NCBI GenBank assembly: GCA_023229525.1
Contig: JALNZC010000009.1
Location: 1,282 to 65,281 of the forward strand
Source: Bacteroidales bacterium
Lineage (GTDB): Bacteria; Bacteroidota; Bacteroidia; Bacteroidales; FEN-979
Direction: 5' to 3'
Length of the DNA: 64,000 nucleotides
Under the pieces are notes generated by a model. It did not search any database, was not told where the DNA came from, and saw only the letters and a list, made by a program, of their open reading frames with translations. Positions 1 to 64,000 of this stretch are shown piece by piece. The position numbers were made by a program, and so were the translations under genes. The stretch's first letter is position 1. Every line of letters starts with the position of its first letter.

Positions 1-175
1 CAGCATCATTGGGCTCCTGCTCACATTTTATGGATTGTTTACCAATGCAGACGTGGAGCTGTATACCCGGTCGCTTGGTATTAATATCAACATCTGGTCT
101 GGGCTTGGAATGCTGAGCTTTGGACTCATTATGCTCTTCTTTGCTTTCCGGACACATAAATCCAAAAAACCATGA
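1..175 (+). CDS. 3' part of a small two-TM membrane protein (type usually found after Na+/solute symporters); 5'-truncated by the window edge
   Basis: Frame from nt 2 reads SIIGLLLTFYGLFTNADVELYTRSLGININIWSGLGMLSFGLIMLFFAFRTHKSKKP* with TGA at 173-175. Not in the ORF track. Confidence 0.7.
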   Translation, partial: SIIGLLLTFYGLFTNADVELYTRSLGININIWSGLGMLSFGLIMLFFAFRTHKSKKP

Positions 176-176
176 T

Positions 177-668
177 ATGAACCCCATCCATCGGGCCTTT
201 CTGAAGACCCCCATTGGCTTCCTGGAAATTACCGGTTCTGAAAAAGGTATCCAAAGCCTGTCCTTTCTCAATTTTCGTGTACGGATTCACCACGTACCTT
301 CCAGTCTTAAATCCAGTATTGAACAATTGAAAGAATATTTTGCAGGATCGAGAAAAACGTTTGACCTGCCATTAGATCTGAAAGGGTCAGCATTTCAAAT
401 ACAGGTTTGGTCTGAACTGCAAAAGATTCCTTACGGAGAAATTATTTCATATCTCGAACTGGCCCGGCGGATTGGCAATTTGAACGCGTTACGTGCCGTG
501 GGTGGCGCCAACGGAAGAAATCCTGTCTCCATTATCATTCCGTGCCATCGTGTACTCGGACATGACGGAAAACTTGTCGGATATGGCGGTGGTCTCTGGC
601 GTAAAAAATGGTTGCTCGAGCATGAACATGCCTTTGCCCAGCGTGACCTTTTTTATATGAAAGCGTAA
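177..668 (+). CDS. ogt: Methylated-DNA--protein-cysteine methyltransferase
   Basis: IPCHRV active site, RAVGGANGRNP, GYGGGL..KKWLL.HE. The likely ATG is at 177, just after the upstream stop. Confidence 0.95.
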   Translation: MNPIHRAFLKTPIGFLEITGSEKGIQSLSFLNFRVRIHHVPSSLKSSIEQLKEYFAGSRKTFDLPLDLKGSAFQIQVWSELQKIPYGEIISYLELARRIGNLNALRAVGGANGRNPVSIIIPCHRVLGHDGKLVGYGGGLWRKKWLLEHEHAFAQRDLFYMKA

Positions 669-742
669 CGATCGACAAGAAGATTGACTTTTCTTCTGAC
701 CCTTTTCTGCCGTCTTTTTTAGTATTTTAGCCCAATTCTTAA

Positions 743-1807
743 TTACTTCTTCAGCAGCCACGCATCTTTATAGGTCTTTTTAACTTCCTTTAAACGAGTC
801 ATGACGGATGTTTTATCAGCCGATTCAAAGACAGAAACCCTGATCTTCCCATCCTTATCAAGAACCTTGGCATCCGGATACCCTTCGGCCTGGAGTTTCG
901 GCAAAAGGTTGGTTGCAGCCTCGTGTGATAAATTCGTTTTCACGATGATATAATAAGTGGCCGGACGATTTACCGCAGTATCCGCTTTTACAGTCAACTT
1001 ACCCTTGAGAGTATCAGGTAAATGAATTGCCACGGATTTCTGAAGTGAATCAGTGACTTTTTTGGTTACGTGTCTGGTCTTTCCGGAAATCTTTGAGAGA
1101 GCAGGTCTAAGGCTGTCGGGGTTCTTGACAACAAGCTTTTTAACCTTCAAACCCGATTTATCGGGTTCACCTGCCGGAACAACCGGAAGATCGCCACAGA
1201 CACCGACAGGTATATCGGGGTCGGCCACCTCTCCAAACCAGGCACATGCATAATTTTCATAAATGGCAATGCCGATAGCGCTCCATTGTTTTCCCAGCCA
1301 CTTACCTGAATTGGTCAGAAAACTGTTGAAATAAGCTTCAGTTTTCCATACAGAGATGACAGTATCAATTACCACCGGGCTGTTTTCCCAGTACACTATT
1401 TCATAGGCTTTGGCAGGATAGCGGGTGAGTTCGCGGGGTTTATCCCAAACCGAACTGTTTTTATTCTCGTCCCGCGGATAGCAAAAAGGTTTCCATGGCC
1501 CTTGGTTCGACCAGGAATGAAAGTTACAAGGTCCCTGGTCGGGATGATGAAGTAACAAATCTTTGACATGGAGGGAGGCAACATAACATAGCGATCTGGA
1601 CAGCGGAATAGGAGGCAGGTTGTATTGCTGACGGTAACCGTTTACCATACGGTACAGTTTCATTTCCGGCTCTTTGATACAAAAAGAGATCGGGACCGGA
1701 CCTCCCTGCTTGACGAACTTTTGACCGTAAGCAGAACTCATGTTTCCCGGTGTAAATCCAAGACAGATAATAAAAATCAGGAAGTATAGTATCCCTTCGT
1801 ACCTCAT
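743..1807 (-). CDS. Exported protein with a CAP/SCP-like domain and a C-terminal SPOR domain
   Basis: Signal peptide; LYRMVNGYRQQYNLPPIPLSRSL (CAP-like); C-terminal YYIIV..L...GYPDAKV..IRVSV..YKDAWLLKK (SPOR). Confidence 0.7.
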   Translation of the reverse strand: MRYEGILYFLIFIICLGFTPGNMSSAYGQKFVKQGGPVPISFCIKEPEMKLYRMVNGYRQQYNLPPIPLSRSLCYVASLHVKDLLLHHPDQGPCNFHSWSNQGPWKPFCYPRDENKNSSVWDKPRELTRYPAKAYEIVYWENSPVVIDTVISVWKTEAYFNSFLTNSGKWLGKQWSAIGIAIYENYACAWFGEVADPDIPVGVCGDLPVVPAGEPDKSGLKVKKLVVKNPDSLRPALSKISGKTRHVTKKVTDSLQKSVAIHLPDTLKGKLTVKADTAVNRPATYYIIVKTNLSHEAATNLLPKLQAEGYPDAKVLDKDGKIRVSVFESADKTSVMTRLKEVKKTYKDAWLLKK

Positions 1808-3807
1808 CGTTTTACGTTTATTGTCTTCTTCTGGTCGGGGTTGATGATCAATTTATTCTCCCGGTCCAGAACCCGGGCATAAAAACCATAGCCGCCAAAA
1901 TTATTTTCAATTTTCAATAAAAGTTTATTCCACCCCGGTTTCATCTTCAATTCCATTTCTGCCTGATCAGGTTCAGCAGCCCGGGTTCCGGTATAACGGT
2001 AAACTTTGTTATCGTTAAAAAACACTTTTATACCATCATCGCTTCCTATGAAAAATGAGATTTTCCTGTTGTCTGGTGAATAGATATAGGTAACTACATA
2101 AGTGACTACCAACTCCGAGGGCTCAATTTTATCATTGAGGGAAAAATAACCGTTCACTGGAGTATTGTAAAATTTCCAGCGAATAGGTTTCCCGTCAATT
2201 CCGAAATATAACCTGGTAAGATCCACAACCGATTCAGGTAAGTAAACCGAATCAAGGCCCCGGCGATCCGTTTCGCTTTTCCGGGGATTTGGAAATGGAC
2301 CCAGAATATACCACGCCGGAATAAAATCCCTTTTCGGTGTTACCCGAAGTCCATCAAGTCCAATGTTGAATCCTTTGGATGCCGGGTCTTTTCCCGTGAT
2401 AACGAACTTTATGTCGATGGAATTCAGTCCGGTCACATGTTGTAACCCGGTTAAAATTGTTTTCCCGATAGGAAGTGTATTAAGTGAATACCCGTTGATC
2501 TCCCCGGTCTTCTGATTGTTAATAAAAATATCGGCATTCCCATAATCCGGTCCCAATGTATAATACAGGGTAATATCGTATTGGGCTTCCTTTAGCCCAT
2601 TAATGGTCAGACCGAATGTAGATTTATCATGGGCTTCAATAAGTATCTGCCTGTTATCCCCCCATTCCGGACCAAATTCCGACATGTCCATTACCTTTGA
2701 TTTCTGTCCGTTCAGCTGAAACTTAAGCTTTTCAGCCTCGATCAGTTTGGCAGGTTTCATAACCCTCAAAGGTGTTCTTTGCCCTGCAACAGGAAAAGGG
2801 GGAAAGGGTTTGTGCGGTTCCATCTGGTACCAGTAAACCGTGGAACTGTAATCTGCAATTTCCTGGTTCCCATGTCCATGTTCAATGGTAAATTTAATGC
2901 TCTTTTTAAAGGGAATCGGATCGGGAATGAGCAACCGGAAAGCAGCAATCTGCCCAGTCGTATCATTTTTATAGATCAATCCACTATAAGGTCCTGCAAA
3001 TTCATTCCTGTTGAAATACCATCCTCCGGAAAAAAAATCTTCGGTCCCGGTCCCGTGAATCGACGGTTTTCTTTCTCCATCAACATATACCATTTCATCG
3101 CCTTCCAGATAACCAAAGCTACCATCATACGATTGTAGATTCATGTTGACCCCGACAATATGACCACGTCCCTCCGCATTCAGAACAACATAATTAGAAT
3201 CATAATTTGTTCGTACATCCCGTTTCCATAAGGCATGAAAATATGCTACATCCGATTCAAGCGCGCCTTCGAATTTCTGGTAATCTATCTGATAATAAAA
3301 AGCATAGATCTCCTGGGGAGTATCATTCGAAATTTCAATACGTGCATGTCTTTCAAACGGCATCGGCAAATAACAAATATACCCACCACTCGTCATCCCC
3401 AGATATTGGGATATATAGGGCTGATATTTAAACCCGGAGCCGAAAAAATCGCCAAGTGGAACCTCTACGGATGGATTCTTTTCATGGTCCCAGTACATCC
3501 TGATCACAACATGACGCAGAAAAAAAGGATCCCGTGAATCTATTGTAAACCAAATACGGGAGATCATACCCGGTCCGTCCACATTGAATATGATGGCCTT
3601 CGCTCCCGGGGCAATGGTAATCCGGTCATTATTTCCACCCGTTGTATCATAGCTCGACACCTGGATCAGTTTGCTGCTTTTCAGATACGGTAATGCCGCT
3701 GGAGATAATAACCGCTGAATATCCGTAAGGTTACCTGTATTACAAGAAGAAAGCATCAACAACATAAAAAGAAATAAATATCCATTCCGTAACACAAGCT
3801 GTTTCAT
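1804..3807 (-). CDS. DUF2961/GH172-family glycoside hydrolase lipoprotein with C-terminal jelly-roll domains
   Basis: Lipobox MLSSC; SSYDTTGGNND, GPGMISRIWFT, PSVEVPLGDFF, EGDE, GTGTEDFF.GGW, IEHGHGN. Confidence 0.88.
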   Translation of the reverse strand: MKQLVLRNGYLFLFMLLMLSSCNTGNLTDIQRLLSPAALPYLKSSKLIQVSSYDTTGGNNDRITIAPGAKAIIFNVDGPGMISRIWFTIDSRDPFFLRHVVIRMYWDHEKNPSVEVPLGDFFGSGFKYQPYISQYLGMTSGGYICYLPMPFERHARIEISNDTPQEIYAFYYQIDYQKFEGALESDVAYFHALWKRDVRTNYDSNYVVLNAEGRGHIVGVNMNLQSYDGSFGYLEGDEMVYVDGERKPSIHGTGTEDFFSGGWYFNRNEFAGPYSGLIYKNDTTGQIAAFRLLIPDPIPFKKSIKFTIEHGHGNQEIADYSSTVYWYQMEPHKPFPPFPVAGQRTPLRVMKPAKLIEAEKLKFQLNGQKSKVMDMSEFGPEWGDNRQILIEAHDKSTFGLTINGLKEAQYDITLYYTLGPDYGNADIFINNQKTGEINGYSLNTLPIGKTILTGLQHVTGLNSIDIKFVITGKDPASKGFNIGLDGLRVTPKRDFIPAWYILGPFPNPRKSETDRRGLDSVYLPESVVDLTRLYFGIDGKPIRWKFYNTPVNGYFSLNDKIEPSELVVTYVVTYIYSPDNRKISFFIGSDDGIKVFFNDNKVYRYTGTRAAEPDQAEMELKMKPGWNKLLLKIENNFGGYGFYARVLDRENKLIINPDQKKTINVKR

Positions 3808-3827
3808 AAAAACTCAATTTTACCGTG

Positions 3828-3835
3828 CAAAGGTA
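3828..3835 (-). promoter_or_regulatory. Bacteroidota -7 promoter element (TACCTTTG) upstream of the GH172 gene
   Basis: CAAAGGTA on + strand = TAnnTTTG on - strand, 20 nt upstream of the start codon. Confidence 0.55.
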
Positions 3836-5979
3836 CTACTTCTGATATTCTTCAACCATGAGTTTTGCAATGATCGCATCCCATATATAATTCGGTGGAC
3901 AGTTGAGGACTTCATTATCGGGACTATATGACTCCCAGTAATTATGATTTTTTGAAAGTTGGACAGTTACACAATTGACCATTTTATTGGCAAGTTGGGT
4001 CGCCAGATCACGATACCGGTAAGATTTAAGTCCTTTATAAACCATATAATCCCAGAGCATCCAAACCGATCCGTTCCATTTACAGCAATAATCCACATAT
4101 GGACTGTACCATGGATCCTGTGCTGAAAGTGTAGGAATACCGTATCTCCGCCAGAATTTTGTCGTGTCTGTCAGGGTTTGAACCAAACGGGCTGCCCGGT
4201 CGGCAGGAGCTGCTTCTGCCCATAAGACCAGAAAACCGATGATCTCCTGACGCCTCAGATCACGGGTCATGAATTTAAAAGAATGATCATTTTTGTTTAT
4301 TGAATAATAAAAGCCTGTAGAGTCATCCCACATACGTTCGTTTACCAGCTTCGATGTCTTTTCTGCCAGTGTAAGCCATTGTTTTGATTCCGGTTCATTC
4401 CCCAGTATCTTCGCCATTTTAGCGAGACTGCGTTCCTCCTTGATCACCATCAGGGTCAGATCAAGGCATTCCAGTTCATCCGAGATATCCTCTTTATCCA
4501 CATCGAGATACCGCTCGGCCGAAACCTGGAAAACGGCGTTATACCAATCCCTGACATTCTCAATGATACCATAAGGCCCCCATTCAAAAGTGCCATCGTG
4601 ATCGGTGTCCCGGTTCAGAATCAACCAATTCACATATTTACTTCCCGAAAGGTATGCGTCCTCAAGGAATTGCTTGTCCCGGCTTACCTCATAAACCTCC
4701 AGGTTGATCCAGCTGAAAAACGGAGCCGACGTGGTCGACATATTATTGTGAGGATAATCCTGTAACCCCCGTGGTCCGTGACGATAAGCGATCAATCCGT
4801 CTTCACGTTGTTGCTCCATGTAAACCCGTTGCGATCCTTCTGCCGATTTCGGATCCAAGTAGGCATATGCCATCATGCTGAGTGATTCATGCAGTACCTG
4901 GTGACCATGCCCCCAGCCCCAAAGAGGATTGCGGGAAAAAACATAAAAGTTGTATTTTGTCTTTCCCGACGGGGGGTACATGCAACCACGGACAAGATTA
5001 AAAGCGCTGAGATAAGCCAGCTTTTCTGCCTGTGTTTTAAAATTGATCCGGGGAATTTTTGAAAACAGGATAAGATCATCGTCATAATAGGTTTTCAGCA
5101 TGAAATTCTTTACCGAATCGATCGCGTTGATCATTTTATCTGCATTCTCCTGTTGCGCCGTTACTCCCCGGAAATAACGGAAAGTAACCTTTTCTCCGGG
5201 ATTAAGCCTTTTTTTCAACTGGAGCGCAATGAAATCAACATACCCTGATGACCTCATATTCAGGGAATCGATTCGCTTATCGGAATAAAAATCGGTCTTT
5301 ATCACATTGTAAAAATCCTCCATATTGCCAGGATACCCTCCGTGTGAGGCAGTTTTACGGTTGCACCCGAAGTAATCACGTACATGGGTCGGATAACCAT
5401 ATTCCGTTTTAAGGCTGCTGGTCATCCGGTATGGGCTTTCATACCGTTTTGTCAGGTATCCATCCAGGTTGTCATCGTAACGTTCAATCTCAAGTGAATC
5501 ATTTCCGGTCTCCAGAACCGGGTAAACAGCCATTTCGTGGGGGATGATGTCTGCATTTTTTACCTCCATTTCGACCATTGCCAGTGTGGAACTGTAAACA
5601 AAAAAGGTCTCCTTACATGAATTCCGCGAAATGGTTTGTATTCCATGATCGCCATATCAGGAAAAGAAAATCTGACTACCGGCTTTTCAAAGTATTCTCC
5701 TATAAGGGGGATCACCACCTGGTCGACTTTCCAGATGCAAAACATGTTCCCAGCATTATCACTTGAATAAGTTACCGGCCGGCAATCGGAATAGTAATCC
5801 ATCTTATAGGCCTTATCACCATATAAGCGCGACCGTTCCATAGCGGCGGCATAAGTGGTATATAGCGGATCTCCGGCCTTTGCGCTGATGCGCAGGTAAT
5901 CCTCTATGGGTTTGAAATCCTGGGCCGTAAGGATCAAAACTTGTAACGATGATAGCAATAGAAAAATTAGTCTTCTCAT
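3836..5979 (-). pseudogene. MGH1/GH63-trehalase-like (alpha/alpha)6 glycosidase split by a 1-nt frameshift near 5613 (true pseudogene or sequence error)
   Basis: Adding one base in cat gta agg aga gives HVKETFFVYSSTLAMVEMEVK. This joins ORFs 5560-6012 and 3836-5578 and matches paralog 15152-17392 (EVFFTVYSSETA). Shared motifs: VFSR.P.WGWG.G.QV.HESL.MMAY, WNG.VW, WE.YS. Confidence 0.85.
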
Positions 5980-6035
5980 ATCTCTGATAAGTGCAATAAC
6001 ATAGAAATTCACAACCTCAAAGTATCAATCATAAA

Positions 6036-6094
6036 TCGTCCTTCGTCCCTCGTCCTTCGTCCTTCGTCTTTCGTCCTTCGTCCTTCGTCCTTCG
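6036..6094. repeat. Heptamer tandem repeat (TCGTCCT)x~8
   Basis: Read directly; it abuts the stop codon of 6096-6530. Confidence 0.95.
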
Positions 6095-6095
6095 A

Positions 6096-6530
6096 TTAGT
6101 CCCACACAAATCTCCAATTGCCATCTTTCTGTTTTTTCCAGACTGTGTGAAATATTCCCTCGTTGCGGGTAACCTTCCCGGTCGAATCCGTCAACGTAAA
6201 TACATAACGGCCATAGGTATATCCGAGGTCACCCGAAGCGGCCACGTCAATAAAATCGGCTGTCCATTGCAATGAAACATCCTGCGTCTCCCATTTTAGG
6301 TAATGTTTCCTGATTTCCTCCTTTCCTTTCACAAGACGATCGCGTACATTGATCACACCGCTGTCGGCCGCAAAATATGAAAAGGCATAAGCCAATCCTT
6401 TTTCAGCGGCAAGTCTTTCAAATTCTTTTTCGGCCCGAAATATTTCCGATTTTACCTTTTCGTGGTTTGATGAGCAGGAGACAAGTGTTGAAATGCTCAC
6501 CATCACTGCGATAAATACTGCCGGTTTCAT
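6096..6530 (-). CDS. NTF2-like/DUF4440 lipoprotein
   Basis: Lipobox LVSC; DVAASGDLGYTYG, GIFHTVWKKQKDGNWRFVWD. Confidence 0.85.
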   Translation of the reverse strand: MKPAVFIAVMVSISTLVSCSSNHEKVKSEIFRAEKEFERLAAEKGLAYAFSYFAADSGVINVRDRLVKGKEEIRKHYLKWETQDVSLQWTADFIDVAASGDLGYTYGRYVFTLTDSTGKVTRNEGIFHTVWKKQKDGNWRFVWD

Positions 6531-6594
6531 AATTCTTGAATTTTATTTTAGTTTACCTCCTCATACTCATACTCAAATGCTACAAATCTACCCT

Positions 6595-7236
6595 TTAGAT
6601 CTGATCCGATCTGATAATTTGTATTCCGGTTTGACCTTTTTGTATTTCCCTGATCATAGATGCTGCAACTGAAGTATCGGAAACACCACGGTATTTTTTC
6701 AATCCTCCGATCATCAAAGGGCTCACTACCTCCATAATCCCGAGTGCGATTTTTTCACCGGCACGTGACTCATTCCGTTCACCCATAAGAAATGAGGGTT
6801 GCATAATGACCAGGCTGCTGAAAGGGATCTTTTTCAGATCTTGCTCCATTTCACCTTTGGTCCGGAGATAAAAGTTTGTAGAGAAGACATTTGCCCCGAT
6901 AGAAGAGACAACGGCAAAACGACTCACTCCGGAGCGATGACTCGCTTCTGCGAACTGAACAACATAATCGTGGTCGATCCGGTATTGCCGTTTTTTGCTT
7001 CCGGCAGTCTTGATGGTCGTTCCCAGACAGCAATAGCCATCATCGGCATTCACTCCTTCAAGTACCGAGGGTAGCTGTTCGAAGTCGATGACACGCTGGA
7101 TCAGCTTCTCATGTCTTATTTCCACTGGTCTGCGTACAACCGCAATGACCTTTTCATATGTGGGATGAGCAAGCAGTTGTTGAAGCAATTGTTTACCCAC
7201 GAGTCCGGTAGCGCCGGAAATGATAGCAGTTTTCAT
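6595..7236 (-). CDS. NAD(P)-binding oxidoreductase (YraR/TIP30-like)
   Basis: AIISGATGLVG, CCLGTTIKTAGS, FYLRTKGEME. Start placed at MKTAII (7236). Confidence 0.88.
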   Translation of the reverse strand: MKTAIISGATGLVGKQLLQQLLAHPTYEKVIAVVRRPVEIRHEKLIQRVIDFEQLPSVLEGVNADDGYCCLGTTIKTAGSKKRQYRIDHDYVVQFAEASHRSGVSRFAVVSSIGANVFSTNFYLRTKGEMEQDLKKIPFSSLVIMQPSFLMGERNESRAGEKIALGIMEVVSPLMIGGLKKYRGVSDTSVAASMIREIQKGQTGIQIIRSDQI

Positions 7237-7395
7237 AATGTTCATTAAATTTTGTAAAACCAATTCATCGAATATACAAATTTCCAGTAAATAACCTTGA
7301 TCAGGGTGGAATATTTTTTCAAGGGAAATCCACTTAATTGATATGTTATTTCATCAGGTTTCAACATAACAAATCAGAAGGAATTTTCTGGGCGT

Positions 7396-7422
7396 AAGTG
7401 TAACAAGTGTAACAAGTGTAAC
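7396..7422. repeat. (AAGTGTAAC)x3 direct repeat in a divergent intergenic region
   Basis: Three perfect 9-mers followed by an inverted TTACAC at about 7429. Confidence 0.9.
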
Positions 7423-7550
7423 AAAATATTACACATCGTTACGACGAGAATATACCCAGTACCAGATATTAAGGATGCTGAAGGTCGGCCTTTATTTTTG
7501 AGTGGCAATTTTTTCTTACTATCCAGATAATGATATGTCGATAACATTTC

Positions 7551-7582
7551 CTTGACATTTGATATTTCGTGTTCTATCTTTG
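7551..7582 (+). promoter_or_regulatory. Bacteroidota sigma70 promoter
   Basis: CTTG(7551-54)-N20-TATCTTTG(7575-82), 16 nt before ATG 7599. Confidence 0.65.
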
Positions 7583-7598
7583 TGTATTCGATAACGAT

Positions 7599-9233
7599 AT
7601 GAAAAACATTTCCGTTACCATAGCCATTTTGGTATTATTGTTATTTAGCACTTCTGTCGTATGCCAAAATTGGAAAAGGATATATTCTTATCCATATAGG
7701 AATTCCTGGGCTTTCTCTGTCACAGAAGCTTATGATAATGGTTATCTCTTATTGTCAAACTTTCTTAAAAACGGAGACAATTTGCATACTGGCTGGCTGA
7801 TCAAAACAGATGTGAACGGCAACAAACTTTGGGAAAGATTTATAGGAGATTGGGAAGGATACGGATTGGTTTGTGAAAATTTTGTGGAAACCTCCGATAA
7901 AGGAATTAACCTTGCCGGGACTTGGACAAAAACCCCCTTTAGTAATAGTTATGATCCTCTTTTCCTAAAATTAGATGTATGCGGAAACCTGGAATGGTGC
8001 CGTTATTTCAAAACCGATGACCATGGGGATTTTGGAATTAATATCATGGAAGTCCCTGACGGATACATCGGATTGATGGCATATTATGGGTATGATTACG
8101 CTACCCAGCGTATTGCCTTAACCAAATTAGATCTGGCAGGAAATGTTGAATGGGTGCAAACCTACCATAGTGATTCAGCGTATAATGAGGAAGGCAGGAG
8201 TATTATGCTGCGGTCCGACGGCGATATTATGGTTACCGGGGAAGCCAGTGTGGTCAAACCCGGGTATGAATTCCAGCAACCCAGACCTTTGTTTATCATT
8301 ACGGCCCCTGATGGGACGTTAAAAGATTTCGGGGTCCTTGATGATTCGGATACACTTGCATCAGCGACCTGGCAAACAAGAGAAAAACCGGACAGCATCT
8401 TTTATTCCACAGGATCTGTTTGCCTGCCCCCTGCCTATTTTCGCGTTTACCCCTATTTTCTAAAAACCAACGGGAACAATGAGATTATTGAATCCAGGCT
8501 TTTGGCAGATACAGCAAGTGTTGCAGATGGTATGACGCAGTATTTGAATTTTCTTTCAGATACGACATTGATCATGACCTATGGCGCTAATTTTATAGAT
8601 CCATCTGCCGCAGAATGGGGGTTATATAAGCTGGACACATCTGGTAACAAGTTAAAAACCAGGATTCTTATGCAAGGGAGCATTTATAATGTCATCTCAG
8701 GACTTGCGACTACTCAGGATCATAAAATATTAGCTTGTGCTCCCGAAAGACAGGGAGATACCACACGTTCTGTATTGTTCAAACTTAATTCCGACCTGGA
8801 AGATGATAGTATTTATAGCATTCCATATGTGTATGATTGGGCCTGTGAAGGAGGAGTTGACACTGTTCTTACCATCGACCCTGAGTGCGGGGTATATGTG
8901 GATATTGACGAGTTGGAAAGGTTACCCGATATTCCGGAGATCAAAGTATTCCCAAACCCGGTTTCAGATGTCTTGACTGTATCGTTGCCTGAATACCTTG
9001 TCACCAGAAGTGCACAGCATAACATGCAAGCTTCGGTTTACATCAAAGATTATCAGAAGGATTCACGGTTAGATCTATACGATATCAATGGAGACTTGGT
9101 AGTTAGACAAACCCTCATACCCGGCCAACTTGAAGCCATATTTAATGCAAGTGTACTAAGCCCTGGGTTGTACTTGATACGTCTGGTTTATCAAAACCGA
9201 CAGGTGTCGACAGAGAAGTTTGTGAAGGAATGA
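7599..9233 (+). CDS. T9SS-secreted beta-propeller-repeat protein
   Basis: Signal peptide; repeated LIKTD.NGN..W / LKLD..GN.EW units; C-terminal VFPNP..LSPGLYLIRL..KFVKE sorting domain. Confidence 0.85.
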   Translation: MKNISVTIAILVLLLFSTSVVCQNWKRIYSYPYRNSWAFSVTEAYDNGYLLLSNFLKNGDNLHTGWLIKTDVNGNKLWERFIGDWEGYGLVCENFVETSDKGINLAGTWTKTPFSNSYDPLFLKLDVCGNLEWCRYFKTDDHGDFGINIMEVPDGYIGLMAYYGYDYATQRIALTKLDLAGNVEWVQTYHSDSAYNEEGRSIMLRSDGDIMVTGEASVVKPGYEFQQPRPLFIITAPDGTLKDFGVLDDSDTLASATWQTREKPDSIFYSTGSVCLPPAYFRVYPYFLKTNGNNEIIESRLLADTASVADGMTQYLNFLSDTTLIMTYGANFIDPSAAEWGLYKLDTSGNKLKTRILMQGSIYNVISGLATTQDHKILACAPERQGDTTRSVLFKLNSDLEDDSIYSIPYVYDWACEGGVDTVLTIDPECGVYVDIDELERLPDIPEIKVFPNPVSDVLTVSLPEYLVTRSAQHNMQASVYIKDYQKDSRLDLYDINGDLVVRQTLIPGQLEAIFNASVLSPGLYLIRLVYQNRQVSTEKFVKE

Positions 9234-9361
9234 AGAGCATTTTTTATTTGTCATCATTGGTATTACAGGAAAATGAAGATTTTTTCATTTCTTGCCATTT
9301 GGTTGCTTTTCGTTTTTCATGGCCTGCGAACCCAGAATTTGTAAAAATTAAATTTTAACAC

Positions 9362-12300
9362 ATGAAACCAAACCTACGTTTAATTAAGATCATTGTGATC
9401 TTAATTGTCCTTTCGATGAGTATTTTTTCTCATGCTCAAAACCAAAAGACACATACGGAAAAGAAGAAATCGGATTTGACTCTCGTTTGTATCGGGGATA
9501 GCATTGAATTGCCAGGTACACCTTGCAACTCGATTGATTATTACTGGAAAAACAGTCTATACGAATCACTGCCTAATCCGAAAGAAATTGGACAAGCTTT
9601 TGGTTCCCGGATAGTTCAGGTTGCGTTTGATGCAGATGGACTACGCGCCGGAACATATAACGAATTGTCCTCAATCAACAGTAATGATCAGTCCAACCCA
9701 ATGAAAGAGGTTCCTGTAACACTGGAAATCAAAAACTTTAATGACCTTCCATTCATCGAAGACTGGTCATCGGGTGGCTTTGAGTTTAATGATTGGTCAT
9801 TTGATCCTGACCAAAGCAATTGGTCTGTAACCAATACCTATGGGAATCCTGCGCCATCCGCCATGTTCAATTGGGAACCGGCTTTAACCGATTACAACTA
9901 TGCACTTGTCACTCCAACGTTAAATGCAACTGGCATCATAGATAATGTCACCCTGAAATTTGATCTGGAATTGAATAATTACTCAACCTTGAGCCTTGAA
10001 TGTATGGCCGTCGAAGTATTTGACGGTTCAGCATGGCAAACGGTTCATGATTATACTAATCTTAACAGTGGCTTTCCGTTTATCAATGAGTCATTTAACC
10101 TTACCTCTATTGTTGCAGGACACACCTTCAATGTCCGTTTCCGCGCACACGGTGAACATTCATTCAGCATTAATTACTGGAATCTCGATAATATAATGAT
10201 TTATCAGCAGGTGGTCGGTAACCTTATCGGCGCCATCACCAGATTATCCGATGGCTCCCCGGTTGAAGATGCTCTAATCACCATCAACAACAACTTAAGC
10301 GGAACCTATACTGCCACTTCTGGTGCCGATGGTCTTTATACCATCATTGGAGCAGAATCCGGCAATTATGTTTTTACACTTGAAAAAGATGGATTCAATG
10401 CGATTGAAGAAATGGTGACTATCATAGGTAATCAAACAGTTACCCGGAATTACGCTTTGACCGCCCCGGTCATAGGAGTTGAGCCTGATTCATTGACGGT
10501 GACCGTTGCAATTGGAGACACCACTACCCGTGAAGTGGTTGTTACCAATACAGGAAATGGACCATTGAATTGGAGCAGTTATATTCATCCGACCAGTCAA
10601 AAGTTTGCTGTTCCTGCCAGCGATGGTAAATTCCAACGTGGAACGGCTCCTGTTTCGATAGGACGCGCCTCCGGAGGAAATTCTATACCATCGAAATCAT
10701 TGAATGGTTTCACTGGATCTCCTGGATATGCTTTTGAGATTAATCCGGGTGCAAACTTTTTCTCATTCAATACCGATGATCCTTCCACACAAAATGTGAT
10801 CAGTCCGATCACGATTATGCCGTTCGGAGGTACCTTCGATGCAATCAACACTGATTTTATGTACATCATTGATAATAATGATTTTAAGCTCAAGAAGGTA
10901 GCGATAGCGACTGGCACGGTTGTAAATATAGGTTTATGCATTCCGGTCGACTGGTCTCAGATCTGGAGTGGTATCACTGTTGACAAACGGACGAATATCA
11001 TGTATGGAATGTCAACCAATATGGATGAATCATATATTTATACTATTGATAAGGCAACAGGTTCTTCCGCGGTCATTGGGCCGACAGGTATTCCCTGTGC
11101 AATTGACGTTACCATTGACGGAACCGGACAAATGTACACCTTTGACATCACAATGGATGAAGCATACAAGGTTAACAAAATAACTGGGGAAGCCACTTTG
11201 TTTGGTTCTATCGGTTTCGATGCCAATTATTCCCAGGGAATGGGTTGGGACCCGGTAACCGATAACGTTTACCTTGCAGCCTATAATAATGTGACAGGAA
11301 GTGGTGAATTGCGGATACTGGACAGGGAAACCGGAAATACTACCCTCATTGGTGAGATGGGTGGTGAAATCGACGGATTGGCATTTCCGGGTAGCGGATT
11401 TGTAAAATGGGCGACCATCGAACCGGCTTATGGCGAAATTCCGGCCGGTGATACTGAAGTGGTGACGATAACATTCGATGGCGCCTATATACCCCCTCAA
11501 AAGGACCTTACTTTGACTGCCGATCTTGTCTTTAAAACCATTCCTGATATAGGTTCACCCGAAGTGGCTTTGTCGATGACCATTACCGGTTCATTTTTCG
11601 GAATTCTTGAAGGCACTGTGACTCATGGTGGAACTCCTGTTGAAGGTGTTACTGTAACAGCAACACGCAGTGAAAATCCCGCTTATACCTATTCCATGGT
11701 TACCGGCGCTAATGGAGTCTATACTTTTCCGGAAACCCTTTATGGAACCTATGATCTTATTGCAGTGAAGGCCGGCTTTAATCCATTTGCTTTGGCTGAA
11801 CCTTTGATTGTTACAGGTGATCAGACAACCGTTTACAACATTGCAATAGTAGCCCCTATCATAGTGATCGATCCGTTGGAAATCAATGAGTGGGTACCTT
11901 TTGGCACAATTGTGACAAAGACCATCACTATCACCAACACCGGTGATGGTGTGCTGGATTGGGATGCAGTTACTGCCATTACCGGAAAACCGAAAGTTAC
12001 TGTTCCCGAAAGCGATGGTAAATTTCCCTGCGGAACTGCTGCTATTTCGATCGGACGGGCACCAACTTATAATTCTATACCTTATAAATCAAAGATTGCC
12101 CCCAGTGGAACCACCGGATATGCTTTTGATATCAATCCCGGCTACACCTTCTTCTCGTTCGATACCGATGATCCTGCAACACACAATGTGATCAGTCCGA
12201 TTGACTACACACCGTTTGGCGGAACATTCGAAGCAGTAAATACTTCTTTTATGTTTGTAATTGACTACAATACGAATTGGCTAAAGAAAGTTGAAATTGC

Positions 12301-15000
12301 TACAGGAAATGTTACTGATATTGGTTATTGCAACCCTTATGGTTACCAATCGTGGACGGGTATCACTGTCGACAAAACCACAAATATCATGTATGGTATT
12401 TCAACTGACTTGGTTGTTTCATTCATCTATTATATTGATATGGCAACCGGTGCGACTACGCTTATCGGACCCACGGATATTCCCGGAGCCATTGATCTGA
12501 CCATTGACGGAACAGGGCAGATGTACAGTTTTGACATTGTAAACGACGAATCATATAGGATTGACAAGGAAACCGGAGTTTCAACCTTGCTTGGATCCAT
12601 TGGCTATGATGCCAACTATGCCCAGGGTATGGGCTGGGATCCCATTTCGGATAATATCTTCCTGGCGGCTTACAACAACGCTACCGAAAGTGGTGAATTA
12701 CGTATCCTCGACAGGGTAAATGGAAATTCGACCCTTGTCGGCAGTATGGGTGGTGAAATCGACGGGATTGCATTCCCGGGTGGCGGCACCCCTTCTTGGT
12801 TATCTATTGACAAAGAATCCGGGACCTTGCAAGCCGGCGGTTATGACACAATAACAGTAACACTCGATGGGACTATTCACCGCCAATAATTGATTATGGT
12901 CATGGAATCATTACTTTCAGATCCGATCCTGAAGTAGGTACTGTTATAATACCAGTTACCTTGTCGGGTCCCGATTGGTACGGTAAATTGGAAGGTTATG
13001 TGACTCACGTTGGCATAGGCGTTCAAAATGCAACAGTAACAGTTACCAGAGGTGGACCTTTTTCGTACACGGGAACTACAAATGCCAATGGTCATTATCT
13101 GATCGATGATATTGTGCCCGGCATATATGAGGTAAGTGTGGAAGCTCCCGGTTTCAACCCATATTACACAACGGGTGTGATAATTTCTCCTGAGTTAACA
13201 ACAACGTTGAACATTTACCTCGTCGCTCCGGCAATAATCATTACACCAATGGAACTTGAAGTGAATCTGCCTCCCGGTCAGAATACTACACGCTGGTTGA
13301 CTATTTCCAATACTCGTGATGGCCCGGTCGAAGTAAGGGGTTCCGCACATCAAAATAAAAAACAGGTTGTTTCAATTCCGGTAAGTAATGGCGAATTTCC
13401 CCATGGAACCGATGTTCCTTCCATTGGACGGGCATCAGTTAGCAAACCTTTCGGTAAAGGAGGATTCAATGATTTGAGAGGCAGCATAGGATATGCATTT
13501 GATATTAGTCCGGCCAACACGTTCTTTTTTTTCAATATTGAGGATCCAGGAACACAGACCGTCATCAGCTCAATCGATTATGCACCTTCCGGCGGTACAT
13601 TCGACGCAACCCATTCCGATTTTATGTATATTATTGATTATAATACCAATATGTTAATGAAAGTTGAAGTTGCAACGGGCGCGACTATACCTGTTGGCAC
13701 TTGTACCCCTTATGGAGATCAATCATGGACAGGGATCACTGTTGATAAAACCACAAATATCATGTATGGTATTTCAACGGACATGAGTGAATCTTACCTC
13801 TATATTATTGATATGGAAACCGGAACAGAAACCCTCATTGGTTGGCTGAGTATACCCGGCGCCATAGATATTACTGTTGACGGAAACGGTCGGATGTATA
13901 GCTTCGACATTATAAACGATGAAGCATTTGAGATCAACAAGGAAACATGTACGGTTACCCTGCTTGGATCCCTCGGCTATGATGCAAACTATGCCCAGGG
14001 CATGGGCTGGGATCCCATTTCGGATAATATTTACCTGGCGGCTTACAACAACGCTACCGGATGCAGTGAATTGCGTATCCTCGACAGGGTAACCGGAAAT
14101 TCGACCCTCGTCGGCGGTATGGGCGATGAAATTGACGGGCTGGCATTCCCCGGAAGGGGCTGGTCATGGCTGTCAATCGGATCGAATCCTATCATGATTC
14201 AACCTGGGAGTTCAGTAGAAGTACCTGTACAAATTGACGCAACTGAGCTTACAGATGGGATTTATACTGGGTATCTCTTCTTTGTAAGTGATCCAAATAT
14301 AGGGACTGTCTTTATTCCTATAACCTTGTTTGTCGGACCTTATTATGGACCGACCGTTGAAATTTTCCCCGTTTGGGGTTCAGGCCCAATTTCCATTCCT
14401 GTTTATGCCTATGAAATTAGCAACATGGGTTCCTTTCAATTCACCATTGGATATGACACAGCACATTTGACTTATACAGGCACGAACAACTGGTATCCAG
14501 GGATAGCAGATGTCACGGTTGGCAATCCATCGTCCGGGAAACTCACCTTTGTATGGGCTGCTTCTACAACAGTTATTACCATCCATTATGGTACCTTTTT
14601 TGAGCTTTATTTTAATTTGAGTTGTTCATGGGATGTCTCAAATATATTTTGGAGTGATAATCCCACACCACGAGAATTTGCCGATTGGGAAGGCAACATC
14701 TTCGTGCCATATTATATCGACGGGTATGCACTCTGGCACTCGGATGGTGTATCTGAAACCGAACGACACGTCATCAATGTTTACCCCAATCCGTCTTCCG
14801 ATGTTGTAACTGTAAAAAGCGACTTTCCCATTCAGAACTTTGAAATGATGTCATACCTTGGTCAGACAGTTTATTCCGAATACAATCCCGGCGACAAGGA
14901 GGTACGACTTAATGTTTCTTCTCTACCTTCAGGTATTTACTTCTTGAAGATCAATACCGGTCAGGGTATCAGTACAACAAAAATGGCGGTTGAGCACTGA
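9362..15000 (+). CDS. Giant T9SS cargo (~1,880 aa): 3x [carboxypeptidase-regulatory-like + Ig-like + beta-propeller], cohesin-like domain and T9SS CTD; 1-nt frameshift near 12878
   Basis: Three near-identical modules (GYAF.I.P..GGTFDA..WTGITVDKTTNIMYG..GYDANYAQGMGWDP..ELRILDR). Adding one base near 12878 gives ..PPIIDYGHGIITFRSDPEVGTVIIPVTLSGPDW, which joins ORFs 9362-12889 and 12961-15000. C-terminal VYPNP..LPSGIYFLKI. Confidence 0.85.
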
Positions 15001-15067
15001 TTATTAATTAAAAAACTGCAATAGTAGCAATCTCTTTCCATTAACCTCCTCTCATAACTACGAGTAT

Positions 15068-15118
15068 GAGCTTAGCTATATCTTAGCTATAGGTAAACCA
15101 TAAGATAGGTATAAGCTC
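15068..15118. terminator. Long imperfect hairpin between convergent genes
   Basis: Nested arms GAGCTTA/TAAGCTC and TATCTTA/TAAGATA. Confidence 0.45.
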
Positions 15119-15151
15119 GTAACCAGGTATAAAATAGGACATAATGGCAGT

Positions 15152-17392
15152 TCATTCAGGTTTCAAATTAACCGCATCCAGAAAAAACCTAACGGCAATT
15201 CCAGCCCAGAGATAAGTTTTATTCCATCCTGCCTGGTGATCGTCAGCGCTGTAAAATTCCCAGAAAACATGGTCTTTTTTCAAATGATAGATCATGTTAT
15301 CTAAAACACGGTTAGCCAGGTCAGCTGCAACTTTATGGTAACCGTAATCCTTTAAACCCCTGTAAAGCAGGTACTCCCATTGCACCCAGACCGGACCATT
15401 CCAGTAACCGATCGGACAATAATAATCGCTTTTTGCGGTAAGTGAAGGAACACCATAAAGACGCCAGAATTCAGAGGTGTCCTGTATTTTTTCAACAAGT
15501 AATGCAGCTTTATTACGGTCGGCGATCCCGGCCCAGAGCGGTAAAAACCCAATGATCTCTTTGATCTTCAGATCTCCGGGTTGATGGAAAGTAAATGTCT
15601 GGTCCTTCTTGTTTACGTTATAATAAAATGAAGTTACCGGGTCCCAGAGTTTCTCATTGATCAATCTGGTTCGATGATCCGCATCTTGCACCCATTGCTT
15701 CGACTCTGCCTGGTTTCCCAGAATTTTCGCCATTTCCGCTAACGATTTCGCCTCCATAACCAACATCGAATTCACATCGAGTCCTTCAAAATTGGCGGCC
15801 CATCCGACCTTATCCCAAACTGCAACGCGCGCATCCCGAACCGATTCCAGTTCAGCATGAGCGCCCCATTCGCAAAGGCCATTCTGATTCGAATCACGGT
15901 TGGAGATATAATACTGATAGAACTTCTTCCCGGAATGATAAGCTTCTCTTAAAAATTTCCTGTCTCCTGTGATCTTATAAATTTCCAGATTTTCATAGTT
16001 GAACCAGGGTGCAGAACTGGTGGGTTTTCCATCGGTTTCAATAGTTTCGTCCAGATACGGTCCGGTGCGGTAATTAATATATCCATCTTTGTGCTGCCGC
16101 TCCATAAAAATCTGCTGCGAATTCATGGCCCCGACCGGATCCATATACGTATAAGCCATCATGGTCAAGCTTTCGTGAAAAACCTGTCCGCCATAACCCC
16201 AGCCCCACCGGGGCTCCCGCGAAAACACATAATAATTATACCCGCATTCTCCCTCCGGAGGCATCATGCACTGCCGCATAAGCGAAAACGCGCTCCAATA
16301 CAACATCTCCTTGTCCCGATCCGTAAATTTCAGTCCCGGAATCCTCGAATACGCCTTTTCATCCTCCCTCACCAACTTCTCCAAATCAATTTTATCCAAC
16401 ATCCAGCATCCAGCATCCAATATCCGTTTTTCTTTATCCTGCATCCTGTATCCTGAATCTTGTATCCGTTTTTCTTTATCCAGTATCTTGTATCCTGAAT
16501 CCTGCATCCTATTCCCAGCATCGCTAAGGCACACCAGAATTCTGAAGTCCGTCGCTTCCCCCGCTTGTAACCGGAACGTCCTCGATCCGACAATCCCATT
16601 GACAAAATGTACAGATCGTTTCTGTTCTATTATTGATTTTTTCAAGATGGATAAGAGATCCTTCCTACCGGGTTTATTTCGCTCTGCGGTCCTTAATGAA
16701 AATGTCAATACACTATCGAACCTGATATTCGATGTGTAGAAACCACTGTATTGCTCACAAACCGGGATATTGTGTTCTACCATCCAACCGTCGCGTTGTT
16801 TTTTTAACGGAAAGGTATAACCATCGGGAAAATCAACATGATCAACATGATCAATATTATCAATGCTGTCTGCTGATGGATAATAGAGGTAGGGGAGTGC
16901 CATGATGGTTTGCGGAAAATGACCTTCGTTAACCAATCGGTACTGCAAAATAGCAGTCTCGGAACTGTAAACCGTAAAAAACACTTCCGCCCTCAAATAC
17001 GGAAAGGGGTAGTAATAATATTTCACCAGGTCGCTGTATGAAATTGTCACCACCGGTTCCCGGTAAAGCTCTCCAAGCCGGAACCGTGATTTTCCTGCCA
17101 TTTGAAGTGCAATTCCGAGATTCGGACCTTCTCTTGAAATGAATTCCACACCGGATTCGGTATCAGTCCACTGAAATTGATAACCCTGGTCTGTTCTGTA
17201 ATGGGAACGTCCGGGAGACGCTGCATAGGTCGTGAAAAGTGCATCATTTCTGCCTGCCTGAAGGTGGGAAAGATATTGTGTTCTTCCGGTATAATTAAGC
17301 TGCATTAAAAACAGAAATAAAACAATCTTGAAATAGTTCGATCTCTGCAATACGTCTTGTTTATTCTTAGTCATTCTGTAAAGCATAAACAT
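15152..17392 (-). CDS. MGH1/GH63-trehalase-like glycoside hydrolase with an in-frame repeat-derived insert
   Basis: YVFSREPRWGWGYGGQVFHESL, ESVRD, YWNGPVWV, FWEFYS; paralog of 3836-5979. Confidence 0.85.
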   Translation of the reverse strand: MFMLYRMTKNKQDVLQRSNYFKIVLFLFLMQLNYTGRTQYLSHLQAGRNDALFTTYAASPGRSHYRTDQGYQFQWTDTESGVEFISREGPNLGIALQMAGKSRFRLGELYREPVVTISYSDLVKYYYYPFPYLRAEVFFTVYSSETAILQYRLVNEGHFPQTIMALPYLYYPSADSIDNIDHVDHVDFPDGYTFPLKKQRDGWMVEHNIPVCEQYSGFYTSNIRFDSVLTFSLRTAERNKPGRKDLLSILKKSIIEQKRSVHFVNGIVGSRTFRLQAGEATDFRILVCLSDAGNRMQDSGYKILDKEKRIQDSGYRMQDKEKRILDAGCWMLDKIDLEKLVREDEKAYSRIPGLKFTDRDKEMLYWSAFSLMRQCMMPPEGECGYNYYVFSREPRWGWGYGGQVFHESLTMMAYTYMDPVGAMNSQQIFMERQHKDGYINYRTGPYLDETIETDGKPTSSAPWFNYENLEIYKITGDRKFLREAYHSGKKFYQYYISNRDSNQNGLCEWGAHAELESVRDARVAVWDKVGWAANFEGLDVNSMLVMEAKSLAEMAKILGNQAESKQWVQDADHRTRLINEKLWDPVTSFYYNVNKKDQTFTFHQPGDLKIKEIIGFLPLWAGIADRNKAALLVEKIQDTSEFWRLYGVPSLTAKSDYYCPIGYWNGPVWVQWEYLLYRGLKDYGYHKVAADLANRVLDNMIYHLKKDHVFWEFYSADDHQAGWNKTYLWAGIAVRFFLDAVNLKPE
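16393..16521. repeat. Heptamer-based repeat (CATCCAG/TATCCTG/AATCCTG) inside a CDS
   Basis: Encodes RMQDSGYKILDKEKRIQDSGYRMQDKEKRILDAGCWMLDK. The same heptamer occurs intergenically at 24834-24861. Confidence 0.9.
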
Positions 17393-17552
17393 TCCATGTT
17401 GAAAATATTATGTCCATAAGGGAAGGACCTTCCCATGAAATTCAACGCTTTTACCCATCACATCTAAAAGGGAAACGACGACCTTCAAAGGAATACGAAA
17501 ATCTTCTGAAGAAGATTCAGGGGTAATATTGGTTCTACGGATCGGTACTTTT

Positions 17553-20500
17553 TTATTCATTGTCGTCTAGGGTTACCGTTTTGACTCCATACTTTAATTC
17601 GGATGGTTCGAAATCAACGACATACCGGTATATCCGGTTATTATGGTTAAGATATCGAGCATTTTTAGCATTTACCGGGCTTCCGGTTGAATATACTTCG
17701 AATATCCCGCTTGTGCCTGATTTACCTTCAACGTCGATGTTATAATGGTTTCCTGACAATTTTATCCCGAGGATCCGCAATCCTTCCGGACCATATCCTG
17801 GCCGGGGATCAGAAACCACGGGAATTACGGAGATACCTCCCTCTGTTTCGATATTTAAGCACGATGAATTTATGAGTTTGATCCTGACCAAAAGGGTCAT
17901 CGAAGCTTCATCTTTAAAAGAAGTGTATGGAATTTCCCGGTCGTCTAGGGTTACTTTCGTAAACAGGGTTCCTGCCGGAAAAGAAGGCATAAACTCAATC
18001 ATTACCTGTTTTTCTTGGTCCGGTGAAAAATCATAGATGTTGTTGCTACCAGTCCGCTTATAATTGAAACCTACCCTTTGTTCTCCAATGCGTATGTTTC
18101 TGACTGTAAGGGAATCCCAATTTGCCGGAAGATGGGGCGCCAGCGTGATTTTTTGTTCAGGGGCATTGATCTCCAGTCCGAGTAATCCTTCAATGGCGGG
18201 CTGCAATACCATGGTCTCCGACCAGCATTGGTGCGGACATACCCCCGAAGGCAGGTATTCGGCGCCATTCAGCACCTCCTCGACAAATCCCAGTCCCCAC
18301 GATTTATATATATTGAGATTGTTCATGAGATGCGAATATCCCTGGATAAAATTACCGGAATTATATTCTGCAAGGGCAGTCCAACCTGTAAAAAGCGGCC
18401 AAACGCTTCCGTAATGATAACCGGTGGGCCTGAACATCGGGTTATCCTCGCGGATAATCCGTACTCCCCAGTCAGTAGTGAAAGCATTGGATGCATATTG
18501 CCTGAGACAAATCCTGGCCTTCTGCCGGTCGGTCATACGAAAATATAAAGGAACTGCCAGCAGAACTGTAGCATCGTGGCGGAATGAGCCATCTTTGTTC
18601 TTCCCATAAGAAAAAAACTGATGGTTATTGTCCCAGAAATCGGTATTGATGATTTTCTGCAGGTTACGCACCTCAAGCCGGTAACTTTCAGATTCATAAT
18701 CTTTCATGAAAGCAGCCATGGTCGAAGCTTCTGTTAATGCGGCTCCCCAGATGCCGGCCATATAAAGTGTGGCATGAGAACCATAGAGTTCCCCGCCTTC
18801 TACCCAACCATGGCCTACATTGGTATTTTCGATCAGATGATCATGGTCGGTATCGGTGGAAAAGCAGAAATTGATCGCTTTTTTAATATTTGGCCATGTT
18901 TTGCGCAGAAATGCCGTATCGTTCGTATGTCTGAAATACTTTCCGGCAAGTACAATATATAAAGGGGTAGCATCCGCTGCATCATAGTGAATAAATCCTG
19001 ATGTACTGACTTCATGGAATATTTTTCCAGAAAAATCCTGATACCTATTGAAGAACTCCAGTTGCGATCTGACTTTGGTGAAATCGCCATAATCGAGAAG
19101 GGCAAAACCACTCCATTCGGCATCGCGGCCGAAATACCAGCCATAACCAGGTCTTCCGTTAACTTTATGGCCACCGTTCCAACCCTTGCTTGTGGTCGAA
19201 TACCCCGCTACCAATGCCTCTCCCATCCCCGGTGTATTTACAAAAAACCGGTCTGTTGCCAGTAAAGCCCAGCGATACCCGGTATTAAAATCTTGATCCG
19301 GAGAGGTGATGGTCAGGCTCTTGGATAGGAGTTCATCTGCATGATTTGTTGCATGGTCAAATATCAACTTGGGTTGATGAATTGCTTTTCTGTACTGACC
19401 ATAAGTTATAGCATTCCCTTCGGAAGAAGCCGTGTAAATCACATCAAGGTTATCATTCATTTCAAGACCGTATTGCAGTAAACAAGCAACCTGAAACTTT
19501 TCTGTTGGAATACCATGAAAGGAGCTGTCGGTTTTCGACCAGTTAAAATCTTCATATTGACCCGAAAGATGTGTCAATGGCTCCTTTGTTCCGCCGATAA
19601 TTACATTGAGGTCGCCCGATTTATCCTGTAAGGTAAAAGCGCCCATCTCTCCATCCCAGGAATGACAAATTGATCCTGTTACCCGTTCGGAATACGGCCA
19701 CATCCATCGCAAATTCGATTTGAATTGAATAATGAGCGCTGCAGGATATACCCCACGGTACTCATAATGGATCACACCATTCGGATCCACTGGATCATTC
19801 ACGATCGTCTCTTTAAGGTATGCCCTGGGAAATTTATATTCCCGGGAAAAACATGCCGGATCAACTGCGATTTCAGGCCGTTCATCACTCAGCCAGAAAA
19901 TGGTGTCGCGATAACCGAATTTTATACCTACCTCATAATCCCTGAAAGCCATGAAAGGATGAGCCCACACCTCCTCAATCCCGCCTTTTTCAGTACCCAT
20001 GGTTAACAAGCGCTCACCTGCAACATCCCAGAAATTAACTGAAGCAAAGCGGTTCCTGAGGGTCAGATCTCCTGAATGATCTTTCCATGACACCGAATAA
20101 GGGATCGCTGTATTCATGGGATTCGTTTCCAATCGTGGTGGATATTGATGGACAGTATTGGGCGAATAATCCCAATAAAATTTTCTTTGTTCATCAAATT
20201 TCCCGGACAGATATTCAATGCAATTCCGCGTAAATAAAACCAAATGTTCCCGGTTCAGGTTTGGCAGGGTAAAGTTCATATATCCGCCAACAGCAAGTAC
20301 TTTTCCGCTACCCGGTGAATATTCAAATACCAGCTTTGAACCTTCCCGGAGAAATATGTAATCCCAGTCTACAGCAACAACCTTCCCGTTTCGCGGTACC
20401 TGATCCCCGAAAAAACCGGTGATGCGTGTCGTAAGGTCATAAACCGGCCGGTTAATATATGCTCCACCATTAAGTCCGTTAAAAATAGAATGTTGCCGGA

Positions 20501-21125
20501 AAGCATGGAAACCAAGTTTTCGGCCGTATCCATCATCAATACATGATTTTGTACTGTCTTTTAAGGGAAGTGATTCATATCCCAGGATATTCAGGTAGTG
20601 TGCTGCTTGCTGCGTCAGGAACAGATGGCCACCGTTTTCGACCCAGGCTTTAAGGTTAAGGATCAGCTTTTCACTGGTTTCATTCACTGAAAATGCCGTG
20701 GTATCCGGTCGATGAAACCACAGAATTGAAAAACGGTTAGGCCTTTTCAACTGTTTTTCCAATTCCCGGATGGTTATAAAAACAGGGACAACATCAGTCA
20801 TGTTTTTTAAAATATCAAAAGCACTTTTTAATCCGGTATCCGCCTGGTCGTATGGGAGGAGACTTACAAACCCGACAATCGGTTTCTCTTGTTGATCCTT
20901 GATTGCAGGATTTGTTTTTGTCAACGAAACCGAATGCATCCGCATACTCTTGCCTTTAACGGATTGGGCACCTGCATTCGTCAGCGTTAGCAGGAAAATG
21001 GTAATCATGAAAAGTTTAATTCTTGGTAATGACAACCGACAGAACAACCTGCTTTTTTTGAAATAATGACTGAAAACCGGTGATTGAAGATTGAACAGGC
21101 CACCGAATTGACAATATTGGTTCAT
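17553..21125 (-). CDS. Amylo-alpha-1,6-glucosidase (GDE-like) (alpha/alpha)6 glycosidase with an N-terminal GATase-like/DUF4960-like domain
   Basis: GYGWYFGRD, HYDAADATPLY, YHYGSVWPLFTGW, CPHQCWS. The ATG at 21125 overlaps the upstream stop (ATGA). Confidence 0.8.
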   Translation of the reverse strand: MNQYCQFGGLFNLQSPVFSHYFKKSRLFCRLSLPRIKLFMITIFLLTLTNAGAQSVKGKSMRMHSVSLTKTNPAIKDQQEKPIVGFVSLLPYDQADTGLKSAFDILKNMTDVVPVFITIRELEKQLKRPNRFSILWFHRPDTTAFSVNETSEKLILNLKAWVENGGHLFLTQQAAHYLNILGYESLPLKDSTKSCIDDGYGRKLGFHAFRQHSIFNGLNGGAYINRPVYDLTTRITGFFGDQVPRNGKVVAVDWDYIFLREGSKLVFEYSPGSGKVLAVGGYMNFTLPNLNREHLVLFTRNCIEYLSGKFDEQRKFYWDYSPNTVHQYPPRLETNPMNTAIPYSVSWKDHSGDLTLRNRFASVNFWDVAGERLLTMGTEKGGIEEVWAHPFMAFRDYEVGIKFGYRDTIFWLSDERPEIAVDPACFSREYKFPRAYLKETIVNDPVDPNGVIHYEYRGVYPAALIIQFKSNLRWMWPYSERVTGSICHSWDGEMGAFTLQDKSGDLNVIIGGTKEPLTHLSGQYEDFNWSKTDSSFHGIPTEKFQVACLLQYGLEMNDNLDVIYTASSEGNAITYGQYRKAIHQPKLIFDHATNHADELLSKSLTITSPDQDFNTGYRWALLATDRFFVNTPGMGEALVAGYSTTSKGWNGGHKVNGRPGYGWYFGRDAEWSGFALLDYGDFTKVRSQLEFFNRYQDFSGKIFHEVSTSGFIHYDAADATPLYIVLAGKYFRHTNDTAFLRKTWPNIKKAINFCFSTDTDHDHLIENTNVGHGWVEGGELYGSHATLYMAGIWGAALTEASTMAAFMKDYESESYRLEVRNLQKIINTDFWDNNHQFFSYGKNKDGSFRHDATVLLAVPLYFRMTDRQKARICLRQYASNAFTTDWGVRIIREDNPMFRPTGYHYGSVWPLFTGWTALAEYNSGNFIQGYSHLMNNLNIYKSWGLGFVEEVLNGAEYLPSGVCPHQCWSETMVLQPAIEGLLGLEINAPEQKITLAPHLPANWDSLTVRNIRIGEQRVGFNYKRTGSNNIYDFSPDQEKQVMIEFMPSFPAGTLFTKVTLDDREIPYTSFKDEASMTLLVRIKLINSSCLNIETEGGISVIPVVSDPRPGYGPEGLRILGIKLSGNHYNIDVEGKSGTSGIFEVYSTGSPVNAKNARYLNHNNRIYRYVVDFEPSELKYGVKTVTLDDNE

Positions 21126-21772
21126 AGTAATCCGATTAACATTTTCAAGGATGGAATGACGGGGACTCCGGATTGCAGCAACCGTTCTTTGCTTTGATGT
21201 CCATTGGAGATGAGAATACAATCGATACTCAATTCCCTGGCAACTTCTGCATCGTGAAGTGTATCGCCAATAAACAATAATTTTTCAGTCGGTAATCCCA
21301 GGTCAATAACTAACTTCCTCCCTACGTCAATCTTTCCGTGGGCATAGTGATCATTCAGGCCATAAATCCGGTCAAAAAAAACGGAAACCCCCAACGATCT
21401 GGTTTCCGTAAGAAGTTCATTTTGTTCCCGGGCAGATAAAATAGACTGTGATAGTCCGTGAGTAGTCATATGGGTCAACGTTTCCAGTGCTTCAGGTTGC
21501 AAATGGGCTTCATCTTGCCGCCGGTTGTACCGTACGATGAATTCCATACCGATTTCATCAAAGGGCTCGCGGTAAAAATTAAAGCCAAGTTTCTTATAAT
21601 AATCCCTTACCGGGAAATCAAAGAGTTCGCGGTATTCTTCTAAAGTTCTCAAAGGGAGGTTCCGCTCCTGTAACATGCCATTCATCACATCCACACAGAG
21701 CCAGGCATCATCGAGCAACGTCCCGTTCCAGTCCCATATTATATGTGCATACTTCGAAAGATCAATCATCAT
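21122..21772 (-). CDS. HAD-family phosphatase (phosphoglycolate-phosphatase-like)
   Basis: IIWDWNGTLLDD, ILSA, FIGDTLHD. Confidence 0.9.
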   Translation of the reverse strand: MMIDLSKYAHIIWDWNGTLLDDAWLCVDVMNGMLQERNLPLRTLEEYRELFDFPVRDYYKKLGFNFYREPFDEIGMEFIVRYNRRQDEAHLQPEALETLTHMTTHGLSQSILSAREQNELLTETRSLGVSVFFDRIYGLNDHYAHGKIDVGRKLVIDLGLPTEKLLFIGDTLHDAEVARELSIDCILISNGHQSKERLLQSGVPVIPSLKMLIGLL

Positions 21773-21822
21773 TAATCGTAGATTTGTACTGTTCAAAAAT
21801 AGGGAAAAAATCATCGTTACCC

Positions 21823-22764
21823 ATGAATTTTAACGCCCTTTACGCTTCTTTGAAGGACTTGGAAGATTGCACTTTTTGTCCGAGAAACTGTCACGCAAAC
21901 CGTCTGGAAGGTAAAACAGGGTATTGCAAAAGCGACTCTTCCTTTAATATTTCGTCTATTTGTATTCACCGGGGCGAAGAACCACCCATCAGCGGTAAAA
22001 CCGGAATTTGTAACGTTTTTTTTACCCATTGCAACCTGCAATGTATCTATTGTCAGAATCATCAGATCAGCGATAATCGAGTCAGTGGGACTTTTTTTCA
22101 GATGGAATTGGAAGAAGTGGTACGGCAGATCATCGCTATTCTTGATAAAGGGATCAACCGTGTAGGATTTGTTTCACCGTCCCATTTTATTCCGCAGATG
22201 CGGGTGATCATTGCCGCGGTTCAATCACTGGGGTACAGACCGAAATGGATTTATAACACCAATGGTTACGACAAAGCCGAAACCATCCGCTCGCTCGAAG
22301 GGATGATCGATGTTTACCTTCCTGATTTAAAATATTTGGACCCGGAATTATCAAAAGGATTTTCAGATGCTTCCGATTATCCTCTGGTTGCGGTTAAAGC
22401 GCTTAAGGAGATGTTCCGGCAAAAAGGATCTGCGTTGATTCTCGATGATGATGATCAGGTCGAATCGGGAATGATTATCCGCCACCTTGTATTGCCCGGA
22501 AACCTTGAAAACAGTAAAAAGGTTCTCCGGTTTATCGCTTTGGAATTGTCAGCCGATATCCATTTATCGCTCATGTCTCAATACTTTCCGACCCAAAAAA
22601 TGGTTGCTCATCCGCAGTTGGGAAGAGGTATTACAGAATCGGAATATAATGAGGTCGTCGAGGAGATGGAACGACTTGGAATGTATAAGGGCTGGATCCA
22701 GGAATTTGAAAGCAGCAGCCATTACCAGCCTGATTTTGAAAGAATACATCCCTTTGAAAAGTAA
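21823..22764 (+). CDS. Radical SAM protein, PflX-like
   Basis: CTFCPRNC, HRGEEPPISG, CNLQCIYCQN, DVYLPDLKY, IRHLVLPG. Confidence 0.9.
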   Translation: MNFNALYASLKDLEDCTFCPRNCHANRLEGKTGYCKSDSSFNISSICIHRGEEPPISGKTGICNVFFTHCNLQCIYCQNHQISDNRVSGTFFQMELEEVVRQIIAILDKGINRVGFVSPSHFIPQMRVIIAAVQSLGYRPKWIYNTNGYDKAETIRSLEGMIDVYLPDLKYLDPELSKGFSDASDYPLVAVKALKEMFRQKGSALILDDDDQVESGMIIRHLVLPGNLENSKKVLRFIALELSADIHLSLMSQYFPTQKMVAHPQLGRGITESEYNEVVEEMERLGMYKGWIQEFESSSHYQPDFERIHPFEK

Positions 22765-22920
22765 CCGGAATACCAAATTCATTCGTATACCGCTGGAGAA
22801 ACGCTGTTTATCGGCCTATCCTTACTGGTTAAATAATTTTTTTGGTTCCAAATGATTATCTAAGTAATTTTGACCTTTTTAGAGCCACCTATCAAATCGA
22901 TTAGCCAAAATCCTGATTTT

Positions 22921-24123
22921 ATGCGAACCTATTTTGCAGTGATCATTGCCACTTTTTTTCTGGGTGGAAATTCTCTTTTTGGACAAACCACCGAAAAGAA
23001 ATCCGATTCGGGATATATTTTCACTACAGTGAAAAAGCTTCCGGCAACCTCCGTAAAAAATCAATTTCGTTCCAGTACATGCTGGAGCTATTCCACCATT
23101 TCCTTTCTTGAATCCGAACTTCTGCGGATGGGTAAAGACACATTCGATCTTTCCGATATGTTCCCGGTTCACAAAGCTTATCCCGAAAAAGCAGCAATGT
23201 TTGTGCGATTCAACGGAAAACATAATTTCGGTCCAGGTGGTGCCGCCCACGATGTGATCAACATGATCCGTAAATATGGCATCACCCCCGAATCGGTCTA
23301 TTCCGGACAGGTAATTGACGAAGTCAACCCGGTTCACGGTGAGATGGATGCGGTGTTAGAAGCCGATGTGGACGCCGTGATAAAAAACCCCAATAAAAAA
23401 CTTACCCCGGTCTGGTTAGAGGGTTTCAACGGACTTTTAAATGCCTACCTGGGAGCCATTCCCGAAAAATTTACATACAAGGGCATGGAATATACCCCAC
23501 AAACGTTTGCTGATGCCCTCGGTCTGAAATTAGATGATTATGTTGAAATTACTTCGTATACCCACCATCCCTTCTATTCGAAATTCATCATCGAGATTCC
23601 TGATAACTGGATCCTCGATGAAGTCTATAATGTAACCATGGATGACATGATTCACATCATCGATTATTCAATCATGAATGGCTATACTGTTGCATGGGGA
23701 GCCGATGTAAGTGAAAAGGGATTCTCATGGAAAAACGGAGTAGCCATCGTACCCGATAAAAATGCAACCGAAATTGCCGGTACCGATAAGGATCGTTGGT
23801 CTAAAATGAGCGATACTGAAAAAGATAAATTGCTGTATAAATTTGATAAGATCGTTCCTGAAAAGGAGATCACCCAGGAAATGCGACAAAAAGAATTCGA
23901 TAATTATCAAACTACCGACGATCACGGATTACATATTACTGGTATAGCTAATGATCAACATGGCGATAAATATTATATTGTGAAAAACTCCTGGGGTACC
24001 GAAGGGAATCCTTACAATGGATATATCTATGTTTCAGAAGCTTATGTGAAGTTGAAAACCATGGACCTCATGGTGAACAAAAATGCCATACCTGAGGAAA
24101 TCCGGAAAAAACTGGGACTGTAA
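22921..24123 (+). CDS. Cysteine aminopeptidase, family C1B (PepC/bleomycin hydrolase-like)
   Basis: Q..SSTCWSYS, TTDDHGLHI, VKNSWG; signal peptide; TAATTTTG promoter element at 22865. Confidence 0.92.
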   Translation: MRTYFAVIIATFFLGGNSLFGQTTEKKSDSGYIFTTVKKLPATSVKNQFRSSTCWSYSTISFLESELLRMGKDTFDLSDMFPVHKAYPEKAAMFVRFNGKHNFGPGGAAHDVINMIRKYGITPESVYSGQVIDEVNPVHGEMDAVLEADVDAVIKNPNKKLTPVWLEGFNGLLNAYLGAIPEKFTYKGMEYTPQTFADALGLKLDDYVEITSYTHHPFYSKFIIEIPDNWILDEVYNVTMDDMIHIIDYSIMNGYTVAWGADVSEKGFSWKNGVAIVPDKNATEIAGTDKDRWSKMSDTEKDKLLYKFDKIVPEKEITQEMRQKEFDNYQTTDDHGLHITGIANDQHGDKYYIVKNSWGTEGNPYNGYIYVSEAYVKLKTMDLMVNKNAIPEEIRKKLGL

Positions 24124-24140
24124 CATTTATTTTATTACAA

Positions 24141-24809
24141 TCACCATTTGCGATTCCCACCTTTTTTAGCACTGTCGAGAAGTATTAAATATTCAGCTCT
24201 TGGAACATGTATTGCCCCAAACCGTTTTAAATGTTCCGTTTCAACCTGACAGTCTATGAATTTGAACCCTGACTCCTTGCAGTGTTCAACCAGGTGATGC
24301 AAGGCTATTTTTGAGGCATTGTTTTCTGTAAAAAACATACTTTCGCCGAAAAAGGCTGTACCTAAAGTTACGCCATATAACCCCCCAACCAGTTTGTCAT
24401 CCTTAAAGGTTTCCACCGAATGTGCATATCCCAGGTCATAAAGCCTTTGATACGCTTCAATAAAAGCAGATGAAATCCAGGTTCCATCCTGACCGGGCCG
24501 TAATGCTTTGGAACAGGCTTCAATAACCTGATCAAAAACCGTATCAATCCTGACCTCAAACAGATGACTCCGGATGATCCTGTCCAGGGATTCAGAAACC
24601 TTAAATTTATCAGGAAACAAAACCATTCTGGGATCGGGAGAATACCAGAAAATGTCTTCATCCTCCATGAACCAGGGAAATATTCCTTGTGAATATGCCG
24701 TCATTAACCGTTTGACCGACAAATCACCGCCAATGGCAATCAAACCATCCGGTTCCGCCTCCTCAACCGGCGGAAAAACAGGCTCATCAGGTAAAATATA
24801 AATGGCCAC
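24141..24809 (-). CDS. aat: Leucyl/phenylalanyl-tRNA--protein transferase
   Basis: GLIAIGGDLS..RL..AY..GIFPW, WYSPDPR, FFGESMF, IDCQ. Confidence 0.95.
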   Translation of the reverse strand: MAIYILPDEPVFPPVEEAEPDGLIAIGGDLSVKRLMTAYSQGIFPWFMEDEDIFWYSPDPRMVLFPDKFKVSESLDRIIRSHLFEVRIDTVFDQVIEACSKALRPGQDGTWISSAFIEAYQRLYDLGYAHSVETFKDDKLVGGLYGVTLGTAFFGESMFFTENNASKIALHHLVEHCKESGFKFIDCQVETEHLKRFGAIHVPRAEYLILLDSAKKGGNRKW

Positions 24810-24815
24810 TTGAGA

Positions 24816-24880
24816 ATTTACGATTTACGATTTCATCCAGCATCCAGTATCCCGTATCCAGAATCGGTCGCGCAGCGACC
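24816..24880. repeat. Short tandem repeats (ATTTACG)x2.5 and (CATCCAG-like)x4 plus a GGTCGC-gca-GCGACC hairpin
   Basis: Read directly between aat and the aminotransferase gene. Confidence 0.8.
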
Positions 24881-24891
24881 CTTTTCCATGA

Positions 24892-26079
24892 TCATATCAG
24901 AGAGTCCAAAGCCCTGACTATTTTTTGGCAAGCCAGATCGATTTCCTCGAAATTGATCGTTAGAGGAGGAGCAATACGGAATGTTGCTGGCTTGAACATG
25001 TACCAATCGATGATGATACCTTGTTCTAATGCTGCCTTGGTAAAAGCATTTCTTTTTTCGGGTTTTACCAGGTCGACACCCAATGCCAGACCAACCCTCC
25101 TGACTTCTGAAATGGAAGGATGTCCAACCAGTTTTTCTTGTATCTGAAGTCCCTTTTCCTCAGCAGTACCAATTAGCTGATCCGATAACAAAACTTCCAA
25201 TCCCGCCAGGGCAGCGGCACAACTCACAGGGTGACCACCAAAAGTCGTGATATGACCCAATTCCGGATTAAAAGCCAGGGTATCCATCATCTTCCGGGGG
25301 GCAATAAACGCACCGAGGGGCATTCCTGCCCCCAATGCTTTGGCAATAACAAGAATATCAGGCACAAAATCGTAGTGTTCAAAACTGAATAATTTCCCGG
25401 TTCTTCCCATCCCCATCTGTACATCATCTACAATAATCAGAACACCATATTTAGTACAACGCTTTTTCAACTGATGGATGAAATATTCCTCCACAGGAAT
25501 AATTCCGGCTTCTGCCTGGACCATTTCGATGACAACACAGGCAGTACGGGTAGATATCTTTTCAAGATGACAATAATTGTTATACTCCGCCAACCGGATG
25601 TCAGGAAGAAGAGGTCGAAAAACGTTTTTCAAGATTTCATTTCCCGTAATACTCAGGCTTCCGTGTGTACTCCCATGATACGAATCCAGGAAAGAAATGA
25701 TTTCTGTGCGTCCTGTATACCGTTTGGCAAGTTTCAACGCTCCTTCAATGGCTTCACTGCCAGAATTAACAAAGTAGGTTGAATCCAGGGAATCGGGAAG
25801 CAATTCAGCGAGCCGCTTAGCCAAATGAACCTGGGGAGACTGAATAAACTCTCCATAAACGTTCACATGAAGGTATTGATCGATCTGCTTCCGGATGGCA
25901 TCCAAAACCTTAGGATGCCGGTGTCCGATATTACTGACCGTAATCCCGGAAACCATATCGATATATTTTTTGCCATCCCTGTCAAATAAATAGATACCTT
26001 CGGCTTTCACAATATCAAGTGCCAGAGGGGTGAATGAAGGCAGCCCTAAATACCTGTAAAACAAATCGCGTTCTGTCAT
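24892..26079 (-). CDS. Class-III PLP aminotransferase (ArgD-like)
   Basis: NSGSEAIEGALKLA, DDVQMGMGRTG, AKALGAGMP, TTFGGHP; promoter element TATCTTTG at 26103-26110 (-). Confidence 0.9.
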   Translation of the reverse strand: MTERDLFYRYLGLPSFTPLALDIVKAEGIYLFDRDGKKYIDMVSGITVSNIGHRHPKVLDAIRKQIDQYLHVNVYGEFIQSPQVHLAKRLAELLPDSLDSTYFVNSGSEAIEGALKLAKRYTGRTEIISFLDSYHGSTHGSLSITGNEILKNVFRPLLPDIRLAEYNNYCHLEKISTRTACVVIEMVQAEAGIIPVEEYFIHQLKKRCTKYGVLIIVDDVQMGMGRTGKLFSFEHYDFVPDILVIAKALGAGMPLGAFIAPRKMMDTLAFNPELGHITTFGGHPVSCAAALAGLEVLLSDQLIGTAEEKGLQIQEKLVGHPSISEVRRVGLALGVDLVKPEKRNAFTKAALEQGIIIDWYMFKPATFRIAPPLTINFEEIDLACQKIVRALDSLI

Positions 26080-26184
26080 CGTAAAACCAATTTTAGGATC
26101 GCCAAAGATATAAAATCAAGCGGAATAACTACTTTTGTGAATATGATTACTGTGAAGAAATAGTCGATATGTATCACCGAATAA

Positions 26185-26248
26185 CAGTCACACAATCACT
26201 CAGTCACACAATCACTCAGTCACTCAATCACTCAATCACTCAATCACT
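26185..26248. repeat. Octamer tandem repeat (CARTCACW)x8
   Basis: cagtcaca/caatcact/cagtcact units, ending 12 nt before ATG 26261. Confidence 0.95.
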
Positions 26249-26260
26249 AAGACCTCATCC

Positions 26261-27055
26261 ATGAAAAACAAAGTTGTAATCATCACAGGAGCCTCTTCGG
26301 GCATAGGTAAGGCGCTGGCAATTGAGTGTGCCCGTCGCGGTGCAAAATTGGTTCTGGCGTCCCGTTCCGGGAGATGTGATCCGGAACTGATTAAAAGTTC
26401 TCCTGATATCTTGAATATTATTACCGATGTCACCAGCGAATCCGGTTGTCGGGATCTGATAGAGAAAACCATCGAAAAATATGGTCGTATTGACGTGCTG
26501 ATCAATAACGCAGGCATTTCCATGCGGGCTTTGTTCAACGATCTGGATTTGGATGTGATCAGGAAATTGATGGATACCAATTTTTGGGGAACAGTCTATT
26601 GCAGCAAATTTGCCCTTCCATACCTGCTCGAATCAAAAGGGTCTCTGGTCGGGGTTTCTTCCGTTGCCGGATATAAGGGTTTACCTGGCAGGACAGGTTA
26701 TTCCGCATCAAAATTTGCCATACAGGGATTTCTGGAAGTAGTCCGTATCGAGAATTTAAAGAAAGGTCTGCATGTTTTAATTGCTTGCCCGGGATTTACC
26801 GCTTCAAACATTCGTAATGTAGCGCTCTCCGGTGATGGCACCCCACAAGGTGAAACCCCGCTGGATGAAAGTAAACTCATGCCTGCCGATGCCGTGGCCC
26901 GGCACATCATTACCGCTATCGAAAACCGAAAAGACCGGATCGTCCTCACCATGCAAGGTAAAATGACCGTCCTTTTAAACAAATTCTTCCCGAAATTAAT
27001 GGATAAAATGGTTTATAACCACATGGCCAAAGAACCAAATTCACCTATTAAATAG
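26261..27055 (+). CDS. Short-chain dehydrogenase/reductase
   Basis: TGASSGIG, NNAG, YSASK. Confidence 0.93.
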   Translation: MKNKVVIITGASSGIGKALAIECARRGAKLVLASRSGRCDPELIKSSPDILNIITDVTSESGCRDLIEKTIEKYGRIDVLINNAGISMRALFNDLDLDVIRKLMDTNFWGTVYCSKFALPYLLESKGSLVGVSSVAGYKGLPGRTGYSASKFAIQGFLEVVRIENLKKGLHVLIACPGFTASNIRNVALSGDGTPQGETPLDESKLMPADAVARHIITAIENRKDRIVLTMQGKMTVLLNKFFPKLMDKMVYNHMAKEPNSPIK

Positions 27056-27173
27056 ATGGCAAGATGGCGAGCTGGTGAACTTATGAGTATATGGAAAAAA
27101 ATCAATTAATCAACATCTAATTATTTCACCATCTCACCATCTCACCATCTCACCAGTTCACAACCTCACCACC
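27054..27173. repeat. Inverted pair of octamer tandem repeats (AGATGGCA-like x3 / TCACCATC x6) between convergent genes
   Basis: 27054-27079 is roughly the reverse complement of 27126-27149. Confidence 0.8.
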
Positions 27174-27176
27174 TCT

Positions 27177-28103
27177 CTACCTGTTTCTCGGATGAAACTG
27201 AATGATCGCGCTTCGCAGATAATCACGGTCCAGATGGGTATAAATTTCAGTGGTGGTTATTGACTCATGGCCCAGCATCTCCTGCACTGCCCGCAAATCA
27301 GCGCCTCCCTCAACAAGATGTGTGGCGAAGGAATGCCGGAATGTATGTGGGCTAATCGTTTTTTTAATCCCGGCTTTCAAAGCAAGTCTCTTTACGATTG
27401 TAAAGATCATGACACGTGTTAACCCTGAACCGCGGCGGTTAAGGAATAGGAAATCTTCCTGTCCTTTTTTTATGGGAAGTTGGGTGCGAACCTGTGAAAG
27501 GTAATGGATAATGTCCGATTGGGCTGTACTTCCCACCGGAACCAATCGCTCTTTATTTCCTTTCCCTGTCACTTTGATAAAACCTTCATTAAAGAAAAGG
27601 TTGGAAATTTTTAGATTGGTCAGTTCGGATACACGTAAACCACATCCGTACAATGTTTCCAGGATGGTTTTGTTCCGTTCTCCTTCTGCACTGCTCAGGT
27701 CAATTTTTCCAATTAACTGGTCTATCTCACTTACACTTAGTGTAACAGGAAGTTTCCGGCCAATTTTTGGAGACTCAAGCATTCTTGTGGGATCCATCGG
27801 AACGATATTTTCCAGCATCAGGTAACGATAAAATGCTTTTATTCCCGAAATGACCCTCGCTTGGGTTCGGGCTGTCATCCCAAGTTCAGTGATCCATTGT
27901 AAAAAATGCTGAAGATGCCGGAGTTCCACCTTCTCCGGACCCAAAGTTAATCCCTGAAATTCCAGAAACTGGGTTATCTTTGCAACATCATGCAAATAAG
28001 CTTCTACCGAATTCCTTGATAAAGAAAGTTCAAGTTGGAGATGGGCTTTGAATCCGTTTAGATAGGGTTGCCAGGGATGCAAATTCTGATCATTAGAAAA
28101 CAC
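27177..28103 (-). CDS. xerD: Site-specific tyrosine recombinase XerD
   Basis: YGCGLRVSEL, GKGNKERLVP, HTFRHSFATHL, LGHESITTTEIYTH. Confidence 0.92.
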   Translation of the reverse strand: MFSNDQNLHPWQPYLNGFKAHLQLELSLSRNSVEAYLHDVAKITQFLEFQGLTLGPEKVELRHLQHFLQWITELGMTARTQARVISGIKAFYRYLMLENIVPMDPTRMLESPKIGRKLPVTLSVSEIDQLIGKIDLSSAEGERNKTILETLYGCGLRVSELTNLKISNLFFNEGFIKVTGKGNKERLVPVGSTAQSDIIHYLSQVRTQLPIKKGQEDFLFLNRRGSGLTRVMIFTIVKRLALKAGIKKTISPHTFRHSFATHLVEGGADLRAVQEMLGHESITTTEIYTHLDRDYLRSAIIQFHPRNR

Positions 28104-28262
28104 AAATTCATTGTCTTGGAAAACACGGCATTTTTCTAAAAATAATTCCTTTTATTCTGTTGAATGCAGTCATACCATGGAGGTCAGAAGTCAATATTTA
28201 AAAACTTGTTCCTTCACGGTATAAAAGTATGAAATAATTTTTGTTTTTTCGGTGAATTGGAT

Positions 28263-28270
28263 TAATTTTG
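28263..28270 (+). promoter_or_regulatory. -7 promoter element TAATTTTG upstream of rpmG
   Basis: Consensus TAnnTTTG about 30 nt before ATG 28300. Confidence 0.65.
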
Positions 28271-28299
28271 CAGTCCCGAAAAAATAAAGAAGTCACAAG

Positions 28300-28488
28300 A
28301 TGGCAAAAAAGAGCAAAGATCAACGGATACAGGTGATCCTGGAATGCACAGAACAAAAAGCAAGCGGCCTTCCTGGCGTTTCGAGATATATTACGACGAA
28401 AAGCAAAAAGAACACCCCCGAAAGGATTGAACTGAAAAAGTATAACTCCATTTTAAAGAAAGTCACTGTTCACAAGGAAATTAAATAA
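28300..28488 (+). CDS. rpmG: 50S ribosomal protein L33
   Basis: [36 protein letters not shown]. Confidence 0.97.
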
Positions 28489-28496
28489 CTCACGAT

Positions 28497-28658
28497 ATGG
28501 CAAAAAAAGTAGTCGCTTCGTTTAAAGCTTCCGGAGGTAAAGATTTTACCAAAGTTATTCGCATGGTAAAATCACCAAAAACCGGCGCTTTTATTTTTAA
28601 AGAAAATATCGTTCCCAACGATTTGGTCAAAGACTTTCTTGCAAATAAAGAGAATTAA
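28497..28658 (+). CDS. DUF4295 protein (Bacteroidota ribosomal protein bL38)
   Basis: 53 aa MAKKVVASFKASGGKDFTKVIRMVKSPKTGAFIFKENIVPNDLVKDFLANKEN between rpmG and ftsY; missed by the ORF track. Confidence 0.9.
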   Translation: MAKKVVASFKASGGKDFTKVIRMVKSPKTGAFIFKENIVPNDLVKDFLANKEN

Positions 28659-28678
28659 CAAACTATCCATTCGTATCG

Positions 28679-28711
28679 AAAAGCTTTTTTCTACGGAAAA
28701 AAGCTTTTTTT
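28679..28711 (+). terminator. Hairpin/terminator after bL38
   Basis: AAAAGCTTTTTT-ctacgg-AAAAAAGCTTTT followed by a T run. Confidence 0.55.
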
Positions 28712-28730
28712 ATATATAGAAAGTTGAATT

Positions 28731-29681
28731 ATGGGACTTTTTAATATCTTTTCACGGGAAAAAAAAGAACGTCTCAACCAGGGATTACAAAAAACGAAAT
28801 CCACAATTTTTACACGGATTTCCAAAGCCATTGTTGGTAAATCCACGGTTGACGATGAAGTTCTTGATAACCTTGAAGAAATTCTGGTCACCTCGGATGT
28901 TGGAGTGGAAACAACCCTTCGGATTATTGACCGGATACAGCAACGGGTTTCAAGGGATAAATATTTGGGGACAAGTGAATTGAATGCCCTTCTGAAAGAA
29001 GAGATCGCTGATCTGCTCCAGGAAAATAATATCCGGGATTTAACGGATTTTTATATTCCTGAAAATAAAAAGCCTTATGTGATCATGGTGGTTGGGGTGA
29101 ATGGTGTAGGAAAAACCACGACTATCGGAAAATTGGCCTATCAGTTCAGAAAATCAGGAAAATCCGTTTTATTGGGGGCAGCCGATACTTTTCGCGCAGC
29201 TGCAGTAGATCAACTGACGATCTGGGCCGAAAGGGTAGGGGTTCCACTTATTACTCAGGGAATGGGGGCAGATCCTGCATCAGTTGCATACGATACTGTG
29301 AAATCGGCCCAAACCAGAAATGTTGACGTAGTGATCATTGATACGGCTGGCCGTCTTCACAACAAAATCAACCTCATGAATGAACTTTCCAAAATCCGGA
29401 AAGTTATCCAGAAACTGATCCCCGACGCCCCCCATGAAGTTCTCCTGATTCTCGATGCATCAACCGGTCAAAATGCCTTTGAACAGGCCAAGCAATTTAC
29501 TGTCGCTACTGAAGTCAACGCCCTCGCTCTGACTAAACTCGACGGTACAGCCAAAGGAGGTGTGGTAATCGGGATTTCCGACCAGTTTAAAATTCCTGTA
29601 AAATATATCGGAGTTGGGGAAGGGATCGAAGATCTTCAGGTATTCAATCGCTTTGAATTCGTCGATAGCCTTTTTAGCTGA
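28731..29681 (+). CDS. ftsY: Signal recognition particle receptor FtsY
   Basis: GVNGVGKTTTIGKLA, DTFRAAA, DTAGRLH, TKLDGTAKGG. Confidence 0.98.
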   Translation: MGLFNIFSREKKERLNQGLQKTKSTIFTRISKAIVGKSTVDDEVLDNLEEILVTSDVGVETTLRIIDRIQQRVSRDKYLGTSELNALLKEEIADLLQENNIRDLTDFYIPENKKPYVIMVVGVNGVGKTTTIGKLAYQFRKSGKSVLLGAADTFRAAAVDQLTIWAERVGVPLITQGMGADPASVAYDTVKSAQTRNVDVVIIDTAGRLHNKINLMNELSKIRKVIQKLIPDAPHEVLLILDASTGQNAFEQAKQFTVATEVNALALTKLDGTAKGGVVIGISDQFKIPVKYIGVGEGIEDLQVFNRFEFVDSLFS

Positions 29682-29691
29682 TTTTCAATAG

Positions 29692-31002
29692 GTGAAAACA
29701 AAATCCAGACCGCACAAAATCGGGTTGGTATCACTGGGTTGTGCGAAGAACTTAGTCGATACTGAAAGATTATTACGACAGCTGGAAGCCAACCGCTTTG
29801 AAATAATCTTTGATCCGGTTGATGGAAGTAAAATCGATACCGCTATTATAAATACCTGTGGTTTCATCAACGACGCGAAACAGGAATCAATCGACACCAT
29901 ACTGCAATTTGCAAGGGCCAAACAAAATAACCAGATCCGGTATCTCTTCGTAATGGGATGCATGTCCGAACGTTATAAAAACAAATTACAGGAAGAGATT
30001 CCCGAAGTCGATGCATTTTTCGGGGTCAACGAACTGCAAAATATTGTCCGTTATCTCGGTGGCAATTGGTACAAGGAATTGGTTGGTGAAAGAAAACTGA
30101 CAACTCCATCCCATTGTTCCTATATTAAAATTGCGGAAGGATGTGACCGGAAATGCGCTTTTTGCGCTATCCCGATTATCCGTGGAAAACATATCAGTCG
30201 TCCTTTTGACGAAGTGATCACGGAAGCGAAAAATCTGGTGACTTCAGGCGTAAAAGAGATCAATGTCATCTCGCAGGATACCACGTACTACGGAGTTGAC
30301 TCATATAAAAGACGCAGACTGCCCGAATTACTTTCAGCACTGGCACAAATCAGAGGATTGGAATGGATCCGCCTCCATTATACTTACCCTGATGGGTTTC
30401 CGCTTGAAGTACTTGAAGTGATCAAAAAATATCCGAATATTTGTAATTACCTCGACATCCCTTTACAACATATCAGCGATCATATTCTGAGATCAATGCA
30501 TCGTGGAATTACCGGTGCTCAAACCCGCCGGTTGATCAAAACTATCCGGAAAACGATTCCCGGAGTGGCAATCCGTACTACCCTGATCGTTGGTTTTCCC
30601 GGTGAAACAAACAAGGATTTCTGTGATTTAAAGGAATTTGTCAAAGAATCCCGGTTCGATCGCATGGGTGTTTTCACCTATTCCCATGAAGAGGATACTG
30701 CCGCCTTTGAACTGAAAGATTCTGTCCCAGCAAGGATTAAACATCAACGATATGAAGAGCTCATGGTCATCCAGGAAGAAATCTCCCGGGAGCTGAATGC
30801 TGCAAAATTAGGTCAGATCGTAAAAGTAATCGTTGATAGGGAAGAAGATGAATTTTACATTGCACGTACAGGTTTCGACTCCCCGGAAGTTGATAATGAA
30901 GTTCTGATCCCACGGGGAATACCCGCACTTGAAACTGGATCATTTTATGATGTCAGGATAACAAAAACCGACAGTTTTGATTTATTTGCTGAATTGAAAT
31001 AA
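29692..31002 (+). CDS. rimO: Ribosomal protein S12 methylthiotransferase
   Basis: SLGCAKNLVD, INTCGFI, CDRKCAFC, C-terminal TRAM (DSPEVDNEV). Confidence 0.95.
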   Translation: MKTKSRPHKIGLVSLGCAKNLVDTERLLRQLEANRFEIIFDPVDGSKIDTAIINTCGFINDAKQESIDTILQFARAKQNNQIRYLFVMGCMSERYKNKLQEEIPEVDAFFGVNELQNIVRYLGGNWYKELVGERKLTTPSHCSYIKIAEGCDRKCAFCAIPIIRGKHISRPFDEVITEAKNLVTSGVKEINVISQDTTYYGVDSYKRRRLPELLSALAQIRGLEWIRLHYTYPDGFPLEVLEVIKKYPNICNYLDIPLQHISDHILRSMHRGITGAQTRRLIKTIRKTIPGVAIRTTLIVGFPGETNKDFCDLKEFVKESRFDRMGVFTYSHEEDTAAFELKDSVPARIKHQRYEELMVIQEEISRELNAAKLGQIVKVIVDREEDEFYIARTGFDSPEVDNEVLIPRGIPALETGSFYDVRITKTDSFDLFAELK

Positions 31003-31023
31003 ATTTGTAATAAAAAAATAGCT

Positions 31024-31803
31024 ATGAAACGAGTAACTTTTCTTTTAATTTTCATGATTTTCATTCTAACAGGGTACCTTTTTGCCCAGAAACCTTCAGA
31101 AACAATAATTTTATCTGATACTTTGAACCGGACTGATACCCAAGGAAATAAAATAGGATTCTGGGAGGAAAAACAGGGGGAATTCACATTAAAGGGAGAG
31201 TACCGGAACAATAAAAAGAATGGGAACTGGATCGGTTATTATCAAAATAACATGATTTCGGGGATCGATTATTACAACAACGGAATTAAAGATGGGATTT
31301 CTATTACTTTTGACCGTCGTGGAAAAATTTTACAGGTCGAGAATTACAAAACCGGCCTGTTGCACGGACAAACCTTCGCATTTAATCAAAGCGGCGACAA
31401 TCCCGTTTCTGAAATTAATTATGCAATCGGAAAAAAGAATGGATTCTACCGGCTCTACTATGAGAATGGTAAAATACAAGAAGAGTCTTATTATAAGGAA
31501 GATAAGAAAGCAGGGACATCAAAATGGAATAATAAGAGTGGTCATCTGATTGCTGAATACAACTACAAAGACGGAAATTTTGATGGTATCCAAAAAACTT
31601 TTTACGAAAACGATACCCTGCAGTCAGTAAACTACTATCTTGACAATCAACTTACAGGAGATTTTAAGGAGTTCTATCGTGATGGGAAAGTTAAGGTATC
31701 AGGTAAGTATATTGCCGGTATCAAGGAAGGCATTTGGAATGAGTATGACGAATCAGGCAAACTTGTTAAGGTTTCCAAATATAAAAACGGGATAACCAAA
31801 TAG
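31024..31803 (+). CDS. MORN-variant repeat protein (YwqK-like)
   Basis: Repeated Y..GKK.G....YY.NG units; signal peptide. Confidence 0.85.
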   Translation: MKRVTFLLIFMIFILTGYLFAQKPSETIILSDTLNRTDTQGNKIGFWEEKQGEFTLKGEYRNNKKNGNWIGYYQNNMISGIDYYNNGIKDGISITFDRRGKILQVENYKTGLLHGQTFAFNQSGDNPVSEINYAIGKKNGFYRLYYENGKIQEESYYKEDKKAGTSKWNNKSGHLIAEYNYKDGNFDGIQKTFYENDTLQSVNYYLDNQLTGDFKEFYRDGKVKVSGKYIAGIKEGIWNEYDESGKLVKVSKYKNGITK

Positions 31804-31808
31804 TTTCT

Positions 31809-32927
31809 TTATAAACTCCGGCTAAACTCTTTAAAAAACCGGGCCCAGGAAATATCAGCTGATTTTTTTCCGAACCTCACAATCACAACCTTTTTTTCAG
31901 GACACACATAAATATATTGTCCTAGAATTCCTTTAGCGAAAAAATCACCCTCTTTTGTAACCCTCCAATGATAAGCATATGGGAATCCTTCCGAATCCCT
32001 GGAATCGGTTCGAATGGTTAATGATTCCGATACCCAGGAAGGGGGGATGATGGTATCCTTACCGGTTTTTCCATGATCAAGATACAACTGACCAAATTTG
32101 GCAAAATCAATTGCCCGTGCATTTATACAACAAAAGGCCTTTATCTGCCTGTCCGATCGGCTATCGATACTCCAGGAGGCCGGAAATTCGGCGCCCATGG
32201 GCTGCCAGATTTTTTCTTCGAAATATTCAGAAAGAGTCTTTCCTGTTACCCTTTCCAACGCCATGGCCAGAAGTTGTGTATTGGCACTCTGGTAATTGTA
32301 ATATTTATCAGGATTGTCCTTAATTTTCAATGCTAACGTGTATTTTTTCAGATCCAATCCATAATAAAATTTAGCCATAGTCCCGAAAGGATTCCCATAT
32401 CCTTCCACAAACGAGATACCCGAACGCATTTCCAATAAATGCTTTAAGGTTACATTTCGAAATCGGGGATCTTTCAATTCCGGTAAAAAATCTGTAATGG
32501 GTTGATCTACTGATCTGATCTTACCTTCAGCAATGGCAATCCCGACCAAAGCCGATACAAACGATTTAGCTACTGAAAAAGCAGGATAAATTGATTCCCT
32601 GGTAAAACCATCGAAATATTTTTCATAAATCATAGAATCATTTCGAATGACAAGAAAAGCAACAGTCTTGTGATGTTCTAAAAACTGTTCAAAATCCTGG
32701 GTATTATAATCTTTTGCAGAAAAAATAACCTGTTTTACCGGTGAGGTGGGTACGTTGAATGCCTTTGGTTTCGCGGATGATGAAATGGGATTTGCCGGAA
32801 ATTTCTTATAATCATTGATATCTGCATAGTTCCACCAAACATATCGGACTACATGACACGAGGAGCCCGCTAAAAGATAAAAACAAAGAAGGTTTACTAA
32901 TAGTGAAATTGCTCGTTTTGTGTTCAT
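31809..32927 (-). CDS. Serine hydrolase, class C beta-lactamase-like family
   Basis: FSVAKS (SxxK), LLEMRSG, YNYQS, KGILGQYIYV.P. Confidence 0.88.
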   Translation of the reverse strand: MNTKRAISLLVNLLCFYLLAGSSCHVVRYVWWNYADINDYKKFPANPISSSAKPKAFNVPTSPVKQVIFSAKDYNTQDFEQFLEHHKTVAFLVIRNDSMIYEKYFDGFTRESIYPAFSVAKSFVSALVGIAIAEGKIRSVDQPITDFLPELKDPRFRNVTLKHLLEMRSGISFVEGYGNPFGTMAKFYYGLDLKKYTLALKIKDNPDKYYNYQSANTQLLAMALERVTGKTLSEYFEEKIWQPMGAEFPASWSIDSRSDRQIKAFCCINARAIDFAKFGQLYLDHGKTGKDTIIPPSWVSESLTIRTDSRDSEGFPYAYHWRVTKEGDFFAKGILGQYIYVCPEKKVVIVRFGKKSADISWARFFKEFSRSL

Positions 32928-33045
32928 TATGATGAATTCGCCTAAAAATTCATTGAGACAAAATTAATAATATGCTCAGGAATCAACCGATTTATTTTAT
33001 ACATTTGTCATTCACTTTAATGAAGATTAATAATTTTCATTTGAT

Positions 33046-34032
33046 TTGAAAAAACTATCCGTAATCGCTTTACTTCTGGCTAATACTACGAGTTTCGGCC
33101 AATTTGCTCCACCTGCAGGTCAACCCGGGTCCGCAGCTATTAATAAAGATAGCTCCGTGATCATATCATGGGCCCTAACATGTAATGTCACAAGAGGTTA
33201 TATCAACATTGCCGATACTTTTTTAACCTACAATGGATCCAATAAAGCTTCCTACGGAAAACCTGAGAATGCCATTGGACCAGCGGATGACCTTGTTGTA
33301 AGTCTTGGTGACCGGGGAGAAGCCACATTAACTTTTAATCCACCCATCATCAATGGCCCGGGTCCGGACTTTGCGGTTTTCGAAAATGCTTTCAGTAGCG
33401 GATTCCTTGAACTTGCATTCGTGGAAGTCAGTTCCGATGGCCAGCATTTTGTACGGTTCCCGTCAGTCTCGTTAACAGAAACGGCCGACCAGGTTGGCAC
33501 CTTCGATACCCTGGATACAAGAAAAATTCATAATCTGGCTGGAAAATATAAGACTACATTCGGAACTCCTTTTGATTTACAGGATATATTGGATAGCGCT
33601 GGTATCGATATCAATAATATAACGCATATCCGGATTGTTGATGTCGTGGGTTCGATCCAATCTCCATTTATTTCCTACGATGCCATGGGTCATCCTGTCA
33701 ATGATCCCTGGCCAACACCCTTTGATACTGGTGGCTTTGATCTCGACGCTATTGGTGTTATTCACAACTATTCTCAAGGTATTGATGATCGGAAAAATAT
33801 TACGAATATCCAACTTTATCCAAATCCGGTTACAAAGAAAGTTAAGTTCTTTTCCAACGATCCCACAGAATGCATGGTGATAATAACAAACACCGGCGGC
33901 TATCAGATCTATCAGGAAAAATTTATCCACCAAACCACCCTGGACCTCTCTTCTTTTCCTTCAGGAATATTTTTCTCCCGTTTTTCCTGGAAAGATGGTA
34001 CAACCATTACAAAAAAAATTGTCAAAGAATAA
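33046..34032 (+). CDS. T9SS-secreted protein resembling cobalamin-locus surface proteins (BtuJ-like)
   Basis: VSLGDRG..F..PI.NGPGPDFAVFENAF..LELAFVEVSSDG, GFDLDAIG; T9SS CTD; lies before btuB/btuG-like genes; promoter element TACATTTG at 33000. Confidence 0.7.
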   Translation: MKKLSVIALLLANTTSFGQFAPPAGQPGSAAINKDSSVIISWALTCNVTRGYINIADTFLTYNGSNKASYGKPENAIGPADDLVVSLGDRGEATLTFNPPIINGPGPDFAVFENAFSSGFLELAFVEVSSDGQHFVRFPSVSLTETADQVGTFDTLDTRKIHNLAGKYKTTFGTPFDLQDILDSAGIDINNITHIRIVDVVGSIQSPFISYDAMGHPVNDPWPTPFDTGGFDLDAIGVIHNYSQGIDDRKNITNIQLYPNPVTKKVKFFSNDPTECMVIITNTGGYQIYQEKFIHQTTLDLSSFPSGIFFSRFSWKDGTTITKKIVKE

Positions 34033-34058
34033 CGACCTCCTGAAGTAATTCAGAGAAT

Positions 34059-35999
34059 TTGACTGATCCTAGAAAATATCTTAAATCCACTCTTTTTGTT
34101 GGTTTGCTGTTAAGCTTGTTTTTGCCGGTCGCTGCGCAGAATTTTAAAGACACATTACGGTTGCCTGTATTTGAAGTAAAATCAGGTTTTATCAGTGATA
34201 ATCAGGGATTCAAAAAAGAAAGATTGGATTCCAGTATACTCATCCATCATATTGATGCCGATCTATCAAAAATTCTGATTCAAAATTCTACGATTTTCAT
34301 AAAATCCTATGGAAACGGTACCCTCTCAACACCCTCCTTCCGTGGAACTACAGCCCAACATACTCAGGTTGAATGGAATGGTATTAACCTCAACTCTCCC
34401 ATGCTCGGACAAATTGATCTTTCTCAGATTCCTGTTTCCCAGTTTGATGAAATCGAAATCTTATATGGTGCGGCAGGGATATCAAGGACCAGTGGAGCCT
34501 TCGGGGGCGTAATCAACATGGCAACGAACCCCAACTGGGATCAACGCTTAAAAGCTACGTTTGCACAGACCATCGGGAGTTTTAACACATATACAACCAA
34601 TTTAAATTTTATTGCAGGAAACCCATCCTTTCAATCGCAAACAAAAGCAAATTATTCATCATCTCTTAACGACTTCACTTATTTCAACGATTACCTCGGA
34701 ACCAATGTCAAACAACAAAATTCAAGCTATTCATCTGCCGGGATAACCCAGGAGTTGTTCTGGAAAATCAAAGATAAACACCTCATTTCTGGCCATATCT
34801 GGTACAACTTCAATAACAACAATCTTCCCCCAACAACAACGGAATATGATCAAAATCACATTGAAAAACAAAAAGATGAGGCTCTTAGAGCTGTACTCGA
34901 ATATAAATTTGTAGACCGCAAATTCAATGTTATGATCAGGTCCTGCCTGGTTGATCAATATATGAATTACCAACTCGACAGCAACCTGAATACCACACAC
35001 CGATATTATTCCTGGATAAATCGGATCCGTTGTTCATTTAATGGAATCCGTAATCTCACTATCAAACCTGGACTTGATTTTACCCGCGATTGGGTTAATT
35101 CTGATTCATATGATGGGGTTAAAACACGGAATACCACAAGTTTCTATGCGGAGATTAGTCACAACTTCAAAAATACGATCAAAACTTCTCTGATCGTTCG
35201 TGAAGACTTAATCAACGAGAAATTCCTACCAATAATTCCGGCTCTGGGTTTGGAATACGCTCCATTCAAAAAAATAAACTGGAATCTTACTTTTAACCTC
35301 GCACGCAACTACCGTTATCCCACCCTGAACGACCAATTCTGGATCCTCTCCGGTAATCCTGATCTTAAACCGGAGACCAATTATACCATCGAAATCGGGA
35401 GTAATTATCATCGGTTGTCCGCAAATGGTAAATTTTTTATCGAGGCAAATATTTCCGGATACTATATGTGGATTTACGATATGATAACCTGGCTTCCGGT
35501 AGAAGGAAGTAATCTCTGGAAACCGGAAAACATCGATGAAGTTCTTGCAAGAGGACTGGAAATTGGATTAAATCTGAAATTGGAGGTGATGGGATTTTAT
35601 CTGGCGATGACAAATAATTATGCTTTTTGTAAATCTACATATGAGAAAGCCAACTCAGAATATGATAAAAAAATAGGGAAGCAATTGATCTACGTACCGA
35701 TGCATAATTTGAACAGTACTTTGTCATTGGAACGATGGAAATTTTTTCTCAGTTATAATTTCTGTTTTGTCAGCGACCGCTTTACAGGAAAAGATAATCT
35801 CTCCATCATGCCTGCTTATTGTCTTTCCAATATTCTTTTCGGTAAAAATATCTCAATGAAAGATTTTCTTTTATCTTTACAAATCGAAATAAACAACGTG
35901 TTTAATCTCGATTATCAATCTATTGCTAATCGCCCTATGGCAGGATTGAATTACGCTTTTACACTTAAATTCTCATATAGCACTCCTCGGAAAAGATGA
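34059..35999 (+). CDS. TonB-dependent receptor, BtuB-like
   Basis: Plug IFIKSYGNGTLSTPSFRG..HTQVEWNG; R.PTLND..W..GNPDLKPE; C-terminal barrel strand. Confidence 0.85.
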   Translation: MTDPRKYLKSTLFVGLLLSLFLPVAAQNFKDTLRLPVFEVKSGFISDNQGFKKERLDSSILIHHIDADLSKILIQNSTIFIKSYGNGTLSTPSFRGTTAQHTQVEWNGINLNSPMLGQIDLSQIPVSQFDEIEILYGAAGISRTSGAFGGVINMATNPNWDQRLKATFAQTIGSFNTYTTNLNFIAGNPSFQSQTKANYSSSLNDFTYFNDYLGTNVKQQNSSYSSAGITQELFWKIKDKHLISGHIWYNFNNNNLPPTTTEYDQNHIEKQKDEALRAVLEYKFVDRKFNVMIRSCLVDQYMNYQLDSNLNTTHRYYSWINRIRCSFNGIRNLTIKPGLDFTRDWVNSDSYDGVKTRNTTSFYAEISHNFKNTIKTSLIVREDLINEKFLPIIPALGLEYAPFKKINWNLTFNLARNYRYPTLNDQFWILSGNPDLKPETNYTIEIGSNYHRLSANGKFFIEANISGYYMWIYDMITWLPVEGSNLWKPENIDEVLARGLEIGLNLKLEVMGFYLAMTNNYAFCKSTYEKANSEYDKKIGKQLIYVPMHNLNSTLSLERWKFFLSYNFCFVSDRFTGKDNLSIMPAYCLSNILFGKNISMKDFLLSLQIEINNVFNLDYQSIANRPMAGLNYAFTLKFSYSTPRKR

Positions 36000-37102
36000 G
36001 AAAATTATTTGCATATACACTTTTTTTACTTTCCTTGATTTTATGTTTTCCTTCGTGTAGTAAACAATCCATACGTGAAACATCAGTCGATTCGGACCCT
36101 TCTGACACTTCACTGCTCCCAACAACGTATCAACACGGAATATTCGTCATTAATGAAGGAAACTTTAACTGGGGCAATGCCTCTGTCACATTCATTGATT
36201 ACTCCGCCAATAAGACGGTTCAGAAAATCTATCAAAAGGCGAATGCGCGGAATCTTGGCGACGTCGCAGAATCAATGAAGATCTTCGGAGCGCTTGGATA
36301 TATTGTTGTAAATAACTCAAACCGGATTGAGATTGTTGATTTCAAATCTTTTAAATCGCTTAAAACCATTACAGGATTGCATTCGCCCCGTCATATTGAA
36401 TTCGTAGATTCAAATAAGGCATACGTCACAAGTTTACAAAGAGGAATTTCCATCCTCGATCTTCATTCAAATGAAATTACAGGAACAATCGCTGTCCATG
36501 GCTGGACCGAGAACCTTGTCCGTTTCAATCACTATATGTTTGTTGCAGCTATTGGTGAATTTAACAAAACCAGTTCGAGAAGAAAAGCACAAATACTTGT
36601 TATAGATACCCGGACTGATCAGATCATCGATAGTATTCCGACAGGAAAGGAACCTATCGGTCTGGCAATTGATAATAAAGAGAAGATTTGGGCTTTATGT
36701 TCAGGTGGTTACGATTATTTTGAAATACCGTCAATTATAAAAATCAACCCTGAACTGAGGAAAGTCGAGGAAGTATTTAAATTTCCAACAACACAGAGAG
36801 TTCCGAGCCGGCTTTCCATTAATACTTTAGGCGATACACTTTATTTTCTCAATGGGGGTATTTTTCAAATGCCCATTCATTCCAAAGGGGTGCCGGCATT
36901 TCCTCTTGTTAACCCAAACGGCCGGTTATTTTATGGGCTTACCATTCATCCGGTTACCGGTAACATTTTTGTTAGTGATGCTCTCGACTATGTCCAGAAT
37001 GGTGTAGTTTATCAATACAGCCCTTCCGGTACCTTAATCAGCCAATATACTGTCGGGAGAATTCCCGGATCATTTTGTTTTACTCCTGATGATCTGCATT
37101 AA
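35996..37102 (+). CDS. BtuG-like (YncE/DUF5074) beta-propeller lipoprotein
   Basis: Lipobox FPSC; GIFVINEGNFNWGNAS, LGDVAESM, YIVVNNS, DALDYVQNG, GRIPGSFCF. Confidence 0.85.
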   Translation: MRKLFAYTLFLLSLILCFPSCSKQSIRETSVDSDPSDTSLLPTTYQHGIFVINEGNFNWGNASVTFIDYSANKTVQKIYQKANARNLGDVAESMKIFGALGYIVVNNSNRIEIVDFKSFKSLKTITGLHSPRHIEFVDSNKAYVTSLQRGISILDLHSNEITGTIAVHGWTENLVRFNHYMFVAAIGEFNKTSSRRKAQILVIDTRTDQIIDSIPTGKEPIGLAIDNKEKIWALCSGGYDYFEIPSIIKINPELRKVEEVFKFPTTQRVPSRLSINTLGDTLYFLNGGIFQMPIHSKGVPAFPLVNPNGRLFYGLTIHPVTGNIFVSDALDYVQNGVVYQYSPSGTLISQYTVGRIPGSFCFTPDDLH

Positions 37103-37746
37103 GGTTCCGTAATGCCGGTTTCCTGGATTATTATACGAAACTCGCTCAAAATCATAGCCGTGGCGCCCCAAATAATATTATCATCAATAAAAAAGGAAGG
37201 GACTTTAAGCGATAAGCCATGACGGAGTTTTATTTTTTTTTTCTGTATATTGGATTTATTCAACAAATCTGAAATACGGATTTCAATAATTGCAGCAACT
37301 TCCTTGGGATCAGCTTTGAATTGAGGACGAAATGGCATGTAACCAACCACAGGTGTTACAAGAAAATTACTTGGTGGTATATATAATTCAGTAAGTTGAC
37401 CCAGTATCTGGACCAGGATCGGATCAATTCCGATTTCTTCGTTTGCTTCACGCAATGCGGTATATATCAAGCTTTTATCATCATCCTCATATTTACCTCC
37501 TGGGAAGCTTATTTGCCCTGAATGAATACCAATATAATCAGGTCGTCTCATTAATACAAGGCCAATCTCGGTGTTCATAGGATATAGCAGTATAAGTACA
37601 CTGCTTTGAACGGCATTATCGGGCTGAATAAAATTTATCAATCCTTGGATTCTGGCCATTGAAGCCATTTTAAGTTGGGCACTCCGACCTGGTAATTGTT
37701 TCGTGAGACGCGCTTCAAGGGCGTTAATAAAAAAGTTGAAATCCAT
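37099..37746 (-). CDS. Nudix CoA pyrophosphatase
   Basis: HSGQISFPGGK..TALREANEEIG, IWGATAMIL. Confidence 0.92.
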   Translation of the reverse strand: MDFNFFINALEARLTKQLPGRSAQLKMASMARIQGLINFIQPDNAVQSSVLILLYPMNTEIGLVLMRRPDYIGIHSGQISFPGGKYEDDDKSLIYTALREANEEIGIDPILVQILGQLTELYIPPSNFLVTPVVGYMPFRPQFKADPKEVAAIIEIRISDLLNKSNIQKKKIKLRHGLSLKVPSFFIDDNIIWGATAMILSEFRIIIQETGITEP

Positions 37747-37824
37747 TTTTAGCAGGAATTTTCAAGCCAAAGATAAAGTTTTGAATGAAAATATTTTCTT
37801 AATTTTGAATTGAATTTCAATAAA

Positions 37825-38097
37825 ATGGTCAAACAAAAAGAGGAATCGTCTTTACTGAATAAAAATGACATTATTAGTCAGCGAGAGCTTATACTTTTTA
37901 ACGATGATGTCAATACCTTTGATTTTGTGATTCAATGCCTTATTGAAATATGCAACCATGATCGGGAACAAGCCGAACAATGTGCGCTCGTTACACATTT
38001 CAAAGGTAAATGTAACGTTAAAACAGCTGGGTTTTATGAATTGAAACCGCTTCTCGATGAGATGAGATTAAGAGGATTAACTGTTTCAATTGAGTAA
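37825..38097 (+). CDS. clpS: ATP-dependent Clp protease adaptor ClpS
   Basis: LILFNDDVNTFDFVI..L..IC.H...QAEQC...H.KGKC.VK. Confidence 0.92.
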   Translation: MVKQKEESSLLNKNDIISQRELILFNDDVNTFDFVIQCLIEICNHDREQAEQCALVTHFKGKCNVKTAGFYELKPLLDEMRLRGLTVSIE

Positions 38098-38239
38098 TTA
38101 ACCGTTATTCACTCTCTTTTCACAATTACTTTTTCCATTTTTTTTATTAATTGACTGACAGATTCATACAGAATATGAGTTATTAACAATTTGTTAATAA
38201 CTGCTGTGTGAAAATTGTTCATATTTGGATGCGAAAAAA

Positions 38240-38272
38240 TTTGCTTTCGCTATATGAACAAGTCTATATTTG
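38240..38272 (+). promoter_or_regulatory. Consensus Bacteroidota promoter driving the candidate ncRNA
   Basis: TTTG(38240-43)-N21-TATATTTG(38265-72), with no credible + strand CDS downstream. Confidence 0.75.
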
Positions 38273-38277
38273 ACTCC

Positions 38278-38596
38278 TCAAGCGAGCGATAAAAGGTCCG
38301 CAAATGAAAACGGAAGGCGAAAGCAGTTTTCGCAAGGAAACAGCACTCCCGACCAGCCAGGAAAAAGCAGAAACCGCAAGGTTCTCGCCGATGATAGGCA
38401 AGTTTCAAGAGCAGGGTTCTTCGACAGTGCACCTGAAAGGGAGGCAGCATCAAGGAACCGGGAAGAAAGGGAAGGGGAGACCCTAAACAAGTAAACCAAC
38501 CACAATAACAGTAGCTTGAACGCTCCAGGCGGTTACGGCCGCAAGGATGTCGGGATGGGAACCACTTCGGCCAGAGGAGGTTCCCATCACTGCTTT
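38278..38596 (+). ncRNA. Candidate large structured ncRNA (~320 nt), family not recognised
   Basis: GC-rich island with its own promoter, several GNRA-capped hairpins, long-range helices (38347-53/38549-55; 38404-09/38515-20) and a 3' hairpin at 38554-38588. Confidence 0.7.
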
Positions 38597-38672
38597 ATAG
38601 CCTTGATGTAATCTTCAGGATTTTGACCAACTGCTTGTGAAATCAATGATATGAGCTCCTATGAACAGACTC

Positions 38673-39437
38673 TTAAAGAATAAATGGGAAAAGAGCCTTT
38701 CGTTTAGTTGGGTATTCGGGAAATATTTCTTTATACCATGAATGATGATGCAATGCCCGTGGCATCAGATTTACCAGGGTCCAAATCGCAAAAGCAAGGG
38801 CTGGCAAACTCCACGTTAATAAAGCAAATCCAGACCACTCTAGAATCTCACCAAAATGATTGGGACATGAAACAAACCTGAAAAATCCTTTTTGGGGGAT
38901 GACATAGCCAGTTTCATCCGGTTTCCGTAAATGGATAAGAATATTATCAGCTTCCAAGTTAATAAACATCCCAAAAAAGAAAATTATTATCCCTCCAATA
39001 AATCTAGGATCAACAAAAAAAGATAACGGGTATGTTGTTTCTGTAGCCATCGTCCCCAGATAATAGCCGTTTATAAAGCCATTCATGAAATTAAAACCAA
39101 TAGCCATGCAAACAATAGCCACTGGCATCTTTTTCCCTTTGGTTCTTAAACGGAATGGAAATATAAGGGTTCTGTTTACGTAATGCAATAACCAAAGAGA
39201 GAAAAATATCCATGTCACAGTAGGATGAAGACCCGATCCGAAAAGATAAAAACCGGTGAAAAATAGCAATGCGGGTAATTCCATGATGATCCAGCCTGTT
39301 CTGTTATCGATCATGGCTCCCCATTTTTTACTGGCATGACGTCCATAAGGAGCGACAATCCGGATAACAATTGGGAAAATAAAGATTGCTATGGCAATCC
39401 AGGTATATACTATTAAGTAAAATGTAGATTCTTTCAT
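38673..39437 (-). CDS. 3-oxo-5-alpha-steroid 4-dehydrogenase (steroid 5-alpha-reductase family)
   Basis: APYGRH, GWIIMELP, HYVNR, SCPNHFGEILEW, NLMPRA..HH.WY, YP..RKA..PF. Confidence 0.92.
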   Translation of the reverse strand: MKESTFYLIVYTWIAIAIFIFPIVIRIVAPYGRHASKKWGAMIDNRTGWIIMELPALLFFTGFYLFGSGLHPTVTWIFFSLWLLHYVNRTLIFPFRLRTKGKKMPVAIVCMAIGFNFMNGFINGYYLGTMATETTYPLSFFVDPRFIGGIIIFFFGMFINLEADNILIHLRKPDETGYVIPQKGFFRFVSCPNHFGEILEWSGFALLTWSLPALAFAIWTLVNLMPRALHHHSWYKEIFPEYPTKRKALFPFIL

Positions 39438-39447
39438 CCAAACACGA

Positions 39448-40428
39448 TTAAATAATATTTCCGCTCTCCTTTAACCAATCTATCATATCTCTGATCGTAT
39501 CAGAAAGGGGTCTGGGATTGAAATCCAGCTCCTTACATGCCTTGGCATTACTGATCATCCGGCTACCTTCTGTGATTATTGTCAGTGATTCATTAGTATA
39601 CAGAGGCTCAGTCCTACTCATTTTACTATATATTGAAATAAAAGGTAGTCCAAATCTGGCCAACCATAAAGGCAGTATAGTACCTACAATTTTTCTTCCT
39701 GAATATTCCTGAATTAGGGTGGAGAACTCCTTTAAACTATGCCATTGACCGGATAACAGATATTTTTCACCTGTTCGGCCTTTATCCATAGCGGTTATAG
39801 CTGCTGAGACCACATCACGGACATCTACCCAATCATACCCACCTGGAACCAGGGAAGGAATTTTATGATTATATAAATCAATGATAGCTTTTCCTGTTAA
39901 TGATGGTTGGGGATCAACAGGGCCAATTATTGCTGTTGGACTTAAAATCACGGCATCGAGTCCATTCTTTACCGCCTCTATCACTGCACGTTCCCCAGTG
40001 GCTTTCGAACGGTCATAGGCAAATCCTCCCTGGCTGACAAGGGGCCGGGACTCATCAAGCGACTTGTCTTTGGGTTGCTGCTGAAATGCATGTATGGAAC
40101 TGAAATGAATAAACCGTTTCACTCCGCATTCGAGAGCAAGATTTAAAATGTTGTGCGTTCCTTCAGTATTGATACGTGTAACCATACCATCAGGGTCACC
40201 GGTAATTGAAATCCTTGCCGCGAGATGGAAAACAACATCCACATTCTCTAATAATAGTTTAATCGATTGATAATCTAAGATGTCACCTTTGAACAGATTC
40301 ACCGGGATTTCCTTGATTCCCCGGGAATTTCGGTGGAAGAGAGCGTTTACCTGATGACCAAACCCGAGCAGGGATTTACAGAGATTTATACCAACATGCC
40401 CATTGGCACCGGTTACAGCAATTCTCAT
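39448..40428 (-). CDS. NAD-dependent epimerase/dehydratase (3-beta-HSD/DFR-like extended SDR)
   Basis: VTGANGHVG, FHLAA, YDRSK, DWVDVRDV; promoter element TAATTTTG at 40451-58 (-). Confidence 0.88.
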   Translation of the reverse strand: MRIAVTGANGHVGINLCKSLLGFGHQVNALFHRNSRGIKEIPVNLFKGDILDYQSIKLLLENVDVVFHLAARISITGDPDGMVTRINTEGTHNILNLALECGVKRFIHFSSIHAFQQQPKDKSLDESRPLVSQGGFAYDRSKATGERAVIEAVKNGLDAVILSPTAIIGPVDPQPSLTGKAIIDLYNHKIPSLVPGGYDWVDVRDVVSAAITAMDKGRTGEKYLLSGQWHSLKEFSTLIQEYSGRKIVGTILPLWLARFGLPFISIYSKMSRTEPLYTNESLTIITEGSRMISNAKACKELDFNPRPLSDTIRDMIDWLKESGNII

Positions 40429-40604
40429 CCTTAATAGATAGGTAATTTGGCAAAATTAGGAATATTTCATGAGTCAGTATCTATCCTTTGCAAATCAATC
40501 ACATGAAATATCAAAGACGCTTATAATGGATACCACAATTTAACACTTGTATTTTAATAAAATAAATTCTATTTTTACAACTATATATTTTAAATCCTAA
40601 CATT

Positions 40605-41603
40605 ATGAAAGTATTTGTAAAAATTCTATACTGGCTATTGGGAATCATAGCAGTATTAATTATCGTGGCATACCTGTTGCCAAAAAATTATAAAGTTGAA
40701 CGAAGCATTTATATAAATGCTGATAAAAATCTGATTTACAATCTAACATCAAATTTTCAAAAATGGACTGTATGGGTTCCATGGACCAAAGAGATGGATT
40801 CTACTGCAGTATTTGAGATTACCGGCAAAGATGGTCAAGTGGGTACTACATGGAAATGGAATGGGAAAAAGATGGGGGAAGGAACGATGACTGCAACTGA
40901 ATTTATTTCAGGCCAAATGGTTGCCTATGATTTGTCCTTTGCACAGGGGAAATATAAATCCAAAGGAAAAATTTTAATTGAACAGGGCGATTCCTGTAAA
41001 GTCAGTTGGTTGGACGAGGGTGACTTGGGTTATAATCCACTGAATCGTTACATGGGTTTATTTATGGGAAAGATGATGGGACCAGATTTTGAGAAAGGAT
41101 TGGCTAAATTGAAAAAAGTTGCAGAAGAAAGGAAATCTTGGCCAAAAATTGAAGAAATAGTTATTCCCGCACAGGTAGTTCTGGTAATTCGGGATTCTGC
41201 TGGCCCAAAAACATATGGAAAGGTATTGGGAACTGCTTTTGGGGAAATTATAAACTTTATTCGCACACAAAAACTAAAACAAACTGGAGCGCCATTTGCC
41301 ATTTATTTTCGTTGGGATTCGGTTACGATGTTCTCGGTAATGGATATTGGCATCCCGGTTGAAAAGGCAGATAAAGGCAAAGGAAGAATTCAAGTGAAAA
41401 ACATCATGGAACAAAACGGGGTCAAAGCTGTATATTTTGGACCTTATTCAAAAACAGCTGAAACATATTTTGCCTTAATGCAATATTGTAAAGAAAGCAA
41501 CAAGATCGAAGCGGGTGGTCCATGGGAAATTTATATTACTGATCCGATGACTGAGAAAGACACTATGAAGTGGGAAACGGATATTATTTTTCCTGTGAAA
41601 TAA
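40605..41603 (+). CDS. SRPBCC/START + GyrI-like small-molecule-binding protein
   Basis: VERSIYINA..W.PW..MGPDFEKGLAKLK; C-terminal GPY..WEIYITDP..W.TDI.FPV. Confidence 0.88.
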   Translation: MKVFVKILYWLLGIIAVLIIVAYLLPKNYKVERSIYINADKNLIYNLTSNFQKWTVWVPWTKEMDSTAVFEITGKDGQVGTTWKWNGKKMGEGTMTATEFISGQMVAYDLSFAQGKYKSKGKILIEQGDSCKVSWLDEGDLGYNPLNRYMGLFMGKMMGPDFEKGLAKLKKVAEERKSWPKIEEIVIPAQVVLVIRDSAGPKTYGKVLGTAFGEIINFIRTQKLKQTGAPFAIYFRWDSVTMFSVMDIGIPVEKADKGKGRIQVKNIMEQNGVKAVYFGPYSKTAETYFALMQYCKESNKIEAGGPWEIYITDPMTEKDTMKWETDIIFPVK

Positions 41604-41627
41604 TCAATAACTTCCAAAAGATAAATA

Positions 41628-43275
41628 GGGTCTGCTGATTTTATCTAGAAGCCTTATTATTCAATGATTTTAGCTATCTTTACATGGTAAATACTGCAAA
41701 GAAATATGGCAAAAGCACAAAAAACCCGTGCATCTAAACATCCGTACATCAGTTCAAATCAACTAACCCTGGTCGGATTTGAGAGTCCATTTTCACAATT
41801 CTTGGATCCAAACAACCGGTGGGTTGTTCTGGCGCAGAAGATTCCCTGGGATGTTTTGGTAAGCACCTATGAACATAGCATGCAAAACAGCAGCATGGGA
41901 GCAGAGGGGATCAACCCAAGGGTTGCGATCGGAGCGATGATCCTGAAGCACATTTGTAATACCAGTGATAGGGAAACCGTGATGCTGATTCAGGAGAACA
42001 TGTACATGCAGTACTTCATTGGGTACAGCAGTTTCACTACAGAACAGCCGTTTGATCCCTCTTTATTTGTAGAATTCCGTAAGCGATTGGGCATCGAACA
42101 GATCAATTCCATCAATGAGAAAATACTTGGATTATCTCCCAGCAACCCAAAACCGCCATCTGACATTTCCAGCGACACAAACGATCCGGATAACACTATA
42201 TCTGAAGCTGGCCCTCCAATGCCTGAACAAGTAACCACAGAGATTGTCCCGACACATAAAGGCAGGCTGATCACTGACGCCACCGCATGCCCGCAAGATA
42301 TTGCTTATCCCACTGACCTGAACCTTCTGAATGACGCCCGTGAGAAATCGGAAGAGTTGATTGATAAATTGTATGATGCAGAACTCCACTGTACCAAACC
42401 AAGAACATACCGTGAGGTTGCCCGGAAAAATTATCTGAAAACGGCCCAGTTGAAAATCAAGTCAAAGAAGCAAATTCACAAAGCGGTCAGGCAGCAACTG
42501 GGGTATTTGAAAAGGAACATAAGAAACATCAACCGGTTGTTGGATCAATACAACAAGTTCCCTTTAAAGTGGAAGGACCACAGATATCTTCTGGTGATCA
42601 CAACGTTCTATGAGCAACAGCGCCAAATGTTCAGAGAGGGCAGCCATAAGATTGAACACCGGATTGTGAGCATTCATCAGCCCCATGTCCGGCCAATTGT
42701 ACGAGGGAAAACAAATGCTTATGTTGAATTTGGTGCAAAGATCAATGTGTCCATCATGAATGGGTTTGCGTTTCTGGATGATCTTTCCTGGGAGGCGTTC
42801 AACGAAGGGACCCGGTTGATGTCAACCGTAGAAAAATACAAACAGCGGTTCGGTTATTATCCTGAGGAAGTTTTGGCTGATAAGATATATTGTAACCGGT
42901 CCAACAGGGCAGCGTTGAAGTTGCTTGGAATAAAGCTTAGGGCCAAGCCCCTTGGAAGGCCAAAGGCAGTGGATGTGGAACACGTAAGACCGGGCGAAAG
43001 AAATCCAATCGAGGGCAAGTTTGGACAAGCCAAGACCGCCTACGGATTAAACCGGATCAAGGCAAGACTGGCACCAACAAGCGAATCATGGATTGCCACA
43101 ATTATCCTGGTTCTCAACCTGGTTAAATTAACCGGGTTGGGAGTCTATTGCCAAATTTTATCGGTGATAACTTTTTCAGCAGAATGGTTGGTGGAATTCT
43201 CCCCACTAAAACTATCCCAGGTATTTTTCGTGGAAAATTTCGATTTGAAAACCAGTTGACTTTATCAGCAGACCC
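41628..43275 (+). mobile_element. IS5-family insertion sequence (1,648 bp)
   Basis: Terminal inverted repeats GGGTCTGCTGAT...ATCAGCAGACCC, flanked by TA on both sides (41626-27 and 43276-77). Confidence 0.92.
41706..43259 (+). CDS. IS5-family DDE transposase
   Basis: NRWV.LA..IPW, IQENMYMQYF, FDPSLFVEFRKR, DAT, EFGAK, ADKIY, RNPIEGKFGQAK. Confidence 0.95.
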   Translation: MAKAQKTRASKHPYISSNQLTLVGFESPFSQFLDPNNRWVVLAQKIPWDVLVSTYEHSMQNSSMGAEGINPRVAIGAMILKHICNTSDRETVMLIQENMYMQYFIGYSSFTTEQPFDPSLFVEFRKRLGIEQINSINEKILGLSPSNPKPPSDISSDTNDPDNTISEAGPPMPEQVTTEIVPTHKGRLITDATACPQDIAYPTDLNLLNDAREKSEELIDKLYDAELHCTKPRTYREVARKNYLKTAQLKIKSKKQIHKAVRQQLGYLKRNIRNINRLLDQYNKFPLKWKDHRYLLVITTFYEQQRQMFREGSHKIEHRIVSIHQPHVRPIVRGKTNAYVEFGAKINVSIMNGFAFLDDLSWEAFNEGTRLMSTVEKYKQRFGYYPEEVLADKIYCNRSNRAALKLLGIKLRAKPLGRPKAVDVEHVRPGERNPIEGKFGQAKTAYGLNRIKARLAPTSESWIATIILVLNLVKLTGLGVYCQILSVITFSAEWLVEFSPLKLSQVFFVENFDLKTS

Positions 43276-45539
43276 TAAATATCTTTTATCTGCAAACCGG
43301 TGATTCCGGCCAATCGGTGAATACAATCCCGATCGTATTTGTGTGAGTTCTCGGTATGGATGGTCTCACCTTTCTTTAAAAAGATGCTGTTGTTCAGGTA
43401 TGGACTGGTGACTTCAATATCTGCAAGGGCCCTGAGGTGCATTTCAATCCTTGCATGTGCAACATTATAAAACGAATAGTGGTCGAATTGGTCAGGATTT
43501 AAATTGGTTTTAGCGTGATGATTTACAACACGCAATATGTTTTTATTAAAAGCAGCCGTTGTCCCTTGTTCATCATTATAGGCTTTTTCTAAAATCCGGA
43601 TATCCTTCACCATGTCAAATCCGATCAACAATTGGTCACCCGGATTCATCCGGGATCTTAAATTCAGCAGGAAAGATGTTTCCTCTTTTCCGGTAAGATT
43701 TCCCAATGTGCTGCCAAAAAAACAGATCAGCTTGTTTCCATTACCAGGAATGACGTTGAAATGCTTCATAAAATCGGAAAGGATGCCATGGATCCTGATC
43801 CCGGGATACTTCTTTGAAAGCATTCTGGCAGAATTTAAAATGGTTGTTTTGCATACATCAACAGGGAGGTAGACCAGCCGTTCAATATGATTACCGGGCA
43901 TGGCTTCCAGAAGGATGGAAATTTTCGAACAATCACCGCTGCCAAGTTCAACAATATTTTTAACTGACAGACCATTCACAATCCGCGGGGCTGCTGCCTT
44001 CAATATAGATTTTTCGGTTCGTGTGGGATAATATTCCGGTAACCTTGTGATCGCTTCAAAGAGCGCCGAACCATTATCGTCATAAAAAAAACGGCTCGAT
44101 ATATATTTTTGGGGAGATGAAAGACCTTTTAAAATTTCAGATACAACTTCTTTCTCGCCTTCATGAATCAGGAAATCAGTGATTTCAACAGGAGTGTCGG
44201 TTCTGGTCAGCGATTCGGGATCATTCATTTTATATCCTGGTATTTGGTAATGTTCAGGAATCCCGGTTTCAACAGGGTTATCCGGGTCGCTGCTCCATTC
44301 GAACCAGCCTCCGTCGTAAACCGATACCCGTGGCCACCCCATCAGCCATGCATTGAACCAGGCTTCGCTTCCACGCCATCCGGTACCGCAATAAAAAGCC
44401 AGATGTTTATCGGGTGTAATCCCGCTTTTTATCCAGTTTTCCGCTATTTCATGGTATTCACGGCTGGTCTGATCAACATTCCTGTAATTCTCCATGTGAT
44501 ATGCATCTGAACCGCAGTCGGCAAAGATTGCTCCGGGGATCCTGCCTTTTTTCTCAATATAGTTATACCCGCTTACTTCGCCTGTGAATTCCGGCCAGCT
44601 CCGTACGCATACCAGTTTCGATCCCGGTGAGGCAATGATTTTTTTAGCTTCAGGCGTATCTACTGCTAATTCGGGATGAACCGGGATGATTGCCCCGAAT
44701 TCAGGAACCGGAATTTTTGGCTCATCATGGTAAGAAATTTCAAAACCGGCATCCTACCACGACTGAAACCCACCATTGAGCACCCTGACATCTTTCACCC
44801 CCGCATACATCATAACAAAGGCGCAGCGGACTGCTCCTATATCGCCTGCAGCGCTGCCGGGAAACGGGTCCTTGATATCCGGCGACATATACTTGCCATA
44901 CATTACCACAGTTGTGTCTGCGGTAATTCCATGTGCCTCCAATGCTTCTTTAAGTTCCTGGGGGCTCCTCCTGTTCCATGTTTCCGGCGCCTCAATGGCC
45001 ATGGTATCCATGTCGATCGCCCCGGGGATATGGCCGCTCAGGTAGGCCTCCCGGTTGCGGTAATGGGCATGGACAACCACATATTTACCATTGATGTAAT
45101 GGGGCGGCCGTCCTCCTGAAATAAGCAGGTTTACCCATTGTGCCGGAACCAGTTTCTCAAAGCGTTCCAGCTTTCCCACAGGAAGTTCAGGATACTCCGA
45201 CCATTCCTTTGCAAACCGGTTGTAAACAGAAACATGGTCATATCCCGATCTTAAAAAACGTTCGGCCGCTTTGACTGAATCTGTCTCGTTGTAACCATAG
45301 ACAATGATCTGATGTTCCGGGAAAATATGTTTATGCCGGACGATCTCTATCCAGTCGATATATTTCGTCCATTTAACAGGCAAACTCCTGGAATGCTTGA
45401 TGTGCCCTCCACGGGGCTCATTCTGCAACTGCCAGCCATTATAAGCATCCACAGGCCTCACGTCAATGATCCGGATTTCCTGCTTTCCGATCAGTTGCAT
45501 GAGTTCACCTGTTGTCACTTCATTTAAAACATGGACCAT
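43275..45539 (-). pseudogene. EanB-type multi-rhodanese sulfurtransferase fused in frame to an EanA/EgtD histidine methyltransferase; in-frame TAG at 44754-44756 and C-terminus cut by the IS
   Basis: The frame continues through the TAG: LNGGFQSW*DAGFEIS..GEVSGYNYIEKKGRIPGA..CGSDAYHMENY..FYCGTGWRGS (EanB motifs). It then reads K.ISSRFFYDD.GS.LF..IT.LPEYYPTRTE, ELGSG, FFGSTLGN, IHTENSHKY (EgtD motifs). Confidence 0.85.
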
Positions 45540-45763
45540 TCCGGAAATCTGATTTGAACGGATTAAAGGTAAAAATTCCAATGGGTATGACACGCAACTT
45601 TATGAGAAACTTAAAGGTGTCACAAATCACGATTTTTTGATCCTTAAAGAAATATGAACAAAAAAAGGCTGCACCCCGTAATCACCACCAGGAAAGTCAT
45701 TCCAAACGGTAAAGCAGTATGTATCAATGCTGTAAGATGGATACCCCTGCAGGCCAGGGCCAA

Positions 45764-46501
45764 TCAATTCTTCCCATTCCTATTGGGACAAACCTTACGA
45801 CATGCGTTGCATGTGTATATATCCCATCCCCGCGGATGCTGTATGAATGAAAACTCCCTGCAAAGCTTTTGTTTTACGGTTACCCCATCCAAGGCCTTAA
45901 CAGGACAAGCGTCGAGACAGAGTTTGCAACTGGGTGGACAAATAAAATCAGTCACCAAGGGATCCGGTTCAATTTCCTTATCAATCAGGACAGCGCCGAT
46001 ATAAACCATATTACCGTAATGACGATTGATGAGAAGGGTATTTTTACCCAGAATTCCCAGTCCGGCGTAAAAAGCTGCGTGCCGGAGGGAGATGATGCCC
46101 ATGGCATGTTTATTCACCGGATCCCATTGCAGGTATGGGATATCGGTAACAACCGGAACCACATGTATGTTCAAATCTTCGAGTTCGGAACATAGATTTA
46201 ATCCGATCTGGTCCAACGTGGAGTAAAGCAGATCTGCGGTATGTGAATAAGGAATTGGATTTTCTGCCATGATCACTTCCGACGGCATTTTCTTGATGAA
46301 GACGACAACCGATTTACATTTGGAATAAACATCTGTTGGATGGAAACCTGCCGGAGCAGAAGTGAACCTGTCAATACTGGCTATTCCGCAGTTGTCGGCT
46401 CCGAGACCGAATACAATTGATTTTATTTCGTCAGATGAGATCATTGGGTGGGTGTATATGCTCCTTTTTCCGGATTTTGGATATTCAAAGATAGGAAACA
46501 T
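45764..46501 (-). CDS. QueG-like (epoxyqueuosine reductase-like) 4Fe-4S protein
   Basis: SLRHAAFYAGLG.LGKN.LL, CPPSCKLCLDACP, CNACRKVCP. Confidence 0.8.
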   Translation of the reverse strand: MFPIFEYPKSGKRSIYTHPMISSDEIKSIVFGLGADNCGIASIDRFTSAPAGFHPTDVYSKCKSVVVFIKKMPSEVIMAENPIPYSHTADLLYSTLDQIGLNLCSELEDLNIHVVPVVTDIPYLQWDPVNKHAMGIISLRHAAFYAGLGILGKNTLLINRHYGNMVYIGAVLIDKEIEPDPLVTDFICPPSCKLCLDACPVKALDGVTVKQKLCREFSFIQHPRGWDIYTCNACRKVCPNRNGKN

Positions 46502-46502
46502 G

Positions 46503-46961
46503 TCATTTCTTCAGTTTCTCTTTCGAAATTTCTTTCACCAAATCTTTTTCTATCGCGTCGGTGGTCAATAATCCCTGCTTCTTTTCAGGATAAAACGAGG
46601 ATGGGAGTATCTGGATGTTCAGTGTAAGTAACAAATGATCCATGATAATCAAGAGAAGGGTACTGACAAATGGAAGGGGAATAAGCATAACCGGAACAAA
46701 AACACCAGTACCCTTTAAAAGGTCAATGACTAATCGTTTGAACTGTTTTTTCTCTTCTTTTGTTATCTTCTCTTTTCTGATATACCGGGTGAGAATGACA
46801 AAAACTTCTTTGGTTTCAATGGCTTCTCCTTTAATCCCGGTCGAATATCTTGAAGCCTCTCCCATAAATCCTTTGGCATATCTGGCAATTTCATTTTTGA
46901 CCTTAGGAATGGTGAAAATTCGAAGGAAATAATTGATTATTCGTTTTCGGATGGATCTCAT
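46503..46961 (-). CDS. Hypothetical membrane protein (LETM1-like tail)
   Basis: EEKKQFK..IDLLK, a hydrophobic segment, then ILPSSF; co-oriented with its neighbours. Confidence 0.6.
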   Translation of the reverse strand: MRSIRKRIINYFLRIFTIPKVKNEIARYAKGFMGEASRYSTGIKGEAIETKEVFVILTRYIRKEKITKEEKKQFKRLVIDLLKGTGVFVPVMLIPLPFVSTLLLIIMDHLLLTLNIQILPSSFYPEKKQGLLTTDAIEKDLVKEISKEKLKK

Positions 46962-47153
46962 AGAAAAGTGGGAGGATTTATTGGACTTGCACCCCTTATG
47001 ATCGAATCTTTAAATTTTGGAATGAATAATATTTTGTTTCTAAAGGTATGAAAATTAACAAATATATCCAAGTAGCCGCAGTTCATGCGTATTTTTAACC
47101 TTATACGACTTACCATCACAGATCAGATATACCGTGTCGGCAAATAAACGTAT

Positions 47154-47714
47154 CTAATAAACATATGGGATAAGTTTCTTTGTTCTTTTCTGATAATCAA
47201 TGTATTCTTCTTTAAAATGATTCATTAAGGTTTTTTCCTCAATGTTGATTCTATATAAAAAGACACAAAGCACGGGTATAAAAATGACGAATAAACTTAT
47301 CCAGTTCCCTAAAGTTAACCCTAGGCCTAAAAAAGTCAATAAACTTCCTGAATAGGAAGGATGCCTGACTTTTTTGAAGATCCCATCCGTTTTTAACTTG
47401 TGGTCATGATGGATTGCAACATTGGCATTAAAAAGTGATTTAAGAGAAAAAACAGTAATGAGCCGGATAGATATTGCAATGATCATTAAGGAGATCCCCG
47501 AAAAGAATTTGACCTCACTGAACCTCGGGAAAGAAAATGCAATATAAAGTCCAAAGGCGATGGATAAAAGAATGACAATCCAAATTAAACTTAATGAATT
47601 CTTATCATGGGATTTCGCTTCGGATCTCTTTGATCGGGTGAGCAGATTGATCAATATTTCAGAGAGCAACCAAAGAGAACTTACTGTGATCATTACAATG
47701 GAATAGTTGTTCAT
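47154..47714 (-). CDS. Isoprenylcysteine carboxyl methyltransferase family membrane protein
   Basis: L.TDG.F..VRHPSYSG, RINIEEK.L...F..EY..Y...TKKLIP. Confidence 0.9.
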   Translation of the reverse strand: MNNYSIVMITVSSLWLLSEILINLLTRSKRSEAKSHDKNSLSLIWIVILLSIAFGLYIAFSFPRFSEVKFFSGISLMIIAISIRLITVFSLKSLFNANVAIHHDHKLKTDGIFKKVRHPSYSGSLLTFLGLGLTLGNWISLFVIFIPVLCVFLYRINIEEKTLMNHFKEEYIDYQKRTKKLIPYVY

Positions 47715-47797
47715 TTTATCTTGTTTTGATAATTGAAAAGCTCGTAAACCTACTCAAATATAATTCATTTTGCTCAAATCGCAAAAACCGGAGCATC

Positions 47798-47838
47798 TCG
47801 TCCTTCGTCTTTCGTCCCTCGTCCCTCGTCCTTCGTCT
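47798..47838. repeat. Heptamer tandem repeat (TCGTCCY)x~6
   Basis: Same unit as 6036-6094, again abutting a minus-strand stop codon. Confidence 0.92.
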
Positions 47839-49456
47839 ATTTTATCTCCTCCATATTCCCAATAATCTTCGACAGCGCTTCACTGAGCTTCGCTTCGGGT
47901 GTGATGGTATTAAAATCGCCCCAGAACGCATCATTATTGGGGTAAGGCTGATCTGAAAATACAACACCGGGCTTCAGTATTTCCTGTTTCGGAAATTTTT
48001 GAACGCCGGCAGTATCGATATTACAGGTAGCGAGTTCCAGGAACGTATAAAAATTATCGGATGAGAGGTGATTCCTTAAACGTGTTCTTAACTGTATATC
48101 ACACCGCACATGCTGGAGGTAATACCTGCCATTGAATGGCATATAGCTGAGGGAATAAGTTATCTTTTCGAGTTTCACTTTCAGTCTGCTGCTTTTCTTC
48201 AACACCAGGTCTTCGGCTGCAATGTCGAGGTAAGCAGGATTTATTTCGAAATCAGCGCCAAGTAATGCAAAACCCTCTTTCTCAATGAACACGGTTCCGG
48301 TATACAATGCTTCGTTCAGACCGGACTTTTGCACAAAAGTGATCGCGTAGGCATCCTTGGCATTATACGAAACCAGGTCAGAATACTTATACGTGTATTC
48401 GACAGGCGGGATTTGATCAAGGAACCCCGGGATAAATTTAACAATATCAAGCTGCAGGGCCGATTGAACACCGGCTTTAAGTTTCAGCAACACAGTGTCA
48501 CGGGGATTGGCATCCTGGACTTTTCTCGACTTCAGCAATTTCACCTGATCGGGATGCTCACCGGCAGTATAGGGTGATTTATAAATCTTAAAAACCGCCT
48601 CTGAATAGCTGATATATTTATTATTTTTCCGCACACCTTCACGATAAAAAGTAGTAAGATAAGCAGGATGAAGAGCGTAGTTTACCTTTCGCAGTTCCAT
48701 GGCTTTCTCAATTATTAAATCCGGATCGATATACCGGATGATCACTTCCTGGATGGAAATAACCCTGCGGTCAAGGTAGAAATCAACCTGTTGCTCGTTA
48801 AGCAGGCGAACCGGGATAGTTTGACTCATATATCCCAGATGCGATACAACCAGGGAGGTTCCGATCAGTGAGGCCGGAATTTTGAGTGTAAAAAAACCAT
48901 CGCTATTGGTAATGGTCCCGATGTTTTCCTCAACGATCCCGATAGTGGCAAAGGGTATCGCTGTTTTATTTTCCTTGTCATAAATGTGTCCTCTGATGAT
49001 CCCGTTTTTGATCGTATCCTTTGCCGGAATATCCGGCTGTATCTTACTTACAGGATATGCGTCTTGTTTCGATTTAAAGATCAGGATATGCTTCCCAAGT
49101 ACTTTGTATTCCAATGAGGGATCTGAAAGTAAGTTATCAAGTATTAAATGCAACGGCTGATTCTCAGCATGCAGCTTCACCCTTTTGTCGCTTTCAATGG
49201 TTTCGCTTTCATAAATAAAAAGGCAGTCCGCTTTTTGCGATATCAGGTTCAATGCTTCGTAAAGCGTAGTATTTTGTTTAGGGATGCTGATGGTTCTTTC
49301 AAGCAGCGGCACCTGTCCGAAAGCTGTATTTACCTGAAACAGTGAAAGGAATACATATAAAACACAAACAGAATTAAGGTAAAGCCAGAGGCTATGTTTG
49401 CACGACTTAATTCTGCTTTGCGCCTTTCTTGATCTCAGATAATACAACAGACCCAT
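47837..49456 (-). CDS. STN + carboxypeptidase-regulatory-like domain protein (start uncertain)
   Basis: STN-like LERTISI..TLYEALNLISQKA..FIY..EYKVLGKHILI; IPFATI..GTITNSDGFF..SHLGY; no TBDT barrel. Confidence 0.8.
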   Translation of the reverse strand: MGLLYYLRSRKAQSRIKSCKHSLWLYLNSVCVLYVFLSLFQVNTAFGQVPLLERTISIPKQNTTLYEALNLISQKADCLFIYESETIESDKRVKLHAENQPLHLILDNLLSDPSLEYKVLGKHILIFKSKQDAYPVSKIQPDIPAKDTIKNGIIRGHIYDKENKTAIPFATIGIVEENIGTITNSDGFFTLKIPASLIGTSLVVSHLGYMSQTIPVRLLNEQQVDFYLDRRVISIQEVIIRYIDPDLIIEKAMELRKVNYALHPAYLTTFYREGVRKNNKYISYSEAVFKIYKSPYTAGEHPDQVKLLKSRKVQDANPRDTVLLKLKAGVQSALQLDIVKFIPGFLDQIPPVEYTYKYSDLVSYNAKDAYAITFVQKSGLNEALYTGTVFIEKEGFALLGADFEINPAYLDIAAEDLVLKKSSRLKVKLEKITYSLSYMPFNGRYYLQHVRCDIQLRTRLRNHLSSDNFYTFLELATCNIDTAGVQKFPKQEILKPGVVFSDQPYPNNDAFWGDFNTITPEAKLSEALSKIIGNMEEIK

Positions 49457-50282
49457 TAATCGTTTGGCTTTTGAGATTCAGGGCCACACAAATGAGTTCA
49501 GTCATTGTTCCGGCAGTTTCGCTTTGGAAAGTAACTGTCAGCTTATGTTTCCCGATCTCATTATCAGCCAACACAAAGTTAGTGTTGAAATTCCGATTCA
49601 GCACAGTAATAATATTCTGAAGTTTTTCATCCTTAAAATGCATACGCTGTTTATACCATGCAGTGGCTTCATTTGCCGTATACTTTGACTTGACCAGGCT
49701 GTTATTTACGGTTGATATTTTTTCACCTGCGATAACCATTTCGCTGTGTACAGGATTCTTCTTCAAAGTAACTTTTACTTTTCCCCGGTCAACAAAGAGT
49801 TCGAAGCCATCGACATTTTTTGTTTTCACATTAAATGCCGTTCCCAGTACCTGTATCAGCGCTTCGTCAGTTTCGATAATAAAAGGTTTATCGGAATTGG
49901 GCATAATATCGAAAAAAGCCTCCCCTTTCAGTTCAACATTGCGCGATGCGGATTTAAATTCCTCCGGAAAAGAGAACAACGAATTCTGTGCGAGATAAAT
50001 GACCGAGCCATCGGTAAGGGTTTTAATAAGGGTATTTGCTTCATTGACAGTATTAAGTCTAACCATAGTAACCGCCGGTTTCCGGCTTACATTCATATAA
50101 ACACCTGCAGCTATACCAAGCAGGATCAATACTACAGCAGCAATCTTTAAAAGATTGCCCACCGGCTTGTTTTTTGTAGCATCTCGCTGTTCGGGGATCA
50201 ACTGCTCCTCCCGAAGGCGGACATACAATTTATCCCAGGATTCGCGGGTATGAATTGGTCTTTTATTCTTAACTTCTTCCAT
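49407..50282 (-). CDS. FecR-family anti-sigma factor
   Basis: TM segment; LTDGS.IYL..NS, RNVELKGEAFFD, VLGTAFNV. Confidence 0.9.
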   Translation of the reverse strand: MEEVKNKRPIHTRESWDKLYVRLREEQLIPEQRDATKNKPVGNLLKIAAVVLILLGIAAGVYMNVSRKPAVTMVRLNTVNEANTLIKTLTDGSVIYLAQNSLFSFPEEFKSASRNVELKGEAFFDIMPNSDKPFIIETDEALIQVLGTAFNVKTKNVDGFELFVDRGKVKVTLKKNPVHSEMVIAGEKISTVNNSLVKSKYTANEATAWYKQRMHFKDEKLQNIITVLNRNFNTNFVLADNEIGKHKLTVTFQSETAGTMTELICVALNLKSQTINGSVVLSEIKKGAKQN

Positions 50283-50314
50283 GGCTGTCTTTCTCTTTTT
50301 TGTTATTTCACTTT

Positions 50315-50402
50315 TCGCTACCTCGCTATTTCGCTACCTCGCTACCTCACTACCTCGCTATTTCGCTACCTCGCTACCTCGCTACCTCACTATTTCGCTA
50401 CT
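50315..50402. repeat. Octamer tandem repeat (TCRCTAYY)x11
   Basis: tcgctacc/tcgctatt/tcactacc units between the ECF sigma and fecR genes. Confidence 0.95.
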
Positions 50403-50423
50403 TTAATCTTTTTTATAACCCAA

Positions 50424-50993
50424 TCAATTGCTTACCCCTGCTCCATCTCCAATGTAATCCCTTAAGGATTTCCTGAATATCTGCAGTGCTTTCCCCATTT
50501 CCGCTTCAACGGTTTTCACCGAAATGGATAAGATCTCGGCAATTTCGCGATATTTCTTTCCTTCGAACCTGTTCATCTGGAAAATAAGGGAGCAGCGTTC
50601 CGGCATTTGCTCCAGGGTTGCGTTTATTGCTTTGCCCAGGTCATTCAGATCAACATCCGTTTGCAAATGTGCCGGCATCATATCCTGGAATTCTCTGAAA
50701 ACATTTTCCGCATAGTTTTTCCGGATGGCAAGGTGTTCGAGATAATGAAATGCATTGTTACGGATGGAGCGATACAGGTATGCGTTCAAAGAAAACTTCA
50801 GCGTGAAGGTTTCCCTGTTTTTCCAAAAAAGATAGAAAAACTCCTGAACCAGATCTTCTGCGGTATCCATATCATTCAGAATTTTATCCGCATGATGGCA
50901 CAAAGGCTCATAGAACTTCATAAAAAGCCGTTCAAATTCCCTGATGTCACCAGCCTGAATTTTCTTCTGTATGGACAAATCATTTAAGTTCAT
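50424..50993 (-). CDS. ECF sigma-70 factor
   Basis: AEDLVQEFF..W, YLYRSIRN, KYREIAEILSISVKTVE. Confidence 0.95.
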   Translation of the reverse strand: MNLNDLSIQKKIQAGDIREFERLFMKFYEPLCHHADKILNDMDTAEDLVQEFFYLFWKNRETFTLKFSLNAYLYRSIRNNAFHYLEHLAIRKNYAENVFREFQDMMPAHLQTDVDLNDLGKAINATLEQMPERCSLIFQMNRFEGKKYREIAEILSISVKTVEAEMGKALQIFRKSLRDYIGDGAGVSN

Positions 50994-51030
50994 AGGGATT
51001 TGAAGCGTTTATGGGCCCTGGATCTCATCT

Positions 51031-52281
51031 TTACTGTTTCATGCTTTTCGAAAGCTTTTTAATGGCATTTTCGATAGAATTGTCCGGTTCAATGATATTA
51101 TTCTCACCCCAGAAATCAACATCAGTAAACGCCTGAACTTTATCGGTAAAAACCATGTTCGACCTGAAAATTTCAGGATTCCCAAATTTAACGATATTAT
51201 CCGCTCGCCTGTCGGTAATGGCTAACTCCGATACCACGGTATAGTAATTTTTAAATAGTCGTCTCTTCCAGTCGCAACGGAATTTCAGTTCGACGCGCAC
51301 ATAGTCGAGATAGTATTTACCGTTTTGTTCTTTATAGGTCACGAGGTAGCCGGTCGAAGTGGGCATAAAGATCAATCCCATTGGTTTTTTCTGAACAAAA
51401 AAGCCCGATGCTTTGTCTTCATCACTGAGGTCGAGGCTGAATTCAGCCCGGGTAATTGCCATGTTATCCTGCTCGATGTATAGCTTTCCAAAATAAAGGG
51501 GTTGTTCTTTTATCATATTGGGTGAAAAATTAATCACCCAGTTCAACTTATTATCAATATTGACTACCGACCCGAATTCGAATTGGTAGTTATCAAGATT
51601 ATCCAAAGCGATGCTCAGACCGGTATTTTTAACAATGTCAAGCAGCATCGAGACTTGCGGACCACCCTGAAGCTGAACCATAAGGGTATCGGCTTTTTTC
51701 ACATTGGAGGCCTTACGGCCTTTGAAAATTTTCACCTTGTCATTCTGGAAACTTAAATAAGGAGCATTGTAAATATTGACCACCGCTTCGGAAACTGAAA
51801 GATAAGCCCGGCGGTGCCTGATGGACTCCCGATAGAAGCCGGTCATCATGTTGGGCACCTGGCTGTAATTCTTTTTAATGTTCTCGAGAGCCACTTCCAC
51901 AATCTCGCGTGGATCTTTAAACACTACGGATATCTCCTGCAAATTGATAGGCCGGATCTCCAGAAGGTATGTTTTTTCTTTTTCAACTCCTTCGCTGATC
52001 ATAAACCTTGTAGTTGCATACCCCAGGTGCGATACTTCAAAGTATTCGGCATTGAGCGATGTATTCACTTTTAAAGTGAAATCCCCGTCAGCATTTGATA
52101 CGGTTCCGATTCCCGTGTTGGGAATGGTAATTGAGGCATAACTGATTTTTTCACCGGTTTTGGCATCCTTCAATGTTCCAGTAACGGTAACAAATATGCT
52201 TTGCGCTGAAGTTGCACCACATGCAGCAAAAAGCAGGAATAACATACCTGACCGGATCAGGTTTTGATAGAATGTTTTCAT
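51031..52281 (-). CDS. Carboxypeptidase-regulatory-like domain protein, paralog of 47837-49456 without STN
   Basis: GTVSNADGDF..SHLGY; shared FYRE..Y.S.SEAV, GG....LDIVK, FWG..N.I.P. Confidence 0.82.
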   Translation of the reverse strand: MKTFYQNLIRSGMLFLLFAACGATSAQSIFVTVTGTLKDAKTGEKISYASITIPNTGIGTVSNADGDFTLKVNTSLNAEYFEVSHLGYATTRFMISEGVEKEKTYLLEIRPINLQEISVVFKDPREIVEVALENIKKNYSQVPNMMTGFYRESIRHRRAYLSVSEAVVNIYNAPYLSFQNDKVKIFKGRKASNVKKADTLMVQLQGGPQVSMLLDIVKNTGLSIALDNLDNYQFEFGSVVNIDNKLNWVINFSPNMIKEQPLYFGKLYIEQDNMAITRAEFSLDLSDEDKASGFFVQKKPMGLIFMPTSTGYLVTYKEQNGKYYLDYVRVELKFRCDWKRRLFKNYYTVVSELAITDRRADNIVKFGNPEIFRSNMVFTDKVQAFTDVDFWGENNIIEPDNSIENAIKKLSKSMKQ

Positions 52282-52403
52282 GGCTAATGGTTCTTTAGGT
52301 TCAGGATTTCGATTGGTTATATCTGTAAGATACTTCAGAATGAAAATACCCTATGGGATTTGTGTTTTTATTTTCCTGTACTTTGCAATAAAATATTCTG
52401 ACC

Positions 52404-53645
52404 ATGAAAAAAATCATTTTTGCAATCTCAGCGATTATTATTGCAACGGCAGCATACCCCCAGCAGCCAAAGACCCCGGGGATCATGAAGGAAGGAAAAC
52501 CTGGTTATTTCCAGAATACGATCATGAAGGATGTCCGGGCAGTTGATGAAGGGACTGGACCCGCTAAAAAAGAAAAACGATTCCAGGCCGACCTTAGCGG
52601 GATGAGTTTTCCGAACAAAGTCAGCTTATATCAGAAAGAATGGCATCTTCCACCTGTATCCCAAGGAAATACCAACACCTGCTGGTGCTTTTCAACCACA
52701 TCCTTTTTTGAATCGGAAGTACACCGGCTGACAGGCCAGGATGTCAAGCTTTCCGAAATGTATACGGTTTACTGGGAATATGTGGAACGGGCCAAAAGGT
52801 TTGTTTCGGAACGCGGGAATTCAGCCTTTTCCGAAGGTTCTGAGGCCAATGCCGTGATCCGTGAGTTTAAAAAATACGGGATAGTCCCGAAAGAGGTATA
52901 CACAGGAATGGAACCCGGCCGTAAATTCTACACCCATGAAAAAATGTTCAAAGAACTCAGCCAGTACATGGAGAATGTAAAGAACACGAATGGTTGGGAT
53001 GAATCCCAGGTTGTTTCCACGGTGAAGAGCATTATGAACCATTACATGGGCGTTCCCCCCGAATCATTTGAATGGAAAGGGACACGGTATACGCCCAAAG
53101 AATTTCTTTCGGAATACCTGAAGCTGCAAATGGATGATTATATTGACATTCTTTCCTATCTCCAGCAACCTTTCTGGCAAAAAGTGGAATACGAAGTGCC
53201 GGATAACTGGTGGCATAGCAAGGAGTATTACAACGTACCCCTGGAGGATTATATGAATGCCCTTAAAAATGCCATCAAAAATCGCTATACCGTGGCGATC
53301 GGGGGCGATGTATCCGAAGCAGGATTCAGCCGTGAGGCACAGGTGGCCCTGATCCCGACTTTTGACATTGCCGTCGCCGACATCGATGACAACGCAAGGC
53401 AATTCAGGTTCTCGAACAACACCACAACCGATGACCACGGGATGCACCTGGTAGGCTGGTACGAAAAAGACGGGACCGACTGGTACCTGATCAAGGATTC
53501 GGGATCGGGTTCAAGGAATAACGATGAGGCATCGCCGGAATTCGGGTATTATTTCTTCCGCGGAGATTACATAAAGCTGAAGATGATGGATTTTTTAGTG
53601 CACAAAGATGCAGTGAAGGAGCTGATCGGGAAATTCGGGAAATAG
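52404..53645 (+). CDS. Second C1B cysteine aminopeptidase
   Basis: QGNTNTCWCFS, TTDDHGMHLVG, IKDSG. Confidence 0.9.
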   Translation: MKKIIFAISAIIIATAAYPQQPKTPGIMKEGKPGYFQNTIMKDVRAVDEGTGPAKKEKRFQADLSGMSFPNKVSLYQKEWHLPPVSQGNTNTCWCFSTTSFFESEVHRLTGQDVKLSEMYTVYWEYVERAKRFVSERGNSAFSEGSEANAVIREFKKYGIVPKEVYTGMEPGRKFYTHEKMFKELSQYMENVKNTNGWDESQVVSTVKSIMNHYMGVPPESFEWKGTRYTPKEFLSEYLKLQMDDYIDILSYLQQPFWQKVEYEVPDNWWHSKEYYNVPLEDYMNALKNAIKNRYTVAIGGDVSEAGFSREAQVALIPTFDIAVADIDDNARQFRFSNNTTTDDHGMHLVGWYEKDGTDWYLIKDSGSGSRNNDEASPEFGYYFFRGDYIKLKMMDFLVHKDAVKELIGKFGK

Positions 53646-53876
53646 CGGGAATTGGACCGGCAAAGGTAAGAGGGTAGGCATAGACGTACCGAAGCTGGAT
53701 TTCTGTACAAATACCTGTTGCGAAGTGAGAACTGATCTTCAAAAAGGCAAGTGACTTCTTTGAATTTATGGCGTTTGTTGGTTTCGCTGTCGTCGCCGAA
53801 ATGAATCAAAAAATTAATTTAATTTGGCAGACAGAATTCTTAAGGTTCTGCAAAATTTAATCAGAAACCAATCCAA

Positions 53877-54944
53877 ATGGCTTTAAAAATATCAGAAAGG
53901 TCCTATCTTCTTGAGATTGCTAAAATAACCGGAATTGTATTATGGTACCTATTAACCTCTGTAAGTTGGATAGTAACACCCAAGGAGAATATAACCGTAA
54001 GTCAGATATTATTGATCAGGCTTTCCCAAGCCCTGGCCGGTTATATCATTATAAGTTTGTGTTATAAGCTTTTCAACATCCTGGATAAAAAGTCAATATT
54101 ATCGAAAAGATCGTTTATTTTCATCCTGTTCCCGCTTTGTTGCATTGTTTCGTTTTTCTGGAATATTTTAAGCGATACCATAGGATGGCTTTTCAAATTC
54201 AACGATCTGGATCTATTCAGTAACTTTTTCTTTATAAGTACTTTTTTTTACCTGATCCCTGCTTTGGCATTTACAGTATTATACTATGCGATAAATCATT
54301 GGCTTAAGTTCAAAATTCAAAGTGAAAAAGCATTAATAGCAACCAACCTGGCGAATGAAGCCCAATTACAAATGCTCAGGTATCAGATAAATCCGCATTT
54401 CCTGTTCAATGCTTTAAATACCATTCGTCTGAAGGTTGAGGAAGATAAAGATGTAGCCCGCAAAATGATCACGGAGCTGGCCAATTTTTTCCGCTTTTCC
54501 TTATCTCAGAAGGAGAATGTGGTTTCTTTTGAAAATGAGATTAAAGCAATTAAAAATTACCTTGAAATTCAAAAAATACGCTTCGAAGAGAAACTGCAGG
54601 TCATTTATGATATTGACGAAAAAGTGAACGAAGCTGAATTACCCTTCTATATTGTGCTGCCGCTTATTGAAAACGCCATTAAATATGGCTTACAGACCAG
54701 CAGTATGCCATTAATCATAAAAATAATCGCGAAGCTCAACAGCCATTTAACGATCTGCGTTCAAAATACCGGTAAATTAATCTCGATTGCGGATAGTGCA
54801 GAAAGCACAAAAACCGGCCTTATGAATATCAGAAAAAGACTTGAACTTTGTTACCCCGGTAATTTTTCATTCGAAATATCTGAGAAAGACTCCTGGGTGA
54901 CAGCAGAAATTATTATCAAAGATTTATCAAATTGTTCCTTCTGA
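53877..54944 (+). CDS. LytS/YehU-family sensor histidine kinase
   Basis: TM region; LRYQINPHFLFNALN, PLIENAIKYG, TGLMNIRKRL. Confidence 0.93.
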   Translation: MALKISERSYLLEIAKITGIVLWYLLTSVSWIVTPKENITVSQILLIRLSQALAGYIIISLCYKLFNILDKKSILSKRSFIFILFPLCCIVSFFWNILSDTIGWLFKFNDLDLFSNFFFISTFFYLIPALAFTVLYYAINHWLKFKIQSEKALIATNLANEAQLQMLRYQINPHFLFNALNTIRLKVEEDKDVARKMITELANFFRFSLSQKENVVSFENEIKAIKNYLEIQKIRFEEKLQVIYDIDEKVNEAELPFYIVLPLIENAIKYGLQTSSMPLIIKIIAKLNSHLTICVQNTGKLISIADSAESTKTGLMNIRKRLELCYPGNFSFEISEKDSWVTAEIIIKDLSNCSF

Positions 54945-54952
54945 CGACCTGA

Positions 54953-55684
54953 ATGAAACAAGTACATGCCATTATTGTTGATGATGAACGACCGGCGCGC
55001 AAAGAATTAATGTTTTTATTGAAAGCCTTTCCGGAAATCGAAGTCATAGGGGAATCTGATAACATTAATGGAGCGGTTGATCTCATACAAAACCGTAAAC
55101 CGGATGTTGTGTTTTTAGATATCCAGCTTGCAGGAGAAAATGGTTTTGAGTTGCTGGAGAAAGTGAGTGATGATTTTAAACTGATCTTTGTCACTGCTTA
55201 CGATGAATATGCCATCAGGGCCTTTGAAGTAAATGCCACTGATTACCTGCTGAAACCCGTTGATCCGGAAAGACTTGAAATTTCGATAAAAAGAATTACA
55301 GGCAAACCCGTTAATTCTCAACCCAAAAGGAAATCATTTGAATATAGTGACCTGATATATGTAAAACTGAGCAATAATTTTTCCAGGTTCATAAAACTGA
55401 ATTCTGTAATTGCTTTTATTTCCCTCGGAAATTATACGAAAATTCTTGCCGGTGACGGCAAAACCTATATTGTTCTGAAAACATTGAAGCAATGGGAAGA
55501 AGAATTACCCCAAAAACATTTTTTAAGGATCCATCGCTGTTCAGTCATCAACCTTGAATATATCCAAAAGATTGAAAAATACTCACGCAGCTGCCACAGG
55601 GTCCATATGTTGAATTTACATGATCCTATAGAAGTAAGCAGGAGTTGTGCGTCAAAACTAAAATCCATCCATGAGATAAAATAA
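54953..55684 (+). CDS. LytTR response regulator
   Basis: IVDDE, FLDIQ, FVTAYDEYA, DYLLKP, FLRIHR. Confidence 0.95.
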   Translation: MKQVHAIIVDDERPARKELMFLLKAFPEIEVIGESDNINGAVDLIQNRKPDVVFLDIQLAGENGFELLEKVSDDFKLIFVTAYDEYAIRAFEVNATDYLLKPVDPERLEISIKRITGKPVNSQPKRKSFEYSDLIYVKLSNNFSRFIKLNSVIAFISLGNYTKILAGDGKTYIVLKTLKQWEEELPQKHFLRIHRCSVINLEYIQKIEKYSRSCHRVHMLNLHDPIEVSRSCASKLKSIHEIK

Positions 55685-55705
55685 TTCAGATTACCTCCCG
55701 GTAAT

Positions 55706-55736
55706 ACTGCTCATCAGTTTTTTCAACCGTCCATCA
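55706..55736 (+). promoter_or_regulatory. Putative LytTR binding direct repeat
   Basis: ACTGCTCATCA...ACCGTCCATCA, period 20 nt, directly after the LytTR gene. Confidence 0.5.
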
Positions 55737-55793
55737 CAATTTTCTATTTACCCCGGATCGCTTTTCATTATTTTGAAGTCTGAACATTCAAAC

Positions 55794-55996
55794 ATGAAGA
55801 ACTCCTTTTTTCAATTCTTTTCCTGGTATTATTAAGCAACGGTTTCATACAATCAATACCACCGGACAGTTTGTATCCGGGTCAAACCCCGCCGGGAGAT
55901 TCTGCCATTGTTTTTGCTCCGGGAACCATATCTCTTCCGGACCGGAGAGAAACAAAAATAGTTTTTTCCCCGGATGGTTTGTTGATGATGATTTAA
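55794..55996 (+). pseudogene. Remnant of a PD40/TolB-like exported protein
   Basis: With one extra A near 55800 it reads MKKLLFSILFLVLLSNG..YPGQTPPGDSAIVFAPGTISLPDRRETKIVFSPDG, followed by a premature stop. Confidence 0.7.
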
Positions 55997-56045
55997 TTGT
56001 CAATAAGATTTGTACACGATAGAACCAGATATTTATTCAAAACAG

Positions 56046-57356
56046 ATGAAAAAAATAATTTGTATCCACTCATTTATCCTGCTAAACTCGATTCTGGGTC
56101 TTTCATTATCATTAAAAACACAGGCCCAGGATTTTCAAATCAACTTTGCCGGATCAGGTGCAAGTTCAACCGTTGATTCAGTAAAAGTGGAAAATCTTAC
56201 ACAATGTAAATCTATTTCCATCGGGGGATCCGATATTTTGCATCTCATAGCAAATGTCGGAATAAAGGATATAATTACTCCTGATGCAAAATTTCTGCAG
56301 GTCTTTCCGAATCCAACCAATAGTGATTGTTTGTTGCAATTCGAAACGTATGAAAAAAATGAAGTCACGATTTCACTTTACGGTTTAAATGGTAAAATAA
56401 TTTTCAGGAATAAGGAAGTATTACCTCGGGATTATCATTCATATTTACTCAGCGGGATCAGCAGCGGAACATTTTTTATTAAAGTTGAAACAGACAAATA
56501 TTCTTATGTTGAGAAATTAATCTGCAATAACAGGTCTTCCTCCTTAACTGAAATTAAAATAACAGAAACCACCCCTGTTTCCGGTAATAACAATTCAAAT
56601 TATGATTTAAAAAAGCCGGTCAGGTTAAAAAATGATCATTCAATAATTGAAATGCAATTTACGACCGGAGATATGTTAAAATTCACTGGAATATCAGGAC
56701 TCTATCGTACCGTTCATATGCTTGTTCCCACTCAAAGTCAGACTCTTGATTTCATTTTCACCGGATGTGTCGATGCCGACAACAACAGCTATCCGGTAAT
56801 ACAAATAGGAACACAATTATGGATGGCCGAAAACCTGAAAACGACCAGATACCGCAACGGTGATATCATCCCGGATATCATCAGTAATGCTGCATGGGCC
56901 AATCTCCTTACAGGTGCTTACTGCTGGTATAACAATGATTCGTCAGCAAATGCCCCTGTTTACGGCGCTTTATATAACTGGTATGCCATAAACGACAGCC
57001 GTAACATAGCTCCTGCCGGCTGGCATGTAGCATCGGATTCTGAATGGACAATATTATCTGACTGGCTCGGAGGTTCAGATTTTGCAGGTGGTAAGTTAAA
57101 AGATAAATGTTCGACACTATGGAATGATCCGAATACAGGAGCCACCAACGAAACCGGGTATACGGCGCTGCCTGGCGGTTACCGATTCCTTAACGGGACG
57201 TTTGATGAAAACAGGAACTGGGCTGTCTGGTGGTGTTCAACAAGCAGTTCTTCCTATGAAGCTCCAACCCGGGCGGCATTTAAGGATGGCGAAGACCTGG
57301 GGAGGGACCTCAGTAATAAAAAAGACGGATTTGCGATCAGATGCATCAAAGATTAA
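56046..57356 (+). CDS. FISUMP (Fib_succ_major) domain protein with an internal T9SS-CTD-like domain
   Basis: VFPNP..SGTFFIKV; IGTQLWMAENL.TTRYRNGD, YGALYNWYA, P.GWHV, GF.IRCIKD. Confidence 0.88.
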   Translation: MKKIICIHSFILLNSILGLSLSLKTQAQDFQINFAGSGASSTVDSVKVENLTQCKSISIGGSDILHLIANVGIKDIITPDAKFLQVFPNPTNSDCLLQFETYEKNEVTISLYGLNGKIIFRNKEVLPRDYHSYLLSGISSGTFFIKVETDKYSYVEKLICNNRSSSLTEIKITETTPVSGNNNSNYDLKKPVRLKNDHSIIEMQFTTGDMLKFTGISGLYRTVHMLVPTQSQTLDFIFTGCVDADNNSYPVIQIGTQLWMAENLKTTRYRNGDIIPDIISNAAWANLLTGAYCWYNNDSSANAPVYGALYNWYAINDSRNIAPAGWHVASDSEWTILSDWLGGSDFAGGKLKDKCSTLWNDPNTGATNETGYTALPGGYRFLNGTFDENRNWAVWWCSTSSSSYEAPTRAAFKDGEDLGRDLSNKKDGFAIRCIKD

Positions 57357-57373
57357 TATGCACCTCCTCCACT

Positions 57374-58807
57374 TTACTCCCCGCTAAAAATCACCCTCAC
57401 CCTCCCCTCAAACACAAAATACGCTTTCACCGATTGAGGGGTGATTTGAATCTTTTCGGGCTCCAGTTTTTCAATCGAGCCATTGATCCTGAAATTCTCG
57501 ACCGAGCGGTTCTCGCGCAGGGTGGCGGCGACCGATTCCCGGGCCGAACGCAACTGTTCACCTACCGGGAAAACCAGTTTGGTACGCAGCTTCTGCACCA
57601 GTCCCGAATGGAAGAGCCAGGAGGCCGTCTTCACGGCCACATTCTTAGTAGAGACTGAGAAATCAAGGTTATCCAGCTCTATCGTCAGCGAATCCTTATT
57701 GAACACAGGAACCCCCGCCAGGTAGATCGAGCCTTTCACCGTCCCTTCCACCGGAAGCTCAACGATCAGGTTATCCCCCTGCCCATAGATCGTGATATCT
57801 TTGACGATCACCTTGTAATTCTTAAAAGCCATGGTATAACCACGCATAGTCGTTCGCGCGAGCGAATTGATATAAGATAAAGGAATATCGAGGGAGATGT
57901 TGATATTAAACTGCCCGGGGAGGGCCGAAGTAATCCTGAGCGGAGGAAGCTCAGGGTTCACGGTATATGCCGGTTCCCGCCCCCAATACAGCTCGACCAG
58001 CGCCTTAAGCCCGAGCGAAGAGAGCATGTTCCCGTCTTTCCCCTGTATCGGCACGGAACTCAACTGGGCGGGGCTCAGTTTAAGCCAGAGCGAATCTCCC
58101 GGCGAGACCAGGAAAGGTTTCTGCAGCGCGATCCAGGCGTCACCCACGATCTTCCGCAGATCCACAGCCGATTTCACCGACTTATCGATCCCTTTGGCAA
58201 TAAAACCCAAGCTGCCTTTCAGCAGGACGTCAGATATCACCGGCAAAGGCAGCTGGAATCCGGCAAGGGTAACAGTCGGGGTGCTAATCCATTCATATCC
58301 GTCGGGGAGGGTCAGGGTCGAAAGGCTCCAGTCCCGGTTGATGTTCAGCTTCGTTTTGAACTTCAGCACGACCTCGGCATTCGCATCCGTGATGTCATAA
58401 AGGTCCAGACCAAAGATTCCCATATTGGTCCTTTTCTTCAGATAGATCTTCAAAGGCACGCGGTACGTCAGGAAATCATTTTCGAAACCCACATCGATGC
58501 TGTCCATCCTCGAAGCAAACAGCATCAGGTTATCCCTGTCGTTATCCTCAAAACTGGTATCGGCATAAAGCTGGCCCGTAAGCCTGCGGTTGACCAGTTT
58601 CTTCAGCTGCACTTTATTCACTTCCAGGGGAATATTGATGTTCGAATACTGCGGATGATATTCCGGTGCATCGTAACGTTCGGCTGGCTTCTCAACCCGG
58701 ATCGTCCTGCAACCGCCCCCGGCAAGCAGAACCAGCAGCACCGGCAAGACCCATTTCCACGAAATTCTTTTCAATTTCAATTTCTTCCAGCGCAGTTTAG
58801 CAAACAT
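57374..58807 (-). CDS. DUF4403-like lipoprotein
   Basis: Lipobox AGGGC; SNINIPL, GSIYL.G.P, beta-rich body. Confidence 0.7.
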   Translation of the reverse strand: MFAKLRWKKLKLKRISWKWVLPVLLVLLAGGGCRTIRVEKPAERYDAPEYHPQYSNINIPLEVNKVQLKKLVNRRLTGQLYADTSFEDNDRDNLMLFASRMDSIDVGFENDFLTYRVPLKIYLKKRTNMGIFGLDLYDITDANAEVVLKFKTKLNINRDWSLSTLTLPDGYEWISTPTVTLAGFQLPLPVISDVLLKGSLGFIAKGIDKSVKSAVDLRKIVGDAWIALQKPFLVSPGDSLWLKLSPAQLSSVPIQGKDGNMLSSLGLKALVELYWGREPAYTVNPELPPLRITSALPGQFNINISLDIPLSYINSLARTTMRGYTMAFKNYKVIVKDITIYGQGDNLIVELPVEGTVKGSIYLAGVPVFNKDSLTIELDNLDFSVSTKNVAVKTASWLFHSGLVQKLRTKLVFPVGEQLRSARESVAATLRENRSVENFRINGSIEKLEPEKIQITPQSVKAYFVFEGRVRVIFSGE

Positions 58808-59088
58808 AACACACTGATCTGCCGCCAGTTTAAAAGAAATGCAGGCAGGGTTTCATAACCTTCAGATCAACGCCGAAAATTACAAAAAACGATCCTTCCT
58901 CATACAAATAAATAAATCCTGAATGATTGACTGCGTATGAGGGAGTGGCAGCACCCCAACCCTACCCAGTTTTGCTACCTTGTTTGCAAATTTGGCAGGC
59001 TTTTTCCAGAGATCTTTCCTTCGACTTTCTTCCGTCATTCGTTCGTCTTTCATTCGTTCATCCTCTATGCTCCATTTTGGAATCAATT

Positions 59089-59165
59089 GGTATGAACCCC
59101 AGGGCAAGCCCTGGACCCGAATTCCGCCCCAATGGGCGGGGAATTAAACCCTTAAGCGATTAAAT
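59089..59165. repeat. REP/MITE-like double-hairpin element
   Basis: CCAGGGC-aa-GCCCTGG, then AATTCCGCCC-caat-GGGCGG(GG)AATT, then AAACCCTTAAGCGATTAAA. Confidence 0.5.
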
Positions 59166-59308
59166 AATGCTCGATATCATTACAAGTGGTATGTCAGGTA
59201 TTCCGAAATACCAACCCTGCTCAAAATTTGTTACCGGTTGAATTTCCACCGCTCCCCCATCCGCAGTCAATAAAAAGGAGCATTACAGGGAAGGGCGCTT
59301 TAAGCCGT

Positions 59309-60640
59309 TTATTGTATGGGCTTTCCTACCGAAATATTTAGCCTCACCAGGTTGATTGCGTAATCGATCCGGTCTTTCAGCAGGCTTACGCGGCTTTCCT
59401 CCAGGGCTGTCTCAGCATCAAGAAGGTCGAGGTTGGTAATGGCCCCGCTTTTGAAACTCACGACCGCCAGGTTCAGAGCTTCTTCGGCTTGCTTTACCTG
59501 CAGGCTGCCCTGGTCGATCTTCTTCAGTGAAGCCTGGAGGCTTACCTGGTTCTGGAAGACTTCAGTAGAGACGTTACGGGTGGTTTCTTCCAGGTCTTGT
59601 TTCGTCATGCTTATCTCCGAGCTGGCTATCTTCATGTTGTTTGTGTGGCGGGTGGCTTCGAAAACAGGTACTTTCAAACCAACGCCTCCTGCCCAGTTTA
59701 TCTGGAACTTGTTGAGGTCAGGGAAGTAGCCGTTCTTGAATCCCCCGTCAATAAAAGCACCTATGGAAGGGTTGTACTGAACTTTTACCGATTTCAGGTT
59801 CAGTTCGGCATGTTCCTGCCTCAGCCTTGCCATCACGAGTTCATAGCGGTGTTCCAGGGCGTATGTGATGAGGGAATCTGGTCTGATGCCGGGTTCTGTG
59901 GCAAGGAAACTACTCCTTACCTTTAACTGACCTGAGACAGGCCAGCCAAGCAGTGAATTCAGGATGGCTGTCTGGGTTTGCCTGGATGTCTCGATGTCGA
60001 CCTTTTGGTTCTCTGCATTGGAAAGCCTTACCTGGGTCGAAAGGACTTCGTACTGGGTCGATGACCCTGTTTCGGCCTTCTTTGTCACGAACGCCAGGTG
60101 TTTCTTCAGGGTGGCTATCTGTGTTTCCTTGATCTTGATAGCTTCCTGGAGGTAGATCAAGCTGTAGTATGATACGGAGGTTACCAGGGTGAGTTTCTGG
60201 CGGATGAGTTCCACATTCTTTTCCGACAGTTTTTTTGTGGACTCCTGCAGGCGGATGTTCCTCGCGGTCTTCTCAAAATCGTACAGGGTCTCGTAAACGC
60301 TCACTCCGGTATTGTAGTTGTTGTTGGGTGCAAAGTTGAAGTCGCCCAGGCCCGGGAAACTCACACTGGGAACGGGGTCGATGCGGGTATAACCGGCATC
60401 GGCTTCCACGACCGGGTAATAGCCTGAACGGGCTAGCCCAATGGCCGCTCCGGCTGCATTGATGGTTTCCTGTGCTTTGACTACTGTAGGATAGGACTGG
60501 AGCACGGTTTGCAGTATCTGCGGAAGGCTGAGTGAGTCATTGCCGGGTAACTGGGGATCGGTTTTGATCCCCTGTGCGGATGTCATCCGTAGTGAACCTG
60601 TAATTAAGAGAGTAGTGATAAGGCAAATTCTGAATTTCAT
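59309..60640 (-). CDS. TolC-family outer membrane efflux protein
   Basis: Signal peptide MKFRICLI (ATGA overlap with the upstream stop); A.SGYYP, FKSGAITNLDLLDAE. Confidence 0.9.
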   Translation of the reverse strand: MKFRICLITTLLITGSLRMTSAQGIKTDPQLPGNDSLSLPQILQTVLQSYPTVVKAQETINAAGAAIGLARSGYYPVVEADAGYTRIDPVPSVSFPGLGDFNFAPNNNYNTGVSVYETLYDFEKTARNIRLQESTKKLSEKNVELIRQKLTLVTSVSYYSLIYLQEAIKIKETQIATLKKHLAFVTKKAETGSSTQYEVLSTQVRLSNAENQKVDIETSRQTQTAILNSLLGWPVSGQLKVRSSFLATEPGIRPDSLITYALEHRYELVMARLRQEHAELNLKSVKVQYNPSIGAFIDGGFKNGYFPDLNKFQINWAGGVGLKVPVFEATRHTNNMKIASSEISMTKQDLEETTRNVSTEVFQNQVSLQASLKKIDQGSLQVKQAEEALNLAVVSFKSGAITNLDLLDAETALEESRVSLLKDRIDYAINLVRLNISVGKPIQ

Positions 60641-62235
60641 GATCTTTTCTTTTTTAAACGTAAGAAAAACAGCGGTACCGAACTCAGGAGCGTGATCCCG
60701 GCGGCAAGCATGAAGTCGTCGCATACAGCTTGTATGAACGCCTGTTTGCTTACATTCGACATCAGCAGGATCTGCCCCTGACGCGTCGCCATGGAGCCGA
60801 TACTGCCGGCCGTCCTTACCAGGAAATCGCCGAGGTGAGCCGCGGTTGCCCTGAATACCGGGGAGTTCGGGTTGAGACCTTCCCCGTACAGCTGTGAGTG
60901 GTATATGTTTCTTGTGGTCAGCATGGTCGAGAGAAGAGCAACCCCGAAACTTCCGCCTACCTGTCGGATTACATTGATGATGCCCGAGGCCTGGCCCATC
61001 TTTACAATCGGAACATCCAGTGTAGCGACGGCGGTAAGCGGACTGAACATGAGGCCCATGGCTACTCCACGCATGTACATGGCGGTCATGATATAGCTCT
61101 GCTCGGTAAACAGCGACAGGAAGCCGTTCAGGTAAAAACTAAGGGCCAGCAGGAGTGCTCCTGCGATAATGGGAAGCCTGAGATTGATCTTGTTGGAGAA
61201 GATCCCGGCCAAAGGAGCTGTGATCCCCTGTATGATCCCGACGGGAAGAAAGATCGCTCCTGCCTGTATGGCCGTGTAACCGAGGCCGTTCTGCAGGTAG
61301 ATAGGCAACAGAAAGGTACTCCCGAACATCCCGATCCCGAAAATAAAGATCACCAGGTTGCTCACAGCGAAGTTGAAGTTTTTGAACAGGCTCAGGTCGA
61401 TGAGAGGTTCCTTCACCATCAGCTCGGTTGTGATGAATACGGCAAAGGCGATGATTGAGATCCCGAAACATGCCAGTACCACCGGAGAATGCCATCCCGC
61501 TGAATTGGTCATCGCAGTGCCTTCGGTGAGTCCGTAAAGCAATACCGGTAAAAAGATGCTCACCGAGATGAAACCCACGGCATCGAACGAACGGATATTC
61601 GGATTGCGATATTCTTTCTGAATGATGGCGGTGGCCAGCAAACCTGCTATTCCTATGGGAACGTTCACGTCGAAAATAAGGGGCCAGCTAAAGTTGTCGA
61701 TCAGGTATCCGCCTATGAGCGGCCCGAAGGAAACCGAGGCAGCCGAAGCGATTGACCAGAAACCCAATGCCACCGCCCGTTGTTCCCTGGGGAATTCCCG
61801 GGTGATGATCCCCATGCCCACAGGCATCAGCGCCCCGGCGCCTAATCCCTGGATCACCCGCGAGAAGATCAGGATGTCTTCGGTGGATGAATATCCGCAG
61901 AGAAAGGAACCGAAAGTGAAGAAAGCCAGTCCCAGGAAATAGATCCTTTTATAGCCGAAACGGTCGGCCATCCAAGCCGAAGTCGGCAGCATTACGGCCA
62001 GGGCCAGCATGTATGCCGTGATGACCCATTCGATCTTATCGAGCCCCACGCCGAAGGATGCCATGATCTTCGGAAGACCTACATTGACGATGGTCGCGTC
62101 AAGTACCGCCATGAAGGTCCCAATCATGATGTTTGCCAGCAGCCACCATTTGTAGCTGGGGCTGGCGGTATCGAAGGTGGCGTTCTGCGCCTTGATGAAA
62201 TCGATGAAATGCCTGTGGGGTTTTAACAATGACAT
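60637..62235 (-). CDS. DHA2 (EmrB/QacA) MFS efflux transporter
   Basis: GTFMAVLDATIVNV.LP, W.ADRFG, RVIQGLG.G, GPLIGGY, RQVGGSFG. Confidence 0.95.
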   Translation of the reverse strand: MSLLKPHRHFIDFIKAQNATFDTASPSYKWWLLANIMIGTFMAVLDATIVNVGLPKIMASFGVGLDKIEWVITAYMLALAVMLPTSAWMADRFGYKRIYFLGLAFFTFGSFLCGYSSTEDILIFSRVIQGLGAGALMPVGMGIITREFPREQRAVALGFWSIASAASVSFGPLIGGYLIDNFSWPLIFDVNVPIGIAGLLATAIIQKEYRNPNIRSFDAVGFISVSIFLPVLLYGLTEGTAMTNSAGWHSPVVLACFGISIIAFAVFITTELMVKEPLIDLSLFKNFNFAVSNLVIFIFGIGMFGSTFLLPIYLQNGLGYTAIQAGAIFLPVGIIQGITAPLAGIFSNKINLRLPIIAGALLLALSFYLNGFLSLFTEQSYIMTAMYMRGVAMGLMFSPLTAVATLDVPIVKMGQASGIINVIRQVGGSFGVALLSTMLTTRNIYHSQLYGEGLNPNSPVFRATAAHLGDFLVRTAGSIGSMATRQGQILLMSNVSKQAFIQAVCDDFMLAAGITLLSSVPLFFLRLKKKRS

Positions 62236-62236
62236 C

Positions 62237-63253
62237 TTACCTGCGGATCTTTACAACGACCGACATGCCTGAGACAAGGCGTTTTGTAATTGTGCTGTCC
62301 CTGCTGTCGGAACTTTTAATGGATATCTTGATCGGGATGCGCTGGGTTACCTTGGTGAAGTTCCCCGAAGCGTTGTTTGGAGGGATAAGCGAGAACTGGC
62401 CTGCGGTATTTGTCGAAATGTTATATATGTTCCCGCTGAATTTCACTCCCGGGAACGCGTCTATTGTGAATTCGGCCTGCTGCCCCTCATGCATCCCCCC
62501 TACCTTTGTCTCTTCGAAAAAAGCCAGTACCCACTTCAGGGAATCGCGTGTGATGGTGAATACCGACTGCCCCGGCTGAAGGACGTCACCGGGCAGCAAC
62601 CAGCGTTTTGCTATCCTGCCTGCCGAAGGTGCGTAAACGCGGGTGTTGCTGAGCTGGGTTTCGATGGTCCCGATCTGGGCAACTGCTGTGCGTATGCTCA
62701 CTTCGGCGCTCTCAACCTGGGTTTTCCCCACTGCAAGCTGGGCTTGGGATGCATCAAGCTGGGCCTGGGCCGCTTCAAAGGCTTTTTTCAGGTGGTCGTA
62801 CTGTTCTTCGGAGATCACCTTGCCCTCATACTGCACCGTAGCCCTGTCCATATCCTCCCTGGCACGGGCCAGGCCGATCTCCTGGACTTTCGCATTTTTC
62901 TGGTCCAACTCCTGTTTGGCTTGGGCCTGGTGAAGAGCGGCGATGCTCTGGTCCTTCACGGCTGAAGCCTGAATCTTCTGAGAAACGAGATCGCTGCTGT
63001 CGAGCACTACCAGGAGCTGCCCTGCACTGACGGTATCGCCTTCATCGGCAAAGACATTCGTTATCCTACCCGGGATCTTCGAGCTTACTGCCACCCTGTC
63101 GGTGTCTATATAAGCGTCGTCGGTGGAATAATATTTCGAGAATTCGCGGTAATAATAGAATGCGACTGCGAGAACAGCCAGGATGACAAGCGTAAGCGCC
63201 GTGTAGGCCCTGAGCTTTCTTAAATGCTTTGATGGAGTTTTAGTATCAGACAT
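62237..63253 (-). CDS. EmrA/HlyD periplasmic adaptor
   Basis: STDDAY, FSLIPPNNASGNFTKVTQRIP, GMSV.V. Confidence 0.95.
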   Translation of the reverse strand: MSDTKTPSKHLRKLRAYTALTLVILAVLAVAFYYYREFSKYYSTDDAYIDTDRVAVSSKIPGRITNVFADEGDTVSAGQLLVVLDSSDLVSQKIQASAVKDQSIAALHQAQAKQELDQKNAKVQEIGLARAREDMDRATVQYEGKVISEEQYDHLKKAFEAAQAQLDASQAQLAVGKTQVESAEVSIRTAVAQIGTIETQLSNTRVYAPSAGRIAKRWLLPGDVLQPGQSVFTITRDSLKWVLAFFEETKVGGMHEGQQAEFTIDAFPGVKFSGNIYNISTNTAGQFSLIPPNNASGNFTKVTQRIPIKISIKSSDSRDSTITKRLVSGMSVVVKIRR

Positions 63254-63271
63254 AATATGAAAATTGAATTG

Positions 63272-63892
63272 TCATTTTATAAGACTTTTAACGAACAACT
63301 GGAGGAACTGCCTTTGCTTCCCGGCAATAGCTTCGAAATCTTCCGCCGAGATCTCGGGGAAGGGCTTGTTCTGAGCAGTTACCATCCTAAGTCCGTGCAG
63401 GACCTCCAGGAAAAGAAGCGCAGTCCCTTCCTCGTCACTGCAACTAAACTGTCCCGTTTCCCTGCCTTTCCTGAGAATACCTGTGATAAGCCCTGCCTCC
63501 TCCCTCCTGAGGCGGGTCTTCAGGTCCCTGAATTGGGTGTTGAACTGGCTGATGTTTGAGATGCGCAAACGGGTGAGGTTTACGAAGGTCCTGAAGAAAT
63601 CATGTCTCAGGCTTACATACTCCTGAAGCATATGGTCGGTACGCTTCAACCTTTGGGTCATTTTTCTCACCAATGAGAAGAACTCTTCCATCTCACTCTC
63701 CACCACTGCCGAAAACAGGCTCTCTTTATCGGGAAAATAATAATAAAGAGTCGCTTTGGATATCCTGAGATCAGCCGCGATCTCCTGCATGGTCGTCTTC
63801 TCGAACCCGTATGTGCCTATTCTTTTGCGGGCCGCTTCGAGAATGGTCTCAAGCTTCGCCCTGTTCTCCCCGTCGTGAATAATAGCCACCAT
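63272..63892 (-). CDS. TetR-family regulator
   Basis: ILEAA..GFEKTTMQEIA..ISKATLYYYFPDKE.LF. Confidence 0.95.
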   Translation of the reverse strand: MVAIIHDGENRAKLETILEAARKRIGTYGFEKTTMQEIAADLRISKATLYYYFPDKESLFSAVVESEMEEFFSLVRKMTQRLKRTDHMLQEYVSLRHDFFRTFVNLTRLRISNISQFNTQFRDLKTRLRREEAGLITGILRKGRETGQFSCSDEEGTALLFLEVLHGLRMVTAQNKPFPEISAEDFEAIAGKQRQFLQLFVKSLIK

Positions 63893-63910
63893 AAGATACA
63901 GTATTGACTG

Positions 63911-63941
63911 TTTGACTATTTAATTTAACGGGTCAAAGATA
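63911..63941 (-). promoter_or_regulatory. Promoter -7 element overlapped by a putative TetR operator
   Basis: TATCTTTG (63934-41, - strand) overlaps the inverted repeat TTTGAC-N15-GTCAAA (63911-37). Confidence 0.55.
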
Positions 63942-64000
63942 AAAAATATTTTCAGTCCGGAAAAAATGTTTTTCCGGTCAATGTCCGGCACCATTCAGGA

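Follow-up and report, generated by a model that had tools for sequence, protein, structure and literature searches.

The window (the whole stretch of 64,000 nucleotides of Bacteroidales DNA that was analyzed) harbors, in the 575 nt that separate clpS from a convergent steroid 5-alpha-reductase-like gene, what is almost certainly a stand-alone gene for a non-coding structured RNA, extending from position 38278 to approx. 38596 (Table 1). The gene neighbors of this RNA family and its distribution among genomes suggest that the RNA works with PhoH2, and we regard it as an even bet that this protein is its functional partner, with the RNA serving either as a bound partner or modulator or as a substrate. 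Few bacterial RNAs are both large and highly conserved, and such RNAs have often led to new biochemistry; what is new here is the proposed PhoH2 link for a family absent from Rfam. PhoH2 is described in PMC7390352 as a widespread protein of poorly characterized biological function, in which a PIN RNase is joined to an RNA helicase that is ATP-dependent and probably hexameric.

Table 1. Features of the RNA gene and its immediate neighbors (positions in the window).
Feature	Position	Strand	Basis or remark
clpS	37810..38097	+	upstream neighbor, outside the RNA; Pfam ClpS, E 6.6e-16; genus synteny
Promoter, sigma-ABfr-type	38240..38272	+	−33 TTTG 38240-43; 21-nt spacer; −7 TATATTTG 38265-72
ncRNA gene, ~320 nt	38278..38596	+	start placed at ~38276-38279, end at the terminator U-tract; both ends inferred, not mapped
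P1, 5′ strand TCAAGC	38278..38283	+	pairs with 38514-38519; 114 sequences
Core loop, 5′ strand GAG-N-GATAAAA, invariant	38284..38294	+	N covaries with the opposite strand
P2, 5′ strand GGT	38295..38297	+	pairs with 38499-38501; closes the variable interior
Variable interior, four-way junction P2/P3/P7/P8	38298..38498	+	~200 nt here
GNRA-capped arms of the interior	38317-24, 38326-41, 38372-83, 38415-59 with 38432-41, 38473-84	+	
P2, 3′ strand ACC; core loop, 3′ strand ACAATAACAGTA (38502-13); P1, 3′ strand GCTTGA (38514-19)	38499..38519	+	
3′ hairpin, UACG-type tetraloop (loop 38534-37)	38523..38546	+	
Terminator-type hairpin GATGGGAACC/GGTTCCCATC with short U-tract	38554..38596	+	pairing and double changes over 90 sequences
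Steroid 5-alpha-reductase-like gene, convergent	38673..39437	−	neighbor only; Pfam Steroid_dh, E 8.9e-52

A first-pass annotation, made from the letters of the window, had described a GC-rich island bounded by a promoter and a strong hairpin, and every motif that it named was recovered in place, including the terminator arms starting at 38554 and 38579. The island is evident from the GC content (0.51-0.53 across 38300-38599 vs 0.29-0.31 immediately upstream), and folding of 38270-38600 gave z = −2.56, with 1 of 100 shuffles equally good. The promoter was confirmed with its boxes and 21-nt spacer, the sigma-ABfr consensus being that given in PMC7366714. Both boxes are kept in the genus homologues, in which the spacer sequence is variable; among the 113 family members with enough flank, the −7 box is present in 110 and a −33 TTG at a spacing of 19-21 in 102. 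In the terminator hairpin 93% of cells are paired and 12 of 13 pairs show double changes (90 sequences). The U-tract is short here (TTT, 38594-96) and longer in homologues, and a strict terminator scan listed no plus-strand site. The gene is chromosomal and present as a single copy in the source genome.

The fold was analyzed in 19 distinct homologues from the genus. Double changes were found in 39 pairs of a 67-pair model, a level reached by none of 500 shuffles, and pairing dropped to 28-47% in slid controls; the model was drawn from the same 19 sequences, whose relatedness inflates the covariation score. Covariation, which the first-pass annotation had named as a check, is thus present, and its pairing of TCAAGC with GCTTGA is real; this pairing forms the closing stem P1 (94% paired, 7 double changes). 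In the family at large (114 sequences), pairing reaches 99-100% at five positions of P1, where C-G/U-A and A-U/G-C swaps occur. This stem, of only 6-7 bp, joins the 5′ end to a point ~80 nt before the 3′ end. P2 is 100% paired with 6 double changes in the genus, and 92-96% paired over the 114 sequences.

Between P1 and P2 lies an 11×12-nt purine-rich internal loop that is almost invariant (GAG-N-GAUAAAA opposite ACAAUAAC-N-GUA), an invariance partly built in by the motif-based selection of members. The two variable positions of this loop covary (MI 0.49; U opposite A in 26 of 27), and the RNA has in all ~20 near-invariant unpaired positions. We take the GAG opposite GUA to be reminiscent of the loop E submotif of 5S rRNA; the source genome itself gave no credible 5S match. 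The CTACGG of the 3′ hairpin occurs in 58 of 87 representatives, partly owing to pattern selection. The interior differs more than threefold in size across the family (P1-to-P1 span, 165-563 nt). A boxA-like motif, GTTCTT[TA]RA, occurs in the interiors of 15 of the 87 representatives (e.g. L349, L255 and L251) vs 0.5 expected by shuffling; this match to the boxA consensus could be an antitermination signal or a structural module.

All of the predicted GNRA hairpins were present (at 38317, 38326, 38372, 38415/38452, 38432 and 38473), with an ambiguous arm register around 38312-38350 in our model. Two long-range pairings suggested earlier, TCCCGAC/GTCGGGA and TTCAAG (38404)/CTTGAA, were rejected, each being intact in 1 of the 19 homologues, that of the window itself. 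The pseudoknot or switch envisaged between GAGCG and CGCTC is unsupported: in the genus the two segments are 87% paired but show no compensatory changes, and full pairing is seen in only 14 of the 87 representatives. A CAGUAG/UUACGG pseudoknot likewise showed no covariation in the genus homologues.

GNRA loops in the 87 representatives number 227 on the RNA strand vs 5 on the reverse. Stop codons interrupt each plus frame in all 19 homologues, no minus frame is open in all of them, and their lengths differ modulo 3. The overlapping short ORFs, whose conservation had been named as grounds for doubt, are therefore not conserved, and the strand-specific tetraloops, the covariation and the absence of a conserved ORF support the earlier view of a trans-acting structured RNA.

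Sequences of the RNA are present in metatranscriptomes. In data set X1 we found a 236-nt contig identical to 38315-38550, and X2 and X9 yielded contigs of 198 and 217 nt with 6 and 9 differences. Contigs of RNA relatives were present in all four runs examined (four studies; 11 runs listed), and the long pieces all fall within the RNA; they carry no strand, end or level information, and the runs had been selected with the RNA as query, so that bare flanking genes give no expression ranking. A transcript, whose absence would have spoken against a non-coding RNA, thus exists, and the conserved promoter, the covariation, the varied neighbors and the confinement of the contigs to the RNA bear out the proposal that it is transcribed independently.

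Homologues are found in the genus and across Bacteroidota. BLAST detected the RNA segment in 20 of 36 genomes of the same genus (68-78% identity, in most cases across the greater part of the segment) and in none of 24 genomes from other families. With model R1 the count was 21 of 39 genus relatives, with a further 3′ fragment at a contig end in G007. In the inspected part of the genus locus set the RNA is syntenic between clpS and the reductase gene, with an inserted ORF in one case. At each of the 14 RNA-negative clpS loci inspected the whole RNA unit is absent behind clpS, and the next gene is the reductase gene at 12 of them and a different gene at 2. A quick tree required 7 state changes for RNA presence, but counting the starred branches alone leaves a single forced change. 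The RNA is dispensable, and it was probably lost more than once.

Two loci retain what may be traces of such losses. Directly after clpS at L330 (genome G016) there is a leftover of the terminator 3′ arm where the RNA was deleted, and L207, which has only the 3′ motif, may be another RNA remnant. At L029 (G027:C75, 1214-2594) an insertion-sequence-like ORF pair occupies the place of the reductase gene, right after the RNA terminator.

Beyond the genus, R1 matched 17 of 150 genomes of the order. Model R2, which covers the 3′ module only and pairs columns 30-32 with 50-52 one column off register, so that weak matches may be lost, matched 32 genomes of the order and 3 of the phylum, out of 150 in each set; the 5′ motif lies upstream in 16 of the 18 new order loci examined. 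A search of GTDB genomes with the 3′ pattern returned at least 120 loci, the titled ones nearly all from Bacteroidota; among the matches listed were environmental Bacteroidales, Cyclobacteriaceae (including Cecembia lonarensis LW9 and Pleomorphovibrio marinus), Roseivirga, Chitinophaga and Flavobacteriales MAGs. The 5′ motif was present in the available flank of 85 of the 120 listed loci; 40 loci had ≤300 nt of flank. Both RNA ends were recovered at 124 of 161 loci (115 unique). The length in the family is 239-647 nt (median 390). The family occurs in approximately a fifth of a family-spread Bacteroidales sample, and also in cultured Cyclobacteriaceae; the unpublished genomes G467 and G536 support no claim made here.

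Two RNA copies were observed in genomes G149, G112, G160, G069 and G027 and as the locus pairs L205/L228 and L210/L279; G027, which also has two clpS and two phoH2 genes, may be a mixed bin. In order family f4, two loci (L341:2026-2129 and L348:2045-2149, RNA strand) keep P1, the 3′ hairpin and the terminator around a different core loop.

The neighbors of family loci are of many kinds and in both orientations (Pfam on 150 of 164 flanking ORFs). A SRAP gene adjoins the RNA, upstream or downstream depending on the lineage, in L209, L211, L217, L220, L240, L242, L253, L267 and others, and relA/spoT, dnaG, clpS and a serine hydrolase gene also recur. The recurrence of SRAP, relA, dnaG and the serine hydrolase looks like lineage synteny, and it weighs against singling out phoH2 among the neighbors. 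We rejected a cis-regulatory leader or riboswitch, which the first-pass annotation had already thought unlikely: the gene that follows is convergent here, and in the family the longest downstream ORF lies on the same strand at 49 loci and on the opposite strand at 37, belonging to many families and to no consistent class.

Comparison with known RNAs supported the earlier view of an unrecognized RNA family. Rfam 15 gave no match within 38278-38596 at E ≤ 10 and none in the 64-kb window at gathering score; among the families left unmatched by the RNA are RNase P, tmRNA, SRP, 6S, OLE, raiA, ROOL, GOLLD, HEARO, ribozymes and riboswitches. The same held for family loci (none at gathering score at 20 loci and none at E ≤ 0.5 at 20 others), tRNAs and a weak YrlA match outside the RNA excepted. 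The housekeeping RNase P, tmRNA and SRP RNAs of the source genome sit elsewhere (C20, C64 and C90). A Y-RNA-like identity was discarded, as the source genome contains no TROVE protein, and the models Bacteroidales-1 (RF01693) and 6S-Flavo (RF01685) have no match in it at E ≤ 1.

Whether the class is also new to the literature, as the first-pass annotation had ventured, is less clear-cut. The RNA is absent from Rfam, and its exact family is nowhere described in the literature consulted, figures or supplements of bioRxiv preprints being places that might contain it. However, section 2.5 of one preprint (bioRxiv 10.64898/2026.10.21.760802, October 2026) nominates a related PhoH2-associated multistem RNA in Bacteroidota (cluster #1,412,455), reported as adjacent to phoH2 at 148 of 326 loci and as 357 nt long in Pedobacter mucosus; it also names another 14 clusters located 5′ and 13 located 3′ of phoH2. 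Like the candidates in that text (this cluster and those of Fig. S14), our RNA is a long multistem molecule of Bacteroidota that shows covariation, has no Rfam family and is expressed. We consider it most likely to be of the same general type, and it may even correspond to one of the clusters in the preprint.

Within our own family, six members with the canonical core lie 0.15-0.85 kb from phoH2, in three arrangements: (i) in tandem upstream of it (L204), (ii) divergent (L206, L469 and L470), or (iii) in tandem downstream (L250 and L481). Three of them come from a screen of 133 family loci and three from 70 phoH2 loci outside the genus, a set made up of 30 top-scoring and 40 hand-chosen loci, five of the latter from the family of the sister RNA described below. 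None of the Bacteroidales loci among the 133 has phoH2 in its flank. The source genome encodes a full PIN_4-PhoH protein, whose gene (C89:16286-17623) is unlinked to the RNA (on C8), which speaks against the link. In this detachment from phoH2 the source locus and the examined Bacteroidales members differ from the type of cluster #1,412,455, and since the two genes do not lie within 5 kb of each other here, the RNA was not filed under that cluster.

A sister RNA was recognized through L340, a weak R2 match of the same layout with another internal loop, located upstream of a PIN-PhoH gene. Within its genus, 35 of 49 genomes contain a match to this sister family, and in family f147 it lies upstream of phoH2 at 5 of 5 loci (L461-L465) and at 24 of 25 (L398-L422). 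These sister RNAs (L340, L398-L422 and L461-L465) often come in tandem pairs, in which the two copies are spaced by ~700 nt and each has its own promoter and terminator. They measure 334-374 nt to the terminator stem, compared with the 357 nt of the Pedobacter motif of cluster #1,412,455 (bioRxiv 10.64898/2026.10.21.760802), and are rather likely to be the preprint's PhoH2-associated cluster.

Features common to the sister RNA and the RNA of the window are P1, the 3′ UACG hairpin and the type of terminator. When R2 was applied to the five phoH2-upstream sister loci, it matched them at E 3e-5 to 0.03, and a profile of the sister RNA matches 18 of 87 canonical representatives vs 0 of 87 reversed and 0 of 87 shuffled ones, a similarity limited to the 3′ third, for which the shuffles do not control for generic terminator hairpins. 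In contrast to the canonical family (240-650 nt, with the invariant GAG-N-GAUAAAA / AAUAAC-N-GUA loop), the sister has no such loop; the most conserved element of the family is thus absent from the RNAs most frequently found beside phoH2, a point against the link.

The distribution of the two genes is one-way. In the genus, phoH2 is present in 23 of 23 RNA-positive vs 10 of 17 RNA-negative genomes (p=0.001, or 0.006 without two poor assemblies), and in the order in 32 of 32 vs 87 of 118 (p=0.0003); the genomes are non-independent kin, which inflates all of these p values. Five phoH2 losses, at about four tree positions, are seen in assemblies that retain clpS. Counting against the link, in two RNA-positive genomes (G054 and G089) phoH2 looks broken or split. 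The gene phoH2 often occurs without the RNA, and the RNA was never found without phoH2 in these 23 genus and 32 order genomes, which fits an RNA that PhoH2 binds or processes. As a control, clpS was also enriched (29 of 32 RNA-positive vs 77 of 118 other order genomes, p=0.004), an imperfect comparison in that clpS lies near the RNA in several lineages; lifestyle or kinship therefore accounts for some of the co-occurrence.

A very small invariant core that resembles a docking site, carried by stable arms that vary freely, would suit an RNA that is bound or processed by PhoH2. In the mechanism that we propose, the invariant loop would form an irregular non-canonical helix, the core helix and the 3′ hairpin would present a putative protein-docking surface, and the GNRA- and UNCG-capped arms would provide a stable scaffold around it. 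The RNA would most likely bind PhoH2 as a decoy or modulator, as 6S RNA does with RNA polymerase; alternatively, it may be a dedicated substrate that is matured or turned over by PhoH2. In mycobacteria, PhoH2 is paired with the small protein PhoAT and its target is 5′-AC[A/U][A/U][G/C] (PMC7390352). This motif is not invariant in the core of the RNA, which counts against the partnership.

A bolder version, which we put forward tentatively, is that a phylum-wide class of RNAs of 240-650 nt, with ours as its type member, forms a ribonucleoprotein with the PhoH2 ring and tunes or sculpts PhoH2 in trans, even where the RNA gene has moved away from phoH2; as part of the same tentative claim, the RNA would have a decoy or RNA-antitoxin role that in mycobacteria falls to PhoAT. 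Were this class to exist, it would amount to a new RNA-controlled RNA-decay machine. If the PhoH2 link itself is true, PhoH2 gains a natural partner and an orphan RNA gains a testable function, and the adjacent candidates of the preprint are extended to unlinked trans-acting members overlooked by neighborhood screens. If it is false, what remains is a clearly delimited class of orphan RNA, whose invariant core is sharp and which exists naturally in short and long versions.

The PhoH2 partnership has to be weighed against the rather unlikely case of an orphan "ornate" RNA of the OLE or raiA kind, i.e. an abundant ribonucleoprotein scaffold whose partner is the ribosome, a membrane protein or another RNA-binding protein, with phoH2 adjacency being inherited synteny. 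The RNA is mostly single copy, with its own promoter and varied neighbors, and its conserved closing stem and variable peripheral arms resemble the raiA subtypes described in PMC12968392, raiA being likewise an orphan ncRNA with optional peripheral stems. The phoH2-upstream sister without the invariant loop and the enrichment of the clpS control also point this way. However, such a scaffold leaves unexplained the phoH2 adjacency in three arrangements and the 55 RNA-positive genome counts, all with phoH2. The raiA motif RNA is moreover described as an abundant ~200-nt RNA of Bacillota and Actinomycetota with two pseudoknots (PMC12968392), whereas our RNA has no supported pseudoknot. OLE, ROOL and GOLLD are similarly large, multi-junction, A-rich and of obscure function (PMC12286853, PMC5737381), but as presented there they occur in other phyla, and their models fail to match this RNA.

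An improbable alternative is that of a second RNA-polymerase-binding RNA, which like Ms1 or CoRP would store or modulate the polymerase. The 240-650 nt size, closed ends, central loop and dispensability are in keeping with it, and Ms1 (~300 nt) and CoRP (516 nt) are precedents (PMC11077062); like our RNA, 6S, Ms1 and CoRP stand alone, are dispensable and have closed ends, and they work through binding to a single enzyme, RNA polymerase (PMC11077062, PMC7366714), which is the kind of action that we propose with PhoH2. Against this stand the branched interior and the short closing stem of our RNA, whose P1 is just 6-7 bp, and the description in PMC11077062 of one abundant RNAP-binding type per species.

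That place appears to be taken in the source genome, in which a 198-nt structured element lies between zapA and rny (C81:16887-17084, minus strand, = L359:2180-2377; z −4.4). Typically, 6S RNA is a ~190-nt rod at the zapA-rny locus, and judging from synteny and fold this element is probably the 6S RNA of the genome. The Rfam 6S models (RF00013 and RF01685) miss it, a blank that is uninformative, given that the same models also miss the 6S RNA of B. thetaiotaomicron. In view of this separate 6S-like gene we rejected our RNA as a 6S substitute.

Similarly improbable is an RNA-only oligomer or nanocage of the ROOL/GOLLD type held together by A-minor and loop contacts. The many A-rich loops and tetraloops, and a tRNA near three family loci, would agree with such a structure, since ROOL and GOLLD cages rely on A-minor contacts (PMC12286853) and are often found in prophages near tRNAs, with pseudoknots and kissing loops (PMC12286853, PMC5737381). 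The more than threefold variation of the interior and the generic GNRA and UNCG loops, among which no conserved kissing loop was seen, argue against it. Nor is the family phage-borne: BLAST was empty against 50,697 phage and 72,556 plasmid records, so that a phage or plasmid origin was discarded, and a pattern search of viral contigs gave 38 matches with no full-length member, three having 3′ fragments only. In these IMG/VR contigs (L384:1494-1556, L390:1-52 and L379) the 3′ RNA fragments are fused to unrelated sequence at or near contig ends; they are probably chimeric assemblies.

The first-pass annotation had also allowed for a ribozyme-like element, for which we found no positive evidence. 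A ribozyme with the invariant internal loop as active site, onto which the 3′ UACG hairpin docks, could account for the ~20 near-invariant unpaired positions, and CCGUAG in some family members is complementary to CUACGG, but the docking pairs are intact in 4 of 19 homologues with no compensatory change, there is no Rfam ribozyme or intron match and no mobile, intron or repeat context, and we consider it very improbable. A domesticated guide or scaffold RNA of a mobile element (HEARO/omega-, reRNA- or retron-like) whose protein has been lost is barely conceivable: several large RNAs first regarded as orphans have since turned out to be scaffolds of this sort (PMC11061315) and presence is patchy, but the RNA is a single syntenic copy, the Pfam matches of 150 of 164 flanking ORFs include no nuclease, transposase or RT, and the phage and plasmid records gave no match. 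HEARO itself was an orphan RNA before it was recognized as a mobile-element scaffold.

Elsewhere in the window, genes at 33046-37102 (plus strand) encode a T9SS-tail protein, a TonB-dependent receptor and a DUF5074 beta-propeller lipoprotein (Pfam), which we take to resemble a cobalamin-uptake cluster. A DDE transposase gene (41706-43259, plus strand) abuts an ORF (43275-44495, minus strand) that combines an EgtD-like methyltransferase domain with an N-terminal rhodanese fragment.
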